Shown: positions 1 through 64,000, numbered from the stretch's first letter. The stretch is DNA of 64,000 nt from Dehalococcoidia bacterium (GCA_965116225.1 OZ220495.1:2340670-2404669); one strand, 5' to 3'. Notes: generated by a model from the sequence alone, not told the origin. Made by a program: numbers and translations.

Positions 1-414
1 GCGGTCGGGCAGGAACCGTCTGGCTTCGGGATCGTAGAACAGCTCCTGCGTCTGCTTGTACAGATAATCGTGCTCGAGCAACACTTCGAACAACCCGTGC
101 GTTACCTCGCGGTGGTTGTTGGTCATCGTCGTGGTGAAGGTGTCGAAGGAAATGCCCATCCCCTGCCACGTATCGAGGATGGATTGGTGGAACTCGGCGA
201 CGACGTCGGCCGGTGTTCGTCCTTCGTCATCGGCGCGGACCGTGATCGGCGTGCCGTGCGCGTCGGAGCCCGAGACCATCGCTACGCGATTGCCGCGGAT
301 GCGGTGATAGCGGGCGAAGATGTCGGCGGGCAGGTACGCGCCGCCGAGCTGTCCATGGTGAATCGGCCCGTTGGCGTATGGCCAGGCGACGCAGACGAGG
401 ATGTTGTCGGTCAT
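1..414 (-). CDS. metG: Methionyl-tRNA synthetase, 5' part (runs off window start)
   Basis: Manual minus-strand translation from ATG 414: MTDNILVCVAWPYANGPIHHGQLGGAYLPADIFARYHR...VSGSDAHGTPI, the typical MetRS N-terminus. Not in the ORF track because it is truncated. Confidence 0.95.
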   Translation of the reverse strand, partial: MTDNILVCVAWPYANGPIHHGQLGGAYLPADIFARYHRIRGNRVAMVSGSDAHGTPITVRADDEGRTPADVVAEFHQSILDTWQGMGISFDTFTTTMTNNHREVTHGLFEVLLEHDYLYKQTQELFYDPEARRFLPDR

Positions 415-548
415 GTCGATCTGTGTGAGTTAATTTGCGTGATCTGTCGGAAGCCTTGCCGTCGGGTGCGGTTAGAAGGTGTTCGGAATAACCGCTCTGA
501 CGCTAGGATACGCGGTCGCTCGCGTTTGGCGCGTTTGTCATGCCGCGT

Positions 549-1394
549 CTATCGGGTCTGATTGAAAAATGGCCACAGCGCGTATACGTCGCGTCGCGGC
601 CGACCCGACAGCTGGGCGACACGACGCGCAGCCTGGGAGCGCGACGCGCCCTGCGCGGCGGCATCCGAGAGCGCGTCGCGCACGCGACGATCGGGCCACT
701 CGTCGGCAGCGGACGGCGGCGGTATGATCAGGACGGTGAACTCGCCGCGAGGTTCGTCGAACGTTACGAGGGCGTCAGCGGCTGAGCCACGCCAGAACTC
801 TTCGTGCAACTTGGTCATCTCCCGACCGATGATGATCTGCGCATCCGGCAAGACCAGGTTGAGATCCGTCAGCATCTCGGGCATCCGTCGCGGCGACTCA
901 AAGACGAGCGTCGGGATTCCCCGCGCGTCGATCTTGCGCAAGGCTTCGCGTCGATCGTTCCGCTTACGCGGGAGAAAGCCGTGCAGTAAGACCGCAGGAT
1001 CGCCGACACCGCTCACCGACCAGAGCGCAATCGACGCCGCGGGACCTGGTATCGGTACCACGTGAATGCCCGCCGCTATCGCCTCAGCGACCAGGTTGCG
1101 TCCCGGATCCGACAGGCCAGGCGTGCCGGCATCGGAGATCAGCGCGATCGACTCTCCAGAGTCAATTCTCCGCGCAAGTCGCAGTGGATCAGAGCCGCGC
1201 TCGTGGTAGGAAACGACTAGCGTATCGATCTCGAAGTGACGCAGCAGGGTTCGGGCGACCGGTACGTGTTCGGCGGCGATCAGGTCGACCTCGCGCAGGA
1301 TGCGCAGAGCTCGCAAGGTGATGTCCTCCAGATTCCCGATCGGCGTCGCGACCACATAGAGCGCGCCCTGCTCAGCGTCTTGGCGTGCGTGCAT
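549..1394 (-). CDS. rsmI: 16S rRNA (C1402-2'-O) methyltransferase
   Basis: LYVVATPIGNLEDIT, ALISDAGTPGLSDPG, FESPRR, REMTKLHEE. Start trimmed to MHARQ. Confidence 0.93.
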   Translation of the reverse strand: MHARQDAEQGALYVVATPIGNLEDITLRALRILREVDLIAAEHVPVARTLLRHFEIDTLVVSYHERGSDPLRLARRIDSGESIALISDAGTPGLSDPGRNLVAEAIAAGIHVVPIPGPAASIALWSVSGVGDPAVLLHGFLPRKRNDRREALRKIDARGIPTLVFESPRRMPEMLTDLNLVLPDAQIIIGREMTKLHEEFWRGSAADALVTFDEPRGEFTVLIIPPPSAADEWPDRRVRDALSDAAAQGASRSQAARRVAQLSGRPRRDVYALWPFFNQTR

Positions 1395-1652
1395 CCCCGA
1401 CACTGTAGGTGCAGATGTGCGGTCGTTTACGCAGTTACAGGGGGCAGTCGGGTATCTTATATCTACCGATAAGACAGGATGGACGGCTGTCATCGTGCTT
1501 GTTCGCACGGGACACTGGCGAATAATCGATCGAGCGCGGCACATGGCCGCGCTCTTGCGTTTAACGTCAGGTCTCAGAGCGAACCCCACGGCAGGTCGCC
1601 CGTCTCGCAAAACGACTGGCAGCGCAACCGCAATAGAGCAAGGGGGAGCCGG

Positions 1653-2873
1653 ATGATCACGCTGACGCATCACCAACCACTGACCCCCGGCCAGGAGATG
1701 GTGCAGGGCGCGTATGAGTCCGGCCTGTCGCCCATGCGACCGCCGCAGCGCAAGTCGCTGCAGGAAGCCTATGGCTTCGACGATGTCGCCATCGTTCCCG
1801 GCTCATTGACAATCAACCCCGAACTGACCGACGTCTCGACCGAGCTGGCCGGTCAGCGTCTGGAGATTCCCATCCTGGCGTCGGCGATGGATGCGGTCGT
1901 TGATCCGCACTTCGCGATCGAAGTCGGTCGGCGTGGGGGACTCGCGGTGCTCAACCTCGAGGGGTTGCAGTGTCGGTTCGACGATCCCGTAGTAGTGCTG
2001 GAAGAGGTCGCCGCCAGCGACACCGAGACCGCTACCGAGATTCTGCAACGCGCTTACACCACGCCGATTCGCGAGGAGCTGGTGGGTCGCCGCGTGCGGG
2101 AGATCAAGGATGCCGGTACCGCAGCCGCGGTGTCGGTGACGCCGCCCAACGCGAAGCGGCTGGCGACGATCGTCAAGGAAGCCGGAGCCGATATTTTTGT
2201 CGTCCAGTCGACTGTGACCACGGCGCGACACTACTCCCGATCGGAGCACGGACTAATCCTGCGCGAGTTGATCGACGAGGTCGGAATTCCCACGCTGGTC
2301 GGCAACACGGTCGGATTCGACGCCTCGCTGGAGCTGATGGAAGAGGGCATCGCCGGTTTGCTGGTCGGTGTTGGACCGGGTGCGGCGTGCACATCGCGCG
2401 AGGTGCTGGGCATCGGTGTGCCGCAGGTATCAGCGACTATCGAGTGCGCCTATGCCCGCGATGTGTACTTTGAACGCACGGGACGCTACGTGCCGATCAT
2501 CACCGACGGCGGCATCCACACTGGCGGTGACTTCTGCAAGGCGCTGGTCTCCGGTGCCGACGCCGTGATGATTGGCTCGCCCTTCGCCGGCGCGATGGAA
2601 GCGCCAGGTCGCGGTTTCCACTGGGGCATGGCGACCCCCCACGCCGAGTTGCCTCGCGGCGTCCGTGTGCATGTCGGACAGCACACCACGCTGGATCGAC
2701 TGTTGTTCGGTCCGACCTCGCGGACAGATGGCACCGAGAACCTGATCGGCGCGCTGCGCACCTGCATGGGTAGCGTCGGCGCAGCCACCGTACGCGAACT
2801 ACAGCAGACCGAGATGGTCATTGCGCCGGCGATCAAGACCGAGGGTAAGCGCTATCAGATGATGCGCGACTAG
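1653..2873 (+). CDS. guaB: GuaB3-family IMP dehydrogenase-related protein (no CBS domains)
   Basis: AYGFDDVAIVP, ASAMD, catalytic GVGPGAACTSRE, DGGI, HWGMATP. GGGGGAG RBS before ATG 1653. Confidence 0.88.
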   Translation: MITLTHHQPLTPGQEMVQGAYESGLSPMRPPQRKSLQEAYGFDDVAIVPGSLTINPELTDVSTELAGQRLEIPILASAMDAVVDPHFAIEVGRRGGLAVLNLEGLQCRFDDPVVVLEEVAASDTETATEILQRAYTTPIREELVGRRVREIKDAGTAAAVSVTPPNAKRLATIVKEAGADIFVVQSTVTTARHYSRSEHGLILRELIDEVGIPTLVGNTVGFDASLELMEEGIAGLLVGVGPGAACTSREVLGIGVPQVSATIECAYARDVYFERTGRYVPIITDGGIHTGGDFCKALVSGADAVMIGSPFAGAMEAPGRGFHWGMATPHAELPRGVRVHVGQHTTLDRLLFGPTSRTDGTENLIGALRTCMGSVGAATVRELQQTEMVIAPAIKTEGKRYQMMRD

Positions 2874-2889
2874 GTTCGGGTCGGCCGAG

Positions 2890-4062
2890 CTATAGCGTCT
2901 CATAGAACAGATCGAGCAGGCGTCGCGTGTGGCGATGCTGCCAGCCTTCGCGACCCTGGTTCATCACGTATCCCCAGCCCACGCCGGCGTCTGGATCTGC
3001 GAAGGCGAGCGAACCGCCACCGCCGAAGTGACCGAAGGTACGTGGATGGGGGCCCAGCGGTCGCTCTGCCATCGTCATCTGGAAGCCGGATGCGAAACGG
3101 GTCGGACGGCCCAGGATGTAGTCGACGCCGTAGACTTGTTCCTGCGACATGTGTTCGATCGTCGACAGGTCGAGCACGTGGAATCCATTGAGCACGCCGT
3201 CCCTTGCCAGCGCGCCGAATAGTCTCGCGAGTCCGCGAGCGGATCCATGACCGGTAGTCGAGGGGAATTCGGCCGCGCGATACTCGCGTGTGTTTTGCGA
3301 ACCCGGCCCGCTCTGGATGTGCGGCGGGTTGCGGCCGCCCAGCGTTTGCAGTGGATTTGGCGGCGCGCGGCGCAAATCCGGCAGCTGTTGCATCGGCAAT
3401 ATCTCGGCGGTGCGAACGTCGTGTTCAGGTTTGGTGCCGAAGTGAAAATCGAGGCCGATCGGCAGGCTCAGATCAGATTGGAGCCAGGCTCCGATAGATC
3501 GACCGGTAATACGCCGGATCACCTCGCCGATCAGAAATCCCTGCGTGTTCGAGTGGTAGCCGTGCGCGATACCCGGCGGCCACCACGGTTCCTGCTCGGC
3601 GAGCGCGTCGGTCATCACATCCCAGTCGAGCATCGATCCGCGCGGGAGCGGTTTGCGAATGGCGGCGAGACCGCTTTGATGCGTCAGGAACCAGCGAAAC
3701 GGAATCTCGACCTTGCCGTTCTGGGCGAACTCGGGCCAATACTCGGCGACGCGTCGGTCGATCTCCAGCTCATCGCGCTCGGCGAGTCGCCAGGCGAGAA
3801 TCGCGCAGATCGCCTTGCCGACCGAATAGCAGCAGACGATCGTATCGTCCGCCCACGCCTTCGAGTGCGCAGCGTCCATCCAGCCGCCGTAGAGATCGAT
3901 GATCAATTCACCATTGAGTGTGACGGCAAGCGCCGCGCCAGTCTCAGAGCCTTCGACGAAGTTCTGCTGAAATTGCTCGCGAACGGCGCGAAAACTCGGG
4001 TCGCAATGGCCCTGCACCGGCGCATCAGCGGGCGACGGTAGCGAGTGGTCGACTGTCGTCAT
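2890..4062 (-). CDS. Serine hydrolase, beta-lactamase/EstB-like esterase
   Basis: SxxK (YSVGK), LTHQSGL, PGIAHGYH, FGHFGGGGSLAFADP. Confidence 0.85.
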   Translation of the reverse strand: MTTVDHSLPSPADAPVQGHCDPSFRAVREQFQQNFVEGSETGAALAVTLNGELIIDLYGGWMDAAHSKAWADDTIVCCYSVGKAICAILAWRLAERDELEIDRRVAEYWPEFAQNGKVEIPFRWFLTHQSGLAAIRKPLPRGSMLDWDVMTDALAEQEPWWPPGIAHGYHSNTQGFLIGEVIRRITGRSIGAWLQSDLSLPIGLDFHFGTKPEHDVRTAEILPMQQLPDLRRAPPNPLQTLGGRNPPHIQSGPGSQNTREYRAAEFPSTTGHGSARGLARLFGALARDGVLNGFHVLDLSTIEHMSQEQVYGVDYILGRPTRFASGFQMTMAERPLGPHPRTFGHFGGGGSLAFADPDAGVGWGYVMNQGREGWQHRHTRRLLDLFYETL

Positions 4063-4922
4063 CAGGCGATGATTCGAATCGCGCGCGGCTGTTGGCTGAC
4101 GTCGTCGAGCACCGCGATGTCCGCGTTGGGCAGCATTTGCTGCGCGGCGTCGGCAATCGCCGACTCCTGCCCGGGATCAACCTCAAGCACCGCGATCCCG
4201 TTCGGGCGCAGTCGCGAAGGTAGCTGCGTGATTAGCCGCAGAATCAACTCGGTCCCTTTCGTGCCGGGCGTCAGGGCGATTCGCGGTTCATGCGCGGCGA
4301 CCTCCGGCTCGAGGTCGGCGAGACGTTCCTCGGGGATATACGGTAGGTTGGCGACGACGCAATGAAATGGCCCCGGCAGTGGCGTCAACAGGTCTCCCTG
4401 AACGAACGCCGCATTGGGGCGACGCAACAGTCGTTGCGCGTTGTCCCGCGCGATCAGGAGCGCGTCACGGGACACATCGCAGCAAATCAGGTGGATGCCG
4501 CGTCGGTGCTTCGCCAACGCGATGCCGACCGCGCCGGATCCGGCTCCGACATCGGCGACCTGCGCGGTGCGCATCCGAGCCTGTCGCATATAGTCGAGCG
4601 CCGCATCGACGAGCAGTTCGGACTCGGGCCGCGGAATCAACACCTGCGGGGTGACGCGGAACTCAAGTCGATAGAACTCGCGCGTGCCGGTGATGTAGGC
4701 GAGCGGCGTGCGCCTCGTGCGCTCAGCGAGCGCGATCTGGAACCGTTCCTGTGCAGCCGGGTCGACCTCGTCGGTGAGCGACGCATAGAGTTGCGCGCGC
4801 GTCAGTCCGGTGGCGTGGCGCAGCAGCACCTCAGCCTCGAAGCGGGCGTCGGCAATACCGGCTGACTCCAACTCCGCTGCAGCGGCCAGCCAGACGTCCC
4901 GGAGGATCGCCACCGTGTTCAT
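4062..4922 (-). CDS. prmC: Release factor glutamine methyltransferase
   Basis: PLAYITG, VLIPRPESE, DVGAGSG, NLPY. Overlaps the prfA stop (TGATG). Confidence 0.93.
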   Translation of the reverse strand: MNTVAILRDVWLAAAAELESAGIADARFEAEVLLRHATGLTRAQLYASLTDEVDPAAQERFQIALAERTRRTPLAYITGTREFYRLEFRVTPQVLIPRPESELLVDAALDYMRQARMRTAQVADVGAGSGAVGIALAKHRRGIHLICCDVSRDALLIARDNAQRLLRRPNAAFVQGDLLTPLPGPFHCVVANLPYIPEERLADLEPEVAAHEPRIALTPGTKGTELILRLITQLPSRLRPNGIAVLEVDPGQESAIADAAQQMLPNADIAVLDDVSQQPRAIRIIA

Positions 4923-6022
4923 CAAGACGTTTCCGCAAGTAGCCGCGCTTCCTCGGCGGTCGCGGCGGCGTCGATGAGCGGATCGAGATTGCCGTCCAGC
5001 ATGCCGTCGAGGTCGTGTCGAGTCAGACCAATTCGATGATCGGTTACTCGGTTCTCCGGGAAGTTGTACGTGCGGATCTTCTCGGATCGGTCGCCAGAGC
5101 CGACCTGCGACCGTCGAGTGTCGGCGCGTTCCTGCTCGGCGGCGCGGCGCTGCTGTTCGTAGAGTCGCGCGCGCAACACCGACATCGCTTTGATCTTGTT
5201 CTTCAGTTGCGAACGCTCGTCGGTGCAGGTCACCACGATGCCGCTTGGCTCGTGCGTTAGCCGCACGCCGGTTTGCACCTTGTTGACGTTCTGCCCTCCA
5301 GCGCCGCCGGAATGGAAGAGGTCGAGACGAATCTCCGCTTCGTCGATGTCCACATCGACATCCTTCGCTTCAGGCATCACCGCCACGGTCGCCGTGGAGG
5401 TGTGAATGCGGCCCTGCGCCTCAGTCTCTGGCACGCGCTGGACGCGGTGCACGCCCGATTCGTACTTGAGCCGTGAGAACGCGCCATCGCCTTCGATTTG
5501 GCAGATGACTTCCTTGTAACCGCCCATAGCGTTCTCGGACACGCTGAGCAAGTCGGCGCGCCAACGTCGCTGTTCGGCGTAACGGACATACGCCCGGTAC
5601 AGATCGGCGGCCCAGAGACCGGCTTCGTCGCCGCCCGCGCCGGCGCGAATCTCGATGATCACGTTTCGTTCGTCGATGGGGTCGCGAGGAAGCAGGGCGC
5701 GCTTGGCCCGGGCTTCCAATTGCTCGATCCGTTCGCCCAGCTGCATGACTTCCATCAGCGCCAGTTCGCGCAGCTCCGGGTCGTCCGCTTCGTCGAGCAC
5801 CTCACGCGCCTGTTCCAGTTGTCCGGAGGCGGAGCGGTACTCGTTGAGTAGGACGATCTTCTCCTGCAGCGATGCGTGTTCCTTGGCCAGAACCTGTAGA
5901 CGCGAGGGATTGACTGATGTGATCGGGTCGGCCATCTCCTGCTCGATCACTTCGAATCGAATGGCGACGTCCTGGAGTCTGGACCAGAGCGAGCTGTTGT
6001 CGGGAGCGGCGGTAGTTGGCAT
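4922..6022 (-). CDS. prfA: Peptide chain release factor 1
   Basis: GGDEA, ESGVHRVQRVPETE (PxT motif), GGQ, SEKIRTYNFP. Confidence 0.97.
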   Translation of the reverse strand: MPTTAAPDNSSLWSRLQDVAIRFEVIEQEMADPITSVNPSRLQVLAKEHASLQEKIVLLNEYRSASGQLEQAREVLDEADDPELRELALMEVMQLGERIEQLEARAKRALLPRDPIDERNVIIEIRAGAGGDEAGLWAADLYRAYVRYAEQRRWRADLLSVSENAMGGYKEVICQIEGDGAFSRLKYESGVHRVQRVPETEAQGRIHTSTATVAVMPEAKDVDVDIDEAEIRLDLFHSGGAGGQNVNKVQTGVRLTHEPSGIVVTCTDERSQLKNKIKAMSVLRARLYEQQRRAAEQERADTRRSQVGSGDRSEKIRTYNFPENRVTDHRIGLTRHDLDGMLDGNLDPLIDAAATAEEARLLAETS

Positions 6023-6030
6023 ATCGCGCT

Positions 6031-6058
6031 TCAGTCCTCAGTCCTCAGTCTTCAGCCT
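6031..6058. repeat. Short tandem heptamer repeat (TCAGTCC)x2-TCAGTCT-TCAGCCT at the hisS/prfA junction
   Basis: tcagtcc tcagtcc tcagtct tcagcct read directly at 6031-6058. Confidence 0.7.
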
Positions 6059-7373
6059 CGGGTCGAGTATAGAAATGCCTCGTCAGAGCTTCGACGACTT
6101 CGTCGAGATCGACCTGCCGCTGTTCGGACGTCTGTAAATCACGAATTGTGACGGTACCGTTGGCCAAGTCACGCGTGCCGGCGATCACGACGAGCCGCGC
6201 GCCGCTGCGGTCCGCCTGTCGGAGTTGCGCCTTGAGCGAGCGGCCACCGAACGCGAGCGTCGTGGCCACTCCGCGGCGACGCAGCCGGCCAGCGATGCTA
6301 GTCGCGGCGACGTCCGCGCTCTCGCCCAGTGTGGCGATCAGCACGTCGACCGACAGCGCATCCTCCGAGACGAGGTGCTGCGCGCGCAAATGATGCGCCA
6401 TTCGCTCGATCCCCATACCGAAGCCGATGCCCGGCGTCGGCGGGCCGCCGATCTGCTCGATCAGTCCGTCGTAGCGGCCGCCCGCGAGGACGGTGACCTG
6501 CGATCCTTCAGCTTCGACGGGCACGATCTCAAAGACAGTGTGCGTGTAATAGTCGAGCCCGCGAACGAGCGTCGGTCGCTCTTCGTATGGGATGTCCAGT
6601 GCGTCGAGGTGCGACTTGACGGCTGCGTAGTAAGCGGCCGATTCGGGGTGCAGATGATCGGTGATGGTCGGCGCATCGACCTGGAACGGTCTTGTGCGTT
6701 CGTCCTTGCTGTCCAGTAGCCGCATGGGCGCGCGATCCCATCGAGCGCGGTCGTCGGGTGCGATGCGGTCGAGGTGCGGTTCGAAATGGGACTTCAGCAG
6801 CGGTACGAAGCTGTGTCGATCCTCAAGATCGCCGATGCTATTCAGTAGGATCTTCAGGTCGCGTAATCCCAGAGACTGCGCGATGCGCCAGCCGAGGTCG
6901 ATTACCTCCGCGTCGAGCGCCGGGTCGCGCACCCCGATCGCCTCGATGCCGAACTGCGTGTGCTGCCGAAAGCGCCCCGCCTGGGGCCGTTCATAACGGA
7001 AAATTGGCAGACGATAGGCGAGCTTGACCGGTTGCGGCAGGTTCGCCATACCGTGCTGCAGATAGGCGCGACAAACGGACGCAGTTCCTTCCGGCCGCAA
7101 CGCTAGCCGATCGCCGCCGCGATCCTCGAAGATGTACATCTCCTTTTCGACGATATCTGTACCGGTGCCGACGCCGCGCGCGAATAATTCGGCCTGCTCA
7201 AATGTGGGTGGCTCGATAAATCCAAAGCCGGCAAGCGTCGCCTGTCTCCGAGCGTGGGTCAGGATGTGATGGTGAACCGCGTAATCCTCGGGCAGGAGAT
7301 CCCGTGTGCCGCGCGGCGATTGGAACGCTCGTGAGCGGTTACTGTCCTGGCGCTTGTCTCGCTTGATGCCCAT
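6045..7373 (-). CDS. hisS: Histidyl-tRNA synthetase
   Basis: PRGTRD, LRPEGTA, FRYERPQAGRFRQHTQ, LVRGLDYYT, GGRYDGL, GFGMGIER. Confidence 0.97.
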   Translation of the reverse strand: MGIKRDKRQDSNRSRAFQSPRGTRDLLPEDYAVHHHILTHARRQATLAGFGFIEPPTFEQAELFARGVGTGTDIVEKEMYIFEDRGGDRLALRPEGTASVCRAYLQHGMANLPQPVKLAYRLPIFRYERPQAGRFRQHTQFGIEAIGVRDPALDAEVIDLGWRIAQSLGLRDLKILLNSIGDLEDRHSFVPLLKSHFEPHLDRIAPDDRARWDRAPMRLLDSKDERTRPFQVDAPTITDHLHPESAAYYAAVKSHLDALDIPYEERPTLVRGLDYYTHTVFEIVPVEAEGSQVTVLAGGRYDGLIEQIGGPPTPGIGFGMGIERMAHHLRAQHLVSEDALSVDVLIATLGESADVAATSIAGRLRRRGVATTLAFGGRSLKAQLRQADRSGARLVVIAGTRDLANGTVTIRDLQTSEQRQVDLDEVVEALTRHFYTRPEAED

Positions 7374-7478
7374 TGCGAATCCTCAAGCATCATCGTACAG
7401 AGCAGCCCCACTCACACCCCAGCCAAACTAGCCGAACGTGTGCGAGAGGCGCACGTTGCGGCTTTGTATGATCGAGCC

Positions 7479-9683
7479 ATGGCAACGGAGACGGTAGCGG
7501 CCGAGGTGGTCGACTTGACCAAACACCCGACGCTCAACGTGCTCGTCGACGTCTTGGAGCGGTACCTATCGCCCGAGGATCGTGAGCAGGTGTTGTCGGC
7601 ATATGAGTATGCCCGTGAAAAGCATGATGGACACCGGCGTCGGTCCGGGCATCCGTATATCGAACATCCCTTGGCGGCGGCGGTCACCTGCGCCGAACTG
7701 CAGCTCGACGTGCCGACCGTCCAGGCGGCCCTCCTGCACGACGTGATGGAAGACTGCGGCGTCACGCGGTCGCAGCTGGTTGGTCAGTTCGGCGTCGACG
7801 TGGCCAAGCTCGTCGATGGCGCAACCAAGCTCTCGGCGCTGCAACTGCCCCGGATCGTTAGCACGATCGATCACGACGTGCAAGCCGAGAACCTGCGCAA
7901 GATGCTCGTCGCTATGGCCGACGATGTGCGAGTCGTGATCGTCAAGCTCGCCGACCGCCTGCACAATATGCGCACGCTCGACGCGCTGGCGTTCGACAAG
8001 CGGACCCGGATTTCCCGAGAGACGATGGATATCTACGCGCCACTGGCGGCTCGGCTCGGCATCTGGCAAATTCGAGCGCAATTGGAAGACCTCGCTTTCA
8101 AGTATCTGGATCCAGGTGAGTATCGGCGCATCGCCGAGCTCGTCGCTTCGCGGCGCAGCAAGCGGGAACGCTATCTTGAACAGATTCGGATTCAACTGGA
8201 AAACGAGCTGGCCGCGCGAGGATTGAGCGCGCAGGTGCGCGGTCGCGTCAAACACCTCTACTCAGTCCACCAGAAGATCAAGAAGTACGCCGTTCTGGGC
8301 AAGTCCTTCGACGACATCTACGACCTGATCGCGCTTCGTGTTCTGACCGAGTCGACCAGTGATTGCTATGCGGTGCTGGGCGTGGTGCATGGACTTTGGC
8401 GCCCCCTGTCCGGCGAGTTCGACGACTACATCGCCAGTCCGCGCCCCAGCGGATACCGGTCGCTGCATACGACCATCTATACGTCCAACTCACACGCGGT
8501 GGAAGTGCAGATCCGCACGCATGAGATGGATCACGAGGCTGAATACGGCGTCGCAGTGCACTGGGCCTACAAGGAGAACCGCCATACGGCGATGAACGAT
8601 CGCGAGCGCCTGTCGTGGTTACGCCAACTGGCCGAATGGCAGGGCGACGTCCCCGGTGCCGCCGATTTCCTCGAGACATTGCGATCCGATGTCTTCCAGG
8701 ATCAGGTCTTTGTGCATACGCCCAAGGGCGAGATCATGGCGCTGCGGAACGGCGCGACGCCGCTGGACTTCGCCTTCCGTATTCATACGGACGTCGGCTA
8801 TCAGTGCGTTGGCGCGAAGGTCAATGGACGCCTGGCGCGCCTCTCGACGCCGTTGGAAAACAGCGATGTGGTCGAAATCGTCACCAGCCGCACGGCGCGA
8901 GGCCCGAGCCGGGACTGGCTTAATCCGGCGCTTGGGTACGTCGCCACGCAACACGCGCGCACCAAGATTCGACAGTGGTTCAATCGCCAGGCGCGGACCG
9001 AGAATATTGCCCGCGGCCGCGACGAGCTGGAGCGCGAGTTACGTCGTCTCAGCCTGCGCTTGCCCAACGTCGAGACTGAGGTCATGGAGGCGACCCGCAC
9101 CCGGTTGATGGATGACGCGCTCGCCTTGATTGGCACCGGCGATATCACCGCCCACGCCGTCGCCCTGAAGGTCGCCTCAGCCGGCGACGAGGCGACCGAG
9201 GCGGAACCGACTGCCGAACCGGTCTCGCCGCCGGTTTCGCCCAGCGCCGAGTCCGTGTCCGTCCAGGGCGGTTCCAACATGCTCACGAGGCTCGCGCCCT
9301 GCTGCGAGCCGCAGGCCGGCGATGACATTACCGGCTTCATCACCAGAAGTCGCGGTGTCACGATTCACCGCAGCGATTGTTCCAACATCCTGTCGTTGCC
9401 GGACGACGATCGCATCGTGTCCGTGCGTTGGAACATGGTCCGCGACGCTACCGAGGCGCGGCTTTCCGTAATGGGCTGGGATCGTGTCGGCCTGGCGCGC
9501 GATGTCGCCAGCGTCTGCGCCGACGAGAACGTCAACATGGTCTCATTCGTGACCGGCGAGCCGGAGTGCGGTACCGTCACGCTCACCTTCACGATTGGCG
9601 TGAGTGGGCTCAGGCAGCTTCAGCGGCTCATGTCCAAGCTCGACGGCGTGCACGGCGTCATGAGCGTCGAGCGCGAATACTGA
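7479..9683 (+). CDS. rel: Bifunctional (p)ppGpp synthetase/hydrolase Rel
   Basis: HD hydrolase (LLHDVMED, KLADRLHNMRT), synthetase (YRSLHT, EVQIRT), TGS (TPLDFAF), CC motif, C-terminal ACT. Confidence 0.95.
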   Translation: MATETVAAEVVDLTKHPTLNVLVDVLERYLSPEDREQVLSAYEYAREKHDGHRRRSGHPYIEHPLAAAVTCAELQLDVPTVQAALLHDVMEDCGVTRSQLVGQFGVDVAKLVDGATKLSALQLPRIVSTIDHDVQAENLRKMLVAMADDVRVVIVKLADRLHNMRTLDALAFDKRTRISRETMDIYAPLAARLGIWQIRAQLEDLAFKYLDPGEYRRIAELVASRRSKRERYLEQIRIQLENELAARGLSAQVRGRVKHLYSVHQKIKKYAVLGKSFDDIYDLIALRVLTESTSDCYAVLGVVHGLWRPLSGEFDDYIASPRPSGYRSLHTTIYTSNSHAVEVQIRTHEMDHEAEYGVAVHWAYKENRHTAMNDRERLSWLRQLAEWQGDVPGAADFLETLRSDVFQDQVFVHTPKGEIMALRNGATPLDFAFRIHTDVGYQCVGAKVNGRLARLSTPLENSDVVEIVTSRTARGPSRDWLNPALGYVATQHARTKIRQWFNRQARTENIARGRDELERELRRLSLRLPNVETEVMEATRTRLMDDALALIGTGDITAHAVALKVASAGDEATEAEPTAEPVSPPVSPSAESVSVQGGSNMLTRLAPCCEPQAGDDITGFITRSRGVTIHRSDCSNILSLPDDDRIVSVRWNMVRDATEARLSVMGWDRVGLARDVASVCADENVNMVSFVTGEPECGTVTLTFTIGVSGLRQLQRLMSKLDGVHGVMSVEREY

Positions 9684-9705
9684 TCGACCGCTGACGTTCT
9701 GAGCG

Positions 9706-10839
9706 TCAGGGCCGCATCGCGTCGACCAGTCGGTCGATGTCCGACTCGGGCGTGTAGAAGTGCGGCGACGCGCGCAGCCGACCAAACCGCACCGCTGTGA
9801 TGATCCTGGCTTCCTGTAGACGTTCCCAGGTCTCGTCTACCGTCTCGCGAGCTGTCAGTTCTTGCGGTGGATCGAAGATCACGATGCCGCTGCGTTCCGA
9901 CTCACCGCGCGGAGAAAAGACGCGACAGCCGGCATCGCTCAGCTCAGCGCAGAGATACGCGGTTACGGACTCGATCCGCGCCCAGACGGTGTCGATACCG
10001 ATGTTGAGTAAATGTCGGATTGCCGCCCGCATGCCCAGCATCGTCGCCGTCGGCGTCGCGCCGGGCTCGAATCGGGACGCCGTGGGCGAGAGCATCAGCG
10101 TCTCGTTGCCGGCGGCCAGCCCGTCGGCCATGCTGTTCGCTCCCAACAGCGGCGGAATCAGGTCTTCGATCAGCGCTTCGCGCACGTAGAGTAGGCCTGA
10201 ACCAGTCGGTCCCAGCATCCATTTGTGGCCGCCGGCGGCGAGAATGTCGACATCATCCTCCGCCACATGGACCGGTAGCGCCCCTGCAGATTGGATCGCG
10301 TCGACCGAAAGCAGACCGCCAACAGCGTGCACGGCGTCGGCGATCGGTCGCAGATTGGAGCGGAAGCCGCTGCCCCATTGAACATGCGAGATGCCGACCA
10401 GTCGCGTGCGCTCGCCGATGGCGGAGATGATCTCCTCGGTCGGAATCCGACCATCGTCCTGTTGCCTGACCACATCGAGTTCGACGCCGCGCTGTTGCAG
10501 CGCATTGTAGAAGTGTCGGTTGGACGGATACTCGGCGTCGGTGACCAGGATGTGATCGCCGTTTTGCAGGTTGAGCGCGCCGGCGGAGACGGATACGCCG
10601 GTCGCCGTGTTCGGCACGAAAGCGATCTCATTGGCGCTGCGCGCGCCGATCAACTCCGCCGAGACTTGGCGGAAGTCGGCCAGGTCATCCTCCCAGGTCG
10701 AGCCGAAGTAACCCGAACGCGCTGCCTGGTCGGCGTAGTCGTGGATCGCCTGCGCGACGTCGGTCGGTAGTGGCGATACGCCGGCGTGGTTGAAGAAGGC
10801 CAGTCCGCTCTCGAGGACGGGATAGGGGTTGTCATTCAT
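9706..10839 (-). CDS. Class V PLP-dependent aminotransferase-fold enzyme (no obvious desulfurase catalytic Cys)
   Basis: FFNHAGVSP, VDAIQSAG, GGHKWMLGP, RFEPG, LRASPHFY. Confidence 0.85.
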   Translation of the reverse strand: MNDNPYPVLESGLAFFNHAGVSPLPTDVAQAIHDYADQAARSGYFGSTWEDDLADFRQVSAELIGARSANEIAFVPNTATGVSVSAGALNLQNGDHILVTDAEYPSNRHFYNALQQRGVELDVVRQQDDGRIPTEEIISAIGERTRLVGISHVQWGSGFRSNLRPIADAVHAVGGLLSVDAIQSAGALPVHVAEDDVDILAAGGHKWMLGPTGSGLLYVREALIEDLIPPLLGANSMADGLAAGNETLMLSPTASRFEPGATPTATMLGMRAAIRHLLNIGIDTVWARIESVTAYLCAELSDAGCRVFSPRGESERSGIVIFDPPQELTARETVDETWERLQEARIITAVRFGRLRASPHFYTPESDIDRLVDAMRP

Positions 10840-10897
10840 CGTTCGCTCTCCATGCGCAGAGTCTAAGTAGCTGCGACATCCTGCGGCATCGCCGCGC

Positions 10898-10953
10898 TTG
10901 CGCGTTTGAGAATTCCTGTTCTATAGTGCGATATAAACCGAACACGTGTTTCG
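10898..10953 (+). promoter_or_regulatory. Putative sigma70-type promoter with two LexA (GAAC-N4-GTTC type) boxes upstream of comM
   Basis: TTGCGC(10898)-18 nt-TATAGT(10922). AGAATtcctGTTCT at 10909-10922 and CGAACacgtGTTTCG at 10939-10953. Confidence 0.65.
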
Positions 10954-10989
10954 GTTACCTGCTCTGACAGAGTGACAAGGAGTTCACGA

Positions 10990-12543
10990 ATGCACACGCG
11001 AGTCAATGGTGGAGCGGTCATCGGACTGGAGGGCGCGCCCATCTGCGTGGAGGTCGATATCGCTGCGGGCATGCCGAAGACGACGATCGTCGGGCTGCCC
11101 GACGCCGCGGTCGATGAGGCGCGCGAGCGGGTGCGCTCAGCGATTCGCAACGCCGGTGCCGGCTTCCCGACCAAGCGCGTTACGGTTAACCTCGCGCCCG
11201 CGCACATCCGCAAGGAGGGTGCTGGGTACGATCTGCCCATCGCCGTCGGCATGCTCGTCGCCACCGGCCAGATCTGCGAGTCGGCGGTCAAGGACACGCT
11301 GTTCCTGGGCGAGCTTGCGCTCGATGGCGAGTTGCGCCATGTGCGCGGCGTGCTCTCGGTCGCCGCTGCCGCGCGCGATGCATCGGTGCGACGCATCGTC
11401 GTGCCCAAGGTTGATGCGGAGGAAGCATCGTTGATCGAGGGCATCGAAGTAGTCGCAGTCGATTCGTTGCGCGACTGGATTGAGATTGCAACCGAAGAAC
11501 GACCGCTCGCCGACGCGATCTGGCCAACGATGCCTCCAGTCGAAGAAGATCTGGGTCCGATCTACAACGGTTACGACTTCTCGGACGTGCGCGGCCAGGA
11601 ACACGTCAAGCGCGCGCTCGAAGTCGCTGCCGCCGGCGGTCACAATCTGCTGATGTGCGGACCGCCGGGGGCGGGCAAGACGCTGTTGGCATCCTGTCTA
11701 CCCGGCATTCTGCCGCCACTGACAAATCAGGAAGCGTTGGAAGTGACCAAAATCGCCTCCGTAGCGGGCATGACCGGCGGTGGCGCGCTCATCCGCCAAC
11801 GACCATTCCGTTCCCCGCACCACACGATCTCCAACGCTGGACTTGTCGGTGGCGGACAGAGGCTGCGGCCAGGCGAAGTGACGATGGCGCATCGCGGCGT
11901 TCTGTTCCTCGACGAGCTGCCGGAGTTCTCCATTCGCGCACTGGAAACGATGCGCCAGCCGCTCGAGGATCGGCGCATCACGATCACCCGAGCGCACGGC
12001 ACCGTGACCTATCCGGCAGACATCTGCCTGGTCGCGGCCATGAATCCGTGTCCCTGCGGCAACTTCGGCACCGATCAGCATTGCACTTGCACCGACGGTG
12101 CTGTGTACCGCTATCAACGACGCATCTCCGGCCCCGTGCTGGATCGCATCGATCTGTTTGTCGACGTACCAAGGGTCGAGGTGCAGAAGCTGATGCAATC
12201 TCCGGGAGCGGCAGCGCCGCCGAGCACCGAGCCTTCCGCAGATGTGCGTGCGCGGGTCGTGCGGGCGCGCCAGGTGCAACGCGACCGGTACGGTGAGTAT
12301 GGCCCGAACGCCAATGCCTCCCTATCGGCGCGCGAGGTCAATGCCTATTGCTACGACGTGCTGGACGATCGCGCGCGCACCCTGATTCAGGAAGCGGTCG
12401 ATCGGCTCGGTCTCTCTGCGCGGGGGTTCCACCGCGTGCTGAAGGTGGCGCGCACCATCGCCGATCTCGCCGATGCCGAAGTGATCTCGGCTCAACACAT
12501 CGCTGAGGCGGTCCAGTACCGTCGGCGCGTCAAACTGGTCTGA
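10990..12543 (+). CDS. comM: YifB/ComM family Mg-chelatase-like AAA+ ATPase
   Basis: VGLPDAAVDEARERV, VNLAPA, GPPGAGKT, RPFRSPHH, LFLDELPEF, MNPCPCG, LKVARTIADL. AAGGAG RBS. Confidence 0.93.
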   Translation: MHTRVNGGAVIGLEGAPICVEVDIAAGMPKTTIVGLPDAAVDEARERVRSAIRNAGAGFPTKRVTVNLAPAHIRKEGAGYDLPIAVGMLVATGQICESAVKDTLFLGELALDGELRHVRGVLSVAAAARDASVRRIVVPKVDAEEASLIEGIEVVAVDSLRDWIEIATEERPLADAIWPTMPPVEEDLGPIYNGYDFSDVRGQEHVKRALEVAAAGGHNLLMCGPPGAGKTLLASCLPGILPPLTNQEALEVTKIASVAGMTGGGALIRQRPFRSPHHTISNAGLVGGGQRLRPGEVTMAHRGVLFLDELPEFSIRALETMRQPLEDRRITITRAHGTVTYPADICLVAAMNPCPCGNFGTDQHCTCTDGAVYRYQRRISGPVLDRIDLFVDVPRVEVQKLMQSPGAAAPPSTEPSADVRARVVRARQVQRDRYGEYGPNANASLSAREVNAYCYDVLDDRARTLIQEAVDRLGLSARGFHRVLKVARTIADLADAEVISAQHIAEAVQYRRRVKLV

Positions 12544-12743
12544 TCGCCAGACGAGTAGCGCATCGACCGCAGGCAGAGTCGCGACTGTGGGCGCGCGTTT
12601 GCAAGTCGCTAACCGCACGTTCCAGAGAGTATTACCTGATGGCGGCAGGTCGTCAATCCACTGCCGTGTTCGCCGTTCATACGCTGCTGCCAGCGCATCT
12701 GGCGAGAGCGCCAGGCGGCAACACGGAAGAGGAACGCACCGGA

Positions 12744-14308
12744 ATGAGTACCGACAAGTCATCGTTTGCGCCGCTGAACTGGATTGCTCGTCGAGCGAGG
12801 TCCGCCTATCACTGCGAGATCTCGTGCGACGACGCCTGTTTCAAGCCCGCGCCGAACCAAAGCGGCAACGAACCCTTCGCGGCGATTCTCAATCAACGCA
12901 TCTCCCGCCGCTCTCTGCTCAAGGCGACACATCGCCGGCGCGCCGTTGCGGCGTTCAGCACCTTACCGCTCGGCTCGCAAATCTTTGGCTCCGCACCCCT
13001 GGCCAGGTCCGCGAGCTCGGCGTCGAGCACGGTGGGTTTGTAAAGCACCCCGCACGATAACGAGGACGTGATCAACATCTCTGATGGCTACTGCTCGAAC
13101 GTCGTGATCCGCTGGGGCGACGGAGTCGTGCCCGGCGCGCCCGTATTCAGCCTCAGCGGCCAGACCGCTGAGGCTGCGGCCAAGCAGTTCGGGTCAACAA
13201 CTGCTACCACAACGGATTTTTCCTGCTGCTGCTTGGGCAAAGTCGTCGGGGTTTGCTCGGCGTCAACCACACGAATACACGAGCGGCATCGATATGTTCG
13301 GAGGACTACGATGCCGACAATCCGACCGCGGAGCAGGCCGCCATCGAGCTGGCCTCGCACGGCATATCGATCGTCGAAGTCTCGCGCGCCGCGATACGGT
13401 ATTCCCGCCGAGGGATCGCGTCGCAAGTGGGAGCGCTTCAACGCGCGATTCGATGTGAGCAAGGAGTCGAACGAGCCCAACCGGTTCGGCTATCTCGTTG
13501 AGATCGACCCATACGCCCCAAGCTTCACGCCTCGCAAACACATCGCGATGGGCCGCTTCAAGCACGAAGCGGCTACGGTTGCTCTCTCCGACGACGGACG
13601 CGCCGTCGTCTACTCGAGCGATGATCAGCGGTTCAACGACGACGGCACGGGCGACTGGTTGCCGTTGGTCGGCGGCAGCCGCGAATGGCCACCTGGACCA
13701 ACGCGGGCATCGCCACCTTTACCCGCGAGGCGGCCGAAGACGTGGATGGCGCCAACCCGAGCGGCCCGAACACACACGGACACATCCTCGAGCTGACCGA
13801 GAACGGCGGCGACCCGGTCGCGCGACGCTTCACGTGGGACATTTTCATCCTCTGCGGCGACCCGGCCGACTCGGAGCAGGAGACCTACTTCGCCGGCTTT
13901 GACAAGAGCGAGCTCGACGCGATTTCCGCGCCGGATAACCTCGCAGTCGATCTCAACGGCAACCTGTGGATCTCCACCGACGGCCAGCCGAGCAAGCTGG
14001 GGCAAGCCGATTCCATCTACGTCGTCCCGACCGCCGGGCCTGAGCGTGGGCGCATTCGCCGCTTCATGACCGGCGTGCCAAAGGGCGAGATGGCGGGACC
14101 CGAGTTCACCCCGGATTTCGCCACACTGTTCGTCAGCGTTCAGCATCCCGGCGAGGGCGGCTGGTTGGCAGAGCCAACCAGCAGATTCCCGGACGGCGAG
14201 TTCCCGCGCCCCAGCGTGGTCGCCGCTTACAAGAACGACGGCGGGGTCGTAGGCACGTGCCGTCGTCAGAGGGCGGACGGTGATATCGTGAGCCTCCCGC
14301 CCCCGTAG
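12744..14308 (+). pseudogene. phoX: Degraded PhoX-family (DUF839) Tat-exported alkaline phosphatase
   Basis: Fragments in several frames: Tat-like ISRRSLLK, VIRWGD, NEPNRFGYLVEIDP, MGRFKHE, NTHGHILEL, PDNLAVD, EMAGPEFTPD..LFVSVQHPGE. Internal deletions and frameshifts. Confidence 0.85.
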
Positions 14309-14373
14309 CTCAGGGGATAGAGCACCGGCCTCCGGAGCCGGGAGCGTAGGTTCGAATCCTACCGGGGGTACCA
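14299..14373 (+). tRNA. tRNA-Arg(CCG)
   Basis: Acceptor GCCCCCG/CGGGGGT + ACCA, D arm AGCTCAGGGGATAGAGC, anticodon arm CCGGC-CTCCGGA-GCCGG, T loop GGTTCGAATCC. Confidence 0.95.
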
Positions 14374-14435
14374 GCGCGATCCAGCAGCGACCGTCGCCGC
14401 AGATCCCCTCGCGGATCCGTCCTGCATTACTTGGC

Positions 14436-17756
<3,321 letters not shown>

Positions 17757-17760
17757 GCGG

Positions 17761-20686
17761 TCACTCCTGTTGGTCTGCGTCTTCGATCGCGAGCGCACCC
17801 TGCGACTCCGGCGCCGCCCGCCGCGCGCGAGCGATGCGATCGATCTCCTGCCATGACTGCGCCAGTGCGTTGAACGCCAGCGCGTCGGCCGAGCGCCGTC
17901 GACGGTCGCTGATCAGGTAGAGGCGGTAGGCGAGGTCGCGCGCCGACTCCGCCTTGCCGCCGAGCCGAGCCGCGAGCGCGCCCGCCGCCTGCTCGCTGTC
18001 CGACTCCAGCAGACGGATCAAGTGCTGCGTCATCTCCCAGACGGTCAGCCGCGCGTCGGCGGACGGGTCCCAGTCGGGATCGAGTTCGGACGGTTTGCGG
18101 ATGCGCACCTTGCCGCGCTTCGCTTCGATCACGCCGGCGTGGACGAGTCCCTCGACGCTTGTGTTCTTCGCTTTGGACAGCGTCTCGGCGATGCCGTACT
18201 CGCCCTCCGCATAACCGTGTTCGTCGAACCAGGTCAGCGCCCAGCGGCTGTCGGCGTCGAAATCGCCTTCCTGCTCCGTCAGCGCCTCATCGAGGACGGC
18301 GTTGATCAGTCCCAGCGCCTCGCCGACGGATACGGCGCTGCCATCGGCGTTGAGCACCCGGGTATAGCGCGTGAAGATCGCCATGCCGGGACCGATCGAT
18401 GCCTGCGCCAGGTCGACGGGGGCGATGTTGCTGCGCTGTAGTCTCGCCAGCGCCTCGGGGAATTCAGTTCTTAGCGCCTCAAGAAATTCGCGCCGCGTCG
18501 CCGTCGGCGCTTCCGCCGGCCGCGGTCGGCAACAAAGCACGATGCTCGATGCAAGCGCGTTTGCGTTGTTTGCATTCTGTCGCCCAGACTGCTCGGTGCG
18601 TACAGGCCAGGTGGCGGTAATGACGAAGCCCGCTTCGATCGCTGCCTGTAGAAAAGTCGCCCAGCCGCTGCTGGTTGCGCCATCAACAGTAGTTTCAGCT
18701 TGTTTGAAGGCGTAATAGATCGTCGCCGGAAAGACGTTATCGCTACCCCCCCCCCCTCTCTTCCAGCAAGCCGCGCGAGCGCCCGACGCATCCCGTCAAC
18801 GAAAAACTCGTCCGCTTTCTGTTTGGAACCATGCCGGTACGGCGTCGCGACCAGCTCCTCCCGCTTGGGCGTGACGAGGGTTGCGAACAGGTCGGGAAAT
18901 ATCTCGCTCAGCGTGCGCCGCAGCCAGACATAGAAGAAGTCCGACAGATCGGCATAGTTGATATTGTTGTAATAGGGCGGGTCGGTCGAAACCACTCGCA
19001 TGTCTGGTAGAAAGTCGGTGCCGTCAGACATGGCGTCGGCCTGGAACGCCGTTCCGGGTGTAGGGCCGGATGGAAAATTGAGTAATGAACTGGCTATCCA
19101 GTCGATATGCGAGAACCAATTTCGGCTCGACGACGAAAAGAAATTTGCCTCGGCGAAATCCCAAACCATGGGAATTGCTTGGCGGCCAAAAGCTCCCGCG
19201 ATCTTGTCGCTGGAGCTTTGCCACCTTGCTATCGAGCATCCGCTTTCAGCAGCCTTACTGACGGCGAGTCCTAGTAACGTTGCGACGGCCTCCGCATACG
19301 CTCTTGCTCCACTGCCAGCTTCGCGCAGCGGTGTGCCGTCAGCGCTCAGTCCGGCAGCGACCGCATCGCGCTCGATCTGCGCACGCGCCTCTGGTACAAG
19401 CTCTGTAAACGTAGTCAATCCTACCAGTTGGCGGTTAGTAAACAGCTTTCCCCACTGATCGAGCCCATAGGGGACACATGACCCACCAGTTAGGTGTGTA
19501 GGGACAATACCCTCTGGTCGCCACATTGGTACTGCGTCCGACGCTGTGAGCTCGTGTTCAGGCGTCGGTTCTAGGTAGATGCGCTGGCGATCACCATAAG
19601 CGACGATCGCCAGCAACCGTGTACTCATTCGCCTGGCTATCCCCTCTGCCTTGATGTAGTCCGGCGGAATCGGCGTTCCCGAGAGCAGACACCTGAAGTT
19701 CGCATCCTTAATCTCCGTACCTTTCTGCACTGTATCAGGCAGTGTCCCTGCTCTAACATTGAATCGATACTCCCGTCCCTCGATCACTGGCTCGACCCAA
19801 GCCTCTTTGCCGCGTCTCTTCGAGAGCACGAAGGTGGTAGCCAACGGCACGTCGACGTCGGCGAAGGCGGGGTTGGGGCTTTTGACTGTGCGCGCCCAGA
19901 GCCAGGCGATCACGGTTAACTCGCGACCCACGTAGCGCTCGAGATCGGGTCGCTCCCGCGCCATCTCCTCGGTGATCGATACCTTCGGATACAGATGCCC
20001 GATGCGGCGTTCCGCCTCGTCGCGCATCCACTTGCCGTAGTAGCGCGCATCCTCCGCCAGGCCCTCGGTGCCGCGCCAGTCGCGGTCCATCATGCGCTGG
20101 TCGGCGCACGACTCTGGGTTGATTGGCGGCTGGCCCGAGAATTTGGGCGGAATCTCGTTCATCGCCTTGTTGATCAACACAGCGACGGGGTTGAGATCCG
20201 AGGCGTAGGTTTCAAGCCCGAGCCGCTGCGCCTCGAGCGGCAGCGCGCCGCCGCCGGCGAAGGGATCGTGGAAGACGGGCGGCGTCTGCGGGTCGAACAG
20301 TTCTTGGGCGCGCGGATGCCCGGCGTTGTCGGCGCAGGCGCGCCGCCACGAGCGCCGAATCTCCTCGCGCGCCCGCTCCAGCACGTCCTCATTGGTCGTG
20401 CTTTCCCACAGCACCAGCTCTTCGATGATCCCGAACAGCCGCTCGCGCTCGCGCTCTTGCTCTGCTTCGGTGGGAAACAGCTCGGGGACAGCGGACGGAT
20501 CATCGACCATCTGGGCGAAGATTACTGCCCGCGCTGCCGCCAGCGGCCGTCGCGCCCACCATTTGTGCAACGTGTTTGGGTGTCCGCGAGCACCGCGATT
20601 TTCGCCTCCCGCCGCCTTGTTGATCGCATCTAGCGGCAGCGCCACCTCGATCAGCTTCGTTCGCGTCTTGATGGGCGCGTCCCCGG

Positions 20687-20690
<4 letters not shown>
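17761..20690 (-). CDS. DUF1156 adenine-specific DNA methyltransferase, frameshifted at a G11 tract (phase-OFF allele or read error)
   Basis: LIEVALPL..LHKWWARRPL, DPFAGGG (motif I), TDPPYY (motif IV). After the G tract the conserved FPATIYYAFKQ...GWATFL...TWPVRTE...NALASSIVLCCRPR continues in another frame to the stop at 17761. Confidence 0.87.
18746..18756 (-). repeat. Poly-G (G11 on coding strand) simple sequence repeat inside the methyltransferase
   Basis: 11 C on the plus strand at 18746-18756, the longest homopolymer I saw in the window. Coincides with the frameshift. Confidence 0.9.
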
Positions 20691-24274
<3,584 letters not shown>

Positions 24275-24305
24275 GTCGGTTTCCGTCCCCGCTGCTCACC
24301 CGCCG

Positions 24306-25139
24306 TCAATCGGCGGGATGCCAGCTGATCAACATACCCTGCGCCGACGCGCGCCAGGTCGGTGTGAAGATGTCGCCTTCGATTCCGCTGCGCTCGAACA
24401 ACTCGTCGAGGCGCGCCTCGATGTTCGCGGCGGCGTTGGAGTGGTCGGGCGCGCCGAGCTCGTCGAGCGCAAACTGGATCGCCTGCTCCTCGCTGCGCGG
24501 CAGCCGCTCCGGCCAGCTGAACGATTCATCGATCACCTGCGTGTCGGGCGCAATCCCGAGCTCCCGGATCACCGCCAGCAAATGTTGGAAGCCGGACGCG
24601 GGCGATTCCGCTTCGCCGTAGGCGATTTGGAACAGGCTCGCGTTCAGATTGGTCGGCGGAACGGTCCAGGTAAGGATCAGCACACACCGCCGCGCCGCCG
24701 CGTCCATTGCCCGAATGAACGGTTCGATGTCGTCGATGAAGTAGGTGACATCCGCGGTGAGTACGACGTCGGCGGTCACCGACTCCGACATGGGCCAGGC
24801 TGCGTCGAGCACGGCCGCATTGGCGATGCCATGTTCGGCGACGGCGATGCTGAATTGCGCTCGCATCGCCGCGGACGGCTCAACGTTCAGCAACGACGTC
24901 GCGCGCAGCGCCAGCGGCAATCCGATCCGACCAGCGCCACCGCCGATCTCGATTAGCTCGTCGTCGCTCTCGACATAACGTAGCGCTGCATTGAGCTGCG
25001 GCTCCGGCTCGCGCTGAGGATTGAATCGGTAGGTGCGCGCCCACTTGGACCAGTGCGATTCGCCCAGCGCCAGTCCCAGTCGCCGCTGTTGCGATTGCCG
25101 CGCTTGGGTCAGTGAGTTGTAGTGTTCCGCTGCATTCAT
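24306..25139 (-). CDS. Class I SAM-dependent methyltransferase
   Basis: IEIGGGAGR, NVEPSAAMR, ADVVLTADVTY. Start trimmed to MNAAEH. Confidence 0.75.
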   Translation of the reverse strand: MNAAEHYNSLTQARQSQQRRLGLALGESHWSKWARTYRFNPQREPEPQLNAALRYVESDDELIEIGGGAGRIGLPLALRATSLLNVEPSAAMRAQFSIAVAEHGIANAAVLDAAWPMSESVTADVVLTADVTYFIDDIEPFIRAMDAAARRCVLILTWTVPPTNLNASLFQIAYGEAESPASGFQHLLAVIRELGIAPDTQVIDESFSWPERLPRSEEQAIQFALDELGAPDHSNAAANIEARLDELFERSGIEGDIFTPTWRASAQGMLISWHPAD

Positions 25140-25237
25140 TGCAGTGCTGCCCCAGGCCGTGATCGTCATAACGCGGAGCGGTGATAGCGTAGGGCTTTGA
25201 GCGTATCGCCGTGAATGCGGCGCGGGAGGGAACCTGG

Positions 25238-26623
25238 GTGTCTCAGCGAGGCCGCAGCGCGAGGACGCGTCCGCAACGCCTGGCGCGTCGTCGGGCGTCG
25301 ATTCAAGGAATCGGCCGCAGCGGTAATAGCCGTTCCTGGCTGACGTCCCGATGGGTGCTGGGCACATTCGGCATCGTCGCCGCGGCGGCGCTGATCGCCG
25401 GACTTGTCGCCACCGGGTTCGGCGAAACGACGATTCAGCCGACTGCAGATCCGCCGCCGGTTCGACGCACGGGCTCCGAGGTCGTGACCGGCGCGGTCGA
25501 GGGCAAGCCAACCTGGTCTGCGCCGCCGGCATTCGAGTTGAGCGCGGACGTCGATTATGCCGCCGAGGTTGTATTGGCGGACGGCCAGGCCATCGCCATC
25601 GATCTGTTTGAGACGCAGGCGCCTCAGCATGTGAACAACTTCGTCTTCCTGGCCAAGCAGGGTTTCTATGACGGCCTGACCATCCATGAGGTCCTGCCAG
25701 GCGTGCGGGTGCGAGCGGGAGATCCCGCCGCCGATGGCAGTGGCGGCGCAGGCTATACCCTGCCCGACGAACCGACGACCGAAGAGAACGAAGCGGCGTT
25801 GACCTCTGATGGCGTGGGCGTCGTATCCATGTGGCGCGACGACTTGGGCGCGTCTTCCTCGCAATTCGTCATCTCGCTTGCGGAGCAGGCTGAAGCGGTC
25901 GATGGAGCGACCGCCTTCGGCCAGGTCACCGGCGGTCTCGATCAGCTGTATGCGCTTGATTCCCGCGATCCGGCGGCTATTCCGGCACCCGTCTCAGGGG
26001 CCAGGATCGAGACGATTCGCATCACCGAGGACGGTGAGGTCGTGAGCGCGGGTGGATTGAGCGTTGCAGTCGAGGAGCCGACGCCGCTTGAGCCTGATCT
26101 GTCGCTGTCCTGGGATGCGCCGCCGGCGTTCGCGCTTGTGGATGGGGTCGACTATCGCGCGACGATCGAAATGGTCGGCGGCGAGACGGTCGAGATCGAT
26201 CTCTATGAAGACCTGGCTCCGCAGCACGTCAACAACTTCGTCTTCCTCGCTCGCGAGGGCTTCTACGACGCAGTGACCTTTCATCGCATCATTCACGGAT
26301 TCATGGCGCAAGGCGGCGATCCGACCGGTTTGGGCGCGGGAGGTCCCGGTTACGCTATCGATGCCGAGTTCAACGACACCAAACATGTCCGCGGCGTCGT
26401 CTCGATGGCGCGCTCTGGCGATCCCAACTCAGCCGGCAGTCAGTTCTTCATCGTCTACGACGCGGCCCCGCATCTCGACGGGGGGTACACCGCGTTTGGC
26501 GAAGTGATCGCCGGAATGGACGTTGTCGATCGCTTCCCAGCTCGGGATCCCGCGGATCCAACGGAGCCGCCGGGCCCGCAGATTGCCACGATCACGATCA
26601 GCGAAATCGCCCAAACTGAGTGA
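25238..26623 (+). CDS. Membrane-anchored tandem cyclophilin-type peptidyl-prolyl isomerase (two domains)
   Basis: N-terminal TM (WVLGTFGIVAAAALIAGLVA), two APQHVNNFVFLA..GFYD repeats, second with FHRIIHGFMAQGGDP..SAGSQFFI. Confidence 0.85.
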   Translation: MSQRGRSARTRPQRLARRRASIQGIGRSGNSRSWLTSRWVLGTFGIVAAAALIAGLVATGFGETTIQPTADPPPVRRTGSEVVTGAVEGKPTWSAPPAFELSADVDYAAEVVLADGQAIAIDLFETQAPQHVNNFVFLAKQGFYDGLTIHEVLPGVRVRAGDPAADGSGGAGYTLPDEPTTEENEAALTSDGVGVVSMWRDDLGASSSQFVISLAEQAEAVDGATAFGQVTGGLDQLYALDSRDPAAIPAPVSGARIETIRITEDGEVVSAGGLSVAVEEPTPLEPDLSLSWDAPPAFALVDGVDYRATIEMVGGETVEIDLYEDLAPQHVNNFVFLAREGFYDAVTFHRIIHGFMAQGGDPTGLGAGGPGYAIDAEFNDTKHVRGVVSMARSGDPNSAGSQFFIVYDAAPHLDGGYTAFGEVIAGMDVVDRFPARDPADPTEPPGPQIATITISEIAQTE

Positions 26624-26662
26624 TCCGCGGGCGTAACAGTGTCCACAGCGGCGGAGGACTAC

Positions 26663-27178
26663 ATGACCACATACAGCAAGCGTCCGAAGATGGCACTCAA
26701 GGATGGCGTTAGCTACGGTGCCACGATTGAGATGGAGGACAGCGAGACGATCGAGATCGATCTGCTGCCCGACATTGCGCCCGAGCATGTGAACTCGTTC
26801 GTCTTTCTTGCCAACGAGGGCTACTACGACGGCGTCACCTTCCATCGCATCATCCACGGGTTTATGGCGCAGGGCGGCGACCCGTCTGGACGCGGCAGCG
26901 GCGGCCCCGGCTACACGTTGCCGGCCGAGTTCAACGACACAAAACACGTCCGCGGCATTGTCTCGATGGCGCGCACTAGCGATCCTAACTCGGCGGGCAG
27001 TCAGTTTTTCATCGTGTACGCTACAGCCGATTACCTCGACGGTCAGTACACTGCCTTTGGGCGCGTAACGTCGGGGATGGACATCGTCGAAGCGTTCCCC
27101 GAGCGCGACCCGCAGCGCGCCCGCGAGCCGGGTCCGCGCATGAAGCGCGTGCGGATCACCGAGTCGCAGGTGTCATAG
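26663..27178 (+). CDS. Cyclophilin-type peptidyl-prolyl isomerase
   Basis: FHRIIHGFMAQGGDP, SMAR, SAGSQFFI, LDGQYTAFG. GGAGG RBS. Confidence 0.92.
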   Translation: MTTYSKRPKMALKDGVSYGATIEMEDSETIEIDLLPDIAPEHVNSFVFLANEGYYDGVTFHRIIHGFMAQGGDPSGRGSGGPGYTLPAEFNDTKHVRGIVSMARTSDPNSAGSQFFIVYATADYLDGQYTAFGRVTSGMDIVEAFPERDPQRAREPGPRMKRVRITESQVS

Positions 27179-27207
27179 CCCAACGCATCTTGCTGAGACC
27201 TCGCCTG

Positions 27208-27459
27208 ATGTCCTCGCCGCCGCCTGAGATTCCGAAGATCCCGCCGCTTGCGGTTGTGCTCCGCGTGGTCTCGATTCTCGGCATGGGGTTGGCCTGCTCC
27301 GGCTTCGTGCTGGCGCTGGTCGCAGCCGAGTGGTGGTGGGCGGTGGGCACTGGTGCCGCCTTCGTGCCCTTCATGATGATCATGGGTATCGTCGACCGTC
27401 TTATCCCGGACGTATCGGAGTGGACCGCCGAGCACGCGCTGCCTCGGGATCAGGAATAG
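27208..27459 (+). CDS. Small two-TM membrane protein, unknown function
   Basis: Two hydrophobic segments, co-oriented just after the PPIase genes. Confidence 0.6.
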   Translation: MSSPPPEIPKIPPLAVVLRVVSILGMGLACSGFVLALVAAEWWWAVGTGAAFVPFMMIMGIVDRLIPDVSEWTAEHALPRDQE

Positions 27460-27547
27460 CGCAGGCATCTACTGCTGCCTGTATTGCTGTGACAGTACCC
27501 GGCGATTCCGGGATGTGCGCCCGTCGAGATGCTTCGCCGAACCGACG

Positions 27548-27970
27548 TCAGTCGTCGATTCGCGCTGTTGCTGAACCCTTGACGACCTCGGCACCATCCT
27601 GGTTCACGGTAGAGACCGACAGGTCGACCAGGTTGACGCCGTCTTCTTCGCGGATCGCCTCGATCGTCGCCGTCGCGGTCAACGTGTCGCCCGGCCAGAC
27701 CTGGCTGACGAAGCGGACGCCGTACTTGGTCAGGCGTCCGTCGCCGACGTAGTCAGTCAGCATCTTGCCGGTCATGCCCATCGTCAGCATGCCGTGCGCG
27801 AAGACGGTAGGATAACCGGCGATCTTGGTCGTGAAAATCTCGTCTGTGTGCAGTGGATTGTAGTCGCCCGACGCGCCGGCGTACTGAATGATCTGGGTGC
27901 GGGTCAGGTTCTCGACCACCTGCTCGCTGTGCTGATCGCCGACGTTGAGGTTCGCCTTGCTCAGAGCCAT
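27548..27970 (-). CDS. MaoC-family (R)-hydratase/dehydratase, hot-dog fold
   Basis: YAGASGDYNPLH, AHGMLTMG, RFVSQVWPGD. Start trimmed to MALSKA. Confidence 0.9.
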   Translation of the reverse strand: MALSKANLNVGDQHSEQVVENLTRTQIIQYAGASGDYNPLHTDEIFTTKIAGYPTVFAHGMLTMGMTGKMLTDYVGDGRLTKYGVRFVSQVWPGDTLTATATIEAIREEDGVNLVDLSVSTVNQDGAEVVKGSATARIDD

Positions 27971-28029
27971 GTCGCTCGCCTGTTCGCTATGTTCACTATG
28001 TCTGCAGGATTCGTTCAGTCCCGCGACGG

Positions 28030-28515
28030 TTATTCGACCACTCGCGATGTCTGCACGCCGACCGAGCGGGCCGTCACGACCAGCACGTCGTCCTGGTTGT
28101 AGTACTCCGTGATCGACTCGTTGAAGCGCAGCGTGCCGCCTCGACGGCCCTCTCGCTCCCAGATCTTGCCCGGCTTGTCGATCGCGCGGAGCGTGTCGCC
28201 GGGCTGGATGGGGGCGTGATACTCGTAGTGCTGCTCGGCGTGGAATCCGGTCCCGCCTCCGTCGCCCGACGACTCGCGCTGGATGCCGGTCGGCTCCTTG
28301 CCCGATCCGAACCAGGGTTCGCCGATCACCGGTCGCAGGCTGTAGCCCTCGGTGAACTGCGCCGACGCCTGCACGAACGTCGGCGGCGGGATGATGTGCC
28401 CCGGCTCGGTCGCGGCCGCGGATTCGGCGTCGTAGTAGATCGGATTGGCGTCGCCCACGGATCGGGCGAACAGCATGATGTGCCCTGACTCTATCGGAAA
28501 GTGATCGGTCGCCAC
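28030..28515 (-). CDS. MaoC dehydratase N-terminal-type hot-dog subunit (partner of the downstream MaoC)
   Basis: FARSVGDANPIY, PPPTF, HAEQHYEYHAPIQPGD. Confidence 0.85.
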   Translation of the reverse strand: MATDHFPIESGHIMLFARSVGDANPIYYDAESAAATEPGHIIPPPTFVQASAQFTEGYSLRPVIGEPWFGSGKEPTGIQRESSGDGGGTGFHAEQHYEYHAPIQPGDTLRAIDKPGKIWEREGRRGGTLRFNESITEYYNQDDVLVVTARSVGVQTSRVVE

Positions 28516-28609
28516 GAGTGGTCCTTCCTACTCCTGCTGGCCTGTGATGTTCGTTTCGACGATAGCCTAACGGACATCCGTCGTTGGTTCGAAACGAGGG
28601 CGTTGGGCT

Positions 28610-31045
28610 ATGACCAAACCATTTGCCGATTTGCGAGTTGTGGAACTGGCAGGATCGCATGCCGGGGCGTTTGCTGCCAAGATGTTCGCCGACTACGGCG
28701 CGTCGGTCGTCAAGATTGTGCCGCTCGAAGGCGATCCGCTCGTGCGACATGGCGAGATCTTGCCGTTGCATGCGCTTGGCGAGGAATCAGTCGGCTCTGT
28801 ATGGGCCTTTTGCAACACCTCCAAGCTGATACTGGCAGGCGAAGTGGAATCGGATGAGGTTGCGGAACTGGTATCGCGTGCGGATGTCGTCATCGAGAGT
28901 TCGGCGCCCGGTCCGCTCGCGCCGACGGCCTGGACGATCGACGCGCCGCAGCTCATTCGAGTCCTGATCACTCCGTTCGGCCTCAGTGGACCATGGTCGG
29001 AACGCCGCTCGAACGTATTCACCGACGATGCCGTCAGTGGTCACATGTATCTCAACGGCGAACCCGATCGTCATCCGTTCCGTCGGCACGGACGGCACAC
29101 GGAATATTCGGGCGGTATGTACGGCTTCATCGGCGCGCTGGCGGCGCTGATCGCGCGCGAGTCGAGCGGTCAGGGGCAAACTGTCGAGATCGCGCACCTG
29201 GAAGCGATGGTCGCGATGCACCAGCACACGACTACGATGTGGACGCACGCCGGGCACACGCTGAGACGTGAGGGCAACGCCCAACCAGGCGTCTGGCACC
29301 CCGCCGGTGTCTACGAGTGCGCCGACGGCTTCGTGTTCCTGTGTCACTCTACTGGCGCCAAGCTGGAGCCGTTTCTGCAAGCCGCCGGACTCGGTCACAT
29401 GCTGGAGGATCCGCGGTTCGCCACCAATGAGTCGCGCGGTCGCAACAAGCGAGCCTTCGATGAGGCGCTGCGCCCCTGGTTGATGGCGCGTACATCGGCA
29501 GAAATCTGCTCGTTGGGCGAAGCGACGTTCTCGCCAATGGGGCCTGTCCTGGACACGCATCAGTTCCTCGCCGATCCGCATATGGCGGCGCGAGAGTTCT
29601 TCGTCCCGCTCGACGAGTCGCGTGGCGACGAGCGCATACCGCGTGGCCCATTTCGTCTCGGTACCGACTTCGATGGGGCGACGCCTCAACCACCGACGGA
29701 GATCGACGCGCGTGGGTTGCCCAACTGGCAACCCCAACGTCCGTCATCACCAGCTGCGAGATCGCTCGACGACGGCCCGTTGACAGGCCTCCGCGTCCTC
29801 GATCTGACCCGCGTCTGGGCTGGTCCCGTCGCCGGCAGATTGCTGGGCGATCTGGGTGCAGACGTCGTTCATATCGAGTCGCCCTGGAATCGGGGCCCGC
29901 TTGAGGCACCCGACGATCTCGCTGAACTGACCCACACCTTCCCCGACAACGAACTGGGCGAGCGCTACTGGAATCGCAATGGAGGATTCAACAAGCTGGC
30001 TCGCAACAAACGGGGCGTCTCTATCGATCTCTCCACGAACGACGGACGGCAGCTGTTCCGCGAGCTGATCATGGTGTCAGATGTGATCTTGGAAAATTAC
30101 TCGCCGCGCGTATTCCCGCAGTGGGGTCTGGACTGGGACTCGCTGCGGCGGCTCAACCCGTCGATCATCCATACGTCAATGCCCGGCTATGGCGCGCGTG
30201 GGCCGGGCGCGAACCGGGTTGCACTTGGGCCGGTGATCGAGGCTGCCACCGGGATGACGATGATGTCCGGTTACGCAGATGGCATCCCCTATCGCTCCGG
30301 CGTGGCCTGGCCGGATCCGGTCTCCGGTATGAGCGCGGTCGCCGGGACGCTGGTCGCGCTCTGGCATCGCTTGGCTGCGAATGGCGAGGCGCAACAGGTC
30401 GAGACGGCGATGATCGAGTCGATGGGCACATTCGCCGGCGACGAATTGCTATCCGCGCAGATCGTCGGTCAACCGCCGCCCCGTCGCGGCAACCGTGAAC
30501 CGGGCGTCGCGCCGCAGGGCGTCTACCGTTGCCTCGGCCATGATCGCTGGATCGCCGTGTCGGTGACATCCGACGCCGAGTGGGCGTCCCTGTGCGATGT
30601 CGCCGGTTTGCCGGTCGCTTGGCGGCGCTGGGAACTCTGGGAGCGCAAGTCGCGTCACGACGAGATCGACGCGACGCTCAGTATTTGGAGTCGGGCGCTG
30701 TCTCCCGTCGAAGCGGTCGACCGCTTACAGAGCTCGGGTGTCATCGCCGCCGTCGTCGCCGATGCGCGCGACCTGTTGGAATCGGAACACCTCGCCACTC
30801 GACAGTTTTGGGCCGAGGTCGGCGGCGTCGACATAGGCATCCTGTCTCACCCCGGCTGCCCGATTCGATTGAGTGACACGCCAGCGACGTATCGACGCGG
30901 CGCGCCCGGCCTCGGCGAGCACAATCGCGAAGTCTTGACGGAACTGTTGGGTATCACCGAGCCTGAGTTTGCCGACTTGGCGCGAGACGGGATCATCGCC
31001 GATCGCCCGCCAAGTATGGCCGACCTCCTTCAGCCGCGCATCTAG
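28610..31045 (+). CDS. Family III CoA-transferase, two fused CaiB/BaiF domains
   Basis: LRVVEL..FADYGASVVKI, then LRVLDLTRVWAGP..LGADVVHIE, RNKRG, ENYSP, APGLGEHN. Confidence 0.9.
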   Translation: MTKPFADLRVVELAGSHAGAFAAKMFADYGASVVKIVPLEGDPLVRHGEILPLHALGEESVGSVWAFCNTSKLILAGEVESDEVAELVSRADVVIESSAPGPLAPTAWTIDAPQLIRVLITPFGLSGPWSERRSNVFTDDAVSGHMYLNGEPDRHPFRRHGRHTEYSGGMYGFIGALAALIARESSGQGQTVEIAHLEAMVAMHQHTTTMWTHAGHTLRREGNAQPGVWHPAGVYECADGFVFLCHSTGAKLEPFLQAAGLGHMLEDPRFATNESRGRNKRAFDEALRPWLMARTSAEICSLGEATFSPMGPVLDTHQFLADPHMAAREFFVPLDESRGDERIPRGPFRLGTDFDGATPQPPTEIDARGLPNWQPQRPSSPAARSLDDGPLTGLRVLDLTRVWAGPVAGRLLGDLGADVVHIESPWNRGPLEAPDDLAELTHTFPDNELGERYWNRNGGFNKLARNKRGVSIDLSTNDGRQLFRELIMVSDVILENYSPRVFPQWGLDWDSLRRLNPSIIHTSMPGYGARGPGANRVALGPVIEAATGMTMMSGYADGIPYRSGVAWPDPVSGMSAVAGTLVALWHRLAANGEAQQVETAMIESMGTFAGDELLSAQIVGQPPPRRGNREPGVAPQGVYRCLGHDRWIAVSVTSDAEWASLCDVAGLPVAWRRWELWERKSRHDEIDATLSIWSRALSPVEAVDRLQSSGVIAAVVADARDLLESEHLATRQFWAEVGGVDIGILSHPGCPIRLSDTPATYRRGAPGLGEHNREVLTELLGITEPEFADLARDGIIADRPPSMADLLQPRI

Positions 31046-31070
31046 CCATTGCGCATTCGCAGGTGAGTAG

Positions 31071-31147
31071 TGGTCGGGGTGGGCGGATTTGAACCACCGG
31101 CCTCACGGCCCCAAACCGTGCGCTCTGCCAAGCTGAGCTACACCCCG
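31071..31147 (-). tRNA. tRNA-Pro(TGG)
   Basis: Reverse complement CGGGGTGTAGCTCAGCTTGGCAGAGCGCACGG-TTTGGGG-CCGTGAGGCCGGTGGTTCAAATCCGCCCACCCCGACCA. Confidence 0.95.
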
Positions 31148-31189
31148 TCGTCTGTACTGTATGCGGCTTGGCAATCCCCGCGACCCGCC

Positions 31190-32179
31190 TTAGTTGACCT
31201 GCACCGTGCCGATCAGTTCGTTGATGTCCGTCACCCTGTTGTCGCGACAGTAGTCGGTCAGCCCTTCTAGAACTCGGATCGCCGCGAACGGATCGCGGAA
31301 CGACGCGGTGCCAACCTGCACCGCTGTCGCGCCGGCGAGGATGAACTCGATTGCGTCGCGCCCGTCAACGATGCCCCCGCAGCCGATCACTGGGATGTCG
31401 ACGGCGTTCGCGCTCTCCCAGACCAGTCGCAACGCTAGCGGCTTGATCGCCGGTCCCGTCAGTCCCGCTACGGGTCGATTGGTGCGTGGTCGGCGCGCGT
31501 TGACATCGATGCTCATGCCGACAAACGAGTTGGCGACGCATAACGCATCTGCGCCCGCTGCTTCGCAGGCGCGCGCGACAACTGCGATGTCGGTCACGTC
31601 GGGCGTGAGCTTCGCGATCACCGGCAGCGTGGTCGAGCTGACGACCGCTTCGACGACGCGCGCCGCCGCGACTGGATCGCGACCGAAGGCGACGCCGCCG
31701 ACATCCAGGTTAGGGCAGGAGATATTGACCTCAAGCCCAGAGACGCCGGGCGCGCCATCAAGCGCGCGCGCCAGCCGCGCGAACTCGTCGACCGTGTCGC
31801 CGAGCATGTTGACGACGACGGGCACGTCCCAAGTTTCCCAGACGGTTGCGACGTGGCTCAGGAGTTTGCGCACGCCGACGTTCTGGAAGCCGATGCTGTT
31901 CATCATCCCCGCGGGCGTTTCGGCGATCCGCGGCGTCAGATTCCCGCGTCGCGGTTTGAGCGTGACGCCCTTGGACAGCACTCCGCCGAGCCGATTGATA
32001 TCGAAGAATCGCGCCAGCTCCAGGCCGTTGCCCGATGTACCTGACGCTGTCATCACGGGATTGCGGAGGATCAGCTCGCGCTTGGTGCCGGGTGCCAGAT
32101 CGACGCCGAGGCTAGGCGAGCTAGACCGCGCCGACCTGGGTTCGGCGACGACGGTTGTTCTGGGAACTGTAGTGAGCAT
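31190..32179 (-). CDS. pyrD: Dihydroorotate dehydrogenase, family 1 catalytic subunit
   Basis: NPVMTASGT, NSIGFQN, EVNISCPN, KLTP, GPAIKP, GCGGI, VQVGT. Confidence 0.93.
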   Translation of the reverse strand: MLTTVPRTTVVAEPRSARSSSPSLGVDLAPGTKRELILRNPVMTASGTSGNGLELARFFDINRLGGVLSKGVTLKPRRGNLTPRIAETPAGMMNSIGFQNVGVRKLLSHVATVWETWDVPVVVNMLGDTVDEFARLARALDGAPGVSGLEVNISCPNLDVGGVAFGRDPVAAARVVEAVVSSTTLPVIAKLTPDVTDIAVVARACEAAGADALCVANSFVGMSIDVNARRPRTNRPVAGLTGPAIKPLALRLVWESANAVDIPVIGCGGIVDGRDAIEFILAGATAVQVGTASFRDPFAAIRVLEGLTDYCRDNRVTDINELIGTVQVN

Positions 32180-32268
32180 GACGCTTCTACCGCCAGTGCC
32201 ATGCCGCGGATCGGCAACGCGGTGAGGGCTGCGTCAGGAAAGACGTGGATCGGCGGAATACAGGGCGA

Positions 32269-32493
32269 TTAGTTGTCGCTCTCGCTGGCGCGTCGGCGCT
32301 TCGAGATGCCCATGTCGTTCCAGCGCGAGCGGCCCTCCTGGCGGTCCCAGATCGAGTCCTCGGACGAGTTGCGGAACTCCTTGGTCTCGCCGCAGCTGCA
32401 GACGCCCATCGACATCGGACCGTTCGGAGCCTCGATCATCCAGTGGTGGATGTGGGTGGACACTTCGCTCTTCAGACGGCTCTTCGCTGCCAT
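32269..32493 (-). CDS. Small conserved hypothetical protein, putative Zn-binding (HHW...CxCG)
   Basis: MAAKSRLKSEVSTHIHHWMIEAPNGPMSMGVCSCGETKEFRNS..., AGGAAGG RBS upstream, GC3-rich codons. Confidence 0.7.
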   Translation of the reverse strand: MAAKSRLKSEVSTHIHHWMIEAPNGPMSMGVCSCGETKEFRNSSEDSIWDRQEGRSRWNDMGISKRRRASESDN

Positions 32494-33052
32494 GAGACAT
32501 GTACCTTCCTGGGCCTGTGTAGCCGCCCCGTGGACACGACGCGCACTCTTGCAGCCCCACGTGAGCAGAAAGCTACGTACCCCTCTCCTGCCGGGCAATG
32601 CACCGGGCGACACACCTGATGACCGCCTGTAAAATGCGACACGCGCTTGTAACTGCTAGACGTATCAGCGATCGATATTGCTCCCTCTACCAAGGTGCAG
32701 TTGGCATGTCGTCCGCCAAATCCCTCCCGGTGGGGGCTGCCCGCTTGTGGTTTTCAACTCTTGCCCGCGCTGTCTCACACTATTTTGCCTATGTATGGGC
32801 TAGGATGAACGCAGCGCGGTGCGACGCCATTGAGCGACATTGTTGAATAAGGCGCGGTCGCATCCCGACGCGACGACGGACATTGAAGCCCACATACTTC
32901 ATCTTCACGCATTACATCACTGCCGAGCACCCTGTTCGTCTATTGCCGCCGCTCGCTACCGCCAACAGCGAGATCCGATGCCGTGGGCATAGGCTGAACG
33001 CGCGATGATCTGGCGTCGGCTGACGATGGGTCGAAGTGGGAAAGGGGCAGCT

Positions 33053-34123
33053 ATGGCTTTGACCGATGAGGCGATACGAGACGCGTTGCGCGGCGTGCGC
33101 GATCCGCAGCTCGGACGCGACCTGATCGCGCTGCGTATGTTCGGCGGAGCGCTGACTGACGGCGGTTCGGTCACCGTCCACCTGACGCTGCCTCTGCATG
33201 CACATCCAGCTCAAGACGAGTTGCAGGAGCGCGTTCGCGCCGCGTTGTCGCAAGCCGGGGCCGAACAGGTCGCCTTCGACGTGCGTGTCGATGTACCAGC
33301 CTGGCATGGCAATGGACAGCAGGCCGCGATCGGTGGTGTCAAGAACATCATCGCCGTCGCTTCCAACAAAGGCGGCGTTGGCAAATCCACGATCGCCACT
33401 AATCTCGCCGTCGCGCTCGCCCAGAGCGGCGCATCGGTCGGCTTGGTCGACGCCGACGCAACCGGGCCCAACCTGCCGACCATGTTCGGTCTGCCCAACG
33501 GATTCCAGGCCCAGAGCGAGCGCGGACTCCACCCGGTCGAGCGCTTCGGCGTCAAGGTGATCTCGCTGGGTTTCCTCTTGCCGCCCGGAGCGCCGGTCGT
33601 CTGGCGCGGGCCGATGATCGGCTCAGCGATTCGGCAGCTGCTGCATGATGTCGATTGGGGCGAGATCGACTACCTGCTTATCGACCTGCCGCCGGGTACC
33701 AGCGATGCGTCGATGTCGATGGCACAGGAAGCGCCGATCGCCGGCGCTGTCGTCGTCTCGACCCCACAGCAGGTCGCGCTGGAGGACGCCAGCAAGGCGG
33801 TCGCGATGTTCGAGAAGCTCGACGTGCCGGTCTTCGGCATCGTCGAGAATATGTCCTATTTCGTCACTCCGAATACGGGACAACGAGTGGAGATCTTTGG
33901 ACACGGCGGCGCGCGCGACGCCGCCGACGACCTGGAGATTGATTTCCTGGGCGAGGTTCCGTTGGCAACCGAAGTCCGCGCTGGCGGCGATGAGGGTCAA
34001 CCGATCGTCGCTTTCGACGCCGATCACCCCGCGGCCGCGGCATTTAGCGAGATTGCGACGCGGGTTGCTGTCAAAGCCGCCGCATCCGCGCTGATGCAGA
34101 CACCGACCATTCCCGTCCTATGA
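33053..34123 (+). CDS. mrp: Mrp/ApbC/NBP35 family P-loop ATPase with N-terminal DUF59-like domain
   Basis: VASNKGGVGKST, DAD..GPN, WRGPM, DYLLIDLPPGT, STPQ, GIVENMS. Confidence 0.9.
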   Translation: MALTDEAIRDALRGVRDPQLGRDLIALRMFGGALTDGGSVTVHLTLPLHAHPAQDELQERVRAALSQAGAEQVAFDVRVDVPAWHGNGQQAAIGGVKNIIAVASNKGGVGKSTIATNLAVALAQSGASVGLVDADATGPNLPTMFGLPNGFQAQSERGLHPVERFGVKVISLGFLLPPGAPVVWRGPMIGSAIRQLLHDVDWGEIDYLLIDLPPGTSDASMSMAQEAPIAGAVVVSTPQQVALEDASKAVAMFEKLDVPVFGIVENMSYFVTPNTGQRVEIFGHGGARDAADDLEIDFLGEVPLATEVRAGGDEGQPIVAFDADHPAAAAFSEIATRVAVKAAASALMQTPTIPVL

Positions 34124-34138
34124 ACAGAAAGCCGGATA

Positions 34139-35122
34139 ATGAGCAGATTCCTGAGGTGGACGAGCACGCCTGACACGTCCACCGTCGAGCAACAGCTGGA
34201 AGGTGAGACGCCCCGCGTCGCCCCGCAGCCGCCCGCAAGCGCACCACCACCCAGACCCCCGAACACCGTCGAACCGTCGACAAGGCAGACTGGACGGCGC
34301 TCTTCCCGGCGCCGGACCAACAGCAACGGCAACGGGACGTCGCAGGCTGGAGCCCCGTCGCCCGCGGCAAAGCCGACTACCCAATCCCAGTCGACGTCGA
34401 AACCGGCGTCCAAGCCGACCCCCAAGTCGACGCCCAGGCGAGCGATTCGCCGCGCCAAGCCGGAGCAACCGACAGATCCGACCACGCAGATGCTCGCGCT
34501 CCTCGAACGCCAGACCGCGCTGCTGGAACAGCAGGGCAAGACGATCGGGCAGCTGGCCGAGTCGCAGGCGCTCCTGACCGAAACGCTGCTTGGTCGTCGC
34601 AGCGAGGACGAGCCGCCCGCCCGCATCGAAGTGCTGCCGCGCCTGGCGATCTTCGTCGATGTGCCCAATATCCTCTATGGCGCGGAGTCCTCGGGCGTCC
34701 GACTGAACTGGGGCAAGGTCGCCGACTTCCTCTCGCATGGTCGCACCTTGGTGCGCGCGATCGCCTATGCTCCGATCTCCGACGATCCAACCCAGCGGAA
34801 TGAGAACGAACGCTTCGTTGTCCCGTTCCTCGACCACGGGTACCGCATCGCCACCAAGCCGCTCAAGCGGTTTAGCGGTGGCTCGGTCAAGGCCAACTTC
34901 GATGTTGAGCTCGCCATCGATGTACTCACGATGTCAGAACGCGTTGACGTGATCGTGCTTGTCTCCGGCGACGGCGACTTCCGCCGCCTTGTGGAGATCG
35001 TGGGCGCACGCGGCGTGCGGATCGAAGTGATGGCCTTCGGTAAAAGCACATCCTCCGATCTGCGTCAGGTCGCGGACCGATATATCGATATCGCTCAGTA
35101 CGCCGATCAGCTTCGCGATTAA
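34139..35122 (+). CDS. NYN-domain (LabA/DUF88, PIN-like) protein with long low-complexity N-terminus
   Basis: IFVDVPN, KANFDVELAID, LVSGDGDF, SSDLRQVADRYIDI. Confidence 0.85.
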   Translation: MSRFLRWTSTPDTSTVEQQLEGETPRVAPQPPASAPPPRPPNTVEPSTRQTGRRSSRRRTNSNGNGTSQAGAPSPAAKPTTQSQSTSKPASKPTPKSTPRRAIRRAKPEQPTDPTTQMLALLERQTALLEQQGKTIGQLAESQALLTETLLGRRSEDEPPARIEVLPRLAIFVDVPNILYGAESSGVRLNWGKVADFLSHGRTLVRAIAYAPISDDPTQRNENERFVVPFLDHGYRIATKPLKRFSGGSVKANFDVELAIDVLTMSERVDVIVLVSGDGDFRRLVEIVGARGVRIEVMAFGKSTSSDLRQVADRYIDIAQYADQLRD

Positions 35123-35164
35123 TCGGTCGCGGAGCACGGGCTCGATGCCGGTCCCACGCCCCGC

Positions 35165-36004
35165 CTACTGCGCGGCGAAGTAGCGCACGCCGTTGTGACG
35201 CGCCGCTCGCCCCAGACCGGGGAAGCTGAAGTGGCCTGAGGCGATTAACGCGTTCTCCGACTCGATCTGGTCGAAGAGCTTGTGTCGACTGGCGGTCGAG
35301 TCGGTCGTGTCGACATCCGCTCCCGGGCACCAATCGGTCTCCGTGAGCTGCACCAGATGGTGGGCGGCGTCGCCGATCACGTACGCCTTCTCGTCGCCAC
35401 TCGATACGGCGAAGGACACGTGGCCCGGCGTGTGACCGGGCGTCGGGACGGTCACTACTTCGTCGGTCAGCGCATGCTCGCCCTCGACGAAGTCGATCAG
35501 CCCCGCGTCGAGGATCGGGCTGAGCACGTTATCGTACTGCGCCCCCTGTCTGAGCTCATCGCTGCTCGTCCAGTAATTCCACTCAGACTGCTGGATGACG
35601 TGGCGTGCGTTGGGGAACTGCAGAACCGGCGCGCCATCGTTGTCCCAGGTATTCCAGCCAGTGTGGTCGAAGTGCAGGTGCGAAAAGGCGACGATGTCGA
35701 TCTCGTTGGGGGACACGCCGGCTTCCTGCATCACGGTCGGCAGCGCCGGCGGTTCTTTGAGCGGCATCGACGTCGCTCGACCGCCAATGCCCGAGTCGAC
35801 CAGGATCGTCGTGCCGTCGGAGATCACTAGCCAGGCACCCAGATTCAGGGTCAAATGACCGTTCTCATCCAGCAGGTCGCGATAGCTGTCCCAGTTAGCG
35901 TCCGTGGTCTGATTGAAGAACACCGTCGGCGGCATTGCCGCCCACGAGTCTTGGACCGCGATCAGGGTCGCGTCGCCGACATCGACTTTGTGAAACTGTC
36001 CCAT
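35165..36004 (-). CDS. Metallo-beta-lactamase-fold hydrolase (lactonase-like)
   Basis: LVDSG, SHLHFDHTG, TPGHTPGH, GDAAH, SGHF. Start trimmed to MGQFHK. Confidence 0.87.
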   Translation of the reverse strand: MGQFHKVDVGDATLIAVQDSWAAMPPTVFFNQTTDANWDSYRDLLDENGHLTLNLGAWLVISDGTTILVDSGIGGRATSMPLKEPPALPTVMQEAGVSPNEIDIVAFSHLHFDHTGWNTWDNDGAPVLQFPNARHVIQQSEWNYWTSSDELRQGAQYDNVLSPILDAGLIDFVEGEHALTDEVVTVPTPGHTPGHVSFAVSSGDEKAYVIGDAAHHLVQLTETDWCPGADVDTTDSTASRHKLFDQIESENALIASGHFSFPGLGRAARHNGVRYFAAQ

Positions 36005-36062
36005 GGGTGCCGCCTTTCCAGTGTCTGGTACTTCGGTATCCGCGTGGGCAAGGTTAACCGGA

Positions 36063-37421
36063 TTAGCGACGGCTTGCCTCGTCTCCGAGGCGATACGACT
36101 CGTCCAGCAGCTCGATCGCGTGGGACGATCTGGGTAGCATCTGTCCCTCGACGTCGTGTTGCGCCATACCAGCGTCGAGTTGCAGCATGCAGCCTGGATT
36201 GGCGGTGCACACCTGATCAGCGTCGGTGGCCAGCAAGTCCTCCATCTTCTCCGCCAGTACCCGACCCGAGATGTCGCTCTGCACAACCGAATAGAGCCCC
36301 GCCGATCCGCAGCACCTGTCAGGCGTCCGCATCTCGCGCAGCGTCAGGCCGGGAATGCTGCGCAGTACATCGCGCGGCGGCTTGCGCACGTTCTGCGCGT
36401 GCGCGAGGTGGCAGGAGTCCTGATAGGTGACGGTCCGTTCGATACGACCCTCAGGCGCGGCGAACCCGATTTCGATCAGGTATTCATGTACATCGCGTAC
36501 GCGCGCGGCGAAGGCAGCGGCCCGCTCGGCGTAGGCGCGATCGTTGCGCAGCAGATGACCGTACTCCTTAAGATGCGATCCGCAGCCGGCGGCGTTGATC
36601 AGGATCGCGTCTGGCGGATCCTGCGACTCGGGCGTGAACGCGTCGATGTTGCGTCGGGCGAGTGCGCGCGCGGTCTCGGCGTCGCCGCCGTGCGCATGCA
36701 GCGCGCCACAGCAGACCTGCGTTTCAGGCGCGCTCATGGCGACGCCATTGCGGGCGAACACCCGAACCGTGGCGCGATGCGTTTCTGGAAACGCGAGCGG
36801 CATCATGCAACCAGTGACGAGCGCCGCCCGCGCGCGGGCGGGACTGGTCGGCGCACAGCGTACCGCTTCCCGGTTTGCGTAGAACGGTTTATCCACGATC
36901 GGAGCCAGGGCGTCGATTTGGGCCAGCCTGGGCGTCAGGCGCTGGAGCAGACCGCTCTTGCGCACGAGCGATTGCAACCCGCTGCGCTGGTAGAGCTTAA
37001 GCCCGTACCCTGCCAGTTTCATCAATTGTGAATGAGTGAAGATGCCGCGCATCACGAGTCGCCAGATGACGCGTTGGTGTCGCGACCACTTGCGCTGCGC
37101 GAACGCCTCCGCCCGAGTCGCCTCCATCAGCCGCCCGTAGGGCACTTTGGACGGGCACGCCGTTTCGCAGGCGCGGCACTGGAGACACTGATCGAAGTGC
37201 TGTTGTACTCGCGGCGACCATTCGATGCGACCACTGTCGAGCCCGCGCATGAGTGCGATCCGACCGCGCGGCGAGTCCGTCTCGACGCCGAGATCATGAT
37301 ACGTCGGGCAGACATTGAGGCAGAATCCGCAATGGACGCACAGCCCCAATTCAGCGGCATCCGGCCGATCGTCGGTCAACCAGATCGGCGCGGTGTTCGG
37401 GAGCTGTGGGGCGGCGCTCAT
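36063..37421 (-). CDS. glcF: Glycolate oxidase iron-sulfur subunit
   Basis: CVHCGFCLNVCPTY, SPRGRI, CLQCRACETACPS, CCGALH, YQDSCHL, CCGSAGLY, TANPGC. Confidence 0.9.
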   Translation of the reverse strand: MSAAPQLPNTAPIWLTDDRPDAAELGLCVHCGFCLNVCPTYHDLGVETDSPRGRIALMRGLDSGRIEWSPRVQQHFDQCLQCRACETACPSKVPYGRLMEATRAEAFAQRKWSRHQRVIWRLVMRGIFTHSQLMKLAGYGLKLYQRSGLQSLVRKSGLLQRLTPRLAQIDALAPIVDKPFYANREAVRCAPTSPARARAALVTGCMMPLAFPETHRATVRVFARNGVAMSAPETQVCCGALHAHGGDAETARALARRNIDAFTPESQDPPDAILINAAGCGSHLKEYGHLLRNDRAYAERAAAFAARVRDVHEYLIEIGFAAPEGRIERTVTYQDSCHLAHAQNVRKPPRDVLRSIPGLTLREMRTPDRCCGSAGLYSVVQSDISGRVLAEKMEDLLATDADQVCTANPGCMLQLDAGMAQHDVEGQMLPRSSHAIELLDESYRLGDEASRR

Positions 37422-37430
37422 GAAGGCAGC

Positions 37431-38747
37431 CTAGATTCCGTCGACGTAGCGACCGGGATTGAGCGTTCGCTTCGGATCAAATTGCCGCTTGATGTTGTGC
37501 ATCAGCCTCGCGCCTGTTCCGCTTGCTCCCCAGACGTCGCCCGAGTGTTTTAGCGCCGGCGGAGCCGATTCAATGGTGAGTCGCCCCCGCAGCGGCGCCA
37601 ATGCGTCGCGTAGACCGGCGATCGCCTCCGCATCGACCGACGGATGCTCGACAAATAGCAATCCCGAGTCTGCGGCCGCCAGCCAGCAGTTCGCGCCGGG
37701 CAAGCGTTTGTCCAGCAGCGACCAGGCGTGCTCAAGGTGTCCGGGCGGTAGTCCTACCCGCAGTCGGACGTGGTCGGGTGCGGTACTCAGCTCAAGATCG
37801 GTAATCGCCTGCCAGGTCTCGACGATCGCGTCGGTGCGCAGCGCGGCACCGATGGCGTCATCACTCCGCGCTGCGCGAATGGCGGTCGCCAGGACCTCGC
37901 TCGCGGCCGATTCCAGACCAATTGCGCGCAGCACCAGCGCCGGTCGAGCGGCGCGGATATCCGCGCCGTGTGCTCTCGCCCTGTCCGTCATCTCGGCCGA
38001 CAGCGCCAGGCAACCGTTCAGAAACGGTGCCGCGCTCGCCGCCGACCGCGCGGCGGCGAGCGCGTGCGCGAACGTCTCCGCTTCGAGCGCGACCACTTGG
38101 TCGCTGGCCGGCTGCGGTCGAAGCTTGAAGGTCGTCTCGGCGATCACGCCTAACGTGCCGAGCGACCCCGCGAACAGCTTGGGCAGGTCGTAGCCGCTCA
38201 CATTTTTCACGACCTTGCCGCCGCCCTTGATGGTCGTCCCGTCGGCGCGCACTATCCGCATCCCAATCAACCAGTCGCGTGGTCCGCCGAAAGCATTGCG
38301 TCGCAGCCCTCCACGCCCGACGGAACAGATGCCGCCAACCGTCGCCCGCTCGAACCGGGGATGGTCGAGCGGTAACAATTGCCCATTTGAAGCTAGCGCC
38401 CGCTGCAGCGCGGCGAGCGGCATGCCGGCCTGCACCGTAATCGTGAAGTCGTCAGGCTCATAATCCACCACCTCCCGCATCTCCGACAGGTCCAGCGCGA
38501 CGTCGTACCGACTGGGCGGCATACCAAGCTCCAGCATCGTCCTGCCGCCGACCGGGATGGCGGACAGATCGCGCGCGGCGGCGCGCGCCAGCGCCTGCTC
38601 TAGATCAGTTAGCGACCGCGCCCGGATTGCGACCGACGGCATTTGTCCGTCTATGGCGTACTCGTCGGTTTGCGCAGCGCTCGTGGAAGCAGCGAAGTCC
38701 CAGAACGCTTCGTCGATGGTCACAGTGTCGGAATCCCCAACGCCCAT
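37431..38747 (-). CDS. glcE: Glycolate oxidase FAD-binding subunit
   Basis: YEPDDFTITVQAG, ATVGG, GGKVVKNVSGYDLPKLFAGSLGTLG, FDPKRTLNPG. Start approximate. Confidence 0.85.
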   Translation of the reverse strand: MGVGDSDTVTIDEAFWDFAASTSAAQTDEYAIDGQMPSVAIRARSLTDLEQALARAAARDLSAIPVGGRTMLELGMPPSRYDVALDLSEMREVVDYEPDDFTITVQAGMPLAALQRALASNGQLLPLDHPRFERATVGGICSVGRGGLRRNAFGGPRDWLIGMRIVRADGTTIKGGGKVVKNVSGYDLPKLFAGSLGTLGVIAETTFKLRPQPASDQVVALEAETFAHALAAARSAASAAPFLNGCLALSAEMTDRARAHGADIRAARPALVLRAIGLESAASEVLATAIRAARSDDAIGAALRTDAIVETWQAITDLELSTAPDHVRLRVGLPPGHLEHAWSLLDKRLPGANCWLAAADSGLLFVEHPSVDAEAIAGLRDALAPLRGRLTIESAPPALKHSGDVWGASGTGARLMHNIKRQFDPKRTLNPGRYVDGI

Positions 38748-38766
38748 GCGCTGCGTTGTGATCGGC

Positions 38767-40221
38767 TCACACAAATGCCTTGGGGCCGAACTTTGCGATC
38801 TGATCCTGCGCGTGTTGATGTCCTGCCTCGCCGCATCCGTGACCCTTGGGGAAGATCTTGCAGGGGTTAAAATTCTCCGTTGGCCCGAACGCCGCGCGCA
38901 GCGACTGCATGGCATCCATATCCGCGTCGTTGAAGATCCAGGGCAGATAGTCGCGCTTCTCCAGCCCGACGCCGTGTTCTCCGGTGATCGCGCCGCCGGC
39001 ATCGATGCACAAGCGCATGATCTCTCCGCCCGCATCGAGCACTCGCTCGGTTGCCCCAGGCTCGCGCTCATCGAATAGCAGGCAGGGATGCAGATTCCCG
39101 TCGCCGGCGTGGAACATGTTGGCGACGGGTAAGCGGTAGCGCTCGGCGATCTCGTAGACGGCATCGAGCACGTCGGGCAGCTTCGTGCGCGGCACTACGC
39201 CGTCGAGCAGGTAATAGTTGGGCATAATCTGACCCAACGCGCCGATCGCGCCTTTGCGACCGGCCCACAACGTCTCGCGCTCCTCAGGATCCGTCGCCGA
39301 GCGCACCTCGCGGGGCTCGAATCGATTCAGGATCGCTTCAATCCGCGCGCCCTCGGCTTCGACCTGCGACTCCGGCCCATCGACCTCGACTAACAGCACC
39401 GCCTCCGCATCCAGCGGAAAGCCGGTGTTTAGGACCGGCTCGACGGCTGCAATGGTCATCTTGTCGATCATTTCCAGCGCCGCCGGCACGATCCCCGACG
39501 CAACGACGGCCGATACGGCATTGGATGCCTGTCGCACGCTGTCGTAGACCGCCAGCAGCGTCCGCACCGCCGTCGGCTTGGGTACCAGTCGCACCAGAAT
39601 CTGGGTCACGATCCCGACTGTGCCTTCGGATCCGACGACGCAACCGACCAGGTCGTAGCCCGGCTCATCGCGGGTCTCATGACCGATCCACTGCACCTCG
39701 CCATCGGCGGTGACCAGTTCGAGCGCCAAGACGTGATTGGTGGTGGTGCCCCACGCCAGTGTGTGAGGGCCGCCGGCGTTTTCGGCCACGTTGCCGCCGA
39801 TCGTGCATGCTCGTTGCGAGCTCGGGTCGGGCGCATAGGTGAGCCCGTGCCGTTCCGCCTCGACGCCGAGATCGAGGTTGACGACACCGGGTTGAACCAG
39901 CGCCGTCCTGTTCTCGACGTCCAGATCGAGAATGCGTCGCATCCTGTTCATGCCGATCACGACGCCGCCCTTCGCCGCTAGCGCACCGCCGCTCAGCCCC
40001 GTGCCGGCACCGCGTGGCGTCACCGGCGCATGGTGCGTGTTGGCGATCTTGATCAGCCTGACGACGTCCTCGGTCGTCGTCGGGAGCGCGATAACGTCTG
40101 GATTGCCCCGATCAATCGTCCCATCGTACTCGTAGACCAACAGGTCGTCGTCGTGCCAGACGACCGCCTGCTCGCCGATGGCGTCGATCAGATCGCGGGC
40201 CAGAGTGGTGGGAGTGTGCAT
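38767..40221 (-). CDS. glcD: Glycolate oxidase FAD-linked subunit
   Basis: RGAGTGLSGG, PDPSSQRACTIGGNVAENAGG, GSEGTVG, HAGDGNLHP, GEHGVGLEK. Confidence 0.9.
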   Translation of the reverse strand: MHTPTTLARDLIDAIGEQAVVWHDDDLLVYEYDGTIDRGNPDVIALPTTTEDVVRLIKIANTHHAPVTPRGAGTGLSGGALAAKGGVVIGMNRMRRILDLDVENRTALVQPGVVNLDLGVEAERHGLTYAPDPSSQRACTIGGNVAENAGGPHTLAWGTTTNHVLALELVTADGEVQWIGHETRDEPGYDLVGCVVGSEGTVGIVTQILVRLVPKPTAVRTLLAVYDSVRQASNAVSAVVASGIVPAALEMIDKMTIAAVEPVLNTGFPLDAEAVLLVEVDGPESQVEAEGARIEAILNRFEPREVRSATDPEERETLWAGRKGAIGALGQIMPNYYLLDGVVPRTKLPDVLDAVYEIAERYRLPVANMFHAGDGNLHPCLLFDEREPGATERVLDAGGEIMRLCIDAGGAITGEHGVGLEKRDYLPWIFNDADMDAMQSLRAAFGPTENFNPCKIFPKGHGCGEAGHQHAQDQIAKFGPKAFV

Positions 40222-40259
40222 GAATCGATGATAAAGCGATGAGCGCTCGCGGAAGTCGA

Positions 40260-41007
40260 TCAGCGTCGCCAACGGCGGGCGAGGAAGTCGAGCACCGCGC
40301 TGTTGAATCGGTCCGGTTGTTCCATGTCGACCGAATGGCCCGCCCGCGGTACGACGACGAGTTTGATCCGCCCATCGCCCGCTGCGACGCTCGCATCGTG
40401 CTCTGGCAAGCGATGCGGGCGTGCTCGCCGACGATGTAGAGCATCGGCATGCCGAACTGCCTCAGCAGCGGCATCGATGGCCCGCGCCAGGTCGCCAGCC
40501 CCGGCGTGGGCGCGAGGAACGTCGACGGCCTGGGTGGATTCCAGCCGTTCATGCGTCGGTAGAGCCAGGCGAGCTGGGGCTGGTTCCATTCCGTGTTCGG
40601 TGCCAATGCGCGCTGGCGCAGGGTCATCTCCGCCACGGTCCGATAGTGCGCCGACTGAATCTCCCGCACCTCGTCATTGACCGCCCCGGCGAGCGTACCC
40701 GAGAGGATTAACGCCTCGATCCGACCCGGGAGCAGCAGCGTGAACGGGGTCGTGGTGCATCCACCCATCGAGTGCGCGATCATCGCAAAGCGATCGAGGC
40801 GCAGATATTCCAACAGCGCGTGCAGATCGTGCGGGAACGCGCGGCGGCTGGGACCGCCAAGTACATCGCGGCTCAGTCCGAATGCGCGGTGGTCGAAGGT
40901 GATCGTGTAGTAACGCTCGGCGCGAGGATCAGCAGCGGCGCGTTGGGATCACCAGGCGCTTCGTAATAGAGGTCGATCGCGTTGCAGTGGAGAACTGGCA
41001 CGTTCAT
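40260..41007 (-). pseudogene. Degraded alpha/beta hydrolase
   Basis: Pieces in different frames: IDLYYEAPG, TFDHRAFGLS, nucleophile AHSMGG, GHSVDMEQPDRFN. N-terminal deletion plus frameshifts. Confidence 0.75.
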
Positions 41008-41519
41008 TCAGAGGCTAAGTAGTTATCGTCCTCGACAGACTGGACGCGCGCCGCCTCGATCACGAGCTCGAGGCAACGGGTGGCGGTCAGTCGCTTGTTG
41101 CCCTCGCGATCCGATTCCCAAACCTGCTGTTCGGCATACACGCGATCGCCTGGCCCGACGCAGGCCATCCAGACCGTGCCGACAGGGCGCGTCTCCGATC
41201 CGCCGGTCGGCCCGGTGATGCCCGTCTCCGCCACGCCGATATCAGCGTGCAGCGTCTCGCGGACGCCGCGCGCCATTGCCGCGGCCGCTTCCTCCGAGAC
41301 TGAGCCGTGTTCGCGCAACAACTCGCGCGAAACGCCGAGCAGGTCGATCTTGGGATAGTTGTGATACGGGGCCACGCCGCCGAGCCAGACTTTCGAGCAA
41401 CCGGGAATGTCCGTAATCCAGTGGCCGATTAGTCCACCGGTATCCGTTTCCGCCGTAGCCAAGGTCAACCCGCACTCGGCGAGCTGGTCCACAAGACGAC
41501 GGGCGGTGTCCTCGGCCAT
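41004..41519 (-). CDS. pncC: CinA C-terminal domain / NMN deamidase family protein
   Basis: LATAETDTGG, PGCSKVWLGG, HGSVSEE, TGITGPTGG..PVGTVW. Confidence 0.8.
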   Translation of the reverse strand: MAEDTARRLVDQLAECGLTLATAETDTGGLIGHWITDIPGCSKVWLGGVAPYHNYPKIDLLGVSRELLREHGSVSEEAAAAMARGVRETLHADIGVAETGITGPTGGSETRPVGTVWMACVGPGDRVYAEQQVWESDREGNKRLTATRCLELVIEAARVQSVEDDNYLASE

Positions 41520-41554
41520 GGGTGGCGACCTCTGACGAGCGACGAGTTCTCGCG

Positions 41555-41884
41555 TTAATCCTCGTTGTTGGTGAACTTGTCCCAGTTGAACATCAGGATC
41601 AGGATGAACGTCACCAGCACCAGGAACGGTGCCAGCAGGATCGAGAACTCGTACCATTCCTCACGGTCGAAGTTGTTGACCCCGGTACCGCCTTCATCCG
41701 GCTCAGCCCGTTGCGGGACCGACAATTGGGTTTCTACGGTCGCGGTCTCGGCGGCGAGCACTTCGCCGCCATCTGTGAAGATCGGCTGGATCGCCGAGAT
41801 CGCCAACAGCGCCAAAGCACCGGCCAGCGACAGCCGCGCCATCGGTTTGATCACCTTGCCCAAGGCATGCCAGATGGTTCGCAT
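41555..41884 (-). CDS. Small exported/membrane protein of unknown function
   Basis: Signal-like N-terminus and C-terminal TM (FSILLAPFLVLVTFILILMF). GGAGG RBS. Confidence 0.6.
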   Translation of the reverse strand: MRTIWHALGKVIKPMARLSLAGALALLAISAIQPIFTDGGEVLAAETATVETQLSVPQRAEPDEGGTGVNNFDREEWYEFSILLAPFLVLVTFILILMFNWDKFTNNED

Positions 41885-41948
41885 GTTCGTTCCCTCCACT
41901 GACTCTGGCCGACTGGCCGTCTGCTCACTCTGTAGTTCGGCGTTTAGG

Positions 41949-43301
41949 CTATTCCAGCGCGCCTGCTCGCGCGAGCGTGTCGATTTGGTCTTCGCTGTAG
42001 CCGAGCATGCGGCTCAGCACGAACTCAGTGTCCTCGCCCAGTCGCGGTGCCGGCGAGACAATCTCGGCCGGGGTTTCAGACAGCTGCCACGGCGGCGGCA
42101 ACACCTCGCGCAGATGCGTCTCCGGCGGTCGCACCGCGACCGCGCCGCCACGGGCCTGAAAGTACTCCGAGTCATGGATATCGCTTCCCCAAACGGAAGC
42201 GGCCGCCGGCACCCCGGCCGCACGCAATGTCTCGGCCGTCTCAATGGCTGACTGTTCGGATGTCCACGCCTCGATCATCGGCTTCAGTTCGTCGCGATGT
42301 TTCCAGCGCCGCAGACCGGTGCGGAAGCGTGGGTCGTCGCGCAGGTGGTTGAGATCGCTACAGGCGCACAGCGCGTTCCACTCCGCGTCCGAGCGGCAGG
42401 CGATGGCGATCCAGCCGCTTCGCGCGCTCCTGTGATCGTCGGTGTACGCGTCGGGTGCGCGCATGGCGGCGCAGCGAAACACATCGTGCGGCGCGTACGC
42501 GCGGTGGCCGTTGCCAAGTCGCTCGCCATCGTGTCCTAGCAGGTCGACGTGCAGGAACTCCTCGGGGATGTGCATTCCGATTGCCTCCGACGAGGATGCG
42601 TCGATGAACTGTCCTCGGCCGGTGCGCTCTCGATAGTGAAAGCCGGCTATCATGGCGAGCGCCGCGGCCGTGCCAGCCCGCAGGTCGATCGAGCCGCCCA
42701 TCATCACCGGCGGCTCTTCGGGTTCGCCAGAGAGATATGAGATCCCGCTGAGCGCGGCGAAGGTGGGCGCGTAACCCGTGTAGTTGCGTTCGGGCCCGGT
42801 CGCGCCCAGCGCTGAGGCCGAGACCATCACGATTTCCGGATTGATTGCCCGCAGGTAGTCGTAGCTCAGACCCAGTTTGTCGAGCGTGCCCGGTCGGAAA
42901 TTGTCGATCGCGCCGTCGGCGGTGCGCGCGAGATCGCGGATGACCTGCTTCGCGCCCTCGGTCTTCAGGTTGAGCTGGATCGAGTACTTGTTGAGGTTGA
43001 CCTCGTTGAACATCGGAGCCTGGTTGACGCCGCCCGCGAACGAACCCATCGCCAGTGAGCGTTGACGCGAGTGGTCGATCCGCGTCGCCGACTCCACCTT
43101 GATCGTTTCCGCTCCCAACAGCGCTACCTGCATGGCACCGTATGGCCCTGCCCAAGCCCATGTGAAATCGATCACTCGCTTGCCTGATAGCGGCCCGCGC
43201 CGCTTACCCGGTTGCATCAGGCTGCGGTGTCCCAGGTGATGCGGCAGATAACCGTCCTCGACGGCATGTCCGCCGCCGTTGCCGTTGTGTGTGGTGGTCA
43301 T
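41949..43301 (-). CDS. Family III CoA-transferase (catalytic-Asp type)
   Basis: RVIDFTWAWAGP, NLNKYS, DNFRPG, GGSID, APRLGED. Confidence 0.9.
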   Translation of the reverse strand: MTTTHNGNGGGHAVEDGYLPHHLGHRSLMQPGKRRGPLSGKRVIDFTWAWAGPYGAMQVALLGAETIKVESATRIDHSRQRSLAMGSFAGGVNQAPMFNEVNLNKYSIQLNLKTEGAKQVIRDLARTADGAIDNFRPGTLDKLGLSYDYLRAINPEIVMVSASALGATGPERNYTGYAPTFAALSGISYLSGEPEEPPVMMGGSIDLRAGTAAALAMIAGFHYRERTGRGQFIDASSSEAIGMHIPEEFLHVDLLGHDGERLGNGHRAYAPHDVFRCAAMRAPDAYTDDHRSARSGWIAIACRSDAEWNALCACSDLNHLRDDPRFRTGLRRWKHRDELKPMIEAWTSEQSAIETAETLRAAGVPAAASVWGSDIHDSEYFQARGGAVAVRPPETHLREVLPPPWQLSETPAEIVSPAPRLGEDTEFVLSRMLGYSEDQIDTLARAGALE

Positions 43302-44554
43302 CCAATGACTCCGGCTCGTTTCGCTTGCGTGGGTGTCCAGGGTTGTAGGTGTGGTCCAGTCAGTTCAGCGGTCGAGGAACCGAGCAGCGGGGCGGCGCTG
43401 CGAGTGGCGCGCCTGGCTCGATTCCAGCGCGCTGCGAACTGCGGATAGCGGCTCGGTTCGACCACGGGGTGAGGCAGCACATCGAAAAAGTCGCGCACCT
43501 GCATCTGCTCGGAGTGCATCACCTCCGACGGCCGCAACACGGGACCGGCTGGCGCGCTGTTGGCCTGCAAGGCGCGGAAGACCTCGTCGCGCGTTCGCGT
43601 GGCGGCCCATTCCTCGATTGCGGCACCTGCCTCGTCACCCAATTGCAGCCGATCGATCAGCCCGCCGTCAGCGTCGAATGCCCAGTCCGGGTTACCCATC
43701 GCCTTGATTAATCCGGCCCACTGGTGTCCCTGGGGCGTGACCACGATCAGGTGTCCATCCGAACAGGCGAAACGTCCGCTGAAGGCGCTGCCGCTACGTC
43801 GGGGCGGCAGCAGCGGTGGTCCGCCGTCGTTGTGCGCGATCGAGATATCAACCCGGTCCATGTTCATCATGGCTTCGACCGACGACACATCGACGATCTG
43901 TCCATGTCCGTCCCGGTCGCGCACGATCAACGCCGCCCAGGCTGCCAGCGCTAGCGCTGTACCGCCGTCGGCCTCGTGCACGTTAGCGCCGGCCACGAGT
44001 GGCGCGGCGGCGCTCGCGCCGAGATTTCGTCTGACTCCGGCGGCGGATCCCGAGGCGTGCGCGCGCGTCAGCGCGGTCGATGGCCACTCACTCGCGTTTC
44101 CGACGAGGCCGAAGGCGGTCACCGAGGCGATGATCAGTTGCGGTAAACACTCACGCAGGTCGTGCGGGTTCAGGTTGAGCGCGTCCAGTTGCGTCAGCGT
44201 GCGGTCGGTAACGAAGACATCGGCGTTCGAGATCAGCGCATGCAGTACGCGGACGCCCGCGGCTGATTCAAGCTCGAGCCTTACGCTGCGCTTAGATGTG
44301 TTGTACGCCAGCCACGTCGTCGATGTCTCGCGGTGCGGTGACGGGTCTGCAAACGGTGCCATCCGCCGAGCAGCGTCGCCCTTGGGCGATTCAACCTTGA
44401 TCGTCTCCGCGCCAGCGTCGGCCAGTAGCTTGGCCGCGAACGGAGCGGAGATGCCCTCTGCCAGCTCCACAACCCGAACGCCGTCCAGCAACGGCGGCCC
44501 CAGCTCCTCCGGCGAGGTCTCGACGACAGGTTTGTCTGTGGAAGGCATGGTCAT
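43298..44554 (-). CDS. Family III CoA-transferase (divergent partner subunit)
   Basis: VRVVELAEGISAP, LADAGAETIKVE, NTSKRS, APLLG. Overlaps the next gene (ATGA). Confidence 0.85.
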   Translation of the reverse strand: MTMPSTDKPVVETSPEELGPPLLDGVRVVELAEGISAPFAAKLLADAGAETIKVESPKGDAARRMAPFADPSPHRETSTTWLAYNTSKRSVRLELESAAGVRVLHALISNADVFVTDRTLTQLDALNLNPHDLRECLPQLIIASVTAFGLVGNASEWPSTALTRAHASGSAAGVRRNLGASAAAPLVAGANVHEADGGTALALAAWAALIVRDRDGHGQIVDVSSVEAMMNMDRVDISIAHNDGGPPLLPPRRSGSAFSGRFACSDGHLIVVTPQGHQWAGLIKAMGNPDWAFDADGGLIDRLQLGDEAGAAIEEWAATRTRDEVFRALQANSAPAGPVLRPSEVMHSEQMQVRDFFDVLPHPVVEPSRYPQFAARWNRARRATRSAAPLLGSSTAELTGPHLQPWTPTQAKRAGVIG

Positions 44555-44602
44555 GCGTGGACAGTCTAGAACGCAATCGGGAGTGCTCATAGACTGCAAG
44601 CG

Positions 44603-45817
44603 ATGAGTGAGCGGGATCAGAATCAGATGGGTGCCGCGCGACCCTTCGATGGCGTGCGCGTGCTCGAACTCGCCGAAGGCATCTCGGGACCTTACGCGGG
44701 ACGCTGGCTGGCGGCGCTCGGTGCCGATGTTGTCAAGGTCGAACGCACGATCGGCGATCTATCCCGCGCCTTCGGTCCATGGCGGGACGATCTCCCCGAT
44801 GACGAGTCGAGCGGACTCTTCCTCTACCTTAACGGTGACAAGCGCTCGGTGACCCTCAACCTCGAGACATCCGATGGGCGCGAACTCCTGCGCGAGCTGG
44901 CGCAGACCGCCGAGATCGTGATCGAGTCCTTTACCCCGGGCTATCTCGCGGAGCGTGGACTGGGATATGACACTCTGTCTCAGAACCACGCGGCGCTCGT
45001 GATGATCTCGATCACGCCCTTCGGTCAAACCGGCCCCAACGCTAATCTGCCGGCGACCGAGCTCACCCTCTACGCTGCTAGCGGACAGATGTGGCTGACC
45101 GGGCATCCCGATCGTCCACCGCTCAAGAACGGTGGCTCGCAGCCCTCGTACCAGGCTGGACTCAACGCCTTCGCCGCCATCTCTGGCGCCTACTACGGCG
45201 CGTTGATGCATGAGCAGGGCTCGTATATCGACCTGTCTGTGCAAGAATCCTACGCCGGCATGGCCGAAGCCTTTCACACGCGAGCGTCCCAGCTTGGCGT
45301 TGAATCCTTGCGCTCGGGCAACAACCTGAACGCGCTCTGGGGCGTCTACGAGGTCGCCGACGGGTTCGGCGGTATCTGCGCGTTGCCTCGCAACTATCCG
45401 TCCTTCGCCCACGCCGTCGGACTGGATGCACTGCAGGATGAGCGCTTCGCCGACCCCAGCCAGCGACTGCTCAACAACGACGAACTGATGGCGATCATGT
45501 ACGGCTGGTTCGCCGGTCAGACTCGACAGGGATTGCTCAAACTCGGCATTGAGCACCGCGTCCCGTTCGGGTTCGTCGCCACATTCGAGGACCTTGCGAA
45601 CTCCGAGCATCTGGCTGGCCGCGATTTCTTCGCCAGGGTTGAGGATGATGCCGCGGGATCGCTCATGTACCCGGGTCGACTCTGGCTCAGCAGCGGGCAC
45701 GATTGGAAGATGGGTCACGCCCCAAAGCTCGGCGAGCACAATGTCGATATCTTCCACGGCGAGCTCGGCTACGACCGCGAAGATCTCGTTCGACTGCGAG
45801 AACTGGATGCCATCTGA
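44603..45817 (+). CDS. Family III CoA-transferase (partner subunit)
   Basis: VRVLELAEGISGP, LGADVVKVE, NGDKRS, ITPFGQTGP, APKLGEHN. Confidence 0.9.
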   Translation: MSERDQNQMGAARPFDGVRVLELAEGISGPYAGRWLAALGADVVKVERTIGDLSRAFGPWRDDLPDDESSGLFLYLNGDKRSVTLNLETSDGRELLRELAQTAEIVIESFTPGYLAERGLGYDTLSQNHAALVMISITPFGQTGPNANLPATELTLYAASGQMWLTGHPDRPPLKNGGSQPSYQAGLNAFAAISGAYYGALMHEQGSYIDLSVQESYAGMAEAFHTRASQLGVESLRSGNNLNALWGVYEVADGFGGICALPRNYPSFAHAVGLDALQDERFADPSQRLLNNDELMAIMYGWFAGQTRQGLLKLGIEHRVPFGFVATFEDLANSEHLAGRDFFARVEDDAAGSLMYPGRLWLSSGHDWKMGHAPKLGEHNVDIFHGELGYDREDLVRLRELDAI

Positions 45818-47103
45818 TGTTTGACCCCGGCCGACCGCTCAGCGGCGTCCGCGTCGCCGACCTGACCATGATCTGGGCCGGTCCGTATGCGACCAAGATC
45901 CTCGCCGATCAGGGCGCGGAGGTGATCAAAATCGAATCACCGCGAGTGTGGGACAACATTCGCACCCTGCTCGCGCCTCCCGTCGCGCCTGGCGAACACT
46001 GGTGGAACACCAACTTTTACCTTCACGAATACAGCCGCAACAAAAAATCGCTCACACTCGATCTCGCCGCCGACGTAGGCAAAGCGGTGTTCGCGCAGCT
46101 CCTCCGACATTGCGACGTCGTGATCGAGAACTACCGCACCGAGGTGATGGATAACCTCGGCCTGAGCTACGACTGGCTGCGCGAGCAGCGGGACGACCTG
46201 ATCGTGATCGGCATGGCGGGCTTCGGCAAAACTGGGCCGGAGCGAGACGCCGTCGGCTACGGGCCAATCATCGAGATGATGAGCGGCATGACATCGACGA
46301 CCGGCTACGGCGACGACGGCGTGCCGTACAAGAGTGGCATCTCGTATGGCGACCCGATCGCCGGCGTCTGCGCCGCCGCGGCCGTCGCGACCGCGCTGAT
46401 TCATCGCAAGCGCACCGGCGCGGGGCAGTACATCGACCTCGCTCAGCGCGAGGTCATGTCCACCCTGCTGGGCGAGTTCTACATGGACTGGTCGATGAAC
46501 CGACGCTTGCCCGAGCACATGGGCACTGGACATGACTGGATGGCGCCGCACAACGTGTATCGCTGCGTGGGCGACGATGAGTGGATCGCGATCTGCGTCC
46601 GCACCGATACCGAGTGGGAGGCGCTCAAACGCGCGATGGGCTCGCCCGATTGGGGTGAGCGGGCGGAGTTCTCGGACCAGATCCTGCGCTGGGAACATCG
46701 CGTCGAGCTCGACGAGCTGGTGAGCGGCTGGACCGCTGAGCGCAGTAAGGCCGATCTCTTCGCCGTGCTCCACGCCGAGCGGGTCCCGTCCTCTCCCGTC
46801 TGGAAGATGCTCGAGGTGCTCCGCGATCCGCATCTCAGCGCGCGACGGTACTACGAGCCGATTCGCCACCCGGAAGTGGGCATCTGGGTTGCGCACGGTT
46901 GGCTCTGGCGCACTGACGGCGCCGGGCCCTGCATCGTTGCGCCCGCGCCCGAGTTCGGTCAGCACAACGCCGAGATTTTCGGCGGACTGCTGGGTATGTC
47001 CGAAGTGGAACAGTCCGCCCTCGAAGCCGCTGGGATTACCGCGACCCGACCCGAAGGCGTTCCGCGCGCGTCGGAAATGCCGCCTAGCCCGTCGCTGATC
47101 TGA
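45817..47103 (+). CDS. Family III CoA-transferase (catalytic-Asp type)
   Basis: VRVADLTMIWAGP, RNKKS, ENYR, SYGDPIAG. TGATG coupling to the upstream gene. Confidence 0.9.
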   Translation: MFDPGRPLSGVRVADLTMIWAGPYATKILADQGAEVIKIESPRVWDNIRTLLAPPVAPGEHWWNTNFYLHEYSRNKKSLTLDLAADVGKAVFAQLLRHCDVVIENYRTEVMDNLGLSYDWLREQRDDLIVIGMAGFGKTGPERDAVGYGPIIEMMSGMTSTTGYGDDGVPYKSGISYGDPIAGVCAAAAVATALIHRKRTGAGQYIDLAQREVMSTLLGEFYMDWSMNRRLPEHMGTGHDWMAPHNVYRCVGDDEWIAICVRTDTEWEALKRAMGSPDWGERAEFSDQILRWEHRVELDELVSGWTAERSKADLFAVLHAERVPSSPVWKMLEVLRDPHLSARRYYEPIRHPEVGIWVAHGWLWRTDGAGPCIVAPAPEFGQHNAEIFGGLLGMSEVEQSALEAAGITATRPEGVPRASEMPPSPSLI

Positions 47104-47566
47104 CTCTGACCACATCTGCAGCAACCAGCGCCGCGCGGAACGATGACACGTGGTCTTCCACGCTCTCACCCACGGCCAGTGCCCACGTCTCCGATTGCGC
47201 AAGTCGCTTGCTGATCTCCATGATGTCATCGTGCCAGCGCCACGATGCACTGATCGGCACCGGTAGCGCGAGTCGCAGCGAATAGTCATCCGTTGGCAGC
47301 CAGAAATGTCCGAACCAGCCATGGCGGCGGATGATCCCCGCCTGCATCAGAACCACGTGGGCGGCTCGCTTGTCCGGCGAGGAGTACTCCGGGTCCGTCG
47401 TGCAGCGAATCAGGAAATTGAAGATCGAAAACTGGCCGGCGCGGGATCCGGTTCGCAGTTGTCCGATCGCGCACAGCCCATCGGCGATTGCGAGCAGCCG
47501 CGCGCCGTGATCGAGCGGCAAGCGCGCTTCCGTCAACGTGGTCGGCGATTCAATTCGGGCGGTCAT
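47084..47566 (-). CDS. Hypothetical protein
   Basis: Protein-like ORF MTARIESPT... filling the gap, no recognised family. Confidence 0.45.
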   Translation of the reverse strand: MTARIESPTTLTEARLPLDHGARLLAIADGLCAIGQLRTGSRAGQFSIFNFLIRCTTDPEYSSPDKRAAHVVLMQAGIIRRHGWFGHFWLPTDDYSLRLALPVPISASWRWHDDIMEISKRLAQSETWALAVGESVEDHVSSFRAALVAADVVRVRSATG

Positions 47567-48370
47567 CGACCGCGCTGGACGTCGTCCAGCGTCGCGCGCA
47601 GACCGCGCGTGCGGATGGAGCGGTTCATCTCCAGTACGGGCGTAGTGAAGTGCGCGATCGAGTCGATCTCGACGCCGCCCATCAGCGCCCTCGCGGAAGC
47701 CCTGGACTTCCTGCGTGCGGTTGATCGCCTTTTTTCTGCAGCACCAGGATCTCTTTGGGCGTTTTCGCGACGGACTCGACATAATCATCGACATACTGAT
47801 CGAGTTGATCTGCAGGCAATGCTCGGGTGAACAAGCCGCTCTGCGCTGCCTCGCGGCCCGAGATAGATCATGTTGCCGACCGGGAAGAAGACCTTTTTCG
47901 CCTGTTTCGCGTAACCTGCCAGGCCCAGAACGAAGCCGGTGCCCAGCGGCAGTTGCAGCGCGCCGACCCGCGTACCCTCGGCGGCAAACGTGACATCACA
48001 GATCATTGCTAGCTGCGTGCCGCCGGTTAGGCAGTGTCCGTGCACTTTGGCGATCACCAGTAACCGCAGGTCCCAAATCCACAGCCAGTTATGCAGCAGC
48101 CCCTCGAGTTCGTAGTCGCGGGAGATCGTCGACGCCTGTTCGGACGCTACGCCCAAGCCGCTGGCCAGGTCGTAGCCCGCGCTGAACGCTCGCCCCGTGC
48201 CCGAGATCCAATGCTACATGAACCGAGTCGTCGCGCTCGGCTTCGACCAGCGCCTAGATCGACTCGCGCTGCAACTGACGCGAGATCGCGTTGAGCTTCT
48301 CGGTACGATTCAGGACAACTCTCGTTGCCTGACCAACCCGCTCGACGTCAATCGTCTCCGGTATGCCGAT
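47563..48370 (-). pseudogene. Degraded enoyl-CoA hydratase/isomerase
   Basis: Fragments VLNRTEKLNAIS, GRAFSAGYDL, IAKVHGHCLTGGTQLAMICD, KKAINR in different frames with stops. Start codon damaged after the AAGGGAG RBS. Confidence 0.8.
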
Positions 48371-48517
48371 CTACTCCCTTCATACGGCTGAACCGATACG
48401 GCTAACTGGAAGGTATCGAACTGATCAAAACCGCAACCGAAACCCGTATCGAAGCTGCGCCCGCATCATTCGCCCTGCGAGTTTCCCATCGACGCGATGC
48501 AAGACAGACATGAGTGC

Positions 48518-48566
48518 TTGCCATCGAGAGAATATATGTTCTGTTCTCTTTGTAGAACAGAGGTGC
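48518..48566 (+). promoter_or_regulatory. Putative LexA-type operator(s) upstream of the Crp/Fnr regulator
   Basis: TTGCCA at 48518, AGAATatatGTTCT at 48529-48542, degenerate GAACagagGTGC at 48555-48566. Same layout as the comM promoter. Confidence 0.5.
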
Positions 48567-48793
48567 AGTGAAAGTTGGCTCCGATGCTGTTCTTGTCCCT
48601 GTTGGCCTTCGCGATGGTCGCCTGGCTGCTGTGGGAGTGGAAGACCGGCGCGTGGCACCGTCCTCTGAGTTCGTCCGCAGGCGGTCGATCGCCGACGTCG
48701 CATCCAGTTCAGTGGCTATCGGCGCGACTGCCTACGGCGCACTCGCGCGAGGCGTGTGCATCGTTGCGCTTAGAATGCAAGTCGGAGTGTGAG

Positions 48794-49519
48794 ATGACTA
48801 CACGAAGCCCATCGTCCGCGGATTCCGCCAGTGAAGCACTCGACCTACTGATGAACGTGGTCCTGTTTCGTAATATGCCGAAATCCATGCTGCGGGAACT
48901 TAGCCAGAAATTGCGGCCGATCCGATATCGCGCCCACACCGACATCTTCCATGAGGGCGATGAGGGCGCGACCCTCTACATCATCCTCAAAGGCGCAGTG
49001 AAGATCTTCATCCCCTCGCTCGATGGACGAGAGGTCGTGCTGGCCGTGCATCGCAAGTACGACTTGCTGGGCGAGATGTCGCTGCTCGACGATTATCCCC
49101 GTTCCGCCTCGGCGCGAACCATCGAGGGTACCGAGGCCATGAGCCTGAATCGCCACGACTTCCTCTCCGTCCTCGACCGGCATCCCGAAGCACAGCGCGC
49201 GATCATCGATGTTCTCGTCGCCAGGCTCCGGGCGACGAACCAGTCGATCCAGGACGCCTACCTGCTGGACGTACCCGGCCGGCTCGCGCGCAGACTGCTG
49301 ACCATCGCCGACGAGCATGGAACGGTTGGCGAGGACGGCATCGATATCGGACTGCGCGTCTCGCAACAGGAGTTGGCGAACATGATCGGTGCCTCGCGCG
49401 TCGCTGTGAACAAGCAACTCCAGCAGTGGCGCAAACAGCAGATCGTTGACGTCAACCGGCAGCGGGTGACGATCGTCAATCGGGCAGCTCTCGAGCGCGA
49501 ATACTCGCTGTCGCCCTAA
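48794..49519 (+). CDS. Crp/Fnr family transcriptional regulator
   Basis: IFHEGDEG..LYIILKGAVKI, LGEMSLLD..RSASA, HTH SQQELANMIGASRVAVNK. GGAG RBS. An in-frame upstream TTG exists at 48575. Confidence 0.92.
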   Translation: MTTRSPSSADSASEALDLLMNVVLFRNMPKSMLRELSQKLRPIRYRAHTDIFHEGDEGATLYIILKGAVKIFIPSLDGREVVLAVHRKYDLLGEMSLLDDYPRSASARTIEGTEAMSLNRHDFLSVLDRHPEAQRAIIDVLVARLRATNQSIQDAYLLDVPGRLARRLLTIADEHGTVGEDGIDIGLRVSQQELANMIGASRVAVNKQLQQWRKQQIVDVNRQRVTIVNRAALEREYSLSP

Positions 49520-49603
49520 GCGCATCCCGCCGTGCGGATGCGACGAATCACACTGATCCAGGACGACATTCATAATGACATCCTGCTGGACGAAAGGTGC
49601 GCC

Positions 49604-50311
49604 ATGACTGAACCGCTGAGCGAATCGCAACTAGCGGCGCTTCGCGCCTGCCCCTCACCGGCCATTGCCAATGCGATCGAGACCTTCAATATCCGCAGTC
49701 GCGCGACGGGCTTCATGACGCCCGATATCGTTTGCCGCTTTCCGGAGCTGGATCCGGTCGTTGGTTACGCGGCGACCTGCAAGATTCGCGCCTCGATTCC
49801 GCCTGGTGACGATCCGCAGACCAAGGCGGTGCCGGACTGGTGGGCGCACATCGAATCGATCCCCGAACCTCGCCTCATCGTGATCCAGGACCTTGATCAG
49901 CCGCCGATCGGCTCGTTTTGGGGCGAGGTCAACGGCAATATTCACAAGGCGCTCGGCGCGATCGGGCTGATCACCGATGGCGGCGTCCGCGATCTCGATG
50001 AAGTGCGCGAGCTCGGATTCCAGTTCCTCTCGAAGGAGATCCTGGTTTCGCACGCCTACGTTCACATCGTCGAGATCGGCCAACCAGTCACCGTCGGCGG
50101 GGTGACCGTGCATCCCAGCGATCTGCTCCATGCCGACCAGCATGGCGTCTGCGAGATTCCCCACGAGATCGCGTCGCAGGTCGCCGCCGCCGCCCAGGCT
50201 GTCGAAGACCGCGAGCGGGTGATCATCAACTATGCCAAGTCGGACGGGTTCACGCGGCAGGGTTTGCTGAACGTGATGCAAGGTCGAGCGCCGTACGCTG
50301 ACCAGGAGTAA
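49604..50311 (+). CDS. RraA-family protein (HMG/CHA aldolase-like)
   Basis: VVGYAAT, FWGEVN, TDGGVRDLDE, GGVTVHPSDLLHADQHGV. Confidence 0.85.
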   Translation: MTEPLSESQLAALRACPSPAIANAIETFNIRSRATGFMTPDIVCRFPELDPVVGYAATCKIRASIPPGDDPQTKAVPDWWAHIESIPEPRLIVIQDLDQPPIGSFWGEVNGNIHKALGAIGLITDGGVRDLDEVRELGFQFLSKEILVSHAYVHIVEIGQPVTVGGVTVHPSDLLHADQHGVCEIPHEIASQVAAAAQAVEDRERVIINYAKSDGFTRQGLLNVMQGRAPYADQE

Positions 50312-50389
50312 GCCTCGATTCCGGAGCGACCGATCAGCGGTGCGACCTCGAGCGGACGACGGGCCGCGCTTCGTCGGCGCGAATCCGGA

Positions 50390-51598
50390 ATGTTCGCCCC
50401 GTTCCGCTCACGTGATTACCGTGTGCTCTGGATCGCGATCTTTCTGCGCTCCGCCGCGCTCTGGCTGGATCAGGCGGCGCGGCCGGTCCTGATCTACGAA
50501 CTTACTGATTCGGCGGTGTTGCTCGGCGTATTGCTTGCCGCGCGCATGGTGCCCAATCTGATCCTCGGCGTCTTCGCCGGCGCGATTGTCGACCGCTACC
50601 CAAAGCGCACCGTGCTGGTGCTGTCGCAGGCGGGCAACGTGGTCGCGGCCGGTGTACTGTTCCTGCTGCTCCTGCTCGAACTCGCCGAGGACTGGCATGT
50701 GATCCTGCTCGCCGCCGCGGCGGGCGTGAACATCGCGTTCTTTCAACCTGCGCGTCAGGCGATTCTGCCCACCATGGTGCCTCCGTCGGCGCTACGCCCG
50801 GCCGTTGCACTGTCGCAGACGGCCAATACGATGATGCGCATCGGCGGCGCGCTGCTGGCCGGCGTCCTGTTGGCGCTCGCCGACTTCGTCTGGATCTACG
50901 GCGCGATGACTGTTATCTATATCGGCGCCACTGTCTGTAGCAGCTTAATCAGGATTCGGGGCGAACCTCTCGCCGCAGCGAATCGAGCGACTGGATCACT
51001 CCTGCGGCAGACGGGCAGCGGCATACGCTGGGCGATTGATATGCGCTGGCCGCTGGCGGTGCTCGCGATTTCGGTCGTCATGTTTATCTTCCTGGTCCCC
51101 TACCAGAACGTCTTCGTGCCGCTGATGGTGATCGATGAATTGGGCGAACCGCGCTCGTGGGTCGGCTACCTGATGGCGGTAGGCGGCGCTGGCGCGGCGT
51201 CGGGTTCGTTGTTGTTGGCTGGATGGCGCAGCATTCCCTCGCCGGGTCGGTTGATGGCGGCGTTGCTGGTCGTGGCGGGCGTCGCCCTGTCGGCGATGTC
51301 GGGCGCGCTGCACCTGCCCGTACTGGCGATCTGCGTGTTCCTCGCCGCGGCGTGCTCGACGAACGTGATGTCGTTGGCGAACCTGACGCTACTCGCTCAG
51401 GCGAGCGAGGGTATGGTCGGCCGGGCGTTGAGCCTGATGAACATCGCCCGTGGCATGATCCTGCTGGGCGCGCTCGGAACCGGCGCGTTGGCGGACCTGC
51501 TCGGCCCGCGGACAGGGTTGCTGACGATGGGTATGTCGCTGGCCGCTATTGCGTTGCTGATGCTGGCGACGCCGCTGTCCAAGCGCGTGGCAGACTGA
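50390..51598 (+). CDS. MFS transporter
   Basis: ~12 TM, GAIVDRYPKR motif A, FQPARQAILP. Confidence 0.9.
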   Translation: MFAPFRSRDYRVLWIAIFLRSAALWLDQAARPVLIYELTDSAVLLGVLLAARMVPNLILGVFAGAIVDRYPKRTVLVLSQAGNVVAAGVLFLLLLLELAEDWHVILLAAAAGVNIAFFQPARQAILPTMVPPSALRPAVALSQTANTMMRIGGALLAGVLLALADFVWIYGAMTVIYIGATVCSSLIRIRGEPLAAANRATGSLLRQTGSGIRWAIDMRWPLAVLAISVVMFIFLVPYQNVFVPLMVIDELGEPRSWVGYLMAVGGAGAASGSLLLAGWRSIPSPGRLMAALLVVAGVALSAMSGALHLPVLAICVFLAAACSTNVMSLANLTLLAQASEGMVGRALSLMNIARGMILLGALGTGALADLLGPRTGLLTMGMSLAAIALLMLATPLSKRVAD

Positions 51599-51719
51599 GA
51601 TTGCGTCTGCGTCGGAGCCTCCGGCTGTCGCCCCCGCAAACTACCTGGACAGTGACGTGGCGACTCAATCGTATCTTGCACAGGCCTGCCAGGGAAGTCC
51701 GAGAACCGAGCAAGTCGGC

Positions 51720-52865
51720 CTATCCGCAGTCGTAATCGGGACTGGTGCGAGGCCATGAACTCGTCGTTCCCTTGAGCGTCATGGTCCTCGTTCCACGGCG
51801 GACAACGATGGTAAACTCATCGCCCGGAACAATGGTGGACAAGACATCCAGCAGTTCGTCGAAAGTCTGCGTCGGTTGTCCGTTCATCTGTAGAACGACG
51901 TCTCCATTACGCAGGCCGGACCGGTCAGCTGCAAAGCCGCATCCGACGGCGATGACACTTAGTCGATCTTGGCTTTGGTCGATACTCACGCCGAGGAACG
52001 AGCGCTCGTAGTCTTTGCCTGAGAGGAGCGTGGGGAGTGCCTTACGGATGGCGCTGGCGCTGACGGCGAACCCGATTCCGCTCCAAGTCTCTCCCCACCA
52101 AGTCTGGATCTGTGTCGGCATGCCCACGACCCGTCCCTGTGCGTCGACCAGCATGCCGCCGGAATTACCGGGATTGAGCGAGGCATCGGTCTGGATCATG
52201 TCGCGCAGCGGTTCGGAGGTGGCATTACCGCTGTACCGCTCACGGCCGATGCCCGAGATGATTCCGACGGTGAGCGAATTACGCAACCCGAACGGCGCGC
52301 CTAGTGCGGCGACTGGCTGACCCACCTGTAACTCATCCAATGGCGCGTAGGTTGGCAGCGCGATGTCGATTCCGTCAGGATCGATCTTGAGCAGTGCGAG
52401 GTCATTGCCAGCATCCCTGGCTATCAACCGTGCGTTTCGCTGGTTGCCGTCGTGCGTGGTCACGACGAGCGCACCAGCTCCTGAGACCACGTGGAGATTG
52501 GTGATCACATGTCCGTCATCGCTAACGAAGAAGCCCGCTCCGGCCCCTCGGTCAGCCATGATGGTGACGAGGGAAGGCACGGCGATCGTGAATATCGCGC
52601 TCCAGTCGACGGCTGGCCGGATCAGTTCGGTCGACTGCGCAGTTTGTTCGTCCGTGGCGAACGGTGCCCCGATCTCGGCGAACGCAGTGGATCCGCTTGC
52701 GGCGACATTGGCCGTGGTCGATTGGCTGGCTAGCATGACGTTCATCGCCTCGCCGCTCTTGTCGATGCTGTCCCCGCCGTGGGTCGTCCAGAAAATCCCG
52801 GCGGTGACCATTGCCGCGGCAGCCGCTGAGATGATCGCGGCGGCAAATGTGGTTCGTCGGTTCAT
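51720..52865 (-). CDS. HtrA/S1C serine protease with PDZ domain
   Basis: N-terminal signal/TM, ITNLHVV, DLALLK, IQTDASLNPGNSGG, C-terminal PDZ. Confidence 0.9.
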   Translation of the reverse strand: MNRRTTFAAAIISAAAAAMVTAGIFWTTHGGDSIDKSGEAMNVMLASQSTTANVAASGSTAFAEIGAPFATDEQTAQSTELIRPAVDWSAIFTIAVPSLVTIMADRGAGAGFFVSDDGHVITNLHVVSGAGALVVTTHDGNQRNARLIARDAGNDLALLKIDPDGIDIALPTYAPLDELQVGQPVAALGAPFGLRNSLTVGIISGIGRERYSGNATSEPLRDMIQTDASLNPGNSGGMLVDAQGRVVGMPTQIQTWWGETWSGIGFAVSASAIRKALPTLLSGKDYERSFLGVSIDQSQDRLSVIAVGCGFAADRSGLRNGDVVLQMNGQPTQTFDELLDVLSTIVPGDEFTIVVRRGTRTMTLKGTTSSWPRTSPDYDCG

Positions 52866-52912
52866 TGCTCATCTCCTCAAGATGTTCAGCTCGGGGTACC
52901 CGCGGGCACCGG

Positions 52913-53881
52913 CTATTCGGAGCCTGAGATCACTTCGATCAAGACGCGGACGCGCCCTTCAGGCAGCAGGGCGAGACGCTGAAACGCTGCTTCCGAGAGG
53001 TCGACGTGGTTGTGGCCGAGCAGCCCGGTGTCCTGCACGATGACGTCCACGAAGCGCTCCTCTCTCCAGATGCGCAGCCGGGTTCCGCAGGGCCAGGTGA
53101 CTGCAGCACCGACTGTCGCGTCCTGTGGATCATACGCCTTGCCCGTGCAGTACATCGGCCCACCGGCCAGAGATGGGTGGTAGTACGTGATCTCGCCTGG
53201 CACGATGCGGGACGCCGAATCGCCCTGGACGATGCCGGAGGCGGGATTCCAGCGCGCTGACTCGACGCGCATGCGCACCCAGATAGCGTTGCCCGGATGC
53301 AGAATCGCGAACAGCTGTTGGGCAGGCTTGCCGGGCGTATATGCAATCCACCGCTGATAGTCGGTATTCCAGCGACGCGCCTCGGCCACTGGAGCGAACG
53401 GATCGACGCCGAAGGCGGTCCATACCGGCTCGCGTAGCCCCGACCAACCGAGGTACGACCAGCCCACGGGCAGCGATGTCGACTCAGGCAGCGGTCCACG
53501 AAAGACTGGCTGGTGCCAGAGCGCATCGGACTCAAGCTCCATCCACAACGGTTGACCGTGCCGCAGCATGCCGATGGTGTCGATCGGTGTGTTCGGCGCG
53601 TATGCGCGCCAGCGGCGATCCACCTGCTCAGGCGCGCTGGATACCTGCGGAATATTCCAGCTGAGCGCGATCCGTAGCGGCAGCGAACCGGCTGCGTTGG
53701 CGATTGGCATGTTAGGGCCGCACCAGGTCGCGCTGTTCCAGCCGGCGACGAGGCCGATACCGTCGGTTTCGCGTGCGGTTGCTGTTGACTGGAACGACCG
53801 GGTACTGAACGCCGCGCCGAGCGCGCACGCGGCACCGGCTCGCAGGATGGCGCGACGACTGAATCGACGCGTCGATCTCAT
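52913..53881 (-). CDS. Tat-exported protein with repeated GW modules and a C-terminal RlpA-like double-psi beta-barrel
   Basis: FSRRAILR Tat motif, LVAGWN..W / LPVGWS..W repeats, ITYY...AAVTWPCGTRLRI..VIVQDTG..VDLSEAAF. Confidence 0.7.
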   Translation of the reverse strand: MRSTRRFSRRAILRAGAACALGAAFSTRSFQSTATARETDGIGLVAGWNSATWCGPNMPIANAAGSLPLRIALSWNIPQVSSAPEQVDRRWRAYAPNTPIDTIGMLRHGQPLWMELESDALWHQPVFRGPLPESTSLPVGWSYLGWSGLREPVWTAFGVDPFAPVAEARRWNTDYQRWIAYTPGKPAQQLFAILHPGNAIWVRMRVESARWNPASGIVQGDSASRIVPGEITYYHPSLAGGPMYCTGKAYDPQDATVGAAVTWPCGTRLRIWREERFVDVIVQDTGLLGHNHVDLSEAAFQRLALLPEGRVRVLIEVISGSE

Positions 53882-54900
53882 GCGTTCCGCGCTTGCCAGC
53901 CGCGAAACGCGAACATCGCGACCGAGGTCGCGATGGCGACGTTGACGCTGTCGATATTGCCGTACAACGGTAGTTCCAATTGCAGCGCCGCCGCCTCGAT
54001 GAATGGCTGTGGTAGTCCGTCGCCCTCGTTCCCGGCGACAATTAGGGGGCGTTCGGGCCACTCGGCATCCCAGATCGGTATCGCCTGATTGCCTTGTTGG
54101 AGGGCGACGATGTCAAAACCTTCGGCGGCGGCGCGATCCAGGCACGCGGTGGCTGATCCCAGCGTTTCAATTGGCAGCCACCAGTCCGCTCCCTTTGTCG
54201 ATGGTCGGTAGTAGAAATCGCGTCCGATGATCCAGACCGCTTCCGCTCCGGCGGCCTCGGCGCTGCGGACGAGTGTGCCGAGGTTGACTCCGTATGAGAA
54301 GTTGAACGCCGCGACGACAAACGACCTTGGCCTCGCAGGCGGTCGTTCGCGGTAGGGCAGTCCGAATGGTCGTACGAACGAGTGTGATCGGTCGCCGTTC
54401 GTTGGCGGACGAGCGGCGATAGCGTCGAGCGCCCGTCGGGCGCGATTGCGGATCGCCAGATCGGGATCGCGACTCAGTCGCTCCAGCAGCTCAGTCGCTG
54501 GAGCACCGATCGCGGCGAGCGCGACGCATGCCGCGCGGCGGGCGTTGCGCTCGCCCGTCTCCAGGACTGGGTCGAGCTGTCGGCAAACCTCGTCCGGGTC
54601 GAGTCGCGGCAGGAGGGTCATCGAACGCCGCCGCATCCGTTTGTTGGCCGAGAGCAACGACGGCAGCAACGCGGCGACGACCTCTCGCGCCGGACCCAAC
54701 TGCAGCGCAATGCGAGCCTCACCGCGCGGAAAGCCATGGTTCGTGTTGAGTACCACGTCGACGGTGCGCTCGATCCAGCCGTCGGAGCGCCAGGCCGCGT
54801 CGGCGCGGACGGCGGTCCCAGCTGCGTACGCGGCCTGTTCCTCCGCGTCGAGGCTGGGGATCAGAGTCGAATCGGTCGTTTGAGGGTTAGGCTGGCTCAC
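53878..54900 (-). CDS. HEAT-repeat / SpoU(TrmH) RNA methyltransferase fusion
   Basis: HEAT-like ARRAACVALAAIG..DPDLAIRNRARRAL, SpoU motifs NLGTLVRSAEAAG, GNEGDGL, LPLYGNIDSVNVAIA. Start uncertain. Confidence 0.78.
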   Translation of the reverse strand: MSQPNPQTTDSTLIPSLDAEEQAAYAAGTAVRADAAWRSDGWIERTVDVVLNTNHGFPRGEARIALQLGPAREVVAALLPSLLSANKRMRRRSMTLLPRLDPDEVCRQLDPVLETGERNARRAACVALAAIGAPATELLERLSRDPDLAIRNRARRALDAIAARPPTNGDRSHSFVRPFGLPYRERPPARPRSFVVAAFNFSYGVNLGTLVRSAEAAGAEAVWIIGRDFYYRPSTKGADWWLPIETLGSATACLDRAAAEGFDIVALQQGNQAIPIWDAEWPERPLIVAGNEGDGLPQPFIEAAALQLELPLYGNIDSVNVAIATSVAMFAFRGWQARNA

Positions 54901-54979
54901 AGGAGCACTAGCGTATTGCGAATCGCGTTGGTCGGGCGCTGGCGCGGCGCGCGGCGGTGTCCGATGGGGGAGTAGGCGC

Positions 54980-55375
54980 ATGACGACTCGCGAAGTGGAG
55001 ATCGAGGCTGAGCCGATCGATGCCTTCGAGGCGGCGCTGGAGGTGCTGGAACGGGCCGTGACCGAGGGCGCGTTCAAAGAGGTCGTCAATGAGTCGCCCT
55101 GTCATTATGCGATCGGTTGGGCCACGATGCTAACCGGCGCGCGGTACGATTTCCGCTTCGAGCACGGCGGTGGGACTACCCGCGCCGTGGCCGAGCTGGA
55201 ATTCTCCGGCCTGTTGGGACCGCTGTTGCGATTGATCCGCGGTGCCGGCAACGGTCCACACCTTGAGCAGATTCTGGGCGACATCAGGGGGCTCGCCGAA
55301 TCGGAAGAGTTTTACGAGGACGAAGACGTGCTCAATGGTAGAGCGGACGAGGGCGCGGCAAATGAAGGCGAATAG
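54980..55375 (+). CDS. Hypothetical protein (possibly SRPBCC-like)
   Basis: GGGGGAG RBS, coding-like composition, acidic tail. Confidence 0.55.
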   Translation: MTTREVEIEAEPIDAFEAALEVLERAVTEGAFKEVVNESPCHYAIGWATMLTGARYDFRFEHGGGTTRAVAELEFSGLLGPLLRLIRGAGNGPHLEQILGDIRGLAESEEFYEDEDVLNGRADEGAANEGE

Positions 55376-55428
55376 CGCAACTGCTAGTCTCGCCCGGACG
55401 CCGGTCGATGGACGAACAGGAGCAAGCC

Positions 55429-56255
55429 ATGCGGCTGAGTGGACTTGAGGGCAAGGTGGCGGTGGTCACCGGCGCGGGACGCATGCGCAGCATTGGTAGG
55501 CCGATTGCCATCGAACTTGCGCGGCAGGGCTGCGACGTCGTCCTGACCAGCACCGGTCGCGTGCCGCAGGACTATCCGGATGACGAGCGGGCGGCAGCTG
55601 GCGCGATATCGACTCGGTCGCCGATGAGATCCGTGCCGAGGGTCGGCGCGCACTGCCGTTGGTCTCGGACGTGGCCGATTACGAGGCCGTCGAAGCGCTG
55701 CTGGACGCGGCGCTGGCCGATTTTGGACGAGTCGACTTCGTGATCAACAACGCCGGTGCCGCTCGCGGTGCTGACCGCGTGCCCGTGATCGATCTCGACC
55801 CCGACCTTTGGTACCTTGTGCTCGATGTCAATCTCAACGGCGTCTTCTACATGAGCCAGGTTTTCGGATGCCAGCTGATCGAGCAGGGATCGGGCGGGGC
55901 GATCATCAACCTCATCCTCCCCTCCATCGCCGGTAAGATGCTTGGCCCGAACACGGCCGCCTATGCCTCGTCCAAGGCGGGCTTGCAGGCATTGACGGCA
56001 GGCATGGAGCAGGAGGTAGGCAAACACGGGGTGCGCGTCACGCGATCTGTCCCGGCATCATCGACACTTCACGTATGGACGACCATGGGGCACGGGGATT
56101 TCTGGCAGCGAACCATCGACGCGCGCATTCCGATGGGTCGTGCCGGCACCGGCGCGGACATCGCTAGCATCACCGCATTCCTGTGCGCGACAGAAGGCGA
56201 GTGGATCACCGGGCAGTCCTACAATGTGGACGGCGGGACCTGTGTCCAGCATTAG
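55429..56255 (+). pseudogene. Frameshifted short-chain dehydrogenase/reductase
   Basis: GKVAVVTGAG..IG, NNAG, YASSK, ..AICPG, ITGQSYNVDGG spread over frames, with shifts near 55600, 56040 and 56085. Confidence 0.8.
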
Positions 56256-56334
56256 GCACCCGACCGAAACGCACAGCCGAAACGGACAAACGAGTGTGTT
56301 GTCCCAAGTAATGGATAGCTGACAGGGATCGACC

Positions 56335-57135
56335 ATGACCGACTACGAGTTCATCAGGTACGAGCAGGACGAGAGCATCGTCACGATCACGATCAACCGA
56401 CCGGAGCGGATGAACTCGATTCATCCGCCGACCACCGCCGAGCTCGCCGATGCCTGGAACACGTTTGCTAACGACGACTCGGCTTGGGTCGCCATCCTGA
56501 CAGGTGCTGGCGACCGCGCATTCTCGGCGGGTAATGACCTCAAGTACACGGCCGAGATGTCGCGGATGCTGGCGAACGAGCGGCCTAGTTTCGCGCCCGT
56601 TCGCGGCGGCTTCGGAGGCATTACCGCGGACTGGGAGTGTCCGAAGCCGATGATCGCAGCGGTTAACGGGTTCGCCCTGGGCGGCGGTTGCGAGATGGCT
56701 ATGGCTTGCGACATCATCATCGCAGCCGACCATGCGCGCCTCGGCCTGCCGGAACCGCGCGTCGGTCTGATGGCCGGCGCTGGCGGTGTCCATCGCCTGC
56801 CGCGACATATCCCGCTCAAGATCGCCATGGGCTACATGCTGACCGGCAATCACATCCCGGCCGCCGAAGCGCATCGCTGGGGATTGGTCAACGAAGTCGT
56901 TCCCGCCGACGAGCTGATGGCGACGACGCGGCGCTGGGCGAGTGAGATCCTGCTGTGCGCGCCCATCTCCGTTCGCGCGTCCAAGGAATCGGCATACAAA
57001 GGTCTCGATCTGCCCTTGCCAGCTGCGCTGACGCATACCTTCCATCAGCAACGAATCATGGGTCAGTCGGAAGACCTGATCGAGGGACCGCGCGCTTTCG
57101 CTGAGAAGCGCACTCCGAACTGGAAGGGTCGCTAG
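56335..57135 (+). CDS. Enoyl-CoA hydratase/isomerase (CaiD-like)
   Basis: TINRPERMN, RAFSAGNDL, IAAVNGFALGGGCE, GLPEPRVGL, EGPRAFAEKR. Confidence 0.92.
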   Translation: MTDYEFIRYEQDESIVTITINRPERMNSIHPPTTAELADAWNTFANDDSAWVAILTGAGDRAFSAGNDLKYTAEMSRMLANERPSFAPVRGGFGGITADWECPKPMIAAVNGFALGGGCEMAMACDIIIAADHARLGLPEPRVGLMAGAGGVHRLPRHIPLKIAMGYMLTGNHIPAAEAHRWGLVNEVVPADELMATTRRWASEILLCAPISVRASKESAYKGLDLPLPAALTHTFHQQRIMGQSEDLIEGPRAFAEKRTPNWKGR

Positions 57136-57722
57136 CGGTCGTCGTCCGCGATCCACAACAGTCGCGCCGAGAGTTCTGCCATGCGGCGTCCCGAGTCGGG
57201 CACGTCGTTGCCCAGCTTGCGGTCGTACTCCTCAACCCACTCGGGTGGCAACAGTTGTTGGACTTCGTGCCAGCGGATCGGCTGAGCGCGTGTGTTGCGG
57301 GCGGCGTCGGTCACGTCGGCGAGCCAGATCGCCATGTCCCCGCCGTCCATCTGATTCACCACCCGGCAGGTCATCCAACCCAGCGCGCCATCGAGTATGG
57401 GCAATCCGCTCTCGTGCTCGCGCCAGTCGACGCCGGTGAACTTGTCCGCCTCCGTCTGCGAGCGAAAGCCCCAGTGACGCACCCAGCGCCACTGGTCGCG
57501 GGCGATCACGTGGACGGCGAACTGACCGGACGCGGCGATCAGCGAGTTGGTGTGGTTGCGCTTCTGAATCTGCACGAGGAGGCGCGGTTGTGACGGAACG
57601 ATCGATGCGGCGAACGCGCCGACGGCGATCTGCCCGCCGCGCCGTCCCCTGTGCTGTGCGGTGACGACGGTCAGTGGCGACCACATGAGCGTGAGCAGCG
57701 ACGGTGCCTCGGAGATCGGCAT
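57132..57722 (-). CDS. Flavin reductase-like FMN-binding protein
   Basis: LTVVTA, ASGQFAVH, DKF, GLPILDGALGWMTCRV..GD. Confidence 0.82.
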   Translation of the reverse strand: MPISEAPSLLTLMWSPLTVVTAQHRGRRGGQIAVGAFAASIVPSQPRLLVQIQKRNHTNSLIAASGQFAVHVIARDQWRWVRHWGFRSQTEADKFTGVDWREHESGLPILDGALGWMTCRVVNQMDGGDMAIWLADVTDAARNTRAQPIRWHEVQQLLPPEWVEEYDRKLGNDVPDSGRRMAELSARLLWIADDDR

Positions 57723-58435
57723 GATCGGAGGTTATGCTCTGAAGGCGCAGCCTGCGTTCGACGCGCCTGTCGCCGTTGCCGCCATCCGACCCAGAGCAGA
57801 GGAAGGGCGAAGAACCCGACGATGGCGATGCCCGCGCCGATCAGCAGCTCGCGATTGCGTTCCAGAACAGCATCGCCGAGCGCCGCCGCGAGAATCAGGA
57901 TCGGCACCGAAGCGAGCACGGATACGATGATGTAGGCGAGAAAGCGCATCTGGGTGAGACCGGCGGCATAGGAGACGTAGTCGACGCCGGCGATCGGGAA
58001 GAGTCGCAGGATGATTAGCAGGCGAATGCCCAGCCGCTCGCCGAGTTGATCGATCCTGTCGAGCGCGACTTGCGACGTGAGCCGAGCTAATGCCGGCCGA
58101 CCGAGTCGTCTGGCGACCCAGAAGCAAATCGTCGAACCGATGGCGGTGGCGGTGATCGTGTAGACGAAGCCGAGCCCGGGACCGAACACGGCGGCGGCGA
58201 CGAGCGGCATCGGCGCGGTCGGCAGCGGAGCGAACAACATGGAGACGGCGAACAGGGCGATGTAGACGATCGGCCCCCAGACGCCGAAACCGTCGATCCA
58301 CTCTTCAATCTCGGACTGCCCCCAGGGAAACCAGCGTTCGTAGGCGAGATAGGTGCCGATCAGCAGCGCGACCACAGCAATCCCGAGCAGCAGCAGGAGC
58401 GCGGCGCGGCGGCGGGTGATCTGCCAGTTCTGCAT
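57671..58435 (-). CDS. TVP38/TMEM64 (VTT/DedA superfamily) membrane protein
   Basis: FGPGLG, FWVARRLGR, LRLFP..DYVSYAAGLT. Confidence 0.85.
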   Translation of the reverse strand: MQNWQITRRRAALLLLLGIAVVALLIGTYLAYERWFPWGQSEIEEWIDGFGVWGPIVYIALFAVSMLFAPLPTAPMPLVAAAVFGPGLGFVYTITATAIGSTICFWVARRLGRPALARLTSQVALDRIDQLGERLGIRLLIILRLFPIAGVDYVSYAAGLTQMRFLAYIIVSVLASVPILILAAALGDAVLERNRELLIGAGIAIVGFFALPLLWVGWRQRRQARRTQAAPSEHNLRSCRSPRHRRCSRSCGRH

Positions 58436-58543
58436 CCCGTCACTGTAGTTTGACTCGCGGCCATCCCTGCTGCGGCTGTGTGCGTTAATGTCAATGTCGG
58501 ATGCAAGCTATGAGGCGAGTGCGGCCAATGGAGGAGGAGCGCC

Positions 58544-59899
58544 ATGAACGGCTCGACGGCGATCGATCGGGAGTTCGTTGCCAAACACGCGGAATCGGCG
58601 CGACGAGCCGAGGCAGCGCGAACGCTGTTCCCAGGCGGCGTGACCCACGACGCGCGCTACTTCGAACCATTTGGCATCACCGTCGACCGCTCCTCGGGAT
58701 CGCGAAAGTGGGACATCGACGGAAACGAGTACATCGACTATGTCATGGGTCATGGTGCGCTTATCTTTGGCCATAGCCACCCGTACCTGGTCGAGGCGAT
58801 TACGGAGCAGGTCGCGCGCGGCACCCATATGGGCGGATCGAGTGATCTGGAGCGTCGCTGGGCGCTTGCGATCAAGCGGCTATTGCCCGGTGCCGAGAAG
58901 GTCCGCTTCACGTCATCAGGTACTGAGGCGACGATGATGGCGGTGCGATTGGCTCGCGCGGCGACCGGTCATGATCGGTTGCTGCGCTTGAGACATCACT
59001 TCCATGGCTGGAACGACAGCGTCTTCGTTGCCGGGCGCACATCGGCGGGGCCGATCGCCGCCAACGGACAGCCCAGAGCGATGCAGGAGCTGATCTCGGT
59101 GTTCGACCAGACCGACGTCGGCGGAATCGGCAACGCGCTGGCGACGAGACAGTATGCGGCGGTCATCCTCGAACCCACGGGATACTCGTGGGGAACATGC
59201 CCGCTGGAACCGTCGGTGCCGCGCGAGTTGCGCGCGCTCACCGAGCAGACGGGTACGTTGTTGATCTTCGATGAGGTGGTGACAGGGTTCCGCGTCAGCC
59301 CCGGTGGCCTGCAGGAGCGGATTGGCGTGCAGCCGGATTTGACCACACTGGCCAAAATCGCGGCGGGCGGGTTGCCCGGCGGCGCGGTCGCCGGTCGCGC
59401 CGACCTGCTCGACCAGATCAGTTTCGACGCCGGCGATGGCCGCGTCGCGCATCCGGGAACGTTCAACGCGAATCCGCTCTCGGCGGTCGCCGGCGAGCGA
59501 GCGCTGCGGGCGATTGCCGAGGAAGATCCGCTTGGCATCGCCAACGAGCGAGCGCGTCAACTCTCACGCGGTTTGAACCAGACGCTGCGAGCAGCCGATC
59601 TCCCAGGTTGCGCGTGGGCGGACGCGTCGATGGTGCACGTCATAATCGGCGAGGAGCTTGAACGCCCGGACGACGGAGTGACCTGGGACTGGGAGCGACA
59701 CGGCGGGGCACAACCGACGCTGGCGGGCACACCGCCCGACATCGCCTGGCCCTTCCGACGCGCGCTGTTGAATCACGGCGTCGATCTGATGGGTATGGGC
59801 GCGTTGGTTTCATGCGTCCATTCCGAGTCGGATATCGACGCGACAATCGAGAGCGTCAGCGCCGCCCTCGCAGATTTGCGGCGAGCTGAAATCCTCTAA
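58544..59899 (+). CDS. Class III aminotransferase, glutamate-1-semialdehyde aminomutase-like
   Basis: DIDGNEYIDY..GHGALIFGH, SGTEATM, FDEVVTGFR, DLTTLAKIAAGGLP, GTFNANPL. Confidence 0.88.
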   Translation: MNGSTAIDREFVAKHAESARRAEAARTLFPGGVTHDARYFEPFGITVDRSSGSRKWDIDGNEYIDYVMGHGALIFGHSHPYLVEAITEQVARGTHMGGSSDLERRWALAIKRLLPGAEKVRFTSSGTEATMMAVRLARAATGHDRLLRLRHHFHGWNDSVFVAGRTSAGPIAANGQPRAMQELISVFDQTDVGGIGNALATRQYAAVILEPTGYSWGTCPLEPSVPRELRALTEQTGTLLIFDEVVTGFRVSPGGLQERIGVQPDLTTLAKIAAGGLPGGAVAGRADLLDQISFDAGDGRVAHPGTFNANPLSAVAGERALRAIAEEDPLGIANERARQLSRGLNQTLRAADLPGCAWADASMVHVIIGEELERPDDGVTWDWERHGGAQPTLAGTPPDIAWPFRRALLNHGVDLMGMGALVSCVHSESDIDATIESVSAALADLRRAEIL

Positions 59900-59961
59900 T
59901 TGATGATGTGTTGGGGCGACAGACGCGAGCTGTAATCGAATCGCTAGCGCGTGGGATCCGT

Positions 59962-59981
59962 TTATGGGAATATTCACATAA
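59962..59981. promoter_or_regulatory. Near-perfect 20-bp palindrome upstream of gltB (putative operator)
   Basis: TTATGGGAATATTCACATAA; one mismatched pair against its reverse complement. Confidence 0.5.
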
Positions 59982-60032
59982 GATCCATAAGTAGTGCGCG
60001 GAAACTCATTGATACGGACGTTCAATGAGCAG

Positions 60033-63000
60033 ATGGCGATAGACGCTGACGATATGACAGTGATCCACCCGCTACACCAGGTGAGCCGGACCGACTACGC
60101 GGGCCTTCACGATCCCGAGAGCTTCCGCGATGCCTGTGGGACCGGATTCATCGCCAGGTTGGACGGGACACCGACCCATCGCCTGGTAGAGCAGGCCGTT
60201 GAGGGCGTTGTCAGCCTGACACATCGCGGTGCCGTCAACGCCGACCCCGACACGGGCGATGGTGCCGGCGTCACGCTCAACATTCCGTACGCAATTCTGC
60301 AGGAAGATCTGGATCGACTTGGCAGACTGGGACTGCCTAACTGCGATCTGGGCTTAGCGATGGTGTTCCTGCCCGACGAAATAGAGCCGGCGCAACGCGC
60401 GAAGCAGACGATCGAACGCGCGGTTGCGAGCGCCGGTCTCGAGGTCGTCGGCTGGCGGCAGGTGCCGACCGACCCGAGCGTGCTCGGTAGCTGGGCGCTG
60501 CGCGACCTGCCGATGATTGAGCAGCTGTTGATCGCCAACCCGCCGGGGATCTCGCCGGACGAGTTCTCGCGCCGTATCTATCTGGCCCGGCGTCGCGCCG
60601 ACACGGCGTTCGGTCGCCTGCGCGAGTCCAGCCCGGATGATGCCGCAGGCGAGACTTACATCGTCTCGATGTCCACATCGACCGTTGTCTATAAGGGTTT
60701 GATGGTCGCGCCTCAACTGAGCAAGTTTTATCCCGACTTGACCAATCCGGGCACCGTATCGGCCGTAGCGCTGTTCCACCAGCGCTACGCGACCAACACG
60801 CTGCCCGACTGGAAGATCGCACAGCCATTCCGCTACATCGCCCACAATGGCGAAATCAACACGTTGCTGGGCAACCGGCTGTGGATGCATGCGCGCGGCC
60901 CGGCAATGGAGTCAGATCTGTGGGGCGACGCCGTGTCGGAGCTGCATCCCATCTTGGGGCAAGTGAGCTCGGACTCGCAGGCCTTTGATGAGGCGTTCGA
61001 GCTGCTGGTCGCCTCGGGTCGCAGCCCCCTGCACGCCATGATGATGCTGATCCCGGAGGCATGGGAACAGCTCGACGACATGGACCCGAATCTGCGCGGC
61101 TTCTATGAGTATCACGCTTGTTTGTCGGAGCCGTGGGACGGCCCAGCAGCGATGGCGTTTACCGACGGCCGGATCGCCGCCGCGGCGATGGATCGTAACG
61201 GACTGCGCCCCGCCCGGTACCAGGTGACCCGTAGTGGGCTGGTCGTGATGGCATCAGAAGTTGGTTTAATCCGCCTCGACCAGTCCGAGATCATCGAGTC
61301 TGGCCGGCTGGGACCCGGCCAGATGGTCGCCGTGGATACTGAACGGCACGAGCTGCTGCGCAACGACGACATCAAACGCCGTATCTCCAGCCGACAACCC
61401 TATGCCCATTGGGTGCGCAACCACATGGGTCGGATCGAGCAAACCGCCAGTATCGAAGCGTCGTCAATTCCCCAACCTGAAGAGGGCGAGTTGCTCTCGC
61501 GACAGATCCTGCACGGGTACAGCCGCGAAGAGATCGAGTACGTACTCAAGCCCATGGCGCGTCAAGCGAAGGAACCAGTCGGTTCGATGGGCGACGACAC
61601 GCCGCTCTCCGTGCTGCACGATCCGCCGCGTCCGCTCTATTCATACTTCAAGCAGAAGTTCGCGCAAGTCACCAACCCGCCGATCGATTCGATTCGCGAG
61701 CGGAACGTAATGTCGCTCGACACCTGGTTGGGTCGACGACATTCCCTGCTCGAGGAAACGCCGCAGGCGGCGGGGTTAGTGCACCTCAAGTCTCCGCTCT
61801 TACTCGGCGACGAGATCGATGCGCTCTACACAACCCGGCTGCCCGGCTTCTCGACGACCGCGCTTGGAACGTCATTTCCGACAGCGGACGGCCCCGCCGG
61901 ACTTGAGGCGGCACTTAGCGCGCTGTGCGACCATGTCGATAACGCGATTGAGGACGGTTATTCGGTGATTGTGTTGAGCGATGAGCACGTCGGCACTGAC
62001 TATGCGCCGATTCCCATGTTGCTGGCCGTGTCGACGGTGCACCACCACATGATTGCCAGCGGTCAACGTATGGCGGCGTCGATCGTGGCCAGTTGCGGCG
62101 ACGCTCGGGATGTCCACCAGATCTCCTGCTTGATCGGTTTCGGCGCCGACGCGGTGCACCCCTACCTGGCGTTGCAGACGCTGAACGCGCTCCAAGCCCA
62201 GGGTGAGTTTGCGGATATGGACGCGGGCGAGGTGATCGAGCGCTATGCGCAGGCGGTCGACTCCGGCATTCTCAAGATCATGTCCAAGATGGGCATCGCG
62301 GCAAAGTCTTCGTATCACGGCGCGCAGATTTTCGAGGCGCTGGGGATCGGGCAAGCCGTGATCGATCGGTCATTTCCCGGCACGCTCTCGCGTATCGGCG
62401 GGATCGGGTTCGAGGAGATCGGTGCCGATGCGCTGAGTCGTCACACTCAGGCGTATCCGGCCGACGGCCTAGACGCGGGTGGATGGTATCGCTATCGCCG
62501 AGATGCCGATTATCATGCCAACGAGCCGCCGGTCTGGCGAGCGCTGCACAAGACGGTGCAAGGCGGGGGCGACGAGGAGTACCGGGTCTATGCCGAACGG
62601 GCCAACAGTCGTCAACCGACCGCGTTGCGCGACCTGCTCGACTTCAACTCCGACCGTGCTCCGATCCCGCTGGCGGAGGTAGAGCCGCACGTGGCGATCA
62701 CGCCTCGGTTCAGCACCGGCGCGATGTCGCTGGGCGCGCTCAGCCCCGAGACGCATGAAGATATCGCCCGAGCGATGAACGAGCTTAGCGCAGCCTCCAA
62801 CACAGGTGAGGGCGGCGAAGACCCCAGGCGATTTTTGGCCGCAGGCGACAAGTCCGACGCCAATTCGCGCATCAAGCAGATTGCCTCGGGTCGCTTCGGT
62901 GTCACGCCGGCGTATCTGGGCAGCGCCAGTGAGATCGAGATTAAGATCGCCCAAGGTTCAAAGCCGGGCGAGGGTGGACAGCTGCCCGGCCACAAGGTGA

Positions 63001-64000
63001 CGCCGTACATCGCGATGCTCAGGCACTCGACGCCCGGCGTCGAGCTGATCTCCCCGCCGCCGCACCACGACATCTACTCGATCGAGGATCTTTCCCAGCT
63101 GATCTACGACCTCAAAATTGCCAACCCGGAAGCGCGCGTCTGCGTGAAACTGGTCGCTTGCGAAGGCGTCGGCACCATCGCAACCGGCGTGGCCAAGGCG
63201 TATGCCGACGTGGTGCATATCTCGGGTGCCGACGGCGGTACCGGCGCGTCTCCATTGTCATCGGTGAAGTACGCGGGTGCGCCGTGGGAGCTTGGCGTCA
63301 AGGAAGCACACGAAGCGCTGGTCGTCAATGGCCTGCGCGGGCGCATCCGACTACGCACCGATGGCGGATTTCATACTGGCCGCGATGTCGTCGTCGCCGC
63401 CCTGCTGGGCGCTGAAGCGTATGGGTTCGGCACCGCCGCGTTGGTGGCGCTCGGCTGCAAGATGGCGAGACAGTGCCACCTCAATACCTGTCCGGTCGGC
63501 GTCGCGACGCAACGCGAAGACCTACGAGCCAAGTACTTAGGCAAACCGCAGATGCTCGTCGATTTCCTCCTGCATGTGGCCGAGGAAGTGCGGGTCATCC
63601 TCGCCAAGCTAGGTTACCGGTCGATTGAGGAGATCATCGGTCGCGCCGACCTCCTGGAGCAGGTCGCACCGCGCTCTGGAGAGCGGGCCAAGACCGTCGA
63701 CCTGTCGAGGCTGCTGGTGCCGATCGACGCCGATCCCGCGTTCCCGCGGATGCGAACCCAGGAACGGAATGATCGACGAGAAGATCCCATTCTCGACGAT
63801 GAGTTGTTGGAGATCTTGGAGCCGCACATTCAGCGGTCGGAGCACATTTCGGCAAAGTTCGCAATCACGAACAAGCATCGCACGGTCGGCGCGCGCGTCT
63901 CCGGCCGCATCGCGCGGCAGTACGGCGACCTGGGGATGCAACGGGGCACGATCGAGCTGCACTTCAGCGGCTCGGCCGGGCAGTCGTTTGGTGCCTTCCT
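60033..64000 (+). CDS. gltB: Glutamate synthase large subunit (runs off window end)
   Basis: Manual translation: DACGTGF, HRGA, GDGAG, HQRYATNT, HNGEINT, EPWDGP, FAQVTNPPID, GAMSLGALS, IKQIASGRFGV, AQGSKPGEGGQLPG, CHLNTCPVGVATQ. Confidence 0.96.
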   Translation, partial: MAIDADDMTVIHPLHQVSRTDYAGLHDPESFRDACGTGFIARLDGTPTHRLVEQAVEGVVSLTHRGAVNADPDTGDGAGVTLNIPYAILQEDLDRLGRLGLPNCDLGLAMVFLPDEIEPAQRAKQTIERAVASAGLEVVGWRQVPTDPSVLGSWALRDLPMIEQLLIANPPGISPDEFSRRIYLARRRADTAFGRLRESSPDDAAGETYIVSMSTSTVVYKGLMVAPQLSKFYPDLTNPGTVSAVALFHQRYATNTLPDWKIAQPFRYIAHNGEINTLLGNRLWMHARGPAMESDLWGDAVSELHPILGQVSSDSQAFDEAFELLVASGRSPLHAMMMLIPEAWEQLDDMDPNLRGFYEYHACLSEPWDGPAAMAFTDGRIAAAAMDRNGLRPARYQVTRSGLVVMASEVGLIRLDQSEIIESGRLGPGQMVAVDTERHELLRNDDIKRRISSRQPYAHWVRNHMGRIEQTASIEASSIPQPEEGELLSRQILHGYSREEIEYVLKPMARQAKEPVGSMGDDTPLSVLHDPPRPLYSYFKQKFAQVTNPPIDSIRERNVMSLDTWLGRRHSLLEETPQAAGLVHLKSPLLLGDEIDALYTTRLPGFSTTALGTSFPTADGPAGLEAALSALCDHVDNAIEDGYSVIVLSDEHVGTDYAPIPMLLAVSTVHHHMIASGQRMAASIVASCGDARDVHQISCLIGFGADAVHPYLALQTLNALQAQGEFADMDAGEVIERYAQAVDSGILKIMSKMGIAAKSSYHGAQIFEALGIGQAVIDRSFPGTLSRIGGIGFEEIGADALSRHTQAYPADGLDAGGWYRYRRDADYHANEPPVWRALHKTVQGGGDEEYRVYAERANSRQPTALRDLLDFNSDRAPIPLAEVEPHVAITPRFSTGAMSLGALSPETHEDIARAMNELSAASNTGEGGEDPRRFLAAGDKSDANSRIKQIASGRFGVTPAYLGSASEIEIKIAQGSKPGEGGQLPGHKVTPYIAMLRHSTPGVELISPPPHHDIYSIEDLSQLIYDLKIANPEARVCVKLVACEGVGTIATGVAKAYADVVHISGADGGTGASPLSSVKYAGAPWELGVKEAHEALVVNGLRGRIRLRTDGGFHTGRDVVVAALLGAEAYGFGTAALVALGCKMARQCHLNTCPVGVATQREDLRAKYLGKPQMLVDFLLHVAEEVRVILAKLGYRSIEEIIGRADLLEQVAPRSGERAKTVDLSRLLVPIDADPAFPRMRTQERNDRREDPILDDELLEILEPHIQRSEHISAKFAITNKHRTVGARVSGRIARQYGDLGMQRGTIELHFSGSAGQSFGAF

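Follow-up and report, generated by a model that had tools for sequence, protein, structure and literature searches.

A poly-G run in the Hma methylase gene of an uncultured Dehalococcoidia bacterium as a candidate contingency locus

When an otherwise intact defence gene is put out of frame by one long homopolymer, is the run a switch, the scar of a dead gene or a miscounted consensus? The question is raised by a run of eleven G residues in the methylase gene hmaB, found in a window of 64,000 nucleotides from a Dehalococcoidia bacterium (GCA_965116225.1 OZ220495.1:2340670-2404669). In a handful of cultured host-adapted pathogens, phase-variable methylases and restriction systems are textbook knowledge, and the BREX family has one known case, pglX. 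A sequence-only reading of the window had proposed that the run toggles a defence methyltransferase stochastically. Here, the operon, the run and its counterparts in other samples, in the genome and in the genus are examined together. The run in hmaB is probably a hypermutable simple-sequence repeat that acts as a contingency locus, that is, as a random on/off switch.

An Hma operon and its single lesion

Profile searches of the window ORFs against Pfam and PADLOC identify an Hma operon of three adjacent and co-oriented genes on the minus strand, hmaA, hmaB and hmaC (Table 1). The PADLOC HmaA profile is matched over positions 1-1172 of 1176 with 1648 bits, and the HmaC profile over positions 2-818 of 941 with 1066 bits. 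In hmaC, the HEPN_Swt1 domain is N-terminal (7.5e-31) and DUF499 matches with 1.1e-33. Residues 1-644 of hmaB form a genuine DUF1156 N6-adenine methyltransferase (DUF1156 domain, E 2.4e-27) with FAGGG and DPPY motifs. The genes are tightly packed: the stop of hmaA and the start of hmaB overlap in an ATGA, and the in-frame end of hmaB extends 38 nt past the listed start of hmaC. The Pfam and PADLOC matches agree with the earlier description of a DUF499/DUF1156/SNF2 defence operon bearing a DUF1156 methylase. Its gene order is corrected here: along the minus strand the SNF2 helicase comes first, followed by the methylase and then by the DUF499 ATPase.

NCBIfam gave only sub-threshold matches for the operon genes and none for the ORF of 408 aa that lies upstream on the same strand. 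In the profile searches this ORF reached no family above the cut-off, its methyltransferase-like matches being weak and sub-threshold. A promoter and terminator scan of positions 13500-27500 returned no usable signal (promoter-like sites, 0; terminator-like sites, 10 against 8.1 expected). The neighbours of the operon are housekeeping genes, encoding an aminotransferase, a Mg-chelatase-like ATPase, a cyclophilin and a CoA transferase. Near the operon also lies phoX, a truly decayed gene that is broken at several places.

Table 1. Features of the hma region, in window coordinates
Feature	Position	Strand	Description
Upstream ORF	24306..25532	-	408 aa; same strand as the operon, membership uncertain
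hmaA	20687..24274	-	1195 aa; SNF2-rel_dom + Helicase_C helicase with C-terminal NOV_C (PD-(D/E)XK-type) domain
hmaB as assembled	18471..20690	-	739 aa
G11 homopolymer	18746..18756	-	C11 on the plus strand; slippery run, core of the 14-nt insertion
TAG right after the run	18743..18745	-	In frame at lengths 1 modulo 3 (G10, G13, G16), giving immediate truncation
3' part of hmaB (G9/G12 frame)	17761..18744	-	327 codons + stop
hmaC	14436..17798	-	1120 aa; HEPN_Swt1 domain fused to DUF499 (BrxC-like) ATPase

At the site itself, the minus strand reads GGAAGAGA, followed by G11 and TAGC. The final 92 residues of the 739-aa ORF, as assembled, are out-of-frame and arginine-rich junk. The addition of one G or the loss of two opens the frame GGGGSDNVFPATIYYAFKQ..., which meets no stop until 17761. 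Full-length products then amount to 976 aa for G12 (644 + 5 + 327) and to 975 aa for G9. These are the frames and lengths given before, when it was claimed that G11 derails the ORF and that G9 or G12 restores it. The restored 3' part supplies the final core strands of the methylase fold together with a C-terminal helical region.

The PADLOC HmaB profile is covered from position 4 to 646 by the part before the run (E 5.9e-294) and from 651 to 958 by the part after it (E 3.2e-123, 410 bits). Because both sides are covered in this way, G11 is the only lesion; no further stops or shifts occur in the 2.9 kb of hmaB, and hmaA and hmaC are intact. The claim that nothing else is broken in the operon is borne out by the coverage of the HmaA, HmaB and HmaC profiles, and so is the remark that the window holds no longer homopolymer, G11 being its sole run above 6. 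Dinucleotide-preserving shuffles yield a mean of 0.03 G11 per window, with at least one in 2 of 100 shuffles.

Comparison with homologues indicates how the run arose. When the window gene is aligned with 54 full-length homologues, its two fragments abut without a gap (LAGR against LANR; SDNVFP against SHPSLP). The extra material is GA, G11 and T, 14 nt in all, placed between codons that abut in the homologues. The GM and IYYAFK anchors are spaced 18 residues apart in all 170 loci that match the anchor pattern, among 188 homologue loci. By this comparison, the run is a lineage-specific insertion into a segment of constant length and not as part of a variable loop. Because the 170 anchored homologues all keep the 18-residue spacing, an in-frame form with 4-5 extra residues may be impaired. 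A tract is absent from the homologues at the hmaB site, and long runs lie elsewhere in two same-genus DUF1156 genes (see below). Among 173 homologous genes, a G/C run of at least 10 occurs in only one, from a same-genus relative; outside the genus the count is 0.

An AlphaFold model of a homologue with 68% identity places the insertion site at the end of helix 624-645, before a six-residue connection to strand 652-658. The model is of moderate confidence (mean pLDDT 68.7, pTM 0.40, local pLDDT 63-70). The earlier suggestion that the run falls in a Gly-tolerant loop finds weak agreement in this helix end and loop, and the constant spacing in 170 of 170 loci speaks against it. Judged from the homologue, the OFF product would be without strand 652-658, core strands 685-694 and 711-719, and the helical C-terminal third. 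Without these three strands of the core and without its helical C-terminus, it is predicted to be unable to methylate.

Run length across samples, genome and genus

The run was followed in Logan contigs of three public sequencing runs, X1-X3 (samples S1-S3), all from one study, with the comparison made at the level of contigs. In X1, which is possibly the same sample as the genome assembly, a 1417-nt contig with a word depth of ~207 is identical to the window over 18465-19200 and carries C11. X2 comes from another sample. Behind 18745, its 560-nt contig (depth ~2250) is longer by eight C's, and both 18754 and 18755 are changed from C to T; the flank 18300-18746 is free of differences. On the coding strand, the reconstructed allele has an extra GAA followed by G16, which would set the adjacent TAG in frame; by its sequence, it is another OFF state. 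In X3, one contig ends inside the run and the next begins inside it, a break that may have other causes. A low-depth contig of X2 (depth 4.6) displays a still longer, interrupted C run, which could be within-sample heterogeneity or equally a sequencing artefact.

The genome consensus and one sample are in the OFF state. Both resolved alleles (G11 in S1; G16 plus three bases in S2) are out of frame, and an in-frame allele is seen in 0 of 2; two OFF alleles would arise by chance alone with a probability of ~4/9. Of the four SNPs between samples, three are synonymous, among them the SNP that lies downstream of the run. The earlier reading of a stochastic switch gains from a length that differs among samples with near-identical flanks, and it is weakened by the out-of-frame state of both resolved alleles. 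We take G11 to be genuine in one population or more, and the run to evolve far more quickly than the sequence on either side. Near-identical copies of hmaB were found neither in species-representative genomes (best 65%) nor in JGI metagenome contigs (best 64%). A set of 5.8 billion proteins likewise contained none, its best match being 68% when the window's own 739-aa product is set aside.

The genome that carries the operon is a single contig of 2.60 Mb with 64% G+C. Its C-runs number 4938, 905, 126, 23, 9 and 4 at lengths 4 to 9, followed by 6, 6, 6 and 9 at lengths 10 to 13. There are 77 runs of at least 8 genome-wide, and 56 G/C runs of at least 10. Mid-gene runs were annotated at 18 other loci, and 8 of these 18 lie in methylase, restriction or abortive-infection genes: two Eco57I/TaqI_C-type paralogues, an MmeI-type enzyme, a Type ISP enzyme, an N6_N4 methylase fused to HNH, a HEAT-N6_N4 methylase, an Mrr-like/AIPR (AbiU) gene and a second DUF499 ATPase. 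An ORF test on hmaB and the eight others finds six out of frame, two in frame and one ambiguous. That six of the eight defence genes with a clear state are OFF also fits relaxed selection. Identity between the two Eco57I-type paralogues is 82% upstream of the run and 63% downstream, and the codon at which the run lies is shared, one copy having an out-of-frame G13 and the other an in-frame G12. A run site that is shared despite such divergence argues that runs are maintained and not merely tolerated. In a family of surface proteins, the runs have two recurring types of flank: some neighbour a TTGAC box, and others lie where the coding region begins.

Long runs also extend across the genus. A pattern search detects at least one G11 in 37 of 37 genomes, a count for which the reversed-pattern control is uninformative, a homopolymer being identical backwards. 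Of 21 same-genus DUF1156 loci, two hold a G/C run of at least 9 inside the gene. The hmaB of G021 is frameshifted, being split at profile positions 461/462, exactly at a C11 that encodes a proline run in a different loop; G022 has a more distant DUF1156 methylase with an in-frame G17. The hmaB of a further genome, G033, is decayed and carries several lesions. MutS and MutL are both present in the window's genome, which indicates that there is no special mutator background. All seven MutS relatives that carry an organism name are labelled Chloroflexi or Chloroflexota. Taken together, these counts support a genome- and genus-wide set of long G/C runs that is concentrated in methylase, restriction and surface-protein genes.

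Switch, scar or miscount

Three features of a contingency locus are found at hmaB: a repeat that sets the reading frame, a length that differs while the flanks stay constant, and a gene that is otherwise intact. In the proposed mechanism, slipped-strand mispairing at replication would alter the length of the run. Lengths divisible by three (G9, G12, G15) would yield the full enzyme of 975-977 aa. Lengths of 2 modulo 3, such as G11, would add 92 junk codons, and lengths of 1 modulo 3 would stop at the adjacent TAG. The mechanism supposes that in-frame alleles exist and are active, and that switching would be reversible within a clone. By analogy with pglX of BREX and with Type III mod, the OFF state would abolish methylation and self-marking and probably target recognition for the whole system. 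The loss of translational coupling may also lower hmaC. A population would in this way be split at random into defended, methylated cells and undefended, unmethylated ones.

A dead gene with an unstable scar is an unlikely explanation, and it has to be weighed most carefully. It holds that a poly-G insertion, of a kind belonging to the mutation spectrum of the lineage, killed hmaB, that the length has since drifted neutrally, and that runs gather in defence genes because these are dispensable. Both resolved alleles are indeed out of frame, as are six of the eight run-bearing defence genes with a clear state; the insertion disrupts a spacing that 170 of 170 anchored homologues keep, and the genome tolerates pseudogenes, such as the phoX gene beside the operon. 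However, a second lesion is found in none of the 2.9 kb of hmaB, in hmaA or in hmaC, and the 327 codons after the run are open and still score 410 bits against the HmaB profile, whereas the truly decayed genes (phoX and the hmaB of G033) carry several lesions each. A single lesion in hmaB and mostly synonymous SNPs (three of four between samples), set against several lesions in these two genes, are signs of constraint. Furthermore, neutral scars would sit poorly with paralogues of 63-82% identity whose runs are unbroken and in matching positions, one of the two being in frame, or with surface-protein runs at fixed and functionally apt places, where coding begins and alongside a TTGAC box.

The two remaining explanations concern how the run is counted and how it is expressed. 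Runs of 11 are error-prone on every sequencing platform and the genome is a single-contig metagenome-assembled genome of an uncultured organism, so that the true run could in principle be in frame (G12 or G9) and G11 a homopolymer-calling error in the consensus or assembly. Such a slip is very improbable, because the Logan contig of X1 repeats C11 at a word depth of ~207, because a different sample carries a clearly different and also out-of-frame allele at a depth of ~2250, and because frame breaks are not in excess at runs of 6-7 nt (signatures at 41 of 411, compared with 184 of 1800 random G/C runs of 3-5 nt). It is also improbable, if a little less so, that RNA polymerase or ribosome slippage restores the frame in some products. 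Long homopolymers are known sites of transcriptional slippage and the downstream frame is intact, but no stimulatory structure or conserved shift site points to programmed recoding, and the homologues are without a run at this site. Such rescue would make the OFF state leaky and is compatible with a switch.

The contingency switch may be one member of a larger set, and the interest of the locus lies less in the single hmaB gene than in the pattern of runs around it in genome and genus. A tentative and still somewhat doubtful extension is a genus-wide poly-G/C 'defence phasome'. At least nine restriction, BREX-related and abortive-infection genes, Hma included, would each have a run of their own, beside a run-switched surface family, and one clonal population would deal out varying immunity, methylome and surface. 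Short insertions would create the runs de novo, structurally conserved sites included, and the Hma methylase would be the specificity subunit without which the nuclease spares the cell's own DNA. A switchable methylase is affordable only if restriction depends on the methylase or if unmethylated self DNA is never targeted, which is a hint on how Hma works. If the switch is true, the mechanism would be extended to the Hma or DUF499-centred BREX-related family, whose methylase is so far without a demonstrated role, and to an uncultured lineage of the Chloroflexota with apparently independent switching of many defence genes. Long G/C runs in such metagenome-assembled genomes should be neither silently corrected nor annotated as pseudogenes.

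Comparison with known switches and known Hma systems

In Type III mod, Type I hsd and Type IIG genes of host-adapted pathogens, a repeat inside the gene toggles the frame. The switched subunit of phase-variable methylases is also needed for restriction, and the OFF state is therefore not suicidal. The window's genome resembles these phasevarion cases in carrying runs in MmeI-like, Eco57I-like and Type ISP genes. The phasevarion cases are cultured pathogens with a measured switch and regulon, whereas the present one is an uncultured environmental or symbiotic Chloroflexota.

The operon fits the Hma systems as described. Its HEPN-fused ATPase and nuclease-fused helicase are the variants reported as commonest in the portions of PMC12839542 and PMC11232893 consulted. 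According to the same portion of PMC12839542, a 2026 survey, Hma loci are renamed Type-1 DUF499-centred BREX-related systems, and their methylase is said to mirror the methylases of Type-3 BREX. The one experiment found, in excerpts of PMC11232893, shows anti-phage activity for HmaA of Halomonas meridiana, which by itself protects E. coli from T4; phage raised in cells that overexpress HmaB showed no change in behaviour. As excerpted, these two results make it less certain that HmaB methylates DNA or is needed for defence, and to that extent they weigh against an hmaB switch. The words 'phase vari' and 'homopolymer' are absent from the main texts of PMC11232893 and PMC12839542 (supplements may list frameshifted loci), and 'frameshift' and 'slippage' are absent from the main text of PMC11232893. 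The statement that switching is undescribed for the DUF499/DUF1156/SNF2 family is consistent with both main texts, a related case, pglX, being in print. Literature searches on phase variation in Chloroflexi and on phase-variable BREX with simple sequence repeats returned nothing relevant in the text retrieved, and a search on restriction-modification in sponge Dehalococcoidia, of like extent, nothing on Hma switching.

Of the known systems, the Streptomyces Pgl system (BREX type 2), with a G tract in its pglX gene, comes nearest. In the passages of PMC4365076 that cite Sumby and Smith 2003, phase variation of Pgl in Streptomyces coelicolor is attributed to this tract, and phage resistance switches on and off at 1e-2 to 1e-4. 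Switching is demonstrated for Pgl, whereas for hmaB we infer it. The two systems also differ in composition: Hma consists of a helicase-nuclease, a DUF1156 methylase and a HEPN-DUF499 ATPase, without PglZ, PglW or BrxL, and its methylase belongs to another subfamily and its host to another phylum, the uncultured Chloroflexota. What hmaB and pglX have in common is that each encodes the N6-adenine methyltransferase of a BREX-family defence operon and has a G run within the gene.

Homopolymers and other repeats in the genome and genus

Homopolymer lengths across the whole source genome follow a two-peaked distribution whose second peak lies at 10-13; the longest runs reach G23. G/C runs of at least 10 number 56 genome-wide, and at least one G11 is present in every genome of the genus (37 of 37). 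MutS and MutL are both encoded.

Some runs on contig G000:C1 form pairs spaced 140-175 nt from each other; the two types of flank that recur among them mark a surface-protein family. The first, TTTTTTGAC + Gn + TACGGCGAT, looks like a promoter spacer, while the second, CAACCAAATTATT + Gn + CAGCGCT, has the appearance of the start of a coding region. Four long simple repeats of other kinds are possible additional switch sites: a CT dinucleotide tract, an AACAC/ACAAC array, a 7-mer array and a CTTG array. Separately, an in-frame C14 lies within a 1260-aa protein of about 20 RCC1-type repeats.

Positions of genes, runs and repeats (G000:C1, contig of the source genome; G021 and G022, other genomes of the genus; L numbers, individual loci)
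Feature	Position	Strand	Run or repeat	Frame
phoX pseudogene	window about 12740-14308	+		
408-aa ORF	window 24306-25532	-		
Eco57I/MmeI_Mtase + TaqI_C paralogue (L116)	G000:C1 526810-526822		G13	out
Eco57I/MmeI_Mtase + TaqI_C paralogue (L117)	G000:C1 540695-540706		G12	in
MmeI-type enzyme (L126)	G000:C1 2478184-2478194		C11	out
Type ISP enzyme (L122)	G000:C1 1557068-1557077		G10	out
N6_N4 methylase-HNH gene (L113)	G000:C1 373409-373419		G11	out
HEAT-N6_N4 methylase (L114)	G000:C1 403847-403859		C13	in
Mrr-like/AIPR-AbiU gene (L124)	G000:C1 2000201-2000209		T9	out
Second DUF499 ATPase (L127)	G000:C1 1663524-1663531		C8	ambiguous
RCC1-type repeat protein (L125)	G000:C1 2170882-2170895		C14	in
Example run pairs	G000:C1 140960/141099, 175193/175336, 453436/453612, 487793/487967, 519161/519327			
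CT tract	G000:C1 97129-97162		(CT)17	
AACAC/ACAAC array	G000:C1 396433-396617		AACAC x22 then ACAAC x15	
7-mer array	G000:C1 637668-786		7-mer x17	
CTTG array	G000:C1 2223983-2224014		CTTG x8	
hmaB of G021 (L015)	G021:C1 about 257284-257295		C11	out
Distant DUF1156 methylase of G022 (L022)	G022:C1 about 1585040-1585060		G17	in

Genes flanking the Hma operon

The alkaline phosphatase gene phoX, which adjoins the operon, is a pseudogene carrying several lesions: its frame is interrupted by a stop codon and shifts at least once, and its middle part (profile 262-365) is missing. No long homopolymer lies at any of them. A 408-aa ORF sits 32 nt upstream of the SNF2 helicase gene hmaA on the same strand; it has no family match above threshold, only weak matches to Methyltransf_16 and mad2. 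Because there is overlap between this ORF and the 5′ end of an opposite-strand cyclophilin ORF, its true extent is uncertain.

Mid-gene runs in defence genes

A G run lies between the methylase and specificity parts of two Eco57I-like paralogues of the source genome. Its codon position is identical in both, and the paralogues share 82% identity upstream of the run versus 63% downstream. Mid-gene runs are found in six further defence genes of this genome (L126, L122, L113, L114, L124 and L127).

DUF1156 methylases in two other species of the genus also contain runs. The hmaB of G021 is frameshifted at its C11, which supplies proline-run codons in a loop other than that of the run in the source genome, and a more distant DUF1156 methylase of G022 bears a G17 that leaves it in frame.
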